Source: an uncultured Thermococci archaeon (GTDB taxonomy: Archaea > Methanobacteriota_B > Thermococci > Methanofastidiosales > B48-G16). From it: a stretch of 64,000 nucleotides of DNA. Each line of letters opens with the position of its first letter. Within the stretch, counting starts at the first letter, position 1. The stretch covers positions 32,001 through 96,000 of the forward strand of contig CAZQQT010000003.1 in assembly GCA_964595645.1 (NCBI GenBank). The letters are read 5' to 3'. The notes beneath the pieces are model-generated. The model was not told the DNA's origin. It saw only the letters and a program-made list of their open reading frames with translations, and did no database searches. A program made the position numbers and the translations under genes. Positions 1 to 64,000 of the stretch are shown piece after piece.

Positions 1-98
1 ATATGAGCGCCGTTTATATTCAACACAGAGAAATCTTTTTCCTCTCGTAAGCTCAGCCGTATTTTTCCTTCTTCAAATTTTAGTGTCTTTCTACGCAT
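1..98 (-). CDS. N-terminal fragment of a gene running off the window (MRRKTLKFEEGKIRLSLREEKDFSVLNINGAH...), function unknown; possibly an RRE/radical SAM enzyme
   Basis: ATG (98-96) overlaps the TGA (100-98) of the upstream gene; open frame to position 1. Not in the ORF track. Confidence 0.7.
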   Translation of the reverse strand, partial: MRRKTLKFEEGKIRLSLREEKDFSVLNINGAH

Positions 99-1684
99 CA
101 GAATCCACCTCCTCCTGCACAGGCACACGCGCAGGATACACAGGCACACGCGCAGGCACAGGATGCACATGCACAGACACAGGCTTTCTCGGAGTGTCCC
201 ACTTCCTTTCCCGCGATGATTCCTGCGAATGTCTTCTCACTGAGGCCCGGGTTTTTCTCAACACTTTGTTTCCCTTTGTTGAACTCCTCTGCAAACTTCT
301 CTCCAGAGTACTCCCCCTTCGGAAGATGGTACCAGAGCCACCACGACGTGGGCGTGAAAGCGGTATCAACATCTTTAAATGTTGTTCTTGCCCGGCCGTC
401 AAACTTCTCATCGATCATCAGCCATCCAGCCTTCTTGCCGAAGAGTCTATATTTCTCCTCAGGAGATATAGTTTTGAGTTCTCCCCAGTACGCTTCAATC
501 TCGTCTGTATAGTATTTTTCTGTATCTTTTCTACAGTATCCCTTCATTTTTCTATTCACTGCATTATTCAGGCCCTTCAGGACCAGTTTCATACCTTTTT
601 CATCGAATGTCCCATCCTTCTTCATCCCTTTGAGGAGGAACTGATTTTCGTAGTAGAAGGTTTTTCCTTCGAAGGTAACCTCACAACCGCAGTACTCACA
701 GAACTCTCTTTCAGATTCTCCTGTCATAGGTGCACCGCAGTTTGGACAGTGATATGCTTTCTCTTCCTCTCGTGACGGGAGTATCTCAACTTTTACAGGG
801 CTCCATTCCTGTATTCTTATTTTTCCTTTTTTCACCAATCCGTAGAGAAGAATGTTAATTATTTTAAAGGGATGCGCACCCAAAAGTACAGCAGCTTCAA
901 TATTATCAAGATCCTTCCTTACACCAAGTGATTCCATATGCATTTTTGGGTCTATATACTCTTTCGCCTTTTTTGCTGCTTTGTAGATACCATAACCTAT
1001 GAATATAACAACTACTAGAATAATTGCTACACCTATGAGTATTGAAGACGTATCCGGACCGGGTTTTTCCTCCGTCACATTTGTTACGTACCCTTCCGGG
1101 AATGAGATTCCGCATCTAAATTTTTCTCCTTCTCCAAGTGTTCTTTCCCAGTAGGCAAATGCCCAGCCGTTCTCTTCATCGAAGGTGTCTGCAGGTGCCG
1201 GCTCACATCCAAGCTCGTTCAGCGTTACACCCTCGGGTGCAATTAGTTTTACCCGCAGTACTTTTACCTCTTGATAGTCCCACCAGGCAGGATAAAATTC
1301 TACCCCCACCCTCCCTTCCTCATCTTTGTATACCATTTTTGGAACAATAAGATGGATTTTCATTCGTGTGACATCGCCCGTCTCGGCAACACGGGGGAAG
1401 TAGATCTTCAATCTCGTCCCTTGTTTCTCCACATCCAGCATTCTTCCATCGGATGTGACTGTGTAATCAATAATTTCTTCCTTTGGAATTCCAAAATAGA
1501 TCCCTTGCTGAGGTCCTTCTGTCGTTTTTATCGTTAGAAAGTACCATATGTCTAGAGAAGAGTCTTTTTGTACTGTAACTTCTACATTTTCCTCTTCTAT
1601 AAGAAATTCTGGTCCATCAGCAGAAAATGCACCAAGAAACAAAAAAAATGTCAGGATAAGAACAAGTCCATAGCATTGTTTCAT
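98..1684 (-). CDS. Membrane protein (DUF2207-like extracellular N-domain, TM helix, Zn ribbon) with C-terminal Cys/Ala-repeat tail
   Basis: Signal peptide after MKQCYG (ATG 1684, preceded by GGAGA); TM helix SILIGVAIILVVVIFIGYGIY; CPNC..CEYC; ends CVCACASCACACACVSCACACAGGGGF. Confidence 0.85.
   Translation of the reverse strand: MKQCYGLVLILTFFLFLGAFSADGPEFLIEEENVEVTVQKDSSLDIWYFLTIKTTEGPQQGIYFGIPKEEIIDYTVTSDGRMLDVEKQGTRLKIYFPRVAETGDVTRMKIHLIVPKMVYKDEEGRVGVEFYPAWWDYQEVKVLRVKLIAPEGVTLNELGCEPAPADTFDEENGWAFAYWERTLGEGEKFRCGISFPEGYVTNVTEEKPGPDTSSILIGVAIILVVVIFIGYGIYKAAKKAKEYIDPKMHMESLGVRKDLDNIEAAVLLGAHPFKIINILLYGLVKKGKIRIQEWSPVKVEILPSREEEKAYHCPNCGAPMTGESEREFCEYCGCEVTFEGKTFYYENQFLLKGMKKDGTFDEKGMKLVLKGLNNAVNRKMKGYCRKDTEKYYTDEIEAYWGELKTISPEEKYRLFGKKAGWLMIDEKFDGRARTTFKDVDTAFTPTSWWLWYHLPKGEYSGEKFAEEFNKGKQSVEKNPGLSEKTFAGIIAGKEVGHSEKACVCACASCACACACVSCACACAGGGGF
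119..156. repeat. Coding tandem repeat (ACAGGCACACGCGCAGG x2, 21-nt period) in the Cys-rich tail
   Basis: Copies at 119-135 and 140-156. Confidence 0.85.
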
Positions 1685-1747
1685 GCAATCTCCTCTTTCT
1701 ATTCTCTTCATGGAGAACTTTTTAAACTTTGCCATTGTAGCGTATAT

Positions 1748-2161
1748 ATGGATGATCGTTTTTTTGTGTATATCGGGCATGAACTCGCGCATGTAAATGA
1801 TCATCTCCCGGAAAAAAAGATTTCCTTAAAAGAACTGGCAGCCCAGAAGGTGCCCCAGGTAAAAACAAAGGCCGGAGAGCACTATTTTGATCGTAAAGAC
1901 ATAAATTTCCTAAAGACCTTTGTTCCAAAGGAATTTTGGAGAAAGATATCGCTCCCATTGATAATTTTTAGAAAAAGGGAAGCGTACGCCTTTGAAGGAA
2001 ACACGTATGAATGTTTTCTCATTAAGAAATTATTGGAAGGGGAAGAGTACACCAGCGAGGCTGTGATAGAGACTGAAAGGACGTTGACGCTCTATACACC
2101 CCAGGTGACAGAATTAAAGAGAAAGTATAAAAGTCTCTTTGTGATAGGATTTAGTGTGTGA
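1748..2161 (+). CDS. DUF61 (UPF0216) family protein
   Basis: EL..VNDHLP...ISLKEL....P.V...GEHYFD...LPLII pattern; likely start ATG 1748. Confidence 0.75.
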   Translation: MDDRFFVYIGHELAHVNDHLPEKKISLKELAAQKVPQVKTKAGEHYFDRKDINFLKTFVPKEFWRKISLPLIIFRKREAYAFEGNTYECFLIKKLLEGEEYTSEAVIETERTLTLYTPQVTELKRKYKSLFVIGFSV

Positions 2162-2272
2162 TGAATGAATCCAATGCTGACGTATGGATGATGAGACTTA
2201 TGAGCGCTGATCCTTCTTTTTCTTTTTTTAATAAAACCAAGGTTTTTATACACAGTGGGACAATACAACTCA

Positions 2273-3154
2273 ATGGAATCCGATACTCTCGCTCCCGAAA
2301 TCAAAAGGAAGCTTCTTACCGCCCAGAAAAATGAGATCACAGAGTATCATATCTATAAAAAGCTGTCAAAATCTACGAAAGATCCCCACAATAGAGACGT
2401 GCTCTCCCGTATTGGTGACGAGGAACTGGAACATTATCATTTCTGGAAAGAGTATACTCACGAGGAAATCACACCCAACCGATTAAAAACATGGCTATAC
2501 TACCTCATTGCACGGATATTTGGAATAACATTCAGCGTAAAGTTAATGGAAAAAGGAGAAGAGGATGCACAAATCACGTACGAAAAGATCGCGGAGACGA
2601 TTCCTGAGGCCAGTAAAATCGTTGAAGATGAGGATGAACACGAGGAGGAACTTATTGCACTAATCGATGAAGAACGTCTCAGATACGTTGGTTCTATCGT
2701 ACTTGGATTGAACGATGCCTTAGTTGAACTAACCGGTGCCCTCGCAGGATTCACCCTTGCACTTCAGAACACCGAGCTTATTGCAATCACAGGACTCATT
2801 ACTGGCATCGCTGCGTCACTTTCTATGGGGACTTCGGAGTATCTTTCTACAAAATCGGAGGAAAGCGAACAGAGTCCCGTAAAGGCGTCTATTTACACAG
2901 GTAGTGCATATATCCTTACAGTCTTTTTCTTGATTTTTCCCTTTCTACTTTTTGCAAATCTCTATCTCTGTCTTGGCGTGACAATTTTTAATGCAATTGT
3001 GGTGATTTTTATATTCACATTCTACATCTCCGTCGCCAAAGACGCTCCTTTTAAAAAACGATTTTCCGAGATGGCGTCGATGAGTCTCGGTATTGCGGCT
3101 ATCACGTTTGTGATAGGCTTTGCTATACGGCAGTTTTTGGGCGTAAGTGTGTGA
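2273..3154 (+). CDS. VIT1/CCC1 family transporter with N-terminal rubrerythrin/ferritin-like domain
   Basis: ExxH motifs (EELEH, EDEHE); VLGLNDAL and AASLSMGTSEYLS VIT1 motifs; several TM helices. Confidence 0.9.
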   Translation: MESDTLAPEIKRKLLTAQKNEITEYHIYKKLSKSTKDPHNRDVLSRIGDEELEHYHFWKEYTHEEITPNRLKTWLYYLIARIFGITFSVKLMEKGEEDAQITYEKIAETIPEASKIVEDEDEHEEELIALIDEERLRYVGSIVLGLNDALVELTGALAGFTLALQNTELIAITGLITGIAASLSMGTSEYLSTKSEESEQSPVKASIYTGSAYILTVFFLIFPFLLFANLYLCLGVTIFNAIVVIFIFTFYISVAKDAPFKKRFSEMASMSLGIAAITFVIGFAIRQFLGVSV

Positions 3155-3191
3155 CCGAAACTTATTTTTATCGTGCCTTGTGTGATAAAGT

Positions 3192-4391
3192 ATGAAGGAG
3201 TATCTCCACGATCCCTACACGACACAATTTGAGGCTAACGTAGTGAGCATTGACGAGAATGCGGTGATACTGGATAGAACGTACTTTCATCCCGAAGGAG
3301 GAGGACAACCCGCAGACAGAGGATATATTGGCGGCGCTGAGGTACAGGATGTCCAGGAAAAGGAGGATACTGTTGTTCATTATCTCTCGGAGATTCCCTT
3401 TTCTGAAGGGCAGAAGGTGTTTTGTGACATCGATGAGGAGTTCCGACGATACTGTATGCGGTCCCACACTGGTGCACACATTGTTTTTGGTGCGGCCCGG
3501 ACACTTTTTGACGATGTTTCGTATGCTGGATTTGGGATAGGCGAGACGTCCACGAGGATAGATTTCGGTACGGAAACCACGGTTGACGACGATCTTCTTC
3601 TCCAGCTTGAATACCTCTCAAACAAGATCGTGCTGGAAGGAAAAGAGATCTTGCACTACTTCTCGGATGAAGTAGACGATGAACGGCTAAAAAAACTTGT
3701 GTACGCGAAGGAGATGCCTTCTGGGAGAATGAGGGTGGTAGAAATTGAAGATTGGGATGTCGCCGCGTGCAGCGGTACGCATTTCACAAATACTCGCGAA
3801 ATCGGACTTATCACGGTACTTGGAAAATCGAAGTTGCAGGAGGGTGTTACACGGATAGAGTTTACCGTGGGAGACCATGCGCTCGATAGATATATGGATG
3901 AAAAAAAGGAGCTTCATGAGGCTGCGTCTCTGCTGCATACGTCGACGAACGAGGTCTCTCAAAAGATTGCCAAACTCTTTGAGGAGTTGGATGCCAAAAA
4001 GAAAGAAAATAAGGAGCTGAAAGAGCGTCTTGTCGGTCAGGAAATCGAAAAACTGCAGCGTTCTCCCATAAATATAGGAGATTATCAGCTGCATATGGGA
4101 AAAATTTCGAGTAATGATCCAAATAACCTCGGTATTCTCTCAAAAAAAATGGTAGAAACGAAAGAAAAGTCGGTTGCTGTGTTACTATCAGAGATCCATG
4201 GAAAGATGACACTTGCAGCAAGTTGCACACCAGACATTCCGATTAATCTCAGCGATGCCTTGCAAGATGTTGTGAGAAAGCTCGGAGGGGGTGGAGGAGG
4301 CGGTCCCCGCTTTTTCCAGGCGGGTGGGATTACTGCACCATGTGAGAAGTTGCAAATGAGTGTGAAGAAGGAATTTTCGAAAAAATTATAA
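3192..4391 (+). CDS. alaX: Alanyl-tRNA editing protein AlaX with C-terminal DHHA1 domain
   Basis: FHPEGGGQPADRG, HTGAH and CSGTH Zn motifs; C-terminal GGGGG. Confidence 0.9.
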   Translation: MKEYLHDPYTTQFEANVVSIDENAVILDRTYFHPEGGGQPADRGYIGGAEVQDVQEKEDTVVHYLSEIPFSEGQKVFCDIDEEFRRYCMRSHTGAHIVFGAARTLFDDVSYAGFGIGETSTRIDFGTETTVDDDLLLQLEYLSNKIVLEGKEILHYFSDEVDDERLKKLVYAKEMPSGRMRVVEIEDWDVAACSGTHFTNTREIGLITVLGKSKLQEGVTRIEFTVGDHALDRYMDEKKELHEAASLLHTSTNEVSQKIAKLFEELDAKKKENKELKERLVGQEIEKLQRSPINIGDYQLHMGKISSNDPNNLGILSKKMVETKEKSVAVLLSEIHGKMTLAASCTPDIPINLSDALQDVVRKLGGGGGGGPRFFQAGGITAPCEKLQMSVKKEFSKKL

Positions 4392-4414
4392 GGAACGAAA
4401 ATGGAGGAAATACT

Positions 4415-5158
4415 ATGTTAGAAATAAACATCCTAGGAATCTCAGCAAGTCCACGAGAAGGAAATAGTATGTACTTGTTACAAGAAGCACTAAACGCTGC
4501 GAAAGAAGTTAATCTCTCCCATGTTGAAGCTGAAACATATTCTATCAAAGGAAAAACCTTCAAGCCATGTATACACTGTTATGCTTGTCAAGACAAACTT
4601 AATGGGGAATGCGCAATTAAAGATGATTTTCAGGAACTAAGAAACAAATGGGTAGAGGCAGATGTTATTATTTATTCAGTACCGGTTTATCATATGAGTA
4701 TTCCAGGACAATTGAAATGTTTCATTGATAGGTTAGGCAATAGTCTAAATACATACTATAATCATAAATATGAGGAAAAAGGGATAATGAGATCAATGAA
4801 AGTGATTGGTTCAATAGCACAGGGTAGGCATATTTTTTCAGGACAAGAACATACTCTCACTGATTTAATTAATCATACTATCCTTATGGGAAGTGTTCCC
4901 CTTTCTGCAGATTTATGGGAGGCATATATAGGTGTAGGAGGATGGACAGCTAACAAAAGAGACAAAAACTCTATAAAAAAACTCAACAATAAAAAAGACT
5001 TCGATGCATCAATCACCGTAAAGGCATGTAGAAATTTAGGAAAGAGATCAGTCGAACTTGCATCAATACTTATAGGGGGAGCGCTTGAATATAGAAGTTA
5101 TCTCGAAAAAGATCCTTCTTACGCTCCGTTACTTCGTAGATCAGAAAGATTCACTTAA
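4415..5158 (+). CDS. Iron-sulfur flavoprotein / NADPH-dependent FMN reductase family
   Basis: ISASPREGNS, CxxCxxC-x7-C, PVY, LKCFIDR. Confidence 0.85.
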   Translation: MLEINILGISASPREGNSMYLLQEALNAAKEVNLSHVEAETYSIKGKTFKPCIHCYACQDKLNGECAIKDDFQELRNKWVEADVIIYSVPVYHMSIPGQLKCFIDRLGNSLNTYYNHKYEEKGIMRSMKVIGSIAQGRHIFSGQEHTLTDLINHTILMGSVPLSADLWEAYIGVGGWTANKRDKNSIKKLNNKKDFDASITVKACRNLGKRSVELASILIGGALEYRSYLEKDPSYAPLLRRSERFT

Positions 5159-5701
5159 TTGCAAAGTAATTGTAAAAAACTCTGTAGTGAGAGAAACTTT
5201 ACAGTTATGGTTAAGATCTTCAAAAAAGTTAACAAAGTATTTGGAAAGTATCTCTGAATAATGGTAACCCATATAATGATAGAATGTTAATGTTACATCA
5301 CCACTAATGGGATACTCAACAGTAATTCTTTCAAACCAATTGTTGGCTTTATAATTAAATGCGAGATGTTTCACTATTTTTTCCAAGGGTAGGTCTTCTA
5401 AGGATTCTTTTGTTATTATTTCTAGAGCTCTTCTGCAGCTTTTTTTATCCGAAAAATTTTCTATTTTTCCTTCTAATAAGTAATTAAAAGACTTTTTACT
5501 AAGAAATACTGCGTTATGATCTTTCATCCGCAACCAGTAAGAGTCTTCATCGGAGACTTCTTTAAGATTAATTTTTTCATCAAGTGCATCCAATGCTATT
5601 TCTATAACTTTCTTCTGTGTTTTAAAGTATTTTGCGAAAAATTTTAATTTATCATAATACTCTATGCTTAGGGTGGTATGTATTTGTTTAGTTTCTACCA
5701 T
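5141..5701 (-). CDS. Putative ribbon-helix-helix transcriptional regulator with C-terminal ligand-binding-like domain
   Basis: N-terminal strand-helix-helix pattern (KQIHTTLSIEYYDKLKFFAK..TQKKVIEIALDAL); divergent from the operon. Confidence 0.55.
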   Translation of the reverse strand: MVETKQIHTTLSIEYYDKLKFFAKYFKTQKKVIEIALDALDEKINLKEVSDEDSYWLRMKDHNAVFLSKKSFNYLLEGKIENFSDKKSCRRALEIITKESLEDLPLEKIVKHLAFNYKANNWFERITVEYPISGDVTLTFYHYMGYHYSEILSKYFVNFFEDLNHNCKVSLTTEFFTITLQLSESF

Positions 5702-5717
5702 ATTTGTCCACTAATCC

Positions 5718-5809
5718 ATGTACATAAATATCTCTTTTGTGTACACAAGTTCTTATATACATGTACACGCATATAAACTTTTGGTAGACAAAGAATAAAT
5801 CTTTGTCTA
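5718..5809. promoter_or_regulatory. Divergent promoter region with three TGTACA palindromes and a 10-bp inverted repeat
   Basis: TGTACA at 5719, 5740 (within TTGTGTACACAA) and 5762; TAGACAAAGA-N5-TCTTTGTCTA at 5785-5809. Confidence 0.65.
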
Positions 5810-5836
5810 TAACAAAAAATTGAAGGAGGAAAAAAA

Positions 5837-5995
5837 ATGGCTTGGGGATTTCCAACGACGACTTTTTGGATGCTTATACTGACAGTGTTCGTAGGATTGC
5901 TACCGCTTTTGATATATATCTATGACATTGTGGCATATAGTAAAGTTGCTCCCGCAAAGCGTGCTAAGGAAGTAAGATCCAAGGAGGAGGAGTAA
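5837..5995 (+). CDS. 52-aa single-TM protein, probable small subunit of the SSS symporter
   Basis: AAGGAGG SD; MAWGFPTTTFWMLILTVFVGLLPLLIYIYDIVAYSKVAPAKRAKEVRSKEEE; stop 1 nt before the symporter ATG. Confidence 0.8.
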   Translation: MAWGFPTTTFWMLILTVFVGLLPLLIYIYDIVAYSKVAPAKRAKEVRSKEEE

Positions 5996-5996
5996 A

Positions 5997-7454
5997 ATGG
6001 ACATAAAACTGATATTGTTTGGGGTCTACTGCATTGGAATATTGTTAGTGGGCTATCTAGGATACCTAAAAACAAAAACGTTGGGCGATTTCTATCTTGC
6101 AGGGCGGAAAATAAACAAATGGATCGGTGCCGGTACCTTTGCAGCTACTTTTGTAAGTGCAATTACCTTCGTATCGTGGATTGGCTTCGGCTGGCAATTT
6201 GGTACTGCATTAGTGCCAGTGTATATCTTTGGATGCTTGGTCGGGTTTTTCCTTTATGCTATCGTTGCTCCAAAGATAAATATCATTGCACATAGAAATG
6301 AGACGTATACACCATCGGATTATTATGAGGGACGGTTTGATAGCAGTTTTCTTAAGCTATGGGCCACTACGTTTACTATAGTAGGCTTTTGTGTCTATCT
6401 CGTAATACAGTTGATAGGAACTGGTGTACTCTTTGAAGTAATTGTAGGAATACCATTTGCTCAAGCTCTGATCATTCTTGGAATTGTGTATACTATTTAT
6501 ACACTGCTTGGCGGGATGAAATCTGTTGCGTGGACAGATACAATACAATTTTCAGTATTTGTACTCGCAACAATAATTGCTTTCATCTACGTACTGCCAG
6601 AAGTAGGTGGATTTAGTGGACTGACGACAACCATAAAATCGATTAATCCAAGCTTGTTGACACTGACATCTGGAGGCACGTTTAGCCCCTTGTGGATTTT
6701 TGGAATAGCATTTGCAGTTGCAGTAGTTATACCTCTCCACTACGGTTATTTCTCGCGGGCAATGGCAGCCAAAAGTCCTCGTGAAGCTCGTGCAATGGTC
6801 GGTATCGGTTCGACGGGATTATTGATATTTTACCTTGCTATAGCCGTATTGGCCCTTGCCGCAAGAGCCTATATTCCTGATACAAGCGCTATTGCAACAG
6901 ATGAAGCATTCCCTACAATGGTATTGGAACACTTTCCGACGTTACTAGCTGCGTTTATCCTCGCATCGTTAGGTGCTGCAGTGATGTCTACCACAGATTC
7001 GATTCTGTTACAGGTCGGTGCAAATGTTTCGAACGATATTTACGCCAAATTTATAAATCCCGATGCATCAGACAAGAAGACACTTATGGTAGCCCGAGTA
7101 CTCGTTATTGTATTTGCCATAATAACGATTCTTCTAGGGCTTACAAAGCCAGCTGTGCTATGGGAGATCTATAACTTCTTTATCGTATTCCTCGTAGCAC
7201 CGTACTTTGCAATCTTTTTCTTGGGACTGTACTGGAAAAAAGCTACAAAGGCTGGAGCGATTGTCGGTGCCGTATCCGGTGGAGTAATTGGATGTGCAAT
7301 CAATGGATGGCAAGTACTTGGAGGAGTACCAGAAGTTCTTTCGTACCATCCAACACTGTATGCCGTTCCAATCTCAGTGGTACTGATGATAATCGTCTCT
7401 TATATGACGAAGCCACTACCAAAAGAAGTTGTCGAAAAATGGTACAAAATTTAA
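5997..7454 (+). CDS. Sodium:solute symporter (PutP/PanF family)
   Basis: DFYLAGR, GGMKSVAWTD, AAVMSTTDS motifs; about 13 TM helices. Confidence 0.95.
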   Translation: MDIKLILFGVYCIGILLVGYLGYLKTKTLGDFYLAGRKINKWIGAGTFAATFVSAITFVSWIGFGWQFGTALVPVYIFGCLVGFFLYAIVAPKINIIAHRNETYTPSDYYEGRFDSSFLKLWATTFTIVGFCVYLVIQLIGTGVLFEVIVGIPFAQALIILGIVYTIYTLLGGMKSVAWTDTIQFSVFVLATIIAFIYVLPEVGGFSGLTTTIKSINPSLLTLTSGGTFSPLWIFGIAFAVAVVIPLHYGYFSRAMAAKSPREARAMVGIGSTGLLIFYLAIAVLALAARAYIPDTSAIATDEAFPTMVLEHFPTLLAAFILASLGAAVMSTTDSILLQVGANVSNDIYAKFINPDASDKKTLMVARVLVIVFAIITILLGLTKPAVLWEIYNFFIVFLVAPYFAIFFLGLYWKKATKAGAIVGAVSGGVIGCAINGWQVLGGVPEVLSYHPTLYAVPISVVLMIIVSYMTKPLPKEVVEKWYKI

Positions 7455-7509
7455 AAAATCTCCTTTTTTTTTATTTGTCATTTTTTTTGGTCCACAAAGT
7501 CGTGATATT

Positions 7510-8181
7510 ATGGGTATAAAGGATAAAATAAAGTGTGGTGTTACAGGGTGCCCAAACGAGGTGATAGGTGAGTGCGATTATTGTGGCATACCTTTGTGCG
7601 AAGATCATGCTCAAAAATTAGAGACGAATAAGAGTACGGAGCTTTATTGCGCCGGATGTTTTCTTTATGTTTCAGTTTCTGGATTAAAAGAGAGAGATCT
7701 AGATCGTAGACTCATCCCAAATGTGTTATTCGTAAATAGTAGGAAATGCACAGGATGCAGAACCTGTGAACTTGTATGTTCGTTTGAGCATTTTGGAGTG
7801 TTTAGTTATGACAAGTCTGCTGTAGAATTAAAAAAGGATGAAGAATACGGCAAAACTGAAATTGTGCTATGCAGACACTGTGATGATCCAAAATGCGTTG
7901 AAATTTGTCCTACTGATGCGTTAAAAAAAGACAAAAATACTGGACTTGTTTCATTGAATAGAGAAAAATGTATTCAGTGTATGCGTTGCGTAGAAGAATG
8001 TCCTTATGATGCCATCTTTAGTTCCAAAGACAAAAAAATAATTAAATGTGATTTGTGCGGAGGAGATCCGATGTGTGCAAAATATTGTCCTGCAGAGGCT
8101 ATAGAATGGGTGAAAAAACATAAAATTGGAGAAAGAAAGAAACTTACTTATTTTATTTATCCAGAAGAGGAGGAAAGATGA
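7510..8181 (+). CDS. 4Fe-4S (DmsB/HycB-like) electron-transfer subunit with extra N-terminal Cys/His Zn-finger
   Basis: CTGCRTC, CRHC..PKC..CP, CIQCMRC..CP, KCDLC motifs; N-terminal C-x4-C..CxxC..CxxH..CxxC. Confidence 0.9.
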   Translation: MGIKDKIKCGVTGCPNEVIGECDYCGIPLCEDHAQKLETNKSTELYCAGCFLYVSVSGLKERDLDRRLIPNVLFVNSRKCTGCRTCELVCSFEHFGVFSYDKSAVELKKDEEYGKTEIVLCRHCDDPKCVEICPTDALKKDKNTGLVSLNREKCIQCMRCVEECPYDAIFSSKDKKIIKCDLCGGDPMCAKYCPAEAIEWVKKHKIGERKKLTYFIYPEEEER

Positions 8182-8182
8182 T

Positions 8183-10063
8183 ATGTCACTTAATAAAAAA
8201 ATCATAAAAGTGGATCTCACAAAGAAAAAAATAAACAAAGAGAGACTACCAAAGAAATTTTTCGAAAATTATCTTGGTGGAAGAGGGATGGGTGCAAAAA
8301 TTCTTTTCGAGGGAGTCAGTGAGACTACAGAACCTCTTTCTCCAGAAAATATAGTGATTGTGTCTACCGGGACGCTGGCAGGTACATTTGCTCCAGCATC
8401 AGCTAGACTCACGATCACATCTAAATCTCCCGAAACGGGTATCTACTGCAAAAGTAGCGTAGGTGGTCATTTTTCTCCAGAATTAAAATTTGCAGGGTAT
8501 GATGGCATTGTGATTTCTGGAGCTTCTGAAAATCCTGTTTATCTTAATATAAGAGATGATCTGGTTGAGATAAAAGATGCAACACATCTGTGGGGCAAGG
8601 ATGTACGCAAAACGAATGCTATACTGAAAAGAGAACTTGAAGATAAAAAAATCAATGTGCTCTCAATTGGTCCTGCAGGCGAAAATCTTGTGAAATATTC
8701 CTCGATCGTAAGTAATATATATAGACAAGCTGCAAGAGGGGGAATGGGCACTATTTGGGGATTTAAAAAACTTAAAGCTATAGCAGTAAGGGGTACAACA
8801 CCTTTGAAAGTTGCAAATCCCTCTCAATTCAAAAAAATAGCGTTGAAAGCAAGGAGGTCAGTGAAAAATGATCAGGATAGATTCTATCGCTATTTTTATT
8901 TTGGAGCAAACAGGGGACTTGTAGGGGCAAACGAGGTGGGATTTAACCCAACTAAAAATTTCCAGACTACTTACATGAAAAATGCTTATCCTACAGGAGG
9001 GGAATATATCCGCGAAAAATATATAGTACGAGAGAATGGATGTGGGTCGTGCGTTCTCTGTTGCGGACAGTCTTATGAAATTGATGATGGCCCCTTTGTC
9101 GGCACACATTCTGAAGGTCCAGAATGGGAAGCAGGAAGTTCATTCGGCGCGAGGATTTTCAATAACGATCCAGAAGTAGTCCTAAAAGCTAATGAGATAT
9201 GCAATATTAATGGTCTTGACCTCTCTTCAGCAATGAGTGTGATAGCGTTTGCAATGGAATGCTACGAGAACGAATTGTTGACTAAAAAGGATACAGAGGG
9301 ATTTTCCTTAGAATGGGGTAATACGGACACTGTACTAGAGCTCTTAAGAAAAATAGCGGAGAGAGAAGGTTTTGGAGATTTTCTCGCAGATTCAATTAAA
9401 GAAGTTTCAGGAAAGATAGGCAAAGAATCAGAAAAATATGCAATCCAAATCAAAGGACTGGGGCTTACAAGTGTTGATTTAAGATCAACTGTCCCATACG
9501 CTCTTGCCTTTGCGGTCAATCCTCGAGGAGGAGATCACTTACACACAGAAATAATTTGCCAGTTTGGTGGAACACCAGAGCATGAAGAAATCGCAAATAG
9601 AATAAGTGAAAGCTCCAAAGGAGCAGATCGTTTCTCCTTTAAAGGAAAGGCAAAAATGGTGAAGTATCACGAAGAAATTTGTTGCGCTTCAGATTGTTTA
9701 GGCATCTGTTTCATGCACACTCTTTCTTCACATAGAGTAAGTCCTGAACTTCTCTCAGGCATGTTTGAGAGTGCTACAGGTATTCCAATGAGCACAGGAA
9801 AGCTTCATAGAGCATGTGAAAGGATAGTGAATATAGAGAGGATGTTCAATGTGCGAGAAGGTTTGGGGAAGAAGGACGATACATTACCAAGGCGATTTTT
9901 CGATGAATCAGTGCCAAATGGGCCAGCAGAAGGATACAGAATACCTAAAAATAAATTTGATGAACTGCTTCAACAATATTACAGGATACATAGGTGGAAT
10001 TCTAGTGGAGTCCCCAAAGAAGAGACGTTAAAGAAACTCGAACTCGAAGAGTTAGTAAAGTAA
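8183..10063 (+). CDS. aor: Tungsten aldehyde:ferredoxin oxidoreductase family protein
   Basis: YLGGRG, KSPETG, LKFAGYD, IGPAGE, RGGMG..KKLKAI, CxxCxxxC, RGGDH. Confidence 0.93.
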   Translation: MSLNKKIIKVDLTKKKINKERLPKKFFENYLGGRGMGAKILFEGVSETTEPLSPENIVIVSTGTLAGTFAPASARLTITSKSPETGIYCKSSVGGHFSPELKFAGYDGIVISGASENPVYLNIRDDLVEIKDATHLWGKDVRKTNAILKRELEDKKINVLSIGPAGENLVKYSSIVSNIYRQAARGGMGTIWGFKKLKAIAVRGTTPLKVANPSQFKKIALKARRSVKNDQDRFYRYFYFGANRGLVGANEVGFNPTKNFQTTYMKNAYPTGGEYIREKYIVRENGCGSCVLCCGQSYEIDDGPFVGTHSEGPEWEAGSSFGARIFNNDPEVVLKANEICNINGLDLSSAMSVIAFAMECYENELLTKKDTEGFSLEWGNTDTVLELLRKIAEREGFGDFLADSIKEVSGKIGKESEKYAIQIKGLGLTSVDLRSTVPYALAFAVNPRGGDHLHTEIICQFGGTPEHEEIANRISESSKGADRFSFKGKAKMVKYHEEICCASDCLGICFMHTLSSHRVSPELLSGMFESATGIPMSTGKLHRACERIVNIERMFNVREGLGKKDDTLPRRFFDESVPNGPAEGYRIPKNKFDELLQQYYRIHRWNSSGVPKEETLKKLELEELVK

Positions 10064-10067
10064 AAAG

Positions 10068-10787
10068 GTGATCAATATGAGAATAAAAATTGTATTGCCG
10101 GTACCACATAATATGTGGAATGATCAAATACTTGCGAGCTGCAAGGAGGCTGCAAGTCAAAAGGCTGAAATTGAATTAGTGAACACTCAACATGGGGCAG
10201 AAACGTTAGAAGGATTTTATCACGCTAGTTTTGCTGAAAGAGACACGATTAATGAGATAATACAGGCTGAAAAAGACGGGTACGATGTTGTAGTGGTATG
10301 GTGCACTGCTAATGTAGGGGTAGAAGCAGCAAGGGAAGTAGTAAAAATACCTGTTGTTGGTATTATGGAGGCTGCACACTTATTGGCGATGTTACTCGGA
10401 CGAAGATTCTCAGAACTAGTTTCAGTAAAAAATGTAGTGGTGAGGCATGAAAGGAACGCAGAAATTCTCGGTTCCAATTCGAAACTTGCTTCTGTAAGAG
10501 AAATTGCGCTGCCAGTTAAAAAATTCCATGAAAATTTGGATTTAACTTATAAAAAGATGTTTGAAGCGGGAAAAAAAGCGATCGATGAGGACAATGCAGA
10601 TGTACTTGTACTTGGCTGTGGCGCAATGCTCGGAATAACTGATAAATTGAGTAAGGAGCTCGGCGTTCCAGTTATTGAACCTGGCAGTGCAGGCGTACAA
10701 ATGGCCGAAATGCTTGTGCATTTACATAAAGCTCACAGTAAAAAAGCGTATCCACTCCCCCTTGATGATATAAAGGTGATTAAATGA
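10068..10787 (+). CDS. Hydantoin racemase / Asp-Glu racemase family protein
   Basis: Two catalytic-type Cys (WCTAN, LGCGAM); IPVVGI.EAA; GVPVIEP. Confidence 0.85.
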   Translation: MINMRIKIVLPVPHNMWNDQILASCKEAASQKAEIELVNTQHGAETLEGFYHASFAERDTINEIIQAEKDGYDVVVVWCTANVGVEAAREVVKIPVVGIMEAAHLLAMLLGRRFSELVSVKNVVVRHERNAEILGSNSKLASVREIALPVKKFHENLDLTYKKMFEAGKKAIDEDNADVLVLGCGAMLGITDKLSKELGVPVIEPGSAGVQMAEMLVHLHKAHSKKAYPLPLDDIKVIK

Positions 10788-11779
10788 CAATACTAAAATA
10801 TGCAAAACTTGGAAGTTATGTAGTAAAAAAGTTGGCGAATATAGCTCCTAATGAAACTGTATTACTTTTAGGAGATACAGGAAGTAACAAATCAATGATG
10901 GATGCCATAATGTCTGCATCTATAGGGTTAGGTGTGGAAGTACAAATGCTCATGTATCCTGAGAGAAACACCACCAATGTCGAACCGTCAAGAGCAATTG
11001 CCGAAGCAATGAAAAATTCGGATGTCATAATTGATCTCTCAGTAAACTATTTTATTCATACCCAAGCGTATGATGATGCTCGCACAGCGGGTGCTCGGGC
11101 ACTTGTTACGATACCGCCAGGAATAGAAGAGTATATAAATGCAGGAGTTGTGGGGATAAATTATGAAAAAATGGTTAAAGAAGGCCAGATAATTGCCGAT
11201 CTATTTGAAAAGTCTAAAAAATGTAAAGTAATATCAGAAGAAGGAACTCATTTAGAAATGAACCTTGGTGAGAGACCTGCAGTGCTGAGAGATGGAATGG
11301 TGGTGAGCAGTGGTGAGATAGATTACTTCCCCGGAGCCCAAGTTTCACTGGCCCCTCTAGAGGATTCAATGAATGGTAAAATTGTCGCGAACGGGTCGAT
11401 ATATCCTCCGATCGGAAAACTTAGCGGAAACGTAGAAATTCAAGTAGAGGAGGGTACTATAGTTGAAATAAGTGGTTCTACAGATGCACAGGAATGGAAA
11501 AAATGGTTAAAGAGTCTAGAAGATAGAGAAATGTACAATATTGCACATTTTAGCATTGGATTCAACCCTAATGCAAATTTGAGAGGATATATCATCGAAG
11601 ATGAGAGAATTAGAGGCTCTGTGACTTGCGGATTTGGTTCTCAGATGATTGATTTCAAAGGAAAGTACGGAAAGGCAAAATCACATACAGATGTTGTTTC
11701 ACTCTTTAACACTGTTTTTTTGGATGATAAAAAGATTGTTGAAAATGGCAACATTCTTGTAGATGATAAAGATGAATAA
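10784..11779 (+). CDS. M29 aminopeptidase-like / NicX-like metalloenzyme
   Basis: GTHL, PGAQV..AP, AHFSIGFNP, EDER, SHTD. Confidence 0.7.
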   Translation: MTILKYAKLGSYVVKKLANIAPNETVLLLGDTGSNKSMMDAIMSASIGLGVEVQMLMYPERNTTNVEPSRAIAEAMKNSDVIIDLSVNYFIHTQAYDDARTAGARALVTIPPGIEEYINAGVVGINYEKMVKEGQIIADLFEKSKKCKVISEEGTHLEMNLGERPAVLRDGMVVSSGEIDYFPGAQVSLAPLEDSMNGKIVANGSIYPPIGKLSGNVEIQVEEGTIVEISGSTDAQEWKKWLKSLEDREMYNIAHFSIGFNPNANLRGYIIEDERIRGSVTCGFGSQMIDFKGKYGKAKSHTDVVSLFNTVFLDDKKIVENGNILVDDKDE

Positions 11780-12965
11780 GATACGATTGATCGAGAAGGA
11801 GGTAAATAGAAATAAAAATAGAATTATTGGATTAATACAAAAATTAGTAAAAATTCCAAGCTTTTCAGGAGACAAAAAAGGACTATCAGAAATAGCCCAG
11901 ATACTTTCTGACGAGATGAATAAGATTGGTCTTTCTGTGGAATTTATTGAAGCAGAAAAAGGATTACCTAATGTCGTGGGAAGGTTCAATAGCACTGATA
12001 GTAGCAGTCCATGGATTTTATTCAATGGCCATACAGATGTTGTGCCTGTTCAGAACGAAGAGAAATGGATCGTAGATCCATTCAAAGCCGAGATAAAGGA
12101 TGGAAAGATGTACGGTAGAGGCGCATGTGATATGAAGGGAGGGCTTGGAGCGATGGTAGCTGCTTCAAGAATAGTTTTGGATCTTTTCCCTGAATACAAT
12201 GGTAATTTTGTACTTACCGGCACGGTAGATGAAGAAATTGGAGGGGCCATAGGTATGCAATATATCCTGAAGAAAGGAGTGAGGGCAAATATGGGCATTG
12301 TGTGCGAACCGTCAGACCTCATGATTACCAATGTGTGTAAGGGACTTGTGTGGACGAAACTTAAGACTATTGGAAAGAGTGCCCATGGTAGCATGCCTGA
12401 AAATGGTATCAACGCTGTATATAAGATGTCGAAAATTCTTCATGTGTTAGAAGGATATACTTTCGATCGCCCACCTCATGAGATGCTGGGAAGTCCTACT
12501 ATAAATGTTGGAACGGTAAGGGGAGGATCAAAGCCCAACTTAATCCCTGATTTATGCGAAGTAGAGCTCGATATAAGATACTTACCTGATCAGACATATA
12601 AAGAAGTCATGAATGATTTAGAACGTATAATCAACGAACTGAAGGAGGAAGATCCAGAAATAAAGACTGAAATGGATATGATCCGTTATCGTTCCTCTGT
12701 AGAAGTACAAAAACATGAAAAAATAATACAAACTATCGTAGATGCAACAAAAAAGGTTAAAGACGCCCATCCTGGCTTCAAGGGCATGCCTTCACCAGGA
12801 GACAGTGAACATTTAGTTAAAGCTGGCATCCCTAGTGTAATGTTTGGTCCAGGCTCTGAAGATCTATGTCATGTAGACAATGAGTGGATTGCGGTTAATG
12901 AAATTTTGACCGCAGTAAAAATTTATGCAGCAATTATGTTGGAAGGTGAGAAAAATGGAAAATAA
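11772..12965 (+). CDS. M20 (ArgE/DapE-like) metallo-deacylase/peptidase
   Basis: NGHTDVV, GRGACDMKGG, DEE, CEP, GKSAHGS.P..G.NA, FGPG...H. Confidence 0.92.
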   Translation: MNKIRLIEKEVNRNKNRIIGLIQKLVKIPSFSGDKKGLSEIAQILSDEMNKIGLSVEFIEAEKGLPNVVGRFNSTDSSSPWILFNGHTDVVPVQNEEKWIVDPFKAEIKDGKMYGRGACDMKGGLGAMVAASRIVLDLFPEYNGNFVLTGTVDEEIGGAIGMQYILKKGVRANMGIVCEPSDLMITNVCKGLVWTKLKTIGKSAHGSMPENGINAVYKMSKILHVLEGYTFDRPPHEMLGSPTINVGTVRGGSKPNLIPDLCEVELDIRYLPDQTYKEVMNDLERIINELKEEDPEIKTEMDMIRYRSSVEVQKHEKIIQTIVDATKKVKDAHPGFKGMPSPGDSEHLVKAGIPSVMFGPGSEDLCHVDNEWIAVNEILTAVKIYAAIMLEGEKNGK

Positions 12966-13956
12966 TATAGATGTTGGTCAAGAAATACTCTATTTGACTC
13001 TAGAAGATATAGAAAGAATACAACTAAATGAAGAAAAAGTGTTTGAGATAGTGGAAGGTGCTTTGGCTGAACACGGAAGAAAAAACTGTGAAATGCCTGC
13101 AAAAATAGGATTACATCCATTGAAGGACACTCTTATGCACGCTATGCCTGCTTTCATTCCTAAATTTAAGGCGTGCGGAATAAAATGGGCGTCATGTTTT
13201 CCAGAGAACCATAAATATAATCTTGCCCAAACATCAGGATTACTTGTTCTCAATGATCAAAACACGGGCTGGCCTATCGCTGTGATGGACGCTATCTGGA
13301 TTACTGCTAAAAGAACTGCTGCTGTTACAAGAGTTGCATGCAAATACCTGGCAAGAGAAGATTCTGAGCAGCTTGGCATTATAGGTACTGGTGTTCAAGG
13401 AAACGAACATATAAAAGTGCTACCCAAAGTATTACCAAATCTTAGGACAATAAAAGCATACGATATGCGTGCCGATGCGAGAGAAGAGTTTGTGAAAAAA
13501 TACAATAACGAACTAGATTGCAATGTTGAAATAGCATCTAATTATAAAGAAGCTGTTGCAGATTCTGATGTAATAGTTTCTGCTACTGCCATTCTTCAGA
13601 AACCTGATCCGCAAATTAAAGATAAATGGATCAAGGAGAGAGGCGTGTTTATTGCCCCTGTTGATTTTGATTCGTTATGGGAGTTCGCTACCATGTCACG
13701 AATGGACAAATTCCTTGTAGACTCGATTGATGAAATGAATTATTTTGAAAGCATTGGCTATTTACCTCATGGACTTCCTCCCTCTCTCCATGGAGAAATA
13801 GGAGAGGTGGTTGCAGGATTAAAACCAGGTCGAGAAACAGATGAAGAGAACATTATGGACATGAACATAGGTATGGCAGTAGAAGACATGCCTGTGGCAA
13901 AAGAACTTTATAGACAAGCATTAAAAAATGGAATAGGCAAAAAACTTCCTCTTTAG
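12955..13956 (+). CDS. Ornithine cyclodeaminase / mu-crystallin (imine reductase, alanine dehydrogenase-like) family
   Basis: HAMPA, GIKW, ITAKRTAA, GIIGTGVQG, GMAVED. Confidence 0.9.
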   Translation: MENNIDVGQEILYLTLEDIERIQLNEEKVFEIVEGALAEHGRKNCEMPAKIGLHPLKDTLMHAMPAFIPKFKACGIKWASCFPENHKYNLAQTSGLLVLNDQNTGWPIAVMDAIWITAKRTAAVTRVACKYLAREDSEQLGIIGTGVQGNEHIKVLPKVLPNLRTIKAYDMRADAREEFVKKYNNELDCNVEIASNYKEAVADSDVIVSATAILQKPDPQIKDKWIKERGVFIAPVDFDSLWEFATMSRMDKFLVDSIDEMNYFESIGYLPHGLPPSLHGEIGEVVAGLKPGRETDEENIMDMNIGMAVEDMPVAKELYRQALKNGIGKKLPL

Positions 13957-14013
13957 ATTTTCTTATAAAGAGCTAAAAGTTTAAATGATAAAGAATAGCA
14001 TTGTGCAGATAAA

Positions 14014-14200
14014 ATGTATTTTAAACGAGAGATGATAAAGGTATTTGTATGCAAAACTAACGAAACGTAAGAAGACACTGTGATAATCGCCTGCCTACGT
14101 GAAACATTCTATGAGAGATATCCTATATATATCCAAGACTAAAAATTGTAGCCATACGCATCATTGATCCTATCATAGCTACTGTTATAATGATGCAGAT
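14014..14200 (+). pseudogene. Possible decayed remnant of a second hydantoin-racemase-like gene
   Basis: Reads EDTVIIACL, then after stops and a frameshift AIRIIDPIIATV, resembling the racemase C-terminal ADVLVLGC...VPVIDP motifs. Confidence 0.3.
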
Positions 14201-14232
14201 TCATCGTACATACAATATAGAGGGGATTTATT

Positions 14233-15150
14233 ATGTTAAAACAAGTTATGGAGATACATAAATTGTTGGATAATATTCAGGTTAGTGGAGAAAAAGTAGC
14301 GACATTTCTTAAACACAGAGGAGCAGACGAAATAGAAATAAAAAAAGTAGAAGGGAAAGAGAAATCGACAGATTTTATCAAAATCCAGCTCTACGGGAAG
14401 AATAAAGATGCCCCAACACTCGGAATTATTGGACGACTCGGCGGTATCGGTGCACAACCACATAGAAAGGGGTTTGTATCAGATGCAGATGGGGCTATTA
14501 CCGCACTCGCCTGTGCGCTCAAATTAGCTGAGGTGAAGCAGGACGGAAACTTACTAAATGGCGATGTGGTTATTGCAACACATATCTGCCCAAATGCGCC
14601 GATTATTCCCCACGAACCTGTGCCATTTATGGGATCACCGGTGACAATGGAGGAAATGAACAGACACGAGGTCAATGAGCAAATGGATGCAATACTTTCC
14701 ATTGATACAACAAAGGGAAACAGGCTGCTCAATTACCGTGGATTTGCGATTACACCCACTGTGAAGGAAGGATATATCCTCAGAGTGAGCGAGGATCTTC
14801 TGAACATCATGGAATGGACCACAGGGAAACAACCACGGGTTTTTCCGATCACCACCCAAGACATCACACCCTACGGGAATGAAGTATTCCATGTAAACAG
14901 TATCCTTCAGCCTTCCACTGCAACAACAGCACCTGTCGTAGGTGTGGCGATTACTACCGAGACAGCGGTACCGGGATGTGCAACAGGAGCAACTCATGAG
15001 ACAGATATAGAAGAGGCAGCTCGGTACTGTATTGAGGTGGCGAAAGCTTTTACTGAAAGAACGTGCAGGTTCTATGACAAAAAAGAGTTTGCCAGGCTTG
15101 TGAGCATTTATGGGGAGATGCGTGCTCTCCAGACCCTCAGTGGCAAATAG
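14233..15150 (+). CDS. DUF1177 family protein
   Basis: GIIGRLGGIGA, SDADGA, THICP, PHEPVPFM, SIDTTKGNR, VPGCATGA. Confidence 0.85.
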   Translation: MLKQVMEIHKLLDNIQVSGEKVATFLKHRGADEIEIKKVEGKEKSTDFIKIQLYGKNKDAPTLGIIGRLGGIGAQPHRKGFVSDADGAITALACALKLAEVKQDGNLLNGDVVIATHICPNAPIIPHEPVPFMGSPVTMEEMNRHEVNEQMDAILSIDTTKGNRLLNYRGFAITPTVKEGYILRVSEDLLNIMEWTTGKQPRVFPITTQDITPYGNEVFHVNSILQPSTATTAPVVGVAITTETAVPGCATGATHETDIEEAARYCIEVAKAFTERTCRFYDKKEFARLVSIYGEMRALQTLSGK

Positions 15151-15192
15151 ACCTAAAGCCTTTTATATGTAGAGTTTCCAGAGAGAAACGAT

Positions 15193-15912
15193 ATGCGTCT
15201 TATATTTTTCGATCTCGATAGGGTCCTGACACCCGCGTCTCACGTGCTCCTGATAGCCGAAAGAATCGGACAAAAGGAGAAGTTTGAAAAACTTTTTAAA
15301 GGAAGTGTGGAAGGCAAAACAGGATTAGAATGGATAGTAAAGCAGGGTATCACGTTTCTTGAGGGGCATGACCCTTCACTTTTTGAAGAAATCGCAAAAA
15401 ACATGAAGATTATAGAAAATGGGGTAGAAGTAGTAACGACCTTAAAGGAAAATGGGTATCACCCTATTATTATTACCAATGGATTTTACCGCGTTGCCCA
15501 AATTTTTGGTGAACGAATAGGGGTTAAGGAGGTGTATGGTAATAGAGCAGAGAAAAGAGATGGCGTCTTCACAGGGAAGATTTACTCCGATCTCCTCACT
15601 CTAAAATCGAAGGGTGACGTGGTGAGAAGGATCATCAAGAAGAAAAATCCAAGTATCTCCGTTTCCGTTGGCGATGATGAGAACGATTGGTTTATGTTCG
15701 AAGAAACAGACTTTTCTATTCTTTTTAATCCAACACCTTCGATTCTCCAGAAAGTACGATCCCTCAAAGAGAAGAAGGGAATGAGAGAGCTCACCAAATT
15801 CATCAACCTCATTGTTGCCAGGGATGATCTCAGTCTTATTCTTCCCTTTCTTGTCCCTGAGCCCGATCTTTTCCCAAAGTCAGTTACTGCAGAGCGAAAA
15901 ATTATCAGATGA
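15193..15912 (+). CDS. HAD-IB family phosphatase (SerB-like)
   Basis: FFDLDRVLT, ITNG, K, VGDDEND motifs. Confidence 0.8.
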   Translation: MRLIFFDLDRVLTPASHVLLIAERIGQKEKFEKLFKGSVEGKTGLEWIVKQGITFLEGHDPSLFEEIAKNMKIIENGVEVVTTLKENGYHPIIITNGFYRVAQIFGERIGVKEVYGNRAEKRDGVFTGKIYSDLLTLKSKGDVVRRIIKKKNPSISVSVGDDENDWFMFEETDFSILFNPTPSILQKVRSLKEKKGMRELTKFINLIVARDDLSLILPFLVPEPDLFPKSVTAERKIIR

Positions 15913-15966
15913 CCCATCTGTATTTAATGGAAACCTTTTTTTATCTCATCCCCTATTATCTATCCT

Positions 15967-16422
15967 ATGACGGATGATCTTGATATAAAGATACTCAGAG
16001 AACTGCAGGAAAACGCAAGGGCACCCTTTCGAGATCTCGCAAAAAAGTTTGGAGTCTCCGCACAGACAATCAGCGATAGAGTAAACAAAATGATGAAAAA
16101 AGGTGTTATTAAACGATTTACTGTGGACTGCGATCTACCCCTGCTCGGCTATGGGTTGACCTTCTTTGTCCACGTGAACACGAAGATTTCAAAACTAAAG
16201 AAAGTAGCGAATAAGATGAAGAACTACAATGAGCTGTACTCAGTTCATATCACGACGGGAGATCATGATATTGTTGGGATAGGTGTTGCCCGAGACACCA
16301 ACCATCTTTATGAAATCATAGAGAATAAAATATCTCAGATAAATGGCGCAGAAAAGACAATTACGTACGTATGTCTCAAAGAAATAAAAGATGTAGAAAA
16401 AGTAAGCGCGGTCACGAAGTAA
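15967..16422 (+). CDS. Lrp/AsnC family transcriptional regulator
   Basis: DDLDIKILRELQENAR HTH; TGDHD. Confidence 0.92.
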   Translation: MTDDLDIKILRELQENARAPFRDLAKKFGVSAQTISDRVNKMMKKGVIKRFTVDCDLPLLGYGLTFFVHVNTKISKLKKVANKMKNYNELYSVHITTGDHDIVGIGVARDTNHLYEIIENKISQINGAEKTITYVCLKEIKDVEKVSAVTK

Positions 16423-17350
16423 CGATTTTTCGTATATTTTCCTGCGTTTCTTTGGGCGGTGTTCGGGTGTTTACCATGTAGAGATCTACAAGCTTGAAGT
16501 AATTTTCGAAAAATTCTTTTCTAATTCGTATCTTTCTCTCGTTTCGTATAAGCTGGTGAGGGTTGCAAAAATCATTTTTCACAACGTAGTCAAGCGCTTC
16601 TTTCCACCCCATCTCATAATAAAGTTCTTCTTCATCGTCTCTCTTTAAAAAGAGTACCTTTTCCATAGTGGTTTCACTTTTTGTTCCTGTTTTTCCGATT
16701 ACTCGTGAAATATCCACCACAGCTCTATCTTCAGTGTCTAACTCCACATCTTTGATCAACCGCTGAAACTCTGGGTAAATATCAGCGATATCCTTGCGGA
16801 TGTAGCAATTCTTCTCGGAAGCCCGTGCCACCACCGAGTTCCCCAATATTCTCGTGTAGTACCAGTCGTCTGCCACTAATTTTGTATTATTGAGGAGGAG
16901 GAGTCCATACGAGTGTGTTGTTTTTCCCATACCTGAGGGAGCTATCATTGAGATCCCCTTGCCCTTATAATCTATTGCAGCTCCATGGACAGAGTGTCGG
17001 GAGTGAATGGAGTGATATTCTTCGAGAAAATCCCCTGCCACAGCAAGAGCGAGACTTTTCACATGACCATAGTATCGTGAGTTAAAGATAAAGCATGTTT
17101 TTGATATCGGTTCGTAAAAGACCTTCAATGGCCCTTCACTGCTCAATGTGAATACCCTCCCGTGAGGGCGGATGTACTCAAGCATATGTTTGAAATTGTC
17201 CTCCCACATGTCCTTGAAGGTATGGTTATCTGTTAAGAGTTTAATGCACATTCCGGCGAGATCTGCTTTTCTTTCGTAGAGAATCTGATCTTTGAACTCT
17301 TCGATAAGTTGATCTTTCCTGTCTGGATATATTTCTTCTACTTCGTACAT
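16412..17350 (-). CDS. HPr-kinase/PEPCK-like P-loop protein
   Basis: HGAAI, APSGMGKTT, LVADDW; likely start ATG 17350. Confidence 0.7.
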   Translation of the reverse strand: MYEVEEIYPDRKDQLIEEFKDQILYERKADLAGMCIKLLTDNHTFKDMWEDNFKHMLEYIRPHGRVFTLSSEGPLKVFYEPISKTCFIFNSRYYGHVKSLALAVAGDFLEEYHSIHSRHSVHGAAIDYKGKGISMIAPSGMGKTTHSYGLLLLNNTKLVADDWYYTRILGNSVVARASEKNCYIRKDIADIYPEFQRLIKDVELDTEDRAVVDISRVIGKTGTKSETTMEKVLFLKRDDEEELYYEMGWKEALDYVVKNDFCNPHQLIRNERKIRIRKEFFENYFKLVDLYMVNTRTPPKETQENIRKIVTS

Positions 17351-17433
17351 GCATCTCGACAATGGAGGGGATATAAAAATGTTATGGTGGTAGTAGAACA
17401 AACCTTTTTTTAAAGGAGAGATACACTATACAC

Positions 17434-18795
17434 ATGCTTAAAAAGAGTCTCATGCTGTTCGGTACCAACATCGTCAACAGAGGTGTTAACTTCCTCTTCA
17501 AGGTGTTACTCAAAAATATTCTCAGTGCAACACAATTTGGCATTTTCTCCGTGATCCTCCCTGTCCAGAGCCTGATACTGATGCTCACGTCCTATGGGGT
17601 GACACCATCCATATCAAAGTTTGTGTCAACATATAAGGCGAAACAGCGGGACTATACAAAGTCTTCATTTGGATTTGTCTTTATGGGGATAGGGCTGTTT
17701 GTGATTTTGTTTTTTCTCGCTCCTTTTTTCTCGAATTTTTTTGGCGAAGAGTTTCTCAACTCAGCGTACTACTTCAGAATCGCCGTACTCATTATTCCAT
17801 TTGGAATTATCCTCTCGATATTCACGGGTATTTTTATGGGGACAGGGCGAGTGAAAATTGTCTCGACGCTCCTGATTATCGTGCAGATGTGCAGTTTGAT
17901 ATTTGGGATTGTCATGGCGTTTTATAATTTTTCGTTGGTGTTCCTTTCCTTCGGCGTTGGATACGCTGTGAGTACTGCTGTTGGTGTATATTTCTATAAA
18001 AAATACAACATCAACGGAAAATTTGCTGTATTGGAGTTCAAGAGAATCTTCGTGTTCTCTCTTCCGATTTCTACCACGGCCATCGGGCTCGTGTTCCTTT
18101 TTAACACAGATATCGTCGTGTTAGGTCATTATTTTACCCCGATCGAGACGAGTGTCTACGGTATTGTCATGCCCACAGCACGGTTAGTACCTGCTTTCAG
18201 CATTGCTCTAGCAACCATTGTGCTTCCGGAAGTTGCCGAGAAAGTGGCACTGAAGGAGACAATTGATGAAAAGGTGACAGGGAGTTTTTCACTGGCGCTC
18301 TACATGGGTGTGCCGATGGCGGTCTCCATTTTCGCATTTTCGGAGGAAATTCTCTACGTCCTCGCAGGCGATCCCTCTGGATCCACTGCCCTCAAGGTGC
18401 TCTCTCTTGGCATGTTCGCGTACTCGTTGTACTACACATCGAACTCAATCTTTCAGGGGACGAACAGACCGTGGACACCAGCAAAGATCATCGTGATCAC
18501 GGTGATCCTCAATGTTCTCCTCAATGTCCTCTTAATCCCAGAATACTCACTACTCGGTGCAGGAATCGCCACGAGTCTCTCCTGCATTTTTGCGGCAGTA
18601 GCATCACTGATAGTGTTGAAACCCGATCTGAAATTTAACCCTCTTTATCTGAGTACACTGCTCCCATTGTTCATTTTCGAGTATGTTGTGGGATTACAGG
18701 GACGATTTTCTACATTGATACTCTACGGTCTTTTTGGCGGTGGTATTCTTCTCCTATACTTTTATTTAGTGAGGGTAGAGATACTGAAGAAATGA
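17434..18795 (+). CDS. Wzx/MATE-like oligosaccharide flippase
   Basis: About 14 TM helices; NTDIVVLG, LNVLLIPEYSLLGAGIAT. Confidence 0.85.
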   Translation: MLKKSLMLFGTNIVNRGVNFLFKVLLKNILSATQFGIFSVILPVQSLILMLTSYGVTPSISKFVSTYKAKQRDYTKSSFGFVFMGIGLFVILFFLAPFFSNFFGEEFLNSAYYFRIAVLIIPFGIILSIFTGIFMGTGRVKIVSTLLIIVQMCSLIFGIVMAFYNFSLVFLSFGVGYAVSTAVGVYFYKKYNINGKFAVLEFKRIFVFSLPISTTAIGLVFLFNTDIVVLGHYFTPIETSVYGIVMPTARLVPAFSIALATIVLPEVAEKVALKETIDEKVTGSFSLALYMGVPMAVSIFAFSEEILYVLAGDPSGSTALKVLSLGMFAYSLYYTSNSIFQGTNRPWTPAKIIVITVILNVLLNVLLIPEYSLLGAGIATSLSCIFAAVASLIVLKPDLKFNPLYLSTLLPLFIFEYVVGLQGRFSTLILYGLFGGGILLLYFYLVRVEILKK

Positions 18796-18841
18796 AAAGA
18801 TTTTTTAACTCGTAATACAATATAGCACACGGTGATAAGAA

Positions 18842-19717
18842 ATGGATTTTAGAACAGGAACATTAATGATACTCCTCACACTCCTCCTTGTCATTGCGGG
18901 AGGTGTTGTTGGAGTCGTTGTTGGACTCCCACTTACCATGGTGAGCATTGCGTTCATCATGGCCATCGTTGTCAATTTTATCGCGTACTGGTACTCTGAT
19001 AGAATTGTACTTTCAATGTATGGCGCAAAAGAAACGAACGAGAGCGATTATCCGGACCTCCACGCGATGGTATCGCGGGTAGCAGAGACTGCGGGTATTC
19101 CAAAGCCAAAGGTTGCGTATATTCCCAAAGACACGCCTAATGCCTTCGCCACAGGACGAAACGAAGACCATGCAGTGGTAGCAGTGACTAAAGGAGCCAT
19201 AAATACGCTTAGTGAAGAAGAACTTGAGGCGGTCATTGCTCACGAGATAGGGCATATAAAAAACAATGATATGAAAATACAAACGATTGCAGCAGTTATC
19301 GCTGCCATCATTGGCTATCTTGGATTCATGGGTCGATTCATGATGTTCAGCAGCGGCAGAAGTAGAGGAAATGCCCAGTTGATTGGTATTATCCTCCTGG
19401 CAGTCTTTCTTCCAATTGCTGCACTGCTCATTCGAATGGCGATCTCCCGAAGGCGGGAGTACGGTGCCGATGAGCGAAGTGCTCAGTTCACAAGGAAACC
19501 GGACACGCTGGGGCGTGCGTTGTTGAAAATCGAGAATGCGGTAAAGAAAACCCCGATGAAAAAAGAGAATCCAGCCACCGCGCACATGTTCATTGTCAAC
19601 CCCTTCCGAGGAGAGAGTATTCTGCGGCTCTTTTCCACGCATCCGCCCACGCAGAAACGTGTTGCACGACTCAATAAGATGGCGGACGTTATGGGAAGAC
19701 CACAGGTGAACGTATGA
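18842..19717 (+). CDS. htpX: Zinc metalloprotease HtpX (M48)
   Basis: PNAFATGR, AHEIGH, SRRREY.AD, FSTHPP. Confidence 0.95.
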   Translation: MDFRTGTLMILLTLLLVIAGGVVGVVVGLPLTMVSIAFIMAIVVNFIAYWYSDRIVLSMYGAKETNESDYPDLHAMVSRVAETAGIPKPKVAYIPKDTPNAFATGRNEDHAVVAVTKGAINTLSEEELEAVIAHEIGHIKNNDMKIQTIAAVIAAIIGYLGFMGRFMMFSSGRSRGNAQLIGIILLAVFLPIAALLIRMAISRRREYGADERSAQFTRKPDTLGRALLKIENAVKKTPMKKENPATAHMFIVNPFRGESILRLFSTHPPTQKRVARLNKMADVMGRPQVNV

Positions 19718-20010
19718 TACTGGAGGTGACGATCTACCCCCTCGGCGAGATCAGTCTCTCAACGTATGTGGCTGAAGTGATCGATATTTTTGAGGATGCA
19801 GGACTTACCTATGAGCTCCATCCGATGGGTACGGTCATTGAAGGTGACTGGGACGAGGTGATGCCCGTGATCAAACAAGCCCATGAGCACGTCTTCGAAA
19901 TGGGCGCAGTACGGGTGAGCACTACTATTAAGATAGATGATAGGCGTGATAAAAAGGTCAAGAAAGAGGATAAAATCGAGAGCGTGCGACATAAGCTGAC
20001 GAGACGATAA
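19714..20010 (+). CDS. MTH1187/YkoF-like thiamine-binding protein
   Basis: SLSTYVA, PMGTVIEG, RV.TTIKIDDRRDK. Confidence 0.9.
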   Translation: MILEVTIYPLGEISLSTYVAEVIDIFEDAGLTYELHPMGTVIEGDWDEVMPVIKQAHEHVFEMGAVRVSTTIKIDDRRDKKVKKEDKIESVRHKLTRR

Positions 20011-20076
20011 GTCCTCGACGATGGAGCCACACCCCTACGAAAGCTTTTTAAATTGATTTCTGTTAGAGGATACCAT

Positions 20077-20151
20077 GCTCCGGTAGTGTAGACCGGTCAA
20101 TCATTCCGGCCTTTCGAGCCGGTGACTCGGGTTCAAATCCCGGCCGGAGCA
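20077..20151 (+). tRNA. tRNA-Glu (anticodon TTC), CCA not encoded
   Basis: GCTCCGG/CCGGAGC acceptor stem; CCGGC-CTTTCGA-GCCGG anticodon arm; GGTTCAAATCC T arm; TATA-like TTTTAAA upstream. Confidence 0.97.
20139..20151 (+). repeat. att core (tRNA 3' end) CCCGGCCGGAGCA
   Basis: Identical 13-mer at 34107-34119. Confidence 0.9.
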
Positions 20152-20470
20152 TATTTACCCTGCATTTAATGCTCTCTGCTCTTTTTTTCCTTTTTTCCAG
20201 AAAGTATTTCCTATCTGTATGTTACTATGAACATAGTCCTTGATAAAGCTTTCGATCGTGGTCATTCTTGAGTTTCTATACTTCGTGATATGTATTATCT
20301 CACTCACAGAGATCGTGTCATATTCGGGCTCTCAGCGGTTCATATGCGACCTGTAGGATCCGAGAGAAGGGATTTATGACACTCTCCAACTGTAAGGTAC
20401 CAGAAGATCAATATCGCATTATCTTGTTTCGAAATACTTGGAGATCTGAAACTAATTTTAGATCGTATTT

Positions 20471-22408
20471 TTAAAGTTTCTCTAATCCACCTTCCTTTAT
20501 CTTTTTAGAATGTATCTTATCGGTGAAATATTCTTCTCCTTTCTCCCAAATTGTACTAATAGGCCCCATTAATCCGACAATCAAGGCAATGAGGAGAGGG
20601 AGAAACGTGGCTACATTCCGAAATAAATCCCATTCTTTATTGATTATACAATATACTAGTGGCAAGGAAAAAATTAGTATATAGCAACCTTTAAAAAACA
20701 GTATATATTTTTTAGCAGATTTTTTAGATGTTTTTCTTAATCTTTTTTTAATGCTTTCAATTTTTTCGAGCCACTCTTCATCTTTTTCTTTTTCTTTTTT
20801 AGAGATCTCTTTATCCAATTGTTCCGTGAATTCTTTTTCTTTTTCTTTAACTTTGCTTTTAACCCTCTTCTCTGGTAGTTTAGAAGCTTTTTCAATTTCT
20901 TCTAAGGCAAAATCTGGAGTAATCTCATCTAAATCACTCTCATCCATACCACTTAATGCATCTTCTATATAATTTTGGTAAAATAGCATTGAAAGCTTCT
21001 TGTCGTCCACTTTTTCTTCTTTTTTTAAAGTTTGAAGAGCATTATAAAATTTATCCCAAACTCGCCTGTTGACAAAGAGATCACGAGAATAAGTTCCAAT
21101 TATTGATTTGAGAGGAGGGTTAACATTCGGATCTTTTAACCATAAAACATTTGCTAGCAACCTGTCCAGAATGATTTCACATACAGTTCCCCTTTCTTTA
21201 TGTCCCATCCCTATAAAGTTAAATCTACTAAGTTTATGATCCGAAGTCAAAAAGAATACTTTCGCATTCTCTAATTTTCTAACTGGTTCCTTTCTAAATT
21301 CTTTAATCTTTTCAATGATAGCAATATCATGATTCTGATGAAAGGTGTTTTGGGAACCCTTCCACATACTCATCCGATCTCTGAGCCCATCATTGCACGG
21401 TCTGTACGCCTTTAGGTCTACATCAGTCCGTTCTATAGCTATTTCAAGTCTACGTAAGGTATTTCCGATCTCCATTACAAATTCTCTGGCGTCTGTTTTT
21501 CTCCAGCCTTTTCTCTTTAGACTACTATAAAGCGAATTAACTTTAATACTAGCAGGATAACGGTGAGCTTTTGTAATATAACCACTGATAACTTTACAAA
21601 TTTCGTTTATAGTAAAGTCAAATATTTTAAGGCTAAATCCAAATTCCTTAAGTAAGTTAAAAAGCTCTTTTGCAGGGTCATTGAACTCTGGACTGTGAAG
21701 ACCCAATACAAAAAAGGCAAAATTAGTATCTAAGAAAACTTGGCAATGTTCAAATTTTTTGGTTCTCATTTCAGTAATATCGGAAGTGTTTTCAACATGC
21801 AAAACCACTGAGATAACTGATCCTAGAACCATATCTTGTAGGATTTTATATTTTTCAGGTTTTTGTCTCTCCGCGAGTTTGATGTATTGTATTAAGAGAC
21901 GTTCCCGATCTTTTACTTCTTTTGAGATGGACAGTTCACTTATATTGGCAGAGGGGTTCATAAATTCTATGAGAGGATCAATATTTCCACAAAGAAAGGA
22001 AAGAAGTAGATCATAGATCTGTTCTTGAGTTAAAGAAACATTTTTCTTTCTAAAAAATTTTTCTAAATCTCCAATCAACGAATTAATCCTTCTATTAACT
22101 TCCTTATCAGTTTCAAGTCTAGATAAATACTCAAATCCATTCTCAGTGGGTTTATATTTTTTTTCAGTTTCTTTTTGTGTTATAAAATCTTTTTCTATAG
22201 CCCTATCCAAAATACTCCTGAGAACATGAAGTGGTATTTTTAAATCAAACTGTTTCTTTAATTGCCTTTGAATAGTTTTTAGACCTGAAAACTTATCTTC
22301 TGAGAATGTTTTTATAGCGAATGGCCAAAAACAATCAATATAGTCTCCCCCCTGATCATAAAGAGATTTTATAAGGGCATACGTGTAAATCAACCTTGTC
22401 ATTCTCAC
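20471..22408 (-). CDS. PIN-like nuclease domain protein with N-terminal winged helix, coiled coil and two C-terminal TM helices
   Basis: VFLDTN, FTINE, HDIAII, FLTSD acidic motifs; K/E-rich coil; two hydrophobic segments near the C-terminus. Confidence 0.65.
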   Translation of the reverse strand: MRMTRLIYTYALIKSLYDQGGDYIDCFWPFAIKTFSEDKFSGLKTIQRQLKKQFDLKIPLHVLRSILDRAIEKDFITQKETEKKYKPTENGFEYLSRLETDKEVNRRINSLIGDLEKFFRKKNVSLTQEQIYDLLLSFLCGNIDPLIEFMNPSANISELSISKEVKDRERLLIQYIKLAERQKPEKYKILQDMVLGSVISVVLHVENTSDITEMRTKKFEHCQVFLDTNFAFFVLGLHSPEFNDPAKELFNLLKEFGFSLKIFDFTINEICKVISGYITKAHRYPASIKVNSLYSSLKRKGWRKTDAREFVMEIGNTLRRLEIAIERTDVDLKAYRPCNDGLRDRMSMWKGSQNTFHQNHDIAIIEKIKEFRKEPVRKLENAKVFFLTSDHKLSRFNFIGMGHKERGTVCEIILDRLLANVLWLKDPNVNPPLKSIIGTYSRDLFVNRRVWDKFYNALQTLKKEEKVDDKKLSMLFYQNYIEDALSGMDESDLDEITPDFALEEIEKASKLPEKRVKSKVKEKEKEFTEQLDKEISKKEKEKDEEWLEKIESIKKRLRKTSKKSAKKYILFFKGCYILIFSLPLVYCIINKEWDLFRNVATFLPLLIALIVGLMGPISTIWEKGEEYFTDKIHSKKIKEGGLEKL

Positions 22409-22610
22409 ACCTTGTCAACTAAATTTTCTATCATGTTCCTACTATAGAGATATAGTACTTTTGGTTTTTTAATCTTTTGGTCTTGCAAATTCAGTCGTTT
22501 ATTTTTTTATTTGACCTGCCTAATTTTCCTAAGCCCAATTGAGGGAGCTTTTTCAGTTCCTCTCACTCTTCTGACTCTCATCTCCAGATCCTTTATCTAA
22601 GAAAGAGACT

Positions 22611-24044
22611 TCAATCCCCAGCGCTTCCGCTTGCTGTCGCTATCACATAGGCTCCAGAGCTTGTAGTTTCTTTGTAGAGATGCTCATCCACATATATTTT
22701 AACTGTTACTGTTCCAGATTTTCCACAGTTCTGAGCAGAGATATACAAGAACTCTCCTCGTTCTGTTTTAAATGTATACTCCCATGGGACACTCACATTG
22801 CTTTCTTGAGCTGTTCCTCCCCCTACAGATGCGTAGGTAACATCCACTTCATCAGCTGTTCCTTCCACAACATACTTTACCCTGTATTCTCCATGCCCTG
22901 GAACTTCTGGTTTCGGTTCAGGCGTTTCTCTGGTAGTGGGCGTTGCAGAAAATTCCCATGAGGCTATGGGGTTGTCTTCTAACTCTTCAATTGTATTCCA
23001 CTCCATTGCCGACGTATAAATATTGACTTTAGCATCTCTGAAATCAATATTGACAGGTACTTCTATTGGTACCCATCCCTCATTTGTTTCATTAGGTTTT
23101 ACATCCCCACCGTAGTAAATGAAATCATCGGAGGCCTGATCCTTTGCTCCATACTTTTCCTCGTAGAAAAAGAATCTATGATAAATTTTACCATCATATT
23201 CTACGGTTACATCCCAAGAGGGAGCCCTTTGTATAGTTTCGTTCTTGTTTCTTTGTTTCACATAGATAAAAAGATACTTCATCCCCTGCGTTGGCTCGAA
23301 ATCAGTACCATAATCTGATCTATACATTGTAAGCTGATCGCACTTTGTTACAGAAATTTCCCATCTTTCTGTTTGTCCTCCGTAGTTTTTCATCTCGTAT
23401 ATTGTACTCTCGCCCAGTTTTAACGTAGGGCCTTTGTTTGGCGAGGGGGTGGTGGTAGGAGCTACAGTGGTGGGGCTTTCAGGCTCTACTCTAAAAACTA
23501 CCATGTGTTCTCCTATTTCAAAATCGTGCTCACCTATCCCTTGAGCCTCAAAATGAACATAATGGTCATTATTATACCCATGAGGCACATCGCTCACATT
23601 TATTTCATCAGTGTATGTAGTACGAGAGCTCATATCTATAATTGGTTTTGTGTACGAGTATGTTAGGGTAGTATCTCCCCTTCCACCGCTATTGTACAGT
23701 TTCAAATAGATCCTAACATTTTCTCCGGGTCTAAACACTTCTTTTTTCAGATACAATCCCCTTAATTCTATATCTGGGGGAGCTGTCGTAGAAGGAGCTA
23801 CTGTGGTAGTGGGTGTGGAGGTAGTCGAGATTGATGTTGTAGGGGCTGGCGTTGTGGTAGAAAGAGTTTCTGGTGTTTCTGCTTCTTCTCCCAAAGGAAA
23901 TACAAGATACACCACTGCAACAAGCACACCGATGGCGATAATTCCCGGTACTATCTTTTTCAACGGGATTCCTTTTTTCTCTTTTACTCCTTCCTCTTTG
24001 TTTCTCTTTATTTCTTCTTTAGTCCTTTCTGTCTTTTTTCCCAT
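22611..24044 (-). CDS. Membrane-anchored surface protein: Thr/Pro linkers, Ig-like, DUF4352-like and MmpS-like domains
   Basis: TM IVPGIIAIGVLVAVVYLVF; PTTT repeats; VKPNETNEGWVPIEVP; YVVEGT..VTY...PWEYTF. Confidence 0.65.
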   Translation of the reverse strand: MGKKTERTKEEIKRNKEEGVKEKKGIPLKKIVPGIIAIGVLVAVVYLVFPLGEEAETPETLSTTTPAPTTSISTTSTPTTTVAPSTTAPPDIELRGLYLKKEVFRPGENVRIYLKLYNSGGRGDTTLTYSYTKPIIDMSSRTTYTDEINVSDVPHGYNNDHYVHFEAQGIGEHDFEIGEHMVVFRVEPESPTTVAPTTTPSPNKGPTLKLGESTIYEMKNYGGQTERWEISVTKCDQLTMYRSDYGTDFEPTQGMKYLFIYVKQRNKNETIQRAPSWDVTVEYDGKIYHRFFFYEEKYGAKDQASDDFIYYGGDVKPNETNEGWVPIEVPVNIDFRDAKVNIYTSAMEWNTIEELEDNPIASWEFSATPTTRETPEPKPEVPGHGEYRVKYVVEGTADEVDVTYASVGGGTAQESNVSVPWEYTFKTERGEFLYISAQNCGKSGTVTVKIYVDEHLYKETTSSGAYVIATASGSAGD

Positions 24045-24241
24045 CTCTCCCTCCAAGGATTTACTTTCTCATAGTACTCTTCAAAAAACTCGTCTGAGAT
24101 GTTATCCTCTTTATGGGTATTGAGTAATGTTTTTTTTAGATCCGCCTGTAACTCCCTGTACTCTTCCTCACTCATCTTATCTTTGTTGTCAGTAAGATAT
24201 GTGTATAACTCTCGTATGCCTTCTTCCTCTTTTTTACTCAT
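24008..24241 (-). CDS. Small acidic helical hypothetical protein
   Basis: 77-aa ORF with TATA-like TTTATA upstream; overlaps the next gene's start. Confidence 0.5.
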   Translation of the reverse strand: MSKKEEEGIRELYTYLTDNKDKMSEEEYRELQADLKKTLLNTHKEDNISDEFFEEYYEKVNPWRERWEKRQKGLKKK

Positions 24242-24412
24242 CCTGATCGTTATACTATTCTTTTCATTCTATAAATAGTTTTTTATATTTTCGAAAAAAG
24301 TTTATAATCTCGGGAGAGATATGGGCGATATGCATCGAGGTTTTAAAGAGACACAAAAAATCTAAAAAAAAAGAAAATATTTATATTTTTTATTTATTTT
24401 ATTCAGGGAAAA

Positions 24413-25489
24413 TCACCATTGTATCTCAAATTCAAAGTCATTTATCTCTACATCCCAACTTTCAGTACTCCCTTCGAATATAAACTTTGCATGTCCCTTT
24501 TCCATATCCAATGCACTAAAAATAACTACACCAGAAGCCTCAGTTCCAGATTTTATTTTTAAAGGGATTGTAGGATAATCTATATAAAGACTCCAATCGC
24601 TAAATTTTGTCTCAAATTGTCTATTTCCCTGTATAGCTACAGCATAAATATCGTAGAATGTTATTTCTTCGTTTCTCTCATTTTTTATTGTGAGATAAAC
24701 TCTTGTCTCGTCTTCTGCCAGTTCAACATAGTCTAAAGTCATTACGTATCCTTTATGATCCAGTGTTTCTCCTACGTTTACTCTCTCCATGGTTGGGGTC
24801 AGGAACTGTTTGGGATCGATTTTTGTAACGCTGTCTGCCGAAATGATCAAATCCCCCATTATATCCTTGCCTTCTATTGTACCTTCAACTCTCACAATTT
24901 CATCGTTTTTCGGTGTATATTCTCCCTCTGTATATACTGTAACACTTAGCCATGTATCATCTTTATCCGGATGGAAATAAAACCCGTACTTACCTTCTTC
25001 ACTCGTTTCTATACCTACTATGCCCATTAAATTGACTTTTGCCCCTTTATACTTTTCAGGGTTTTTAACTGCGGTGTTTCTTAAATTTTCATTTGTAATC
25101 AATTCGATAGGGGGAGATGGTGCAGCCGTTGTCGTTGGAGCAACTGTCGTTGTTGGTGCTGCTGTCGTTGTTGGTGCTGCTGTCGTTGTAGGTTCAGGTG
25201 TGGTGGTAGGAGCCTCTGTCTCTGCTGGTGTTGTCGTTGTTGTGGTACCATTTTCTTCGGTGGGAATACTCAAACACGTGCCAACAACAATTACAAGAGC
25301 AAACAATGTGATTAAAGCCCCTTTCTTCGTTTTGAAGAGGCTACTTAATATTTTTTTGATCGTGGATGTTTTTTGGTTACTTTCAGTCCTTTCTGTCTTC
25401 TCCTTAAAGTTGTATCCACAGTTTTCACAGTACAATGCATTCTCTTCATTTTCTGATCCGCATTGCGGACAAAACTTCTTCTCTCCCAT
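24413..25489 (-). CDS. Zn-ribbon / TM / Thr-rich / OB-like / DUF4352-like surface protein
   Basis: CPQCG..CENCG, TM helix, (PTTTAA)n, IKSGTEASGVVIF. Confidence 0.75.
   Translation of the reverse strand: MGEKKFCPQCGSENEENALYCENCGYNFKEKTERTESNQKTSTIKKILSSLFKTKKGALITLFALVIVVGTCLSIPTEENGTTTTTTPAETEAPTTTPEPTTTAAPTTTAAPTTTVAPTTTAAPSPPIELITNENLRNTAVKNPEKYKGAKVNLMGIVGIETSEEGKYGFYFHPDKDDTWLSVTVYTEGEYTPKNDEIVRVEGTIEGKDIMGDLIISADSVTKIDPKQFLTPTMERVNVGETLDHKGYVMTLDYVELAEDETRVYLTIKNERNEEITFYDIYAVAIQGNRQFETKFSDWSLYIDYPTIPLKIKSGTEASGVVIFSALDMEKGHAKFIFEGSTESWDVEINDFEFEIQW
25120..25215 (-). repeat. 18-bp coding tandem repeats (PTTTAA)
   Basis: Repeated tgtcgttgttggtgc-like units. Confidence 0.8.
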
Positions 25490-25676
25490 ACATCTTGAAT
25501 GTCTCTTTTTTTATAAATAACTTTTCCCTCTTTCTGAAAGAAACGTTTATAAACTTCAACATCTCTGGAATATTGGAGGGTCTGGAGTGGTACTGTTTTC
25601 AAAGACCTCCCACACCCCTCTCCAGATCCTCCATATCCTCTTTTCAGGGTCCTATTCACTTTTGTTTTTCAACTGA

Positions 25677-26132
25677 TCAAAAGACTAAAATAAGTATGTC
25701 GAAAACAATGAAGAGCAATATAAAAGGTAAAAAAATCAAAAATACGAAGGATGCGATTGAAGGTGAGAGCAATCGAAAAATGAAAAATAAAAAAGATGAA
25801 ATAGATAATCCTGCAAAAAACAAAGCGCATACAAAGAAGATTTTACCTGAAAAAGTTACAAAATATTTTGAGTTTTCTATTTTGTCTCGAAAGAGTTTTT
25901 CTGTTTTAGAGGACGTTATATTTCTGTAAACCTCGAATAAAAGTACAGATAAACCAAAGAAAGAGGCAAAAAGGGCTATTATTTTTTCATTACTGAGTTC
26001 AATACGGATCATATCAGTAAATGTAGTTATAAAAATCAGAGAAAGAAGGAAAGAATACATTACTATGGCCTTGGCAATATATTCTTTTAATCCTTTCCTT
26101 TTTTCATTGTCCCTTGACTTTTTTTCCTTCAT
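25677..26132 (-). CDS. Four-TM hypothetical membrane protein
   Basis: Four hydrophobic segments. Confidence 0.6.
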   Translation of the reverse strand: MKEKKSRDNEKRKGLKEYIAKAIVMYSFLLSLIFITTFTDMIRIELSNEKIIALFASFFGLSVLLFEVYRNITSSKTEKLFRDKIENSKYFVTFSGKIFFVCALFFAGLSISSFLFFIFRLLSPSIASFVFLIFLPFILLFIVFDILILVF

Positions 26133-26159
26133 CTAATCTTGGTACTCACTTAACAGCAT

Positions 26160-29100
26160 TTAGTAGTTATTTACTGTCTTTTCAATTGGTAGTACTACCT
26201 CGTTAGATTTAATTTTTTGAATCTGCTCCCTGATGTCATTGTCTTCTTTAATACTATTGAAAATTTCTTTTATCACAGCTAATTTTTCGTCTTCAGATTT
26301 TAAGTTTTCAATGCCTTTTAGATAGGGCTTAACCAATTCCATAAGAGTTGTTTCGAGTTTTTCTTCGAAGTAAAGCTCATAAATGAGAGAATCGATGATT
26401 TGCTCATCGATAAAACGAATGAGCTTTTCCTCTGAGCTTCGACGTTTTTCTGTTTCATTGAGAAAGAGCATATAGGTACAGAGGGTAATAAAAGGCTGTT
26501 GATTTTGGAGGGAGATTTTTTTAACTGGAAGTCTCTTGAAGTCATTAGGATAAAAGTAATACTCTATTCTATGCCTCCTAATTGTATTGAGATAAAACTT
26601 GGCGAATTTTGAGTTTAACACAGTTAGAATGTATTTGAGGTCAAAATTGGATGATATTTTCTCCAATTCATCTCTTGGCTTGTCAGTCCATTTCGTGATA
26701 CTCATAGTGATACTTCGGTTCGAAACAGACTTGAGACTTTCGTATCTCACCATCACATTGATACTATGGTTACATATTATTCCACTCTCATCATAGGTTC
26801 CATCTACCGTAGCTCCACGAATTATTTTGGGGTAGATATACAATTCAGGAAAAGTTGGCCTCCTAATTTTGGTAGGGCATCGTTCAGTATCCCATTCCAA
26901 GTATTTGGTTTTATTAATTGTGTACCTATCAATATATTTGGCCTCTACATAAGGCTTACTATTAATTCTTGTTTCAGTATCAGAAATTAGGTCGTCCTTT
27001 TTAAATTCGCCCTTAGCTTTTTTTTCATGAGCATTTAAAACCATACCAACACTTATAAAGCAGATATTTCCCAATAGCTCTGTATTTTTAAATGCGTCTT
27101 CAAAATCCATCGTGGGAGCTATTCTAAAAATCTTATTTATATCCTCAGATGGCTCAAGCTCTTCAATATTTCCAAAAGAATTAACATGCAAAATCCGCTC
27201 TGTCTTCTCTTCCTTTTCTTTATTTTCTACGATAAGTATAACATTTTCGACGCCCACTCCTCTGAAAATTTCAATATTTTCAAAAAAATCAACTTTTTTT
27301 AAATGATAATTTCCCAAAATAAATTTTTTACTCTTTTTAGCGAATTTTGAGGTATTAAATGACTTTGAAATTATGTATGAGAAAACTCCTCCCTCTGAGA
27401 TCGATTTTAGGCTTCTTTCAATGAAGGCAATGAAAAGATCCCATTTTTCATAAAACGTTTGGTATTCTCCTGTGTCCTCTAACACTTCTCTTAGTCTCTG
27501 ATATGTTTCGTCTTCGTTATCTGCCCGTACGTAGGGTGGATTTCCAATGATGATATCGAATCCTCTACCCTCTTGCGATTTTTTCGGATCGAAAACTTCA
27601 TAAAATTCAAATCCCCAGTGAAAAGGACTGAACTCATCAAATTCTTCTTGCGGAATCTTTATATCCTTAGATCTTAACGCTCTATAAAACTCTAAATCGA
27701 GTAATTCTCTTAATTTTTTGTCTATTTTTTCTATTCTTTTTCTCAAAGGTTTAAGTTCGCTATATTTTGCTTTTTTATACGTATGAACAAGGTTTTCTCT
27801 TTCTTCCAATAATTCATACAGTGAATTTTCCTTGGTCCAGTACTCTAAATTTGAGTGATCTCTATCTTGGAACTTACTGATATCCTTATACCCGACCAGA
27901 GTGTTCCCGCGTCTGAGATTATATTCTATATTTGGCAATGGCTTGATATCTTCTGGTTTATATGAATCTACAAGCCACAGTCATAACCGTAATTTTGTTA
28001 TTTCAATAGCATTAGGATTTATGTCTACGCCATACAAATTCTCTAAAAGAATTATTTTTTTAATAACAGAATCGGGATTTTTTATGTTCAGTTTATTAGA
28101 TATTTTTTTGATTAAATCGAATAATATATGAGCCGCTGCCAGTAAAAAGGCTCCAGAACCACAGGCATTATCACAAACGTTCAGTTTTAGTATGATTTTC
28201 TTCAAAATTTCATTTAAAGTTGTTTCATGAAGTATAAAGATTTCGTCAATGTTCTCAATCAACTCTGTCTCTTTATACTCCTTTTCTTCCTTCAAAAAAG
28301 TGTTTATCCTACCTATTAGACAAGAATAAATAGCATTTTCTGCAATATATCTTGTTATATACTTTGGCGTATAATAAGCACCCGTACCTTTCCTATCGGA
28401 AGCGGTCATCGCCCTTTCGAATATATAGCCCAATATCTCCGGATCTATTGAATCTCCATTGCCAAGAGACTCTTTATGTACAAACTTGAAACTATCCAAA
28501 AAATTGACCAGTTCTCTTAAAATTTCAGCCTTGATTCTGTAATTTGGATTTTTTTTCTCTACGTTCGTCTTGAGAAATAAACTCCCATTTAAGTATGGTA
28601 TGTCCTCGAAATTAGAGTCTATATCTACTCTTTCACTTTCTGGAGTATTCAAAACTCTAAAAAATAGTTGTTTTAATCGATCGTTCATGATATCTTGGTC
28701 TTGCTCAGCCAAATAGGCCAAAATATCTTTTTCGATAATCCCTTTCGATTGGAGAAATTTTATAAAGATCAATCGATCGACAATCACCTGAGCAACTTGC
28801 TCTCTACTTCCCAAATCCTCGATATTGAGGATATTCTGTATCAAACAGTCTTCTTCAGAGATCCGTTGTGTTTTATTCTCTCTATCTTTGTATCTCCCCC
28901 CATGCAACAAAGCGTTATACCATGCGTAAAATCTCTTTGTGATTTCCTCCTCTGTCTTATCAGAGATTACTCTTTCTTTTCCACGTAAAAAATCTTCAAT
29001 TTTTTCATGATCCTCTTTTAAATCAAGTTTTGCTGTTTCCTCACCATTTTTATCTATAAATATCCACGTCAATCCATCTGTAGCTATCCCAAACTCATAG

Positions 29101-29495
29101 TTATCTCTTACTTCGGCTAATCTGAATAATCCCTTTATCTGATTCACTGCACTATCCTTTCCTTTGTACAAATCGGCATTTATCGGTTTAACTTCTGCTA
29201 AAAACATTCTTCCTTCAGAATCTTTTATCCTATAATCCGCTTTTCGTATGGTACCCCTACTTGTTCTAAAATGCCTTTCTGGCAATACTTCCAAGTCTAA
29301 CAAGTTAAAGATTTTTTTAATGATAAATTTTTTAGTAAATTCTTCGGGGTCTATTTCCTCCTCTAAAAAAACAGACAAAAGCTTCCTTTTTTCTTCAAAA
29401 ACCCTTTTTCTTCCGTTAAGAGTCATCCTTTTTCGAATACCAGCTATAATACTTACAATAACATCGTTAGTTAATAGGCTATTTTTATTTTTCAT
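26160..29495 (-). pseudogene. Type IIG restriction-modification enzyme (REase + N6-adenine MTase + TaqI-like TRD), interrupted by one in-frame TGA at 27983-27981
   Basis: ADY..AEVK nuclease motif, ILGYIFE, GAYYTP, DNACGSGAF, GVDIN, KLRL*LW, GFDIIIGNPPY; both ORFs are in the same frame. Confidence 0.85.
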
Positions 29496-29941
29496 ATACT
29501 CTCAACATCTATCATTTTTCAAATTTTTAAAAGTTTCCCTTATAGCAAACCAAAGTATTCGTATTTCAAAATTCACGTGTATATCAAAGTTTTATGTAGA
29601 GGTTTTGAAATTTTTTTATTTCTACTAATACTTTTTAAAAAATATTGATAAAATTTAACACTCAAATATTTCCCAAGGTCTCAAGGATTTCCATAGGACC
29701 GATCCTAAAGAAATTACTACATACCGTAGTAATTAGATACCGATCCCCTTTCAAGGAAAAATCAGTGAGATCTACAGGACAGAAACGGCTTTATTTACGA
29801 TTTAACTAACACTCATAAAATACATGAAAAAGAAGTATGTGAAAATCGCATGTTTTGGGCGTTTACCCTACCTATCACGCTTACGCATTTCTCAGGTTTC
29901 GCTTGTGTGGCAAGGTCTCCCTGGAAGTACTATGTTGTTAC

Positions 29942-30324
29942 AGTTACTTGAGTAACTTAAATCTTAGATGGTATTTTTTTGTCAAAGATTGTCAGTAATT
30001 ATAAGACATTGGGATCGATACGCTCCAGTGAGGGGGCATACTTCTCTTTACAGTCCCTTTATTCAGAGGAAGGGAACTCTCCGATACGGGCATCTCACAG
30101 CATTCGGGGGCAGTATGCCCTTATTCATCGATACTTTGAGGCAAAGTGTTCAATATTGTAAAGTAGTACTCTTTCTCCAGAAGTGATTTTTTGTCAGTAA
30201 TAGCAGGTCTCAGTAATAGTTTACTTACAAATTAAGCATTTTGGTAGTTTTTTTCCATGGAATTTCAGAGTTTTTGTAAGTGGATTTGTCAGTGAACGAC
30301 CATTTTTGTAAGTTATTAGTAAGT
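29942..30324. repeat. Cluster of TTGT(C/A)AGT repeats plus inverted repeats; candidate origin/oriT
   Basis: Copies near 29989, 30191, 30210 (partial), 30223 (reverse), 30274, 30286, 30306; IR AGTTACT-TG-AGTAACT at 29942-29957. Confidence 0.55.
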
Positions 30325-30347
30325 TGTTTTACAAAGTTTGTACAATG

Positions 30348-31271
30348 TTATTCTAACTTTGGCACCATGGCAATGAGCTTTCTCACTACTACCCTGTCTG
30401 GAATCATCTCTCCATTGGGCCATGAGAACTTCCTCTCCACTCTCAGTGCAGGATAACTCGCCATGCGTTTACTGTACACGTTGATGGTATTGTTGTTCCC
30501 GCTGAGCTTCATTTTTATGTTCTCTATACGGTTTTTGTTAATGCCTATGTAATCTGCATTGAGTTCGAGTCTGTTGATACACGTCGATCTTGGGAGATTT
30601 TTGAGGAGCCTATAGAACTCCAAGATGGAGAGGGGATTTTCCGTACAGTGGAGGTAGGAGGTAACCGTCTCTTCTCCCCTGCTGTTCTCGGGAAGTTTTA
30701 CCTCTCGGTTTTGCCCGATCTCTACCCCGAAAAAGGTAGTATCTGTGAGGTGTTCGGGGGGGGGACTCACCCCCCATTCTTTCGTGGTATGGGTCATCAT
30801 GAGATTGTGGAATCCCAGTACTACATCTCCAGAGTGATAATGTTCTACATGCAGATCAAAGACGTGTAAGTACTGGTACATCCCATGGCCCCACGGAATC
30901 AGGAACCCTTCATCTCTTAACGCATATATGTACTTTCTTACCGTATTCTTGGAACGATTGAGATCTTTTGAAATTTCTTTGATAGTGAAAGCACTTTCCT
31001 TTTCTTTTATTTTTTTGAGGTACTTCTCCATGGTAACTGACTGTGTATTTCCAAAAATTTTTGTGAGGTCCTCTCGATCTCTTTCCTCCAGCATCTCGGG
31101 ATTGGTAACGATGCTTTCGGTTCCCCACGGATTTTCGAGATTGGATTCCCTTGTTACTGCCGAGTCACTCATCTTTGTTTCCTCCCACTTCAAGAACCGC
31201 CAGTGCCATGGCTCGTACGATGGGATCACCTGACTGAGCAAGTTTCTGGAGCCACTCCTTATTTTCTTCAT
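30348..31271 (-). CDS. HTH protein with compact Rep_trans-like C-terminal motifs (putative initiator/relaxase)
   Basis: FTIKEISKDLNRSKNTVRKYIYAL HTH; NRLELNAD, INVYSK, LRVE. Confidence 0.45.
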   Translation of the reverse strand: MKKIRSGSRNLLSQVIPSYEPWHWRFLKWEETKMSDSAVTRESNLENPWGTESIVTNPEMLEERDREDLTKIFGNTQSVTMEKYLKKIKEKESAFTIKEISKDLNRSKNTVRKYIYALRDEGFLIPWGHGMYQYLHVFDLHVEHYHSGDVVLGFHNLMMTHTTKEWGVSPPPEHLTDTTFFGVEIGQNREVKLPENSRGEETVTSYLHCTENPLSILEFYRLLKNLPRSTCINRLELNADYIGINKNRIENIKMKLSGNNNTINVYSKRMASYPALRVERKFSWPNGEMIPDRVVVRKLIAMVPKLE

Positions 31272-31438
31272 AGTACTTTTTAATAGATTTCATAAAACTA
31301 ATTTTAGCCCTTTATTTAAATAATATATAGATTATTAAACTATTTTTGGAAATTGAACAGGTTTAATCAAGTGATCTAATTAAACCGATAGCTTGAAGGA
31401 TCGAAAGATTAATAATTACAAGAGAAAACTTTTGTTAA

Positions 31439-32821
31439 GTGGTTTATTTGAATGAGAGAGACACCCCACAGCATGAACAATATATTGAAAATTTCTTCGA
31501 TACATCAGACCAAAGAAAAATTGGAGGATACATTGGTAAGGTCAACGTTTTGATTAGCATAAAAAAGTTTTATGAGAAAAAAGGAAAATGGCCTGTACAA
31601 AAAGAATTGAGTGAGATGGCCGGAATCGAAAAGAGCACGATCTCTAATATTGTAAAGGAACTCCATAACAACGAACTCATAAAAAGGAGCCCTCGACCCA
31701 GTGGAGGTCTTTATTGCTGTATCTTATCTTCCTTTCTATCTAACTTTCGAGCTATTGAGGACCTCATAACATTCTCATTTAACCAAAAACGATATGGATT
31801 AATTTATGGTCTCATTAAATATTTTGATTACGTGGAACTCTTGAGTGAGTTTTATGACAAAAGTGATCGGGGGAGGGAAGAGTTCATTCACAGGATCCCC
31901 GATGAACTTTTTGACATTGCCCCAGTTGCCGAGTTACTTTCTGAGAAGATCTGCTCCAGTAAGGGATTCAGAGAGGAGTGTACTCGGTTATGTGAGTTTC
32001 TCTCTTCAGAGGACAGGATTCAGAAGATTATAGCCCAAAGACAAGATAATGTTCCCAGAAGTGATATATTCTTTGTAGAACTTGAAGAAATAGCAGAAGG
32101 GAACTATTTTGGTCATCTCGAGTTATCAAAGTTTTTTGAGAAATTATATCCTCAAAGCTCGATGCCCTTTATCCGGGAGAGAATGTACCCCTATCTTGAA
32201 AAACTTGTTAATTTATTAGTAGAAAAAAATACTATTTCTCCTTTATATGGAAGGATTCTTCTATTAAGTGGATGGCTCCAACCCCATGATGTTGTTGAGT
32301 ACTTATACAAACCGTTTTTATGGAAACGAGGGGAAAAAGTAACCTTTAGGAGACTCTTCCTCGATCGAGGGTTCTTGCCCTTTCTTGATTTATTTCACTA
32401 CGCCTTTATCTTTGATAATGAAGACCGTGAAAAGTTTAAAGAGCGACATTCCATGATTTTCAATAATTTTGGAACAATTCTCAAAGTAATGGGATTTAGT
32501 TTCAAAAATAAGTACAGAATCAACAATATGATCTTTTTATATAATTTTTCAGATCTTATGGCATCTAAACTATATGAGTATGTGGAGGAGAGACACGAAC
32601 ATTGTGACTCTATAGGCATAGAGGATGACTTCTTAGTCACGAGCATAGAAAATGGTTTTCTTATTAAGAATGCCAAAGCACTTTTAGAAAGATCTGGAGG
32701 CGTTACTAAGAGTTTTTACGGTCCTGTAGGTCCTTTTTTAGAAAATAACAAACTGGTCTCACGTCTCCTTGATGAGAAAAGATCAATTGAGGAAATAAAA
32801 GAGGAACTACAAAGTTGTTAA
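31439..32821 (+). CDS. Winged-helix (MarR-like) N-domain protein, remainder unknown
   Basis: QKELSEMAGIEKSTISNIVKEL...LIKR. Confidence 0.6.
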   Translation: MVYLNERDTPQHEQYIENFFDTSDQRKIGGYIGKVNVLISIKKFYEKKGKWPVQKELSEMAGIEKSTISNIVKELHNNELIKRSPRPSGGLYCCILSSFLSNFRAIEDLITFSFNQKRYGLIYGLIKYFDYVELLSEFYDKSDRGREEFIHRIPDELFDIAPVAELLSEKICSSKGFREECTRLCEFLSSEDRIQKIIAQRQDNVPRSDIFFVELEEIAEGNYFGHLELSKFFEKLYPQSSMPFIRERMYPYLEKLVNLLVEKNTISPLYGRILLLSGWLQPHDVVEYLYKPFLWKRGEKVTFRRLFLDRGFLPFLDLFHYAFIFDNEDREKFKERHSMIFNNFGTILKVMGFSFKNKYRINNMIFLYNFSDLMASKLYEYVEERHEHCDSIGIEDDFLVTSIENGFLIKNAKALLERSGGVTKSFYGPVGPFLENNKLVSRLLDEKRSIEEIKEELQSC

Positions 32822-32823
32822 GT

Positions 32824-34044
32824 TTATATTTCCCCTTCTCCCACTATTGCTTGCATCTTCTTGAATAGCTCCGGTTTCTTCTTAAAAAGTTCGACCATCT
32901 CTATAAATTTTTTCATCTCTGGTAAAACTTCTGAGTCTTCTATAGCGATATCTGGGAAATCTCCGCCAAGTTTGGTGCTCCGCATTTGGAGTTTCACTGC
33001 TTCTTCTTCATTCAGGACCGCTCCACACCGGCCACAGAACCGATCTGTGGGTCCATTAGTGTATCCACACCGTGGACACTCTTTGGGTCCAAACTCTTCC
33101 TCCTTTTCATTCTCGTCTTTTGTCTCTATCCCGTAATGTTTGAGGAGCGTCTTATCCACATCTCGGCCACTGAGATGGACGTAGGTAGCTGGCATATCAC
33201 TCCCCTGCACCCACCCAAAGTATTCGTTCATCTCGGCCTCGGTGAGCACACCAGCCAAGTGAGTAGCCCGAGAGTGTCGGAACACGTGGGGGGTCACGTT
33301 CTTATCGATCCCGGCCTCCTTGGCGATCTTCTTAATTCTCTGAGAGATCCCTTGATAGGTGATTCCTTTTTTTTCATAATTCGTGGAGAGATTCACCCAG
33401 AGGGGAGCGTCTTTATTCTCCTTATCAGGATGCATCTCGATCCACTTCACCAATGCAGAGGAGGATGAGACCACCCGTACTCTCCTTTCTCCTGTTTTTC
33501 CTTTCACCTTAATGACCGCTCCATGATCGTCGAACTCCACATTTCTCATTCTCAAACTTGCCAACTCCCCCACTCTCAGCCCACCCTCGTACAGGACCGC
33601 GATCATGGCCTTGTTCCGTGGGTGGTCCGCCGTTTCGATCATGCTTTTTACTTCCTGTTTCGTGAGGAGGTCTTCCGGGAGCTTCTTTTTATTGTTTCGT
33701 ATTGTTGTTTTCACATCTTCTGTGAGCTCCCCCTTCCCCAGCCACCGGAAGAACCGTTTTAACACGACCTTGTAGTCTTTCTTGGTGTAGTCCGAGTACT
33801 CAGATTGTTCTAACTGAGAAAGAAATCGCACCACTTCGTCTTCATCCCATTCGGTAAATGTTTTATCCGTTTTCTCGGCGATGACCTTCAGGTGGTTCGC
33901 GTACTTCAGCACCCGTGCCTTGGTCAGGCCCTCGGCGAACAACTTCTCGAGGAACTTCATGATGAGTTCAGCGTTCTCCCCGTTCTCTATCCCCCGGATC
34001 CGCTCCCTCACATTCTCCAGCTGGTACTCAAAATCGTACAACAT
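32824..34044 (-). CDS. Tyrosine integrase with C-terminal Zn ribbon
   Basis: LRVGE, KGKTG, HVFRHSR, GW, PATYVH catalytic set; CPRC..CGRC. Confidence 0.95.
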   Translation of the reverse strand: MLYDFEYQLENVRERIRGIENGENAELIMKFLEKLFAEGLTKARVLKYANHLKVIAEKTDKTFTEWDEDEVVRFLSQLEQSEYSDYTKKDYKVVLKRFFRWLGKGELTEDVKTTIRNNKKKLPEDLLTKQEVKSMIETADHPRNKAMIAVLYEGGLRVGELASLRMRNVEFDDHGAVIKVKGKTGERRVRVVSSSSALVKWIEMHPDKENKDAPLWVNLSTNYEKKGITYQGISQRIKKIAKEAGIDKNVTPHVFRHSRATHLAGVLTEAEMNEYFGWVQGSDMPATYVHLSGRDVDKTLLKHYGIETKDENEKEEEFGPKECPRCGYTNGPTDRFCGRCGAVLNEEEAVKLQMRSTKLGGDFPDIAIEDSEVLPEMKKFIEMVELFKKKPELFKKMQAIVGEGEI

Positions 34045-34106
34045 ACCTCTTTTCAGCCTCTCTCTTTATAAATGTTTGGGTGAGAATTAAACCCAAGATA
34101 TATAAG

Positions 34107-34119
34107 CCCGGCCGGAGCA
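34107..34119 (+). repeat. Distal att core CCCGGCCGGAGCA
   Basis: Duplicate of the tRNA-Glu 3' end, 63 bp upstream of the integrase start. Confidence 0.9.
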
Positions 34120-34186
34120 CTTTTTTATACTAAAGCTAATTGGTACCGACATCTATATACATTGAGAAATTGTATTTGAATATGCT

Positions 34187-34345
34187 ATGGTAAAAATTAT
34201 AGGGCCAGAAGCAATTGAAGATGCACTATTCGAGTATCATTCACAATTAGCGTCTACCATATTACATAAAAAAATAAAAAATAGTTCACCGCAGAGCATT
34301 GTTGAGATCGGTTCAGGACCAGGTACATTCACTATCCCACTTTTG
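34187..34345 (+). pseudogene. Truncated class I SAM methyltransferase N-terminus
   Basis: SIVEIGSGPGTFT motif I, after which the frame runs into the antisense of another gene. Confidence 0.5.
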
Positions 34346-34637
34346 ATGGAAGACGCTCTAGTTCTTTTGTATCGATGGTTTCATCATGAAGAGCAGGAGA
34401 TTCCACCACATATCGCTGGAGCTCCTCAGGAAGTTCGGCGAGTCTATCAATGAAGGATTTCTCCGTAGTATCCAGTGCTCTATTCTCTCCCAGTACTTTC
34501 AGCGATTCCTGTATTTCTCTGGAAATTCCCTTTTCTTTTGTATATGCGATTGCAGGGTTTTCTTCTGTCTGCGTGAGACAGCCAGAAATCAGGAGTAATG
34601 AACTCACTACAACAACAATATATTTTTCATATTTCAT
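34332..34637 (-). CDS. Short, probably truncated lipoprotein
   Basis: Lipobox LISGC. Confidence 0.5.
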   Translation of the reverse strand: MKYEKYIVVVVSSLLLISGCLTQTEENPAIAYTKEKGISREIQESLKVLGENRALDTTEKSFIDRLAELPEELQRYVVESPALHDETIDTKELERLPSKVG

Positions 34638-34766
34638 ACATCTTTTCTGTAGTAAATCTATAAAAATGTTATTTCTTCAGAACAATATCTACTCAACTGT
34701 GTCTGCTTGTTTCTCTAGATTTCCCCTGAATGGACTCTCTCTTCTCCTAGAAATCGTTTTTATACC

Positions 34767-35417
34767 TCAAAACTCCCCAAAGGGGAGGATGGCAACAACG
34801 ATCCAGTAGGCAATATAAGGAATCAGCACCACAAGAAAAGCTCTTTTGCTGTTTATGTTGTACCGCTCTCTCACAGCAATGACCATTAAGATGAATGCCC
34901 ATAAAAAGAATATATTGTACTCCCTGAGAAACGCTGAGGGGAGATGAGGGTGTCGGAGCTGGTACACGAACTCTTCGTATGATGGCGGCTGGTAGGTTAG
35001 TCCGTTGTATACCTCTACTACTCCTTTGAATATAAATGGCAAATACGTATAGGCCATCATGTGTATGGTAGTGAACACTCTATCTCCCTCACCACCCAAA
35101 TAACGGGAAAATACGTGGAAGACAATCGATTTTATCGTCAACGCTACTGGAATGAGGAGGACAGAAAAGATAATTCTGGTTGCTGTCACCATCCACTGCA
35201 TCTCTGCTTTGATGAGTGTATACCCCACTCCCCCTGCATACTGTCTTCTCAGACCCAGCGTTTTATGAACAACTAACCCATCCGCTATTCCAAATAGTAC
35301 TCCCACGATAAGAATAATTGCTAGAGCTACCGTCCATTTTTCTTCAGATTTTAACTCTCGGAACGTTTGTCCTGCCTTAAGTAGATTCAATAGTTGTAAC
35401 ATGGTACCATTTTTCAT
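34767..35417 (-). CDS. Yip1 family membrane protein
   Basis: Five TM helices; LGGEG...AYTYLP...W...L.IAV pattern. Confidence 0.7.
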   Translation of the reverse strand: MKNGTMLQLLNLLKAGQTFRELKSEEKWTVALAIILIVGVLFGIADGLVVHKTLGLRRQYAGGVGYTLIKAEMQWMVTATRIIFSVLLIPVALTIKSIVFHVFSRYLGGEGDRVFTTIHMMAYTYLPFIFKGVVEVYNGLTYQPPSYEEFVYQLRHPHLPSAFLREYNIFFLWAFILMVIAVRERYNINSKRAFLVVLIPYIAYWIVVAILPFGEF

Positions 35418-35759
35418 TGTTTTTCCTAATGTGTCGATGAGTATTCTCTCATTTTACCAAGTGTGTCACCCTTCCAAGAACTTTTAGGAGTTCAATTATC
35501 GCTTAGGGAATTTCGAGTGGTATTAACAATCTGTTATTGCAATAATGACATTTGCATGGTTTATGGCTGGTTTCTTGTCCATATTTAATAGTTTTATTTT
35601 TTGTATAAAAATTTTCGGTTGAAATATGTAATATAATAAAAGTATTTTACCATATAATCTACAGAAAATATTTAAAGAACTTAAATAGAATAATCTTTTA
35701 TAGATAAAGATATACTCTTTGATAAGATACTATTTTTTGTCTATAACTTCATTAAAAAT

Positions 35760-36093
35760 ATGATTTTTGTCTACGGTATCTGTATCAGTCTCGCCGTAGT
35801 GATCGCCCTATTGTTCTATATTGTGAAGGGAACGCCTTTTATCCAGACGTATCTCGATGCATTGGGGACACTCGGAGTGGCGCTTATGATTGGAGGAGCG
35901 CTTATTTTGGCAGCATCAGCCCAATGGGGAGGGTGGTCCAGTAGAGTATGGCGGCTACGTCGATACACGATACACAGAAGAAGTAGGAAAATGGAAAAGT
36001 GGCCTTGCTTCAAGGGTGGGTCAGGGATTCTTCGTATTTGTTTACGGACTCCTTCTCGAATTTATCGTGTACGTTTCAGGACCTGGGCCATGA
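35760..36093 (+). pseudogene. Small membrane protein, apparently frameshifted near 35930
   Basis: Two TM helices in one frame, plausible third TM in an overlapping frame. Confidence 0.35.
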
Positions 36094-36252
36094 ACGTATC
36101 TGTTGTAATCTTTAAAGGTGTCAAATAAGAATAATTTTTTTATTTGAAAGATAAAAATACAAATAGAAAGCTTTATAAAGGAGTCCATCATTGGTTCTTC
36201 GTGAGAATTGTATGTTTATGGATTCTCATGCAGAAAACAATAAGGTGAATAT

Positions 36253-36393
36253 ATGAATAGAAATTTTGGTACAAGAAAGATGCATAAAGCTACATGTGCT
36301 GACTGCGGCGAGGATTGTGAAGTTCCATTCAAACCTCAGGAAGGAAGACCGGTATACTGTAGAGACTGCTATCAGAAACATAGAAAGTATTGA
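36253..36393 (+). CDS. CxxC-x17-CxxC zinc-finger protein (46 aa)
   Basis: AGGTGA SD; MNRNFGTRKMHKATCADCGEDCEVPFKPQEGRPVYCRDCYQKHRKY; below the ORF-track cutoff. Confidence 0.92.
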   Translation: MNRNFGTRKMHKATCADCGEDCEVPFKPQEGRPVYCRDCYQKHRKY

Positions 36394-36698
36394 GTGTCAA
36401 TTCTCTTCTAAAGAGATTTAACGGTAGTGAAAGAACTATTTCTTTTTATTTTTCTTTTATTTACGGAAAAACTCTCTTGTTCTATGGTTCTCAGTCATAT
36501 ACTGTGACTTTAAATAAGCCTCTTTTGTCTTCTTTTTCCAACCTTACTACTACCTTTTTTATTCTATAAGTGTTTCTTCCTCCTTCTGAAAAATTTTTAT
36601 ATAATTTCAATGGAAATTTAATATAAATAGGAGTATTGGCTAAAATATCTCGCAAAAATCTTAGAAAAATATTTATAGATACGAAAAAGATATATTTA

Positions 36699-37379
36699 AT
36701 GACTAAAATAATAGCTGTAAATGGAAGCCCAAAAAAAGAAAAAGGGAATACTTCTATGATATTGAAACCGTTTTTACAGGGTATAAAAGAAGCCGAAGCC
36801 GAGACTGAACTTTTTTACACCCATTCCATGAATTTAAAACCATGTACAGGTAAACTTATATGTTGGAATAAGACACCTGGTGAATGCTATATCGAAGATG
36901 ACATGCAGAAATTATATCCAAAATTAAGGAAAGCTGAGATACTTGTACTTGCCACACCAGTGTATATACCTCTACCAGCGAGATTTCAGAAGTTTATGAA
37001 TAGACTCGTTCCATTGATGGATCCGGTGTTGGAACGAAGAGACGGACGTACCAGAGCTACGTTGCGTGAGGATGTAAACCTGAAAAAATTTGTTCTCGTG
37101 TCCACCTCCGGGTGGTGGGAAAAAGAGAATATGGATACTGTAGTTCGAATAGTCAAAGAGCTTGCTGAAGATGCGAGTGTAGAATTTCCTACCCCTCTGT
37201 TGAGACCTCATTCCCACCTGATGAAAAAAGAAGGAAGAGTGACTGAGGAAGGTGAAAAAATAATAAAAGCTGCAAAAAGTGCTGGATATGAACTGATCAC
37301 AAAAGGAAATATAAGTAAAGCTACTGCAGAAAAAATCAGTCGACCACTCATCTCATTTGAAGACTATCTGCGGCGATAG
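36699..37379 (+). CDS. Flavodoxin-fold NAD(P)H-dependent FMN reductase family
   Basis: NGSPK..GNT, CTGKLICW....C, ATPVY. Confidence 0.85.
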   Translation: MTKIIAVNGSPKKEKGNTSMILKPFLQGIKEAEAETELFYTHSMNLKPCTGKLICWNKTPGECYIEDDMQKLYPKLRKAEILVLATPVYIPLPARFQKFMNRLVPLMDPVLERRDGRTRATLREDVNLKKFVLVSTSGWWEKENMDTVVRIVKELAEDASVEFPTPLLRPHSHLMKKEGRVTEEGEKIIKAAKSAGYELITKGNISKATAEKISRPLISFEDYLRR

Positions 37380-37720
37380 TGCTCCCCATTACAGCGGCGA
37401 TGAAAGTTTCACATTTTTTTCTGGGGACAGATGAGGAGAGGAGTTATATACATTCACGCTGGATGAGAAATACTTTGTGGATGATTAATAGCAACATGAG
37501 AGCAGGTATCCCTCCTGAAAAACATGATAGTGTTCTTACACACTATGGAGACGCTTTAAAATATAGGAAAGAGCTTTCTATGGACGATAAAAATCTTGAA
37601 CATCTTTTTCTCGTTGATAAGGAAGATTTCATTAGGTTTAAAGGAAAAGGATACGCAGAAAAGAAAAAAATCAAGAAAATACTAAAAATAAGTGAGCAAG
37701 GGTGCCACAAGAAGCAGTAG
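37379..37720 (+). CDS. Hypothetical protein (start uncertain)
   Basis: ORF only. Confidence 0.3.
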   Translation: MLPITAAMKVSHFFLGTDEERSYIHSRWMRNTLWMINSNMRAGIPPEKHDSVLTHYGDALKYRKELSMDDKNLEHLFLVDKEDFIRFKGKGYAEKKKIKKILKISEQGCHKKQ

Positions 37721-37850
37721 ATCGATCGTCTCCATGATAGTATTGTGAGAACTCCCAACAATATATTGGCGGCAGTTCTAGATGGATGATGGCAAAAGAA
37801 ATAAAAGGGAAAGAAATCGATGGTATCCATGATCTTGGGGAGAGGAGCAC

Positions 37851-39038
37851 ATGACAGATGACACGAAACTTACCACATTAGGGACCACATATAAGGATGC
37901 AGTACGGCGATGGCAGAGTTTCCATGGCTATACAATGCCAGCCAGCTTTACTACACCCATGGACGAGGTAATGGCGGCTTTGCAAAACGTTGTTATGTTC
38001 GATATTTCTGATATGTTGTATACTGTAGTATCAGGAGAAAATGTGCTAGAGTTCGCGCATAGACTCCAGGTACGAAAGTTCAACGACACACACGATCCCA
38101 AAAGAACTCCATATGGAAGATCAAAGTACACATTTTTTCTGGACGATGGATACGTAAAAGAAGATGGCATGATGGGGTTCTATGATGGAAAGTTGGTAAT
38201 TACGACGAATGTCTGCCTCAGGGAGGAGATGCTCGCCACCTATGGCCGTATTGCAGACGAAGTAGGAGGAGTGGAGATTGCAGATTGCACAGACACTATA
38301 TCCGCTATCTCTGTACAGGGGCGTAATCTAGAGGAGGTATTACCAGAGCTTTTCGATATTCGTCTCGATCGCTTCGCATTCACTGAAACGACCATCCGAG
38401 GATTAAAGACTCATGCACTCACAGGGAATGTCCATGGGGTATCCACAACCGTGTTTGACAAGCCGCTGGTATTTAAGTTGAGTTACGGCGTGAACGGTAT
38501 TGAAATCGTTGTAGACAAAGAGGACGGCCCTCAATTGTGGAATCACTTAGAGGGATTGGGAATAACGCCAGCTGCACAGATCGCACGGGATTGGCTGAGA
38601 ATAATCAAAGGGTACCCTCTCAATGGGAATGACTTCGGTCGCGATGAAAGGAAAACACCCCATGAACTCGGGTATGGGCATCTTGTTGAAAATACGGACT
38701 GTATTGGCTATAAAGAACCAAAAGAAGAGAGAGAGCGATATAAACGTGTAAGTTTTGTAGTCGATGGCGGCATAGGGCCATTACCTAGAAAAGGACATAC
38801 CCTCTTCGATGAAAGGGGTAACGAAATAGGGCATGTGACCTCCGGAGGACTGGCTCCGTTGCCAGCACATGCACACTCTCAGATCACGAAGAAGCGGGTT
38901 GGAATAGGATACGTAAAAAAAGGCTACAACGCACAAGGGGACTCTCTGTATGTTGATATCAGAGGAAAAAAACACAAAGCTGAGATTCAGAACCCCCCAT
39001 TGATAAAAGACAAGGACCTTAAACGATTAGAGATTTGA
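37851..39038 (+). CDS. Glycine cleavage T-like (aminomethyltransferase/folate-binding) protein
   Basis: FHGYTMP, MFDISDM, ISVQG, DWLRIIKGYPLNG, IGHVTSG, VDIRG. Confidence 0.8.
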   Translation: MTDDTKLTTLGTTYKDAVRRWQSFHGYTMPASFTTPMDEVMAALQNVVMFDISDMLYTVVSGENVLEFAHRLQVRKFNDTHDPKRTPYGRSKYTFFLDDGYVKEDGMMGFYDGKLVITTNVCLREEMLATYGRIADEVGGVEIADCTDTISAISVQGRNLEEVLPELFDIRLDRFAFTETTIRGLKTHALTGNVHGVSTTVFDKPLVFKLSYGVNGIEIVVDKEDGPQLWNHLEGLGITPAAQIARDWLRIIKGYPLNGNDFGRDERKTPHELGYGHLVENTDCIGYKEPKEERERYKRVSFVVDGGIGPLPRKGHTLFDERGNEIGHVTSGGLAPLPAHAHSQITKKRVGIGYVKKGYNAQGDSLYVDIRGKKHKAEIQNPPLIKDKDLKRLEI

Positions 39039-39060
39039 GCAGGTGTGAATGTTCCACTCG

Positions 39061-39930
39061 TTATTCTCGTACCAGAGGACGGGTGAGGCACGTGGGACCG
39101 CCCTGCCCTTTCCTACAGATCTCATTCCCTTTCATTTCCCACACTTCTGCTCCAGCATCCTCTAGTAACTGTTTCGTCCGTGGATTTCCCTCCACCATCA
39201 CGCACTGACGCGGTGCCACAGCAAGGACATTGCACCCCATGGTGTTAAACTCAGAGTCTGGAACATCAATCAGCTGAATACCTCTGTCACACAACGATTC
39301 ACGAAATGGAATGGGCATAAGTGGGGAGTAGACCACTGCGAGATCGTGGTCGATGGGACTGAAGATCGACATGAGATGAAAGACATCATCAGGGCCATAG
39401 TAGTGAGGCAGTGGAACGGTGATGACGTCAATGTTCGCGTCAAGCAGCGAACGAAGCTGGTGGATACCTTCATCGTCCGTCCGGTAGCTACGCCCCACAG
39501 CCACTGTTGTGTTGTCTATCCAGGTGACATCACCGCCTTCTAATCGGCCCGGATCATGAATTTTTCCTACTATCGATACTCCACATTCTTTAAGAGCTTC
39601 TCCATTGATTAATGGCTCGTAAATTCGTTCGTTCTTTCCCATATTGCATAGAACTACACCCGCAGGCGTCACAATTGTCGCGTCCCGGACGTACAGACTG
39701 TCGAGGCTGAGACGCTCGTCTCCAGGGAGAAAGTCGATTGTAATATTAAAGCGCTGTAACAATGTAAAAAAATCATTATATTCCTTCACAGCCTCAGTAT
39801 ACGAGGGCTTTTCCGTATACCCTAACCTATGCCATTGTGTATCAATATGTCTCTGATTCACAAACGCTTCCTGTGGTTTACGAAGCACCATGTGTGTGAT
39901 ACGCCCAACTTCAGATAACTGTCCATCCAT
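39061..39930 (-). CDS. Amidinotransferase superfamily (DDAH/arginine deiminase-like)
   Basis: YVRD, LEGGD, FHLMS, GGPTCLTRP. Confidence 0.88.
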   Translation of the reverse strand: MDGQLSEVGRITHMVLRKPQEAFVNQRHIDTQWHRLGYTEKPSYTEAVKEYNDFFTLLQRFNITIDFLPGDERLSLDSLYVRDATIVTPAGVVLCNMGKNERIYEPLINGEALKECGVSIVGKIHDPGRLEGGDVTWIDNTTVAVGRSYRTDDEGIHQLRSLLDANIDVITVPLPHYYGPDDVFHLMSIFSPIDHDLAVVYSPLMPIPFRESLCDRGIQLIDVPDSEFNTMGCNVLAVAPRQCVMVEGNPRTKQLLEDAGAEVWEMKGNEICRKGQGGPTCLTRPLVRE

Positions 39931-39985
39931 TCGTACTCACATTACACTCATTAATTTTATATGTTTCTCATTCCTTCGAAAAGTA

Positions 39986-40369
39986 ATGGTATCCACAGAT
40001 CCTAAAACAGTTGTATTACAGTTCAATGAGTGTATCAATAACCGTGATCTGGAAAATCTCGTGGCACTCATGACAGAGGATCATACCTTTATCGATGCGT
40101 CGGGAGATGCACTCCACGGGTGTGAGGAGATGAAGAACGCGTGGAAAACTTTTTTTGAGCAGTACCCGGGTTACCGCAATATCTTCTCGTATGTTGAGTC
40201 GAGGGGCGATTTCGTGATTATGATCGGACGTTCCGAGTGTACTGAGGGATCGTTGCGCGGATCTGCTATCTGGACTGCAGTAGTAGAGAATGGGCGCGTG
40301 GCAGAATGGTGTGTTTATGAGGACAGCGAAGAGATCCGTAAGAAGTTGGAGATCGATACAGAAAAATAA
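39986..40369 (+). CDS. SnoaL/NTF2-like protein
   Basis: FNECIN.RDL..L..LMTEDH.FID. Confidence 0.8.
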   Translation: MVSTDPKTVVLQFNECINNRDLENLVALMTEDHTFIDASGDALHGCEEMKNAWKTFFEQYPGYRNIFSYVESRGDFVIMIGRSECTEGSLRGSAIWTAVVENGRVAEWCVYEDSEEIRKKLEIDTEK

Positions 40370-40395
40370 AAAAAGGAGTGAAAAGTAACTATAGT

Positions 40396-41766
40396 ATGAA
40401 AGAATATGACATTCTGGTATTAGGTCATGGTTCTGCAGGATCAATTGTACAAAATGCAGTAATGCACGATATGAAAACAGCATTGGTAGACAAAGGGCCA
40501 CTGGGCGGTACCTGCTTGAATTTCGGATGCATTCCTTCTAAAATGATAATATACCCGGCAGATCGCATCGTTGAGATCCAGGAAGCCGAAAAACTCGGTA
40601 TCGATGCAGAGGTGAATGCCATAGCTTTCGAGAACATCATGGAACGGATGCGGAGAGTCATCCGTGACAGTCATGATCATATGAAAGGAATTGGGCAAGT
40701 TGAAGGTCTCGATTACCACAATGGAGAAGGACGGTTCGTCGATGAGTACACCGTAGAGGTTGGTGGTGAGACCCTTCGAGGGGAGAAAGTGTTCATTGGT
40801 ACCGGTGCACGTCCCTTAATTCCTCCAATAAACGGCATTGACGAGATTGAGTATCTGACCAATGAGACTGTATTCGATCTCACCGAACGGCCAGAGAGCA
40901 TCGCAATTGTCGGTGGCGGTTATGTTGCCGTTGAGTTTGCCCATTTCTTCTCGGCTGTTGGTACAGCAGTGACTATTCTCCAGCGGGGAAAGCGATTGAT
41001 AAAAAATGCCGAGCCCGAAATCTCAGAGCTGTTACAGAAAAAGCTGGAGGAACGAATGAATGTCTATACCAATACCGAGGTTGTTGAAGTTAAAAAAGAA
41101 GGAGACAGCATTGTTGTAGTAGGTAAGGATACGAATACCGGTGGAGAACGAACTGTCACCGTAGAAAAAGTGTTGGTTGCAGCAGGCAGGAGGTCCAACG
41201 CCGATCTCTTAAACGTAGAAAATACCGGTGTAGAGACAGATCAACGAGGATACATCAAGGTCAATGAGTATTTAGAGACGAGCAAAGCGAATATCTGGGC
41301 GTTGGGAGATGCAACGGGGCAGCATATGTTCAAACACGTTGCCAATGAAGAGGCCATGGTTGCGTGGAACAACGCTATGAACGACGAAAAAATAACGGTG
41401 AACTATAATACTGTCCCCTACGCAATTTTTACTCGCCCTCAGATTGCCGCCGTGGGAATGACAGAAGAAGACGCCAGAGGGGATCATGATATACTTGTCG
41501 GTCGTGCGTCGTACCTCGATGTGGCAAAGGGCGAGGCGATGGTAGAGAAGGACGGATTTGCAAAGGCTATCGTTGAGAGGGAATCACGGAAGATTCTCGG
41601 GTTTCATATCATCGGTCCCTATGCCCCTCTTCTCATACAGGAGGTAACTGATATCATGGCACTGAATGGAACGGTCGGCCATCTTGGCGTGGGGATGCAT
41701 ATTCACCCAGCACTCTCTGAACTTATCCTTGAGACACTCGGAAACCTTAAACCGCCTTCCGAATAA
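40396..41766 (+). CDS. Dihydrolipoamide dehydrogenase / mycothione reductase-like flavoprotein
   Basis: GGTCLNFGCIPSK, GGGYVAVE, HIHPALSE. Confidence 0.9.
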   Translation: MKEYDILVLGHGSAGSIVQNAVMHDMKTALVDKGPLGGTCLNFGCIPSKMIIYPADRIVEIQEAEKLGIDAEVNAIAFENIMERMRRVIRDSHDHMKGIGQVEGLDYHNGEGRFVDEYTVEVGGETLRGEKVFIGTGARPLIPPINGIDEIEYLTNETVFDLTERPESIAIVGGGYVAVEFAHFFSAVGTAVTILQRGKRLIKNAEPEISELLQKKLEERMNVYTNTEVVEVKKEGDSIVVVGKDTNTGGERTVTVEKVLVAAGRRSNADLLNVENTGVETDQRGYIKVNEYLETSKANIWALGDATGQHMFKHVANEEAMVAWNNAMNDEKITVNYNTVPYAIFTRPQIAAVGMTEEDARGDHDILVGRASYLDVAKGEAMVEKDGFAKAIVERESRKILGFHIIGPYAPLLIQEVTDIMALNGTVGHLGVGMHIHPALSELILETLGNLKPPSE

Positions 41767-41775
41767 AGGAAGAAA

Positions 41776-43563
41776 TTAAAGGAGCGCCTCAAGCTGATCG
41801 ACGAACTCCTTGTACTGTTGCATACCGAGCTGCCAGAACTCTGGCTCTGTGAGATCGAATCCCGCGAGAGCAACTAGCTCTTTTGGCGATTTACTGCCGC
41901 CGGCAGCAAGGATTTTCTTTAGTGTCGGAACAAATTCTTCTCCTTCTTTCGTATAGATCTGGTACAGACTCCAGACTAAGAGTTGTGCGGCTACATAGGG
42001 GAAGTTGTAGTAACGGAAGTTGGGCAGATAGTAATGCGGTTTCATGGCGTACTCCCATTTCATCTCATCAAACCATTCTATCGCGTCACCATAGACCTTG
42101 TCTCGCCCCTTCATCCAGTACTGTGCTTGTGTTTCTCCATCAAGGTACTCTTCCCGTTCTATCGCATCGTACATATGCGTTTCGAACCAGTACCTCGCCG
42201 ATACTTGGAATATTGCCATTCCTGCACCATCGAGGATATGAGCTAGTATTGCCTGTTTTTTTTCTTTTTGCTCAGCCTTTTTAAGAAGGAGCTCTGTCAG
42301 CAGTAATTCTCCAAAAATACTTGCTGTTTCTGCGATTATCATGCCGCTGTGTGCACTGAGGAAGGTCTGGGCTCTTTGTGCGTAGTAATTATGGGTTGCG
42401 TGACCCAGTTCATGTGCGAGGGTGTAGAGATCTCCAAGGGACTCCCCGTAACTCTGGAGGATGTACGATGTTGTTCCTCCATACCATGAGCTGCAGAACG
42501 CACCGTTCCGTTTTCCCATACGAATACTCGCGTCGATATGATTTTTTGCAAACATTTCCTTTACTGCAGAGGCATATTCATCACCGAATTCCTCATATGC
42601 TTTTTTTATTAGTTCTTTCGCTTGTTCGTATCCTATCTTTTCTCTGGGTGCATTGGGCAATGGCGCCACGATATCCCAGCACGACAATTTTTTCACTCCA
42701 AGTATTTGTGCCTTTATTTTTAGGTACCTGCGATACAGTGCTATATTTTGTTCCACTACATTCATCAGGTTTTTAAGGGTCTCATACTCGATGTCATTTA
42801 CTATCAATGCCTTCTCCACCGGCCTCTCGTACTTTCTTCTTTCTACGATATTCATCCAATCAGCAGCGATGTTCCTCAGTGCACTTGCATACACAATTTT
42901 ATCTTCACCTAATCCTGTATATATTGCTTTATATGCTGATTCTCGTGTTTTTCTATCAGGGTGATCTAGCAGATTATTTGCCTCCCCATAGGAAATCTCT
43001 TTCTTCTCTCCTTCTACTTCAACCTCAAACGTTCTTGTGTTGAGCCATTCACTCTGTAACTGTGACCACGCTTTTATCCCATACTGATCCTTTTCTATAA
43101 TCAGTTGCTCCTCTGTTTCTGATAACTGGTGTGGAACCTCTCGCTTCAATTTCTCCAGGTAATGTCTATATGCTTCCAGCACTGGATCTTCTACCAGATC
43201 TTTCTCACTGTCTATTCGTTTTCCCAGTTCCAGATCAACGAATGCGAGTTTTTTGTTCAGTTCTGCTCCCATTTCTTTCGTTCGATTGTACAATCGTTGA
43301 TTTTCCGGTACAGTCATATTTGCTGAAAAGGAGAGATATCCAAATGTTTCTACCCTTTCAAGTGGTATTTTTATCTCTTCCAATGTTTCCAATAGTTTTT
43401 TTATTTTTTGAGGACCAAAACCCTCTTTATCAATTTCTCCTTTGCACTCTTCAACAAATTTTTCAGCTGTTTTCCTTATTTTTTCTATTTTTCCGTCTAT
43501 TTTTGAGTCTTTTGGAGATGAAAACATCTCTGTTAAGTCCCATGCTATTTCTTCTTTCTCCAT
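41776..43563 (-). CDS. pepF: Oligoendopeptidase F (M3B)
   Basis: WDL N-terminus, GKRNGAFC, HELGH, AETAS, YYNFPY. Confidence 0.92.
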   Translation of the reverse strand: MEKEEIAWDLTEMFSSPKDSKIDGKIEKIRKTAEKFVEECKGEIDKEGFGPQKIKKLLETLEEIKIPLERVETFGYLSFSANMTVPENQRLYNRTKEMGAELNKKLAFVDLELGKRIDSEKDLVEDPVLEAYRHYLEKLKREVPHQLSETEEQLIIEKDQYGIKAWSQLQSEWLNTRTFEVEVEGEKKEISYGEANNLLDHPDRKTRESAYKAIYTGLGEDKIVYASALRNIAADWMNIVERRKYERPVEKALIVNDIEYETLKNLMNVVEQNIALYRRYLKIKAQILGVKKLSCWDIVAPLPNAPREKIGYEQAKELIKKAYEEFGDEYASAVKEMFAKNHIDASIRMGKRNGAFCSSWYGGTTSYILQSYGESLGDLYTLAHELGHATHNYYAQRAQTFLSAHSGMIIAETASIFGELLLTELLLKKAEQKEKKQAILAHILDGAGMAIFQVSARYWFETHMYDAIEREEYLDGETQAQYWMKGRDKVYGDAIEWFDEMKWEYAMKPHYYLPNFRYYNFPYVAAQLLVWSLYQIYTKEGEEFVPTLKKILAAGGSKSPKELVALAGFDLTEPEFWQLGMQQYKEFVDQLEALL

Positions 43564-43649
43564 GCACTCACCATTTATCTGTGAGGGGATGAGAATAAAA
43601 AAATTGTCATATACCAAACCTTTTTTACGCTACTACAAAATTAGTCAAT

Positions 43650-44372
43650 ATGCCACAAAATTTCCACTATCTAAACGAGATGAGGATGGATGAGTTACGA
43701 GATCCATCTCAGTATATCTTCTTTTTGCCTGTAGGAATAAGTGAGGGCCATGGGCGGCATCTCCCCATTGGAACGGACACAATACAAGCAGAGTACGTTA
43801 CAGCGAAGGTTGCTGAGAGGCTCAGCTACATATCTGTCATTGCCCCCACATTACATTACGGCCACTGCAGAGAGACGTCTCCTCTCCCCGGCACACTCTC
43901 AATTTCCTTTGACACCCTCCAACGAGTCACCTACGACATACTCGACCATGCATGCGCACAAGGATTTGAGAGACTAGTACTCATCTCAGGACACGCTGGA
44001 AGAACGCATATGGCTGCGTTGAAACTTGCATGTGAGCGAAGTGTAGACGAGCATAATGTATCAATACTTTTATTGTCTGATTATGATTTTGCCTACGATT
44101 TCAAGGGAGATCTTGTTCCTGAAACAGACGGTCATGGAGGCGAGATAGAGACAGCCAGAGTACTAGATATCCGGGGTGATCTTGTGAGAGAAGATCGACC
44201 TTCGGCAGCAGTTGAGTACCCTCGGTTTCAAGTAATGAAGGATCCAGCCGCGTATTTTTCTGAAGGCGTTATTGGTGATCCTGGTCCGGCCACGAAGGAG
44301 GAAGGAAAGAGAATCAACGAGTATGTGATCGATAGTATTGTTGAATTACTGGAAGCAACGTGGCAACCATAA
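43650..44372 (+). CDS. Creatininase family protein
   Basis: EGHGRHLPIGTD, SGHAG, GHGGEIET, GVIGDP. Confidence 0.88.
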   Translation: MPQNFHYLNEMRMDELRDPSQYIFFLPVGISEGHGRHLPIGTDTIQAEYVTAKVAERLSYISVIAPTLHYGHCRETSPLPGTLSISFDTLQRVTYDILDHACAQGFERLVLISGHAGRTHMAALKLACERSVDEHNVSILLLSDYDFAYDFKGDLVPETDGHGGEIETARVLDIRGDLVREDRPSAAVEYPRFQVMKDPAAYFSEGVIGDPGPATKEEGKRINEYVIDSIVELLEATWQP

Positions 44373-44405
44373 CATTTTAAAAGTACTCCTCGTGGACATG
44401 GGTCA

Positions 44406-45629
44406 ATGGGGCGTGTAAGAAAAGAGATCACCGATTATCTCAATCGTCTGAAGTCCTTTTCAAAAAATTCAAAACTATTCTTAGGAAGTTACGCGTTAGT
44501 ACGAATAGGGTGGGGCATTTTTCGGGTGATCTTTAATCTTTATATCCTGGAATTGGGATACTCAGGAGGATTTCTCGGCGCATTAATCTCTACAAACCTC
44601 GTTGCCTCAGCACTTTTTCTTTTTCCTGGAGGAGCAATCTCTGATCGAATTGGACGACAAAAAACCTTGTTGATTGCCACCATACTGATGTCAGGGTCGA
44701 TTCTCACGTTGGCTACAATGCAGGAGAGATATCTCCTTTTATTGGCAAACGGGGTGAGAGGAATTTCACGATCACTTTTTAGGACGACAGTAGCACCGCT
44801 TATGATGGAACAGAGTGATGATTATGAACGAATGCATCTTTTCTCTGTTACCGCCGCGTTACGAAGCTTTTCAGCGATGATTGGGAATCTTCTCGGCGGA
44901 TTTCTTCCCCCTCTTTTCGCAGCCATCATCGTGGGGGGCCTTTCAGTGCAGTACCAGTTCACTTGGGGCATGGCAGGCGCATTGATATTAGTGGCATCTA
45001 TCCCACTTATTTTTATCAAAGAAGGAAAGAAAATTAGAAAAAAAGTACAAATTTCTCCTCAAAAGCTATTTTCAGGCAAACGAAGCTTTGTACTACAGTT
45101 TACTCTCTGCAGTATTATCATCGGACTGGGTGCAGGTATTATTGTCCCATACTTCAATGTGTATTTCTCCGAGGTACTCCACGCAACATCGGGACAAATT
45201 GGGATGATGTTCTCGGCCGGTGCACTAACTATGACGATCGCTTCATTAATTCTCCCCCTCTCGGTACGACGACTGGGACGGGTACGTTCTACGGTGTTAA
45301 CACGATATCTCTCTATTCCTTTCCTTCTATTGATGATGATAGCGGTTACCCTGCCCGTTGCATTTATTGGATATTTCATGCGGATGACACTGATGAATGT
45401 CTCCCATCCTGCCCAGCGAAACTTCTATATGGATCACATCGTAGCACATGAGCGAGGGAAGGCAAATGGTGTCGCTCAGTTTGGAGCTACTATCTTCCGG
45501 GCTGCAGGCTCCAAGATAGGAGGATTCTTAATTGATACTGGGAACTTTTCCCGAGCATTCCAGTTTACAGCTGTCATGTACACAGTAGGTACAAGTGTGT
45601 TCTATTCATTTTTCAGGAAAAAAGAGTAG
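44406..45629 (+). CDS. MFS transporter
   Basis: GAISDRIGRQ motif A; 12 TM helices. Confidence 0.9.
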   Translation: MGRVRKEITDYLNRLKSFSKNSKLFLGSYALVRIGWGIFRVIFNLYILELGYSGGFLGALISTNLVASALFLFPGGAISDRIGRQKTLLIATILMSGSILTLATMQERYLLLLANGVRGISRSLFRTTVAPLMMEQSDDYERMHLFSVTAALRSFSAMIGNLLGGFLPPLFAAIIVGGLSVQYQFTWGMAGALILVASIPLIFIKEGKKIRKKVQISPQKLFSGKRSFVLQFTLCSIIIGLGAGIIVPYFNVYFSEVLHATSGQIGMMFSAGALTMTIASLILPLSVRRLGRVRSTVLTRYLSIPFLLLMMIAVTLPVAFIGYFMRMTLMNVSHPAQRNFYMDHIVAHERGKANGVAQFGATIFRAAGSKIGGFLIDTGNFSRAFQFTAVMYTVGTSVFYSFFRKKE

Positions 45630-45664
45630 AAAAATATATAAGGTAAAAAGAAGAACAATATTAT

Positions 45665-46357
45665 ATGCAACACATAAAAAAGGCTGTTTACGTGACATTT
45701 CTGTTCATGTTCCTTTTTTTAGCATCTGCAAGAGCTTCATGGGTAGAAATATGGTTGGAAGAGGGTGAGTGTAGTGATGCAACATTTTACTCTGGTGACA
45801 CCGTGTACTTCTATTTTCAAGCTGAAAGAGATTGCAACGCTACGGTAATATTGGAGACACCCTGGGTAGAGAAGACATTAGTAGAGCGTACGGAACTAAG
45901 AGCATGCAGAATATATCGCACCTATTACGATATTGGTGTAGGAGTTACACGGTCGGACTGGTGGGAGTTACGAATTGAAGCTGAAGACGCTACAGGACAT
46001 ATAGTAGTGGCAACATGTACCTTCTACGTCCCTGTGAAAAAGCCAACAACAACGCCACCTTCTACCACGCCGCCAGAAACAACGACCCCTCCACCCACAA
46101 CAGCTCCTCCAACAACGAGTGCGCCAACGACCTCACCACCTACCACTGCACCTCCCACAACACTTGCACCCACCACCGTATCCCCGAGTTCACCAACAGA
46201 ACCTCCCCCTACGATACAACCGACAACGTTGGCTCCACGTGCGTATTCCCCTCCTACAACGGCACCGCCACGGTATACGCCCCTCCTTCTTGCAGGAGTA
46301 TTGTCAGCTGCTGTGGTCTTCATCATGCTCTACCTCCTGCTCATGAAAAGACCGTAA
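45665..46357 (+). CDS. Secreted Ig-like protein with Thr/Pro linker and C-terminal anchor
   Basis: Signal peptide, PPTT repeats, terminal TM followed by KRP. Confidence 0.75.
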   Translation: MQHIKKAVYVTFLFMFLFLASARASWVEIWLEEGECSDATFYSGDTVYFYFQAERDCNATVILETPWVEKTLVERTELRACRIYRTYYDIGVGVTRSDWWELRIEAEDATGHIVVATCTFYVPVKKPTTTPPSTTPPETTTPPPTTAPPTTSAPTTSPPTTAPPTTLAPTTVSPSSPTEPPPTIQPTTLAPRAYSPPTTAPPRYTPLLLAGVLSAAVVFIMLYLLLMKRP

Positions 46358-46411
46358 CCTATGAGCAGCGAAAAGAATAACACAATGTATATAAATTACA
46401 CAACTGTAGGT

Positions 46412-47086
46412 ATGACAATGGTATGTAGAAAGTTGAGAATCGCAGATATTGTCGGCGGTAAATGGGACGAAGAGACACGATCTCTCAGCACAATCTTAGG
46501 GGAGACAACAGAAGTGCGGGCCTTTGGAACAGTGATGGATAAGTTTATTTCAGAGGATGAAAATTACTCTCATCTCATTCTCGATGACGGAACAGAGACG
46601 ATACGAATCAAGACGTGGCGAGACGATGTGGAGAGACTGAACGGCATCGAAAAGGGTGATATTGTAGATGTTATTGGACGGCTGAGTTACTATAATGAAG
46701 AAATTTACATATCGCCGAAGATAGTGAAGAAGATTCCCTACAATTTCTGGCTTTTACGTCATCTAGAAATAGTAGAACTCCTCGAAACACTCCCCGAAGA
46801 AGAGCGGGAAATAGAGAAAATCGACGAATCTAAAGAGCCAGAAGAAGAGATTGTGACTGAGGATGTAGCGAAAACAGAGGAAGTAGACGAGGTAGATATC
46901 CTCGATACTGACGAAACGGCAAAAACGATACTCGAGCTTCTGGATTCCGAAGAATTAAGTAGAGACGAGATCGTTGAGAGGACAGCGTTCGATGAGATCG
47001 ATGTTGAATTGGCACTTCGAGAACTTATAGATGAAGAAAAAATAGAAGAGAAAGAAGGAAAGTTTATGGCAGTATCACAGCAGTAA
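46412..47086 (+). CDS. Replication protein A subunit RPA2-like (OB fold + winged helix)
   Basis: LDDGTETIRIK, GDIVDVIG, acidic linker, C-terminal WH. Confidence 0.8.
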   Translation: MTMVCRKLRIADIVGGKWDEETRSLSTILGETTEVRAFGTVMDKFISEDENYSHLILDDGTETIRIKTWRDDVERLNGIEKGDIVDVIGRLSYYNEEIYISPKIVKKIPYNFWLLRHLEIVELLETLPEEEREIEKIDESKEPEEEIVTEDVAKTEEVDEVDILDTDETAKTILELLDSEELSRDEIVERTAFDEIDVELALRELIDEEKIEEKEGKFMAVSQQ

Positions 47087-48320
47087 GCTCTATTTGTAGC
47101 CTGTCTGTCTCCTCGAGTTCATCCCACCAGTACGTTTTGATGGTGACATCTGCTTTGACGAGTCCTACCTCTTCAGCGTACCAGTGGTACCCTTCTTCTA
47201 TCCACGTCGTTTTTCCCCAGTCTTCGTTGTAGTGTGGCGAGAGGAACTCCACGGTGTGCTTCATATAGTACTTAACCTTCGCACAGCGATAGGTCTCACC
47301 GCCTGCCTCGATCTCCTCGAACTCTTCAGTGTAGATTCGTCGTTCATAGTTCCCTCGTCCTTCCACGTAGCCTGATCCCCCTAACCAACTAAAGCTCTCT
47401 GCATACATGCAAAACGTACCGTTATCGACCTTTTCATCTCCCTGTACAAGGGGGTAGACATTTGGTACTGCACTTCTATATTTCCCTGTACAAAAAGGCC
47501 ATTCTTCCGGTATGGAAGACCATTTGCTGTATATAATCACATATCCACTAAAGAATGCTGTTTTATGACCACCAATTGCAGTGCTTATGATTCCTTGGAG
47601 GTCCCAGTTGCTGCTATAGATGTAGGTGTAATCACCGCGCCAGTATGTGTCATCAGGATTAGTAGTCCACCAGTCGGTCACTCCCCATCTGAACCACGGT
47701 GTTCTCTTTTCTCTATAGGATTGATTGTAGGAGATGGTCGATCCCCACTCGTTGCCGCCGACGGTGATCAGGTAGTTTAGCCGTGTCCCCAGCTCGTACG
47801 CGGGACGATCGATCCTGTTCCGTTCCTCCGGTGGAGCGGTAGGTTGCGGGGTCGTTGGTGGCGCTGTGGTAGGCGCTGCCGTCGTAGTCGGCGCAGCGGT
47901 CGTCGGTGCCGGCGTTTCTTTCGGCGAGACGACAATCGTTTTCGCGAAGTTTCCCGTGGCGATCTCGATGGTCCCCTCATTCTGGAGTTCCACCTGGAAG
48001 TCCACGGTGGTGGTACTTTGTCCGTCCAGCTCAATGTTCTTGGTCTGTGAGCTGTTCCCCACGGTGATGAGGACCGTGTAGCTCCCCGAGGTCTCCCCGG
48101 TGTTCTTCACGTCGACGAGGACGGTCAGCGTGTCGCCTATCGTGGGAGTGGTGGGAGAGACACGGAGGTCCGTGATCTCGAACGCCGCAGGTGCAGTTGT
48201 GGTCGGTGCTGCCGTGGTCGGAGGCGGCGTGGTCGTTTCCGGTTGTGTACCTATACAGCCAGCGAACAATACGATGATCAGTGTGGTTTCTATCAATTTT
48301 TTAATAACAGCGTTTTTCAT
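47064..48320 (-). CDS. Lipoprotein with CARDB-like domain and Thr/Pro linkers
   Basis: LFAGC lipobox; VDVKNTG; PTTTAA repeats. Confidence 0.75.
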   Translation of the reverse strand: MKNAVIKKLIETTLIIVLFAGCIGTQPETTTPPPTTAAPTTTAPAAFEITDLRVSPTTPTIGDTLTVLVDVKNTGETSGSYTVLITVGNSSQTKNIELDGQSTTTVDFQVELQNEGTIEIATGNFAKTIVVSPKETPAPTTAAPTTTAAPTTAPPTTPQPTAPPEERNRIDRPAYELGTRLNYLITVGGNEWGSTISYNQSYREKRTPWFRWGVTDWWTTNPDDTYWRGDYTYIYSSNWDLQGIISTAIGGHKTAFFSGYVIIYSKWSSIPEEWPFCTGKYRSAVPNVYPLVQGDEKVDNGTFCMYAESFSWLGGSGYVEGRGNYERRIYTEEFEEIEAGGETYRCAKVKYYMKHTVEFLSPHYNEDWGKTTWIEEGYHWYAEEVGLVKADVTIKTYWWDELEETDRLQIELTAVILP

Positions 48321-48381
48321 ACTCAATAAACAATACGTTTCTTTACTTATAGTTTTCGGTCTCACAGAGTATACAAATAAA

Positions 48382-49305
48382 CTATATGTACTCAATAGTG
48401 CTTGGAGGCTTCGGTGTGATATCATAAACTACCTTCGTCACTTCAGGAATCGCATCTAGGATTCTATCCCTCACGCTCTCCAATTTTTTCCAGGAGATCT
48501 CGGTAGGAGATGCAGTGAGTGCATCCTTCGATTCTACACATCGTACTGCGATAATATTGCCGAATATACGTTTTCCATCCTTGACACCAGTAGCTCTATC
48601 CGTCAACAATACAGCCAACGTCTGAAAGGGATTTAGCGGCAAGAGTTCTTCTTCCACGATTTTCGTTGCTTTTCTTACCATGGAGACTCGTGCTGGTGTT
48701 ACCTCTCCGATTACCCTGCACGCGAGACCGGGACCAGGGAATGGAATTCTGTTCCATGTCTCCTCAGGAAGTCCAAGCGCCTTTCCTACCTCCCTCACCT
48801 GGTGCTTGTAGATATCCCGTAACGGCTCCACGATGGTCAGTCCATACTCCTTGGGATCGACACCTATCTGTTCCAACACATTGTGCTGTGTTTTGATTCC
48901 TCTCTTTGTCTCCTTAATGTCGGTAGCGATTGTCCCTTGTATCAGATACTCTGCATCGAGTTGTTTCAGTGTCCGTCCCAGTACAGTATAAAACGTGTTT
49001 CTAAAGGCTTTTCTTTTCTCTTCAGGATCTGTAACACCCTGCAAGTTCTCAAAAAATTCGTCTTGTGCGTTGATAAGTATCGTATCAAGGCCGTTATCCT
49101 CAAAGAATGACTTCACCTCTTCAGCTTCGTTTTCCCGCATTAATCCATCGTCAATAAATACTACAGTTAGATCTTCCAGTACAGTGTGCGCGAGAAATGT
49201 GCATACAGTACTATCTACTCCACCTGAGGCAGCAATTACGGTCTTTCCTTCTATCTCTTCTAGTTCTTGTTTTTTCTTTTCAATATACGACTCTGCGTCA
49301 AACAT
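48382..49305 (-). CDS. guaAB: GMP synthase subunit B (ATPPase)
   Basis: SGGVDS, DPEEKRK, IKTQHNV, PFPGPGL, YDITPKPPSTIEY. Confidence 0.95.
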   Translation of the reverse strand: MFDAESYIEKKKQELEEIEGKTVIAASGGVDSTVCTFLAHTVLEDLTVVFIDDGLMRENEAEEVKSFFEDNGLDTILINAQDEFFENLQGVTDPEEKRKAFRNTFYTVLGRTLKQLDAEYLIQGTIATDIKETKRGIKTQHNVLEQIGVDPKEYGLTIVEPLRDIYKHQVREVGKALGLPEETWNRIPFPGPGLACRVIGEVTPARVSMVRKATKIVEEELLPLNPFQTLAVLLTDRATGVKDGKRIFGNIIAVRCVESKDALTASPTEISWKKLESVRDRILDAIPEVTKVVYDITPKPPSTIEYI

Positions 49306-49379
49306 GCATTCTTTTCGTTGTGAAGGTTTAAAATCCTTTTGCGGGAAACAATTATAAACCGTGACTACTACTTACGAAC

Positions 49380-50396
49380 ATGAGTGACAAATTGTTTGTT
49401 CGCGCTGGAAAAACGATTGTCGAGACGTGTTCACGACTTATGCCCTCAGAACATGTGGTAATCGTCACCGATGAAGAAACAAAGAAAATTGGAAAGACTG
49501 TTGCTGTTCAAGCGGAAAAAATTGCAGATAACGTGAGTGTACATGTGTTGGAGGAATATGGAGACCGTCCTCTCTCCACCTTACCCAAGCCAATAGAAAG
49601 GGATGTGAAGGAGGGAGACGTCACCTACTTCGCTGCTCAATCGAAAGAGGGAGAGTTACCACAGTTTAGACGGCCGTTAATTGAACTGGCCACCGAGTAT
49701 GGAAGGGAGATACATATGCCCAACATCGATGAGACCATCGTGAAAACAGGATTACAGGCAGATTACTATACGATTGCATCGTTGACATACCGTATTGCAG
49801 GCATGGCGGTTCGTGCGAAAACGGTACGGGTTACTACACCTGCAGGAACTGATATTACAGCTACATTTTCGCCCAACCTAAAATGGGTTCCCGACACGGG
49901 TCTTTTATGGTATCGGGGGATGTTTGGTAACCTGCCTGCAGGAGAAGTCTTTACCTGTCCGAAGAGCGTTGAGGGCACGATGATAGTAGATGGTATTCTT
50001 GGCGATTTTTTCAACGAGAAATATGGAACCCTCGGGGACACACCACTCACTATTCCACTCCACAAAGGGAGAGCAAAAGTAGAGGATATCACATGTGAAA
50101 ATGATCAACTGCTGAATGAGTTCCAACAGTACCTCACCGAGGACGAGCACGCTAATAGAGTGGGTGAATTCGCCTGTGGGACGAACACAGCACTTGATTC
50201 TTTGGTAAGTAATCTCCTCCAGGATGAGAAGTTCCCAGGAATCCATCTTGCCTTTGGATACCCATATCCTAAGAAGACAGGCGCTAACTGGGAATCAGGA
50301 GGGCATGTGGACGGTATTCTCAAGGACTGCTCTGTATGGTTTGACGACGTACAGATTATGGAGGATGGAGCGTTTATCATAGAAGAGGGGTTCTAA
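49380..50396 (+). CDS. M29 aminopeptidase (AmpS/aminopeptidase T-like)
   Basis: NLPAGEVF, GEFACGTN, QDEK, HLAFG, HVD. Confidence 0.88.
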   Translation: MSDKLFVRAGKTIVETCSRLMPSEHVVIVTDEETKKIGKTVAVQAEKIADNVSVHVLEEYGDRPLSTLPKPIERDVKEGDVTYFAAQSKEGELPQFRRPLIELATEYGREIHMPNIDETIVKTGLQADYYTIASLTYRIAGMAVRAKTVRVTTPAGTDITATFSPNLKWVPDTGLLWYRGMFGNLPAGEVFTCPKSVEGTMIVDGILGDFFNEKYGTLGDTPLTIPLHKGRAKVEDITCENDQLLNEFQQYLTEDEHANRVGEFACGTNTALDSLVSNLLQDEKFPGIHLAFGYPYPKKTGANWESGGHVDGILKDCSVWFDDVQIMEDGAFIIEEGF

Positions 50397-50419
50397 GAAA
50401 GAATAGAAAGGGAAAAAAA

Positions 50420-52525
50420 TTAGGAGATAAATTCCTCTGTCCATTTGGGGAGTGGAGGCTTAGCCATCTGCTGCCACTGTTCATCGGTGAGTCTGTCGTC
50501 CATTGGCCATTTAAACTCGTAGTAGGAAAACACTGGTCCCTCCGTTAAATACGTCCTTCCTTCGTTCTGAACGACTGCATAGAGTCTGAATACGTTTCCA
50601 ACAGCTTCCTCGAGAACTTTTCCAGTATTGGTATCCGTGTGAACGTCTGCAACTATCTCTACAGACTCATCCGTTTCTGATTCTTCCGCTGTTTCGAAGG
50701 TGCAGAGTGTTTCTATCGTGTCGCCAATATTCCATATTGTTCGGTATTCTTCTTCGGTGAGAGATTTATTCTCGAGTTCTTTTTCAGCGATTGTTTTTAA
50801 TGAGAGCAGCAAACTCTCTAAATTCTGGAGTTTTGTTTTGTACTCGTCGAGGAGCAGTCCTCGTGTTTCTAACCCTTGTCGGGTCATTTTGGTAAGAGAT
50901 GCGAGCCGTGCATAGACATGAGGCTGTGGTTCCACATACCCCTTTGTCAGTTCCGGTGGCGTGGGTATCGACGTGGCTTTTATTGTGTAGCTCTGTTTTG
51001 CGTAGAGTATCGTATCATGCCGCAGTTCTGTCCATGAACCCAGCGCAGTGAACAATTGTTTTCGTGTCCACGCAGTATTCTGCATAAACTCTGGGTATCC
51101 TTTCTCTTTCTCCTCAAGCAATGGACGCAGGCTGTAGAGCCAGCTCCAGTAGAGATTCTGTGTCCAGTCCTTCTCATTGAGCGAGTGAAACTCATTTTGT
51201 AGTTTTTCCATCTGTTTGTCGTAGTTGTTATACTCTGTGTCTCCTTCCTCTTCTAGGATGTTCAACGCCTCCTCCGAGTCCAAGACTGCGAGCACATCCA
51301 GTCCACGTGGAAATCCACGGATGGGTCCTGCCTGTGATGGCACAAGAGTAAAGGGTTCATTATTCCCTTGGTACTGTAAGACTTTATCGTATACCAACTG
51401 TTGGAAGATGTAGGAGTCTGGAATAAACCGCTGCCCCATAAATCTGAATCCTTTGGTCACTTCTTCAGATTTTTCCACATCGTAGACAAAGGACGACGTG
51501 ATTCGTGGATCTCGGCATGTTTTTGCTATGGATATGAACTCATCCAATTTCTCATCAATATCTGTGATAGTATCCCCGTAGACTTCTTTTATCATGGCCT
51601 TGTATTCATAGACGTTGAGATCGTCAGTTTTTCCAACAAAAAACACTGTTGGATCGTAGATTTTTTCCCAAAGTTTCATATCTTCCTCGTTCATTGCATT
51701 TACAATGAGTATCGCTTGTCTTGTTTCTTCTCGTCCCTTTTCTTTTGCTTCAGGAGTCTTACCAGGCTCTAATCTGAACATCATCCGTCCGTACCACATC
51801 ATTGCCTTGAAGTATTGTTTTAATTCTTCTGAGCGAGTATAATGTCCTCGTGGAACATACTGCGAGTAATCTCCTTTGTACTCGAAGATAGGTGATTTTG
51901 CGAAGCCCTCGTGTGATTGTATCAATGAAAGTTCCAGTTCCACTTCTGCAGCCACAATATCCGAGACATTATATGAGTCATCCAGCAGTTTCATAGCCAC
52001 TGAGAAATAGGCGAGATTTTTTTGTGCTGCTTCTTTTATTGTCCCTTCAGAAGTTTTGTACTGTTCTATCGATGCGTCAATCATTGATTTTGTCAGTGTT
52101 TGTAGATCTTCTGTGAATTTTTCCGTTTCGAGAATTCTCAGTGTATAATCGTAGAGAATGTGGTATGTGTGGAGCATGGAGTCTGTGGTGACGAATATAG
52201 GAACATTATTTTTTTTGCATCGTGTATAGATATCATAGAACTGTTTCTCATTGCTGGGAACAACAACAAATCCATTCTCATTTAAAACGTTCTTCTGTTC
52301 TTCCGTAAGCGAAAATTTTTCTATATTCTCAGGTGTAAACTCGTATGTGTCTACTTGAGGTGTAATATCTATAGCGTACTGTTCATATGGAGCGAACCCC
52401 TGTTCCACAACTATCTCTCCTGGTTTCAATGGTGTTTTTTCTGGGGTTTCTGTAGATTTTTCTCCTTCCGAGACACACCCGGAAAGTAGTATTCCTGTTA
52501 TCACTAATAGCGCTATCTTTTTCAT
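50420..52525 (-). CDS. DUF3160 family lipoprotein
   Basis: LSGC lipobox; DYSQYVPRGHY, WTELRHDTILYAKQ, RLTDEQW. Confidence 0.85.
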   Translation of the reverse strand: MKKIALLVITGILLSGCVSEGEKSTETPEKTPLKPGEIVVEQGFAPYEQYAIDITPQVDTYEFTPENIEKFSLTEEQKNVLNENGFVVVPSNEKQFYDIYTRCKKNNVPIFVTTDSMLHTYHILYDYTLRILETEKFTEDLQTLTKSMIDASIEQYKTSEGTIKEAAQKNLAYFSVAMKLLDDSYNVSDIVAAEVELELSLIQSHEGFAKSPIFEYKGDYSQYVPRGHYTRSEELKQYFKAMMWYGRMMFRLEPGKTPEAKEKGREETRQAILIVNAMNEEDMKLWEKIYDPTVFFVGKTDDLNVYEYKAMIKEVYGDTITDIDEKLDEFISIAKTCRDPRITSSFVYDVEKSEEVTKGFRFMGQRFIPDSYIFQQLVYDKVLQYQGNNEPFTLVPSQAGPIRGFPRGLDVLAVLDSEEALNILEEEGDTEYNNYDKQMEKLQNEFHSLNEKDWTQNLYWSWLYSLRPLLEEKEKGYPEFMQNTAWTRKQLFTALGSWTELRHDTILYAKQSYTIKATSIPTPPELTKGYVEPQPHVYARLASLTKMTRQGLETRGLLLDEYKTKLQNLESLLLSLKTIAEKELENKSLTEEEYRTIWNIGDTIETLCTFETAEESETDESVEIVADVHTDTNTGKVLEEAVGNVFRLYAVVQNEGRTYLTEGPVFSYYEFKWPMDDRLTDEQWQQMAKPPLPKWTEEFIS

Positions 52526-52636
52526 ACTATCCTCATTTACATCAAAATATAAAAAGGTTTCTATAAGCTTCAATATATATTGAAGTTAAAAGTACCAATA
52601 CATTTGGGCAAAGAAGAGAAAAAATAAATAAAAGGG

Positions 52637-54829
52637 TTAACTAAAATCTGACGGTTTTGGTGGTTCCGGTTTCAGGCCTTTCCTCTCTCGCACCTGACGC
52701 ACTACTTCGGCCTGAAGGTTCTTTGGCATCTTCTCGAATCCGAGCTGTTCAGTTGTCCAGAGAGCTCTCCCCTCCGTTGCCGAACGTATATCGCTTGAGA
52801 ATCCAAACATTTCTGCCACAGGAGTTTTTGCAATTACTGTTGTAAGCTCTTCCTTCTGTTCCATGTCCAGAATCTGTCCTCTTTTCTGCTGGAGGAGTCG
52901 GGTGACAGTACCCATGTACGTATCCGGTACGGTCACAAAGACCTTCTGTACCGGTTCATAAAGCGAAACATCTGCCAGAAGCATTGCTGTGTACAACGCG
53001 CTTCTCACTGCAGGAATCACCTGTGCAGGTCCTCGATGGATTGCATCTTCATGGAGTTTGGTGTCTTGGAGTTTTACCTTCAACTTGATGGCGGGCTCGT
53101 TTGCCAGAACGCTATGATCCATTACATTGTGGAATGCTTCAAGAACGAGGTCTCTTACCTCACCCATATGCACGATACCCCGGGTCATATTCAAATAAAT
53201 GTTCCCCTGATACACATCTTCAACGTTTTTCGCTTCGTTTTTATCCATCCCCAGCTCTCTCAGTTTTTGTGCAATATCTTTCCCCTTTACTTTTCCTTCA
53301 GGGATCTCTTCGTTCTTTATCGCGTTATAAATCTCATCTTCCAGAGTTTCTACGGTAACATAAAACCTGTTGTGTTTGTTAGGCGACTTTCCTTCGATTT
53401 CCGGAGATCCTTTCTCTACACCCTCCCGATACACAACAATGGGCTCTGATGTTCTTATTAGAACTCCTTTTTTATGGACGATTCTGTGGGCTACTACCTC
53501 TAAATGTAGCTCACCCATTCCAGCGAGTAGATATTCTCCTGTTTCTTCATCTATCGTTGCTTTCAACGTGGGGTCTTCCTTCGCAACCTGCTTCATGACT
53601 TCAATGAGTTTGGGAAGATCCTGCGCATTTTCAGGCTCTATCGCTTGTGTCACCACAGGTTCGGAGTAATGTTTTATTGCTTCAAAGGGATGTATCGGTT
53701 CTTTGGTATCACAGATTGTTTCTCCAGCGATTGCCTCTTTTAATCCTGTAATCGCAACCATATTGCCAGCTGGAACTTCCTCTACGTTTTTTCTGTCTGC
53801 CCCCATGAAAATTCCTACTTGTTGAGCTCTTCTTTTCGTCTTTGCTCCTACTATCCATACCTCATCCCCAGGCTTTATTTTTCCGGAGAATATTCGTCCA
53901 GTGGCAACATCGCCGGCGTGTGGATCTGCAATGATCTTTGTCACTACCATTGCCAGTGGGCCGTCGTCGTCACATTCCACCATCGCTTTTCCAACCTTCG
54001 ACTCAATATCTCCCTTCCATATCCTGGGGAGTCTGTACTCCTGAGCAACCAATGGTGAGGGGAGATGTTTTATCACTGTATCAAGCACTATCTGATGTAT
54101 CGGTGCCTTTTTCGCAAGTTCCTTTTCTTTTTCTTCTTTGGTGTAGTTAATGATATCAGCAAAACTCACACCTGTTTCTTTCATTCTAGGGACAGAAATC
54201 GCCCAGTTATAGTACGCGGAACCAAAAGCAACGCTCCCATCATTGACACTGACTTGCCAGTTCTCTTTTCTTCCTTTAGGCGCTGCCTGCTTTATTAACT
54301 TATTTACCTCCCTGATAATTTTTGCAAATCTTTTTTGCATTTCATCAGGAGTCAACTGAAGCTCGTTTATAAGTCTATCAACTTTGTTGATAAAGAGGAC
54401 TGGTTTTACACCTTCCTTTAATGCCTGTCTCACGACAGTCTCTGTCTGCGGCATTTTTCCTTCCACAGCACAGACAACGATGATACATCCATCAATAGCC
54501 CTCATTGCCCGGGTCACGTCCCCTCCAAAATCCACATGCCCCGGCGTGTCTATCAGGTTAATAAGGTAGTCTTTCTCATCGTACTTGTGTGCAAGCGATA
54601 TGTTTGCAGCATCAATGGTAATACCTCTGTCCTGCTCCTGTTCATCGAAATCAAGCGCTAACTGTTTTCCTGCAAGCTCCTCGGACATTAATCCTGCCCC
54701 TGCGAGCAAGTTATCCGAAAGGGTGGTCTTCCCATGATCTATATGAGCTGCAATACCTATATTTCTAATATATTCTGGATTGTACATTAATTTATTGGCT
54801 AATTTGGCCATTTGTTCTTTTCTTCCCAT
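52637..54829 (-). CDS. fusA: Elongation factor EF-2
   Basis: [26 protein letters not shown] diphthamide loop. Confidence 0.98.
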
Positions 54830-54834
54830 GTAAC

Positions 54835-55452
54835 TCACCTTGCTGACTTTGCAATTCTTTCTACATCCTCTCTTTTATTCACAGCAGTGCTCTTCATGTC
54901 GTGGTTTGAGGCAAGGATGATCTCCTCTGCAAGTGCTTCTGCAAACGATTGTTTGGAGTCAAACGCCTTTAAACTTGCTCCAAGAGCTATGTACTTAAGT
55001 GCAAAATCCAATCTTCTCTGCGGTGCTGTATCTACAGCCACATGATAACTCACACCACCATAGGATATCGTCGTCGTTTCTTCCATTGGCGCAGCGTTTT
55101 CGAGTGCTCTTACTAGTATCTCGAGAGGTTTTTTCTCTGTTCTCTTATGTATAACGTCAAATGCTTCTTTTAGTGTCTTATACACTTTTGTTTTTTTACC
55201 AGAATTGCCTCCCTGTCTTCGTAGGATTCTCCCCCCAACTTTCTTTTTTGCTGTTCCTGTTCTCATTAATTTATTCATGAGCCTCTCTACAATATTAATA
55301 TTCGCTTTTCCAAATCTTTTTTGTTGATATCTACCGCTTGAATGCGGAATGTAAATAGGATCTAAATTAATATACTTTTTAAGTCCGTGATCTTTTATTT
55401 CTACGTCATATTCCCATTTATTAAAAAGTTTCTCGTTCAACTTTTTTTCCAT
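54835..55452 (-). CDS. rps7: 30S ribosomal protein S7
   Basis: [23 protein letters not shown]. Confidence 0.97.
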
Positions 55453-55456
55453 CGAA

Positions 55457-55894
55457 TCACCGTATCGGTTTCTCCTTCTTTCCGGCGACCATCTCGCTCA
55501 ATGCCACTCGATTGACCTTGATGACTTTAAACCTGACACCCGGAATGTCTCCCATCGATCGTCCTTTTCTTCCGCCTATGCCCTCAATGACAACCTCATC
55601 ATGTTCGTCTATGAAATTTATTGCTCCATCACCTGGACAGAAGGCTGTCACCTGTCGTCCGTTTTTTATCAACTGAACTCTCACACATTTACGGATAGCA
55701 GAGTTGGGTTGCTTCGCTTCGACGGGCACTTTTTCGAGAACAATTCCACGCGCCTGAGGCGCCTTTTCTAGTGGATCGGTTTTTTTTTCCAGTCCTAAAG
55801 CTCTTCTTTTAAAATCTATATCTTGCCATCTAAGTTTCTTTCTCTTCTTTTTGAGGGTTCTACCTGCGAATTCTCCTCGTGCGCCTTTACTCAT
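55457..55894 (-). CDS. rps12: 30S ribosomal protein S12
   Basis: [21 protein letters not shown]. Confidence 0.98.
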
Positions 55895-55905
55895 GATTAT
55901 TCACC

Positions 55906-56328
55906 TCATTTTATTTGAACATCTGTTATATCATAATGTCTGTTGAGTAACGATCTTATTCTTTTTATATTTTTGCCAGACTTTCCTATTACAAGGCCTT
56001 TTTTTTCTCGTGGTACTTCTATTGTTGCTACCCTTTTATTGTTTTTCTTAGAAATAACGAATGAATTCAACGTTATAGGTCTCAACATATTCTTTATAAA
56101 CTCTTCGGGATCATCGGTGTATCCCACAACCTCTATATCTTTCCCTGACATCTTGGACATTCTTTTTATATTGGATCCTTTTCTACCTATGGCCAGTCCA
56201 ACATCTTTTTCTTCTACAACAAACGTGAGTTTGTCGTCCCCCTTAAGACAATCAATCACATTTGCCCCAGTTATGTTTTCAAAGATGTTTATGCACTTTA
56301 TCTCTTCCGTTCCGAGTTTTAATCCCAT
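55906..56328 (-). CDS. nusA: NusA-like KH-domain protein
   Basis: AIGRKG, VIGKSG KH motifs; conserved position. Confidence 0.93.
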   Translation of the reverse strand: MGLKLGTEEIKCINIFENITGANVIDCLKGDDKLTFVVEEKDVGLAIGRKGSNIKRMSKMSGKDIEVVGYTDDPEEFIKNMLRPITLNSFVISKKNNKRVATIEVPREKKGLVIGKSGKNIKRIRSLLNRHYDITDVQIK

Positions 56329-56336
56329 TATTACAC

Positions 56337-56636
56337 CTAAATGGAGTCGACTGAGAGTATATTTGACTCTCCTTGGTCTATTACAGCGATAGTTGAGATC
56401 ACATATGGTTTCCCTACTGCAGTTCCCAGCTCTATCGACGAGCCTTTGAACATGAAATACGGAGTTTCCAAAAGATCACAGTAATACTTTATGTCTTCGA
56501 TAGTCCCTTTTTGGATGTTTTCTGCGTATATAATAAGTTTTACCTTTTCGTTTTTTAAAGCTTTTAAAGACTCTTCCGTTCCTATCAGGACCTTTCCTGT
56601 CTGTGCTGTTTTTCTTATTTCCTGTGCTACATCCAT
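56337..56636 (-). CDS. rpl30e: 50S ribosomal protein L30e
   Basis: TGKVLIG, ELGTAVGKP, DQGESNI. Confidence 0.96.
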   Translation of the reverse strand: MDVAQEIRKTAQTGKVLIGTEESLKALKNEKVKLIIYAENIQKGTIEDIKYYCDLLETPYFMFKGSSIELGTAVGKPYVISTIAVIDQGESNILSVDSI

Positions 56637-56638
56637 AT

Positions 56639-60453
<3,815 letters not shown>

Positions 60454-60457
60454 GATA

Positions 60458-63400
60458 TTACACCTTCTCCTTTAAAATAAAGCGGGGATCCAGACCCATA
60501 GCCTCCATCTCCTTGATTAATAGTACAAAAGCATAGGAAAGTTTCACTTTATAAATTGCTGTGTTATCTTCACAGAGTGGGCAGTACCTTTTGTTCTTTA
60601 TCGCATCGTATACAGCGACGCTTCCACAGTTCTCACAGACGAGAATAGACGTCTTGTCAGATGCATCGAGAAGTCGCTCTTGGAGTAGCATCGACGCGCC
60701 ATGACCCACGAGACAGTCTCTTTCCATTTCTCCAAATCGTAGACCTCCTTCTCGTGCCTTTCCTTCTGTTGGCTGTCGTGTGAGCATCTGTCTCGGTCCC
60801 CGTGGACGGGAGTGGAGTTTATCTCCAACCATATGGTGGAGTTTCTGATAGTATGCAGGACTTATAAATATGCCTGCCTCGATTATTTCACCTGTATAAC
60901 CGTTATATAATATTTCTTTTCCAGTATTCTTAAATCCAAGCTCTTTCAGGGATTTTCTTAGGATTTCTTCTTTTTCACTATCGAATGCTGTACCATCCAC
61001 TTTTCTACCTTTCATCGCTCCCACTTTGGATCCTATCATCTCGAGAATCTGTCCTATTGTTTTTCGCGAGGGAATTGCGTGTGGATTTATAATGAGATCA
61101 GGGACAATTCCCTGCTCTGTGAAGGGCATATCTTCCTGGGGGAGGATGAATCCAATAACACCCTTCTGACCATGTCGTGAGGAGAATTTGTCTCCAAGTT
61201 CTGGGATTCTCTCCGTTCTCACCCTCACTTTAGCAAGTTTATTCCCATCTTCGTTATCTGTGAGCAGGGCAAAGTCTACAGTTCCTGATTCATTGGGTCG
61301 TAGGTCCTCTGAGGACTCTATTCTCCCGGCCATCTCTGTACCGAACTCATCCAGTTCTTTCAGGAATCGTGGAGGGCTTGTTCTTCCGACGAGAACATCT
61401 CCTCCTCCTACATCTGACTCTAGCCTCACTATGCCATCTTCATCGAGACTTCTGTAGGGTTCTGGACCTCTGTACCCCTTTGTTGTTTCTGCCGGAACTT
61501 CAAAGGCATCTACCTGACCCCCGGGATACCTTCGTTCTTCGCAAGTATATGTCCTGAAAAACGTGGATCGTGCAAGTCCCCGCTCGACGGATCCCTTGTT
61601 GATGATAAGGGCATCCTCAATGTTATACCCTGTGTAGGAGAGCACAGCCACTATGAAATTTTCCCCTGCAGGCCGTTTATCATAGTTTATCGCATCCGAA
61701 ACCTTTGTTTTTACAATTGGTTTCTGCGGGTAGTGCAGAAGATGTCCTCTGGTGTCAACTCGCCAATTATAATTTGAAAGGCCAAATCCTAAGCTCTGTT
61801 TAAACATACCTGCAGCTGTGGAATTTCGAGGTGCAGCGTTATGCTCAGGGAAGGGCACCATACCTGCGCAGACTCCTAGGATGGTAGGAGGGTATACTTC
61901 CATGTGTGTATGATCTGAATTGACTTCCTTCCTATTGATAGCGATGTAAGCATTCTCTTCCTCCTCGGAGTCTATATACTCGATAATTCCTCGTTCTACG
62001 AGATCGCTCCAGGAGAGCTCTCGATCTTTTATTTTATCGATATGATTTTTTGTGAGCTTTGGTTTTCCATCGTCCACTACAACCAATGGCCTTCGAGCTC
62101 TTGCACCATCACAGTTTATTTGGACTTCATTTATGTTATCATAGTACACAACATTAATATTATGAGAAATTTTTCCTTTCCTTCTATCTTTTCTAATATT
62201 TTCTGCCAAAGTCTCTCCATTCTCTGCTGTGCCCACGAGATTACCGTTTAAATAGACATATGCATTGACCTCTGGGCCTTCTGCTTTCTCTATTTTTCGG
62301 ATTTTAAGATTTTTATAGAGGTACTCCTTTACCTCTTCTTCATCAACACCGATAGAAACGGATGCCATTAATGCCATATTTTTTACGAGGCCACAGTTCG
62401 GACCATCCGGTGTTTCGTTTGGGCATATTCTGCCCCAGTGTGTGGCATGTAGGTCTCTCGCTTCGAAATGAGACTGACTTCGGCTGAGTGGGGACACAAC
62501 TCTTCTCAAATGAGAAAGAACAGCTACATAATTTACAGCGTCCATCAGCTGACTTACGCCCGTCCTTCCACCGGGCCACGCACCTGTAGCCATGGCGTGT
62601 CTAATTCGTTCTGTGAGCACATCTGCCCGCACGGATTTTCTCACGAACTCTTCCTCTTTCCCTTTTTCATACCTGCCTCGGGAGTGCGTTCGTTCAAGCT
62701 GATACTTTATGTCTCTATTCAGTTGTTTAAAGGATAATCTAAAAAGATCTTTTAACAGCTCTCCTGCAAGTTTCCATCTTTTATTCGCGTAATGATCTTT
62801 ATCGTCCACATCTCTAATACCTAGAGACAATTCTATAGATCTAGAGGCCATTATTCCTAAATAATACGCTTTTCTTATTCTATCTTCAGGTTCTACGCCG
62901 ATATGGGGAAGCAAGTATCTATCCACGGTGTTTTTTGCTCTTTTCAGTCTGTATTCCTTTATTTGTCCGACAGCAACCTTCTTTCCAATAACATCCAGTG
63001 CTCCTTCTTGATCGATGATATCCATTCCTTCCTCCAGGTTATCGAGTAGCTCCTTCTGTATTGTTTCATTTCCAGACACAGCGTTGACAATATTCATGTC
63101 CTTTTCCAATCCTAATGCTTTCATAAGAGTCACAAAGGGTACAGCACCCGGAACGCCCGGAAATGAAACTCGAAGTAATCCATCCCGTTTCCTTTCGACA
63201 CTTATCAGGGACCTAAAGCCATGTCGTGTGGAGAAAACCTTTGCAATACAACTTCTTTTCCTTGTATCTTCTTCCACAAGTATCCTATTTGGAGCGAGAT
63301 CCTCTATGGCGACGATCACTCTTTCGGACCCGTTAATAATGAAGTATCCTCCTGGATCGATTGGATCTTCCTTTTGATGGATGAGTTCTTCTCTGTCCAT

Positions 63401-63775
63401 TCTGCCCAGTCGACATATTTTCGATTTGATCATGATTGGGAGCTCACCTATTGTTACTTCTACGGGTCCAAACTTTTCTTCATTGAGTACAGGGTACATC
63501 TCCAAGAACAGAGGTGCTGCATAGGTCATATCTCGCAGTCTTGCTTCCATTGGATGCATGATCCTTCTGGATCCATCTGCCTCCTTCGTCCTCGGCTGTC
63601 CAATCCGTATCTTGCCAAATTCTACATGAAACTCTTCTATATCTGTTTCGATTTCTCCTATTTCGTTCACAACTTCTTGGAGGCCTCTTTCAATGAGATC
63701 ATTATACGAATCAAGATTTTGTTTAACAAATCCTTCTTCTTCGAAAAAAGATTTAATAATAGGCCATCTATCCAT
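60458..63775 (-). CDS. rpoB: RNA polymerase subunit B (single, unsplit)
   Basis: [23 protein letters not shown]; 1105 aa continuous. Confidence 0.98.
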
Positions 63776-63776
63776 T

Positions 63777-64000
63777 TTACCACCCTTTAACCACCAATCG
63801 GTAATATGTAGTTTCCCCTGCTAGTGTCTCCTTTCTTATTATCTTTAACACTTGCCCCGGTTTAGCACCTATCGACTTTGCTACCGGATCATCTGCTCTG
63901 ATCAAGGGTAACTCTCCTTTTTTAATATCATATTTCTTTAAAACTTCTTCTACCTCTTCTTCATCCAATACAATGTGTTCAGGCACCATTTCGTGTTTTA
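63777..64000 (-). CDS. rpoH: RNA polymerase subunit H (N-terminus beyond window)
   Basis: HEMVPEH, LPLI..DDP, YYRLV. Confidence 0.95.

Follow-up and report, generated by a model that had tools for sequence, protein, structure and literature searches.

In this study, we have analyzed a 64,000-nucleotide window of archaeal DNA (G000:C3:32001-96000) and conclude that a radical SAM enzyme, P0002, probably modifies covalently the Cys-Ala tail of P0001, the membrane protein encoded beside it, while that tail remains tethered; no chemistry has been shown, and there are no biochemical or expression data. We favor this reading because of the architecture of the enzyme, the linkage of the two genes, the conservation of the tail, and the lack of a recurrent small precursor, protease, or exporter, and because there are precedents for the modification of whole proteins (QhpD/QhpC and CrpC/CrpA). 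That the modification consists specifically of Cys-to-Ala/Gly thioethers is a more tentative inference.

The P0001 gene (positions 98 to 1684, minus strand) encodes a 528-amino-acid protein, and translation and hydropathy bear out the signal peptide, single transmembrane helix, and cysteine-rich, glycine-capped C-terminal tail given in a preliminary description of this DNA. The start at 1684 has a GAGGAG site closely 5' of it and agrees with the start positions of homologues; the longer, 568-amino-acid form proposed by the ORF caller is unsupported. On the same strand follow the regions that encode the signal peptide (residues 1 to 22, positions 1619 to 1684; identified by hydropathy and modeled as a helix at residues 2 to 17), an extracellular beta-sandwich that folds as do ribophorin I and the N-terminal domain of aminopeptidase N (residues 27 to 196, positions 1097 to 1606), the transmembrane helix, with basic residues on its C-terminal side (residues 215 to 233, positions 986 to 1042; hydropathy), a conserved juxtamembrane helical/wing domain that aligns with canonical DUF2207 (residues 243 to 301, positions 782 to 958), a zinc-ribbon insertion with two CxxC motifs (residues 313 to 332, positions 689 to 748), and the Cys-Ala tail (residues 502 to 528, positions 101 to 181). 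Among the P0001 relatives examined, the zinc-ribbon insertion is limited to Methanofastidiosales members; in most members of the family, a disordered low-complexity linker precedes the tail. The hydrophobic segments span residues 4 to 22 and 215 to 233, the second being followed by a Lys-rich stretch, and a weak third segment (residues 266 to 284) is, in the model, a helix within a soluble domain. In the family as a whole, Lys and Arg together average 4.0 after the transmembrane helix and 1.1 before it. Because the basic residues sit behind helix 215-233, the topology is established with the tail in the cytoplasm, where it had been placed earlier.

From C502 to C522, the tail carries 10 Cys within 21 residues, followed by AGGGGF. 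The alternation of Cys and Ala had been called near strict; the density of cysteines stands, but the alternation is interrupted by two-residue spacers that yield Cys blocks of 3+4+3, and the interruptions read as purposeful. No other real ORF of the 1.97-Mb genome has a comparable tail. A microsatellite or frameshift artefact is ruled out, as codons vary among relatives: the last eight residues have 35 distinct DNA encodings in 35 relatives, and selection therefore acts at the protein level. In a grammar compiled from 126 tails, the last three-Cys block, with its Ala spacers and Gly cap, was almost invariant, and the CxC spacer was Ala in 660 of 697 cases (95%), Val in 31, and another residue in 6. 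The joints between Cys blocks are two residues long, mostly AG or VS, and the commonest patterns are 4+3 (55 tails) and 3+4+3 (27 tails). The tail is the best-conserved part of a family that is otherwise about 25% identical; 114 of the best 150 profile matches were full-length proteins, and 112 of these kept the tail, a count favored by the profile itself, since the profile contains the tail. Some tails depart from the common form. The tail gene at L078:5001-6980 encodes about 90 further residues behind the tail, and a PspA gene (8612-9325) lies after the enzyme at that locus; in L028:3-2003, L029:1-2319, and L031:197-3106, a variant with 3+4 Cys blocks is followed by a class I methyltransferase, the tail gene being present in L029 as a tandem pair.

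The sequence of the tail does not decide between a metal ladder and nested sactionines. From geometry, we infer that a two-residue turn would face Cys to Cys, suiting the former, and that a wider loop would face Cys to Ala or Gly, suiting the latter. The tail had been proposed as either a RiPP-type substrate or a metal/Fe-S site, and the evidence favors the substrate without demonstrating its chemistry. A metal/Fe-S site nevertheless remains the main rival to covalent modification: the unmodified poly-thiolate tail would bind Cu, Zn, or an Fe-S or other cluster, with its two-residue spacers bringing cysteines opposite one another in a hairpin, and the enzyme would build or deliver the cluster or a small cofactor. 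Both CxC and CxxC, well-known metal-binding motifs, occur in the tail, although metal binding itself is inferred. The variable number of Cys blocks, the zinc ribbons around the system, the scores of P0002 against NirJ/Ahb cofactor enzymes, and the link between related TIGR04222 tails and copper-type MNIO clusters (PMC12452194) also speak for such a site. It is made unlikely, however, by the retention of a fused RRE even in a cysteine-less paralogue of the enzyme, by the absence of any metal transporter or chaperone that recurs in the loci, and by spacers held at Ala. This constancy of the Ala spacers exceeds what metal binding alone is known to require, in comparison with metallothioneins. Three features of the tail count against the preferred reading of covalent modification: its total number of Cys varies from 5 to 11, it has none of the known ranthionine acceptors (Asp, Glu, Asn, and Thr), and it lacks the StsA register CxCxCx4GxGxG.

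The stop codon of P0001 overlaps the ATG of the P0002 gene (TGATG, positions 96 to 100, minus strand), as had been noted, and the overlap is kept in L002 to L005. Only the first 32 codons of P0002 lie in the window (positions 1 to 98, minus strand); the gene extends past its edge (G000:C3:30845-32098). These visible residues had been taken for the start of an RRE belonging to a radical SAM/SPASM enzyme, and the full gene, in which the CxxxCxxC and SPASM motifs could be read, confirmed both suppositions. The 417-amino-acid protein comprises a PqqD/RRE domain (residues 25 to 77), a Radical_SAM domain (residues 121 to 269), and a SPASM domain (residues 340 to 399). The RRE matches PF05402 with 31.1 bits against a cutoff of 23.4, a profile search also hit the TfuB1 RRE, and the radical SAM core matches PF04055 with 85.8 bits. 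Across 17 aligned and 120 further homologues, the CxxxCxxC cysteines (C125, C129, and C132) and the SPASM cysteines for two auxiliary clusters (C340, C358, C395, C398, C406, and C410) are invariant; C416 is also present. In the structural model (pLDDT 84, pTM 0.86), the N terminus forms strands and then three helices, an RRE fold, and the best structural matches are SkfB, SuiB, CteB, and PqqE, with the sactisynthase SkfB at the top; SkfB is also the best match by sequence.

While the class of the enzyme is thus clear, its product is not fixed by homology. P0002 reaches no curated maturase cutoff, with StsB (83.5 of 625 bits), SkfB (71.6 of 300), AlbA, PapB, and ACGX all far below, and scores 44.6 bits against TIGR04463, the CrpC family, for which the cutoff is 525; its top NCBIfam scores include the small-molecule enzymes NirJ2, AhbC, and AhbD. 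We count both points against the preferred reading. Of the six active-site-proximal residues as defined previously (PMC10288494), those placed in P0002 by motif are Y133/T165/I190/T214/Q359/S360, with the third position varying across the family. The published sets are Y/T/I/S/K/L for StsB and F/F/T/S/H/Q for CteB (PMC10288494), and the P0002-SkfB alignment gives Y/T/F/S/Q/L for SkfB, so that P0002 is identical at three of six positions to StsB, at three of six to SkfB, and at none of six to CteB. P0002 is in this respect nearer to StsB and SkfB than to CteB or PqqE; this is only a weak sign, because Tyr and Thr are common at those places in the wider clade. There are two extra conserved cysteines, C92 and C326. 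The latter, in some loci a fourth invariant cysteine before the SPASM motif, could occupy the open AuxI site that thioether formers are thought to need (PMC13692751), and we count it against thioether formation. A cofold of P0002 with P0001 residues 340 to 528, clusters, and SAM scored 0.02 and gives no evidence either way. More than 3,400 enzyme clusters were found at an E value of ≤1e-60, some of them paralogues. A second radical SAM gene of the same genome (C11:73154-74608) was rejected as the cognate enzyme, having no tail neighbor and a far lower score.

Linkage of the two genes is established. The cognate enzyme was present in 28 of 34 loci selected by the tail, and the remaining 6 are all cut by contig ends: three end no more than 221 bases past the stop of the tail gene, and three begin no more than about 420 bases from the tail gene; the latter belong to a subgroup with a relative, L030, in which the enzyme lies upstream. 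Conversely, the tail gene lay directly upstream of the enzyme in all five loci selected by the enzyme, which are closely related archaeal loci, and two further tail variants adjoin an annotated enzyme. Among 133 genomes of the phylum, 13 had the tail gene and 12 of these had the cognate enzyme, adjacent every time, the thirteenth locus being cut by a contig end; the other 120, including the same-genus genome G005, had neither gene. Weak matches in the phylum, at E values of about 1e-4, proved to be unrelated zinc-ribbon proteins and were discarded. The preliminary description would have been refuted by an unrelated housekeeping neighbor and homologous tails without a conserved one; instead, the enzyme neighbor is conserved across archaea and bacteria. 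The trees of P0001-type and P0002-type proteins are congruent (Spearman coefficient of distances, 0.75), which shows joint inheritance only and not contact. A promoter scan performed at chance level, with a model unsuited to archaea.

The core of the system is two genes, or three in most lineages. The loci examined have no small precursor, protease, or exporter in common, and a short Cys-rich precursor with leader and core neither recurs in the loci nor occurs in the genome; the candidate core here is the tail of a 528-amino-acid protein. No conserved leader motif directly before the tail is shared across archaea and bacteria, a point against the preferred reading. Sequence and model show that P0001 lies in the membrane with the beta-sandwich on the outer side and the C-terminal half on the cytoplasmic side, and P0002, cotranslated with it, is inferred to grip the cytoplasmic part through its RRE. 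It may then take hydrogen from small residues of the tail and install covalent changes, for which nested thioethers of the sactionine type, from Cys to Ala or Gly, would be the likeliest form. The tail would remain part of P0001, forming a rigid C-terminal module that still bears some thiols and that would take the place of the simple Gly-rich tail seen in canonical DUF2207 proteins.

It can also be envisioned that the tail is modified and then cleaved, making the membrane protein an unusually large precursor from which a small RiPP is freed. The disordered linker before the tail would suit release, as would an M28 peptidase after the enzyme in L016 and HtpX in L077; however, no protease or exporter recurs, the ectodomain and cytoplasmic domain are conserved, and several members (P0050, P0066, and L033 to L035) have an extra domain C-terminal of the tail, all of which leaves this explanation improbable. 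Equally hard to credit is the proposal that the substrate of the enzyme is a small zinc-ribbon protein, a zinc ribbon, or a metabolite and that the tail is merely a redox or sulfur-carrying arm of the pathway. In 20 loci outside Methanofastidiosales, a small two-helix zinc-ribbon gene does lie directly upstream of the tail gene, and the methyltransferase of L028, L029, and L031 also speaks for this proposal, but we did not find the small gene in those Methanofastidiosales genomes that carry the system, and the tail and enzyme are never apart in judgeable loci.

With covalent modification of a tethered tail as the preferred reading, P0001/P0002 appears to work as a sactisynthase system would if its core were tethered; it belongs to no curated family. 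StsB, SkfB, and AlbA share its RRE-radical SAM-SPASM layout, with SkfB the best fold match and the proximity residues leaning weakly toward those of StsB and SkfB, and StsA has established CxCxC donors with Gly acceptors, comparable to the CxCxC donors and small acceptors proposed here; unlike P0001, however, their substrates are short, free precursors with a leader, and the acceptor register is other than that of the P0001 tail. To our knowledge, radical SAM thioethers on full-size proteins have been proven in only a few cases (QhpC and CrpA), none of them an integral membrane protein. The whole-protein thioethers of QhpC are made by the RRE-bearing radical SAM enzyme QhpD (PMC7876137), which likewise cross-links a protein that stays a protein. 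This quinohemoprotein amine dehydrogenase system differs in its Cys-Asp/Glu links, its small exported subunit with a leader, and its qhp operon, and none of its specific features (acceptors of the Cys-Asp/Glu type, leader, and qhp operon) occurs in the P0001/P0002 system. In Methanococcus voltae, CrpC has been shown experimentally to put thioethers in the Cys-rich C terminus of CrpA (PMC13692751). CrpC/CrpA (TIGR04463) is likewise an archaeal RRE-radical SAM-SPASM enzyme with a large neighboring protein and a Cys-rich C-terminal target; CrpA differs in that it starts with a leader and contains 17-residue repeats bearing C-x-x-Q/D, and its description contains no mention of a Cys-Ala motif or transmembrane substrates (PMC13692751).

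The membrane protein has a closer parallel in TIGR04222 proteins with Cys-bearing low-complexity tails, which have been proposed, by prediction only, as MNIO substrates (PMC12452194). In both systems, a membrane protein with an unstructured, Ser/Gly-rich, Cys-bearing C terminus is the proposed whole-protein substrate of a neighboring RiPP enzyme. The TIGR04222 proteins are served by an MNIO rather than an RRE-radical SAM-SPASM enzyme, have several helices and a predicted periplasmic tail rather than one helix and a cytoplasmic tail, carry diverse tails where that of the P0001 family is near invariant, and occur mostly in Actinomycetota, whereas the P0001/P0002 system is found in anaerobic archaea and Chloroflexota-type bacteria. 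P0001 itself matches nothing in Pfam or NCBIfam, including TIGR04222 and the DUF2207 models PF09972 and PF20990. The host is an archaeon of the Methanofastidiosia type, and close relatives are labeled as Candidatus Methanofastidiosia, Theionarchaea, and Thermococci MAGs. A profile of its family retrieved 929 clusters at 50% identity (E value, ≤0.001), and among 86 relatives, 11 matched TIGR04222 (best E value, 1.4e-7), and 2 and 4 gave weak matches to PF09972 and PF20990, respectively. HHalign of the family against canonical DUF2207, a shallow comparator, gave a probability of 13.6% with a weak alignment of the juxtamembrane domain, and ESM features also lead to DUF2207. The family has the DUF2207 layout (signal, beta-sandwich ectodomain, helix, and juxtamembrane domain) and a TIGR04222-type feature, the low-complexity Ser/Gly C terminus with Cys. 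As judged from sequence, it is a remote TIGR04222/DUF2207 relative and not a member by cutoff, because the matches are weak and confined to few relatives. Canonical (YciQ-like) DUF2207 proteins share this layout and a low-complexity tail, which ends Gly-Gly-Arg, as also in the P0001 family; they differ in their extra helices, Cys-free Gly/Phe tail, and LemA-like neighbor, and no LemA occurs in the genome studied here. Within the order Methanofastidiosales, family f2 has canonical DUF2207 (16 of 17 genomes), and families f1, f3, and f4 have the tailed form; the two never co-occur, a pattern that amounts to one or two events only. In L066 to L071, from family f2, which lacks the tailed system, canonical DUF2207 adjoins a LemA-like gene.

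We found no description of the Cys-Ala motif, of DUF2207 with radical SAM, or of Cys-Ala membrane RiPPs in the literature, most subscription journals being outside the scope of the search; the precedents cited above include neither this family, nor its tail, nor its enzyme clade. The system matters as a large family in archaea and bacteria with a short, near-invariant target. If the proposal is true, it gives a first clue to what the low-complexity tails of the DUF2207/TIGR04222 superfamily do; these seem to have recruited both MNIO and radical SAM enzymes, RiPP enzyme classes that are unrelated to each other. A bolder version, which we put forward only as a conjecture more doubtful than the modification itself, is that of an undescribed maturation system in which the RRE-radical SAM enzyme makes the Cys-Ala comb of a membrane protein into a new cross-linked or cluster-bearing module that relays ectodomain signals, for example, a two-way zipper of radical-made Cys-Ala thioethers. 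Such a system would be widespread in anaerobic archaea and bacteria, with a dedicated enzyme and a cytoplasmic tail end. The earlier suggestion of a sensing system gained no support from anything tested. The physiological role is the least certain part of our reading; the likeliest setting, envelope or membrane quality control, is weakly indicated by SPFH, HtpX, and PspA neighbors in some lineages.

Downstream of P0002 and outside the window, three tightly spaced genes (C3:28208-30836) encode a 155-amino-acid LIMLP_15305-like protein, an SPFH protein with a double zinc ribbon, and a zinc-ribbon protein; they were rejected as core, being conserved no further than the window's own family, apart from a partial set in the distant locus L077. 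The Psp system was also rejected, PspA being absent from the order and adjacent in one locus only. In Methanofastidiosales, a zinc ribbon is built into the membrane protein; other lineages instead encode a ribbon in a gene of its own. Fusion of that gene into P0001 is not shown, and the complementary distribution alone stands; with a ribbon-only profile, the P0001 insertion ranks no higher than other ribbons of the genome. An enzyme paralogue that lacks the CxxxCxxC and SPASM cysteines, with its RRE intact, lies near the active enzyme in seven loci (L012:8951-10174, L014, L016, L018, L023, L026, and L030). Two HEAT-repeat-like proteins with C-terminal zinc ribbons (G000:C3:26490-28216, equivalent to L001:10490-12216, outside the window) converge on the end of the operon.

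Elsewhere in the window, an iron-handling gene with a rubrerythrin-like N terminus and a VIT1 domain (positions 2255 to 3154, plus strand) lies two genes upstream on the opposite strand and was not seen in related loci. A codirectional block (positions 5997 to 15912, plus strand), named by eye from the sequence, resembles amino acid catabolism and includes a sodium symporter, an Fe-S subunit, and aldehyde:ferredoxin oxidoreductase-like, racemase-like, ArgE-like, and ornithine cyclodeaminase-like genes. On the minus strand, an Eco57I/TaqI-type restriction-modification methylase is encoded at positions 26160 to 27938, and a zinc-ribbon protein with a low-complexity repeat is encoded at positions 24413 to 25489, where the opposite strand yields a spurious Cys-rich frame.
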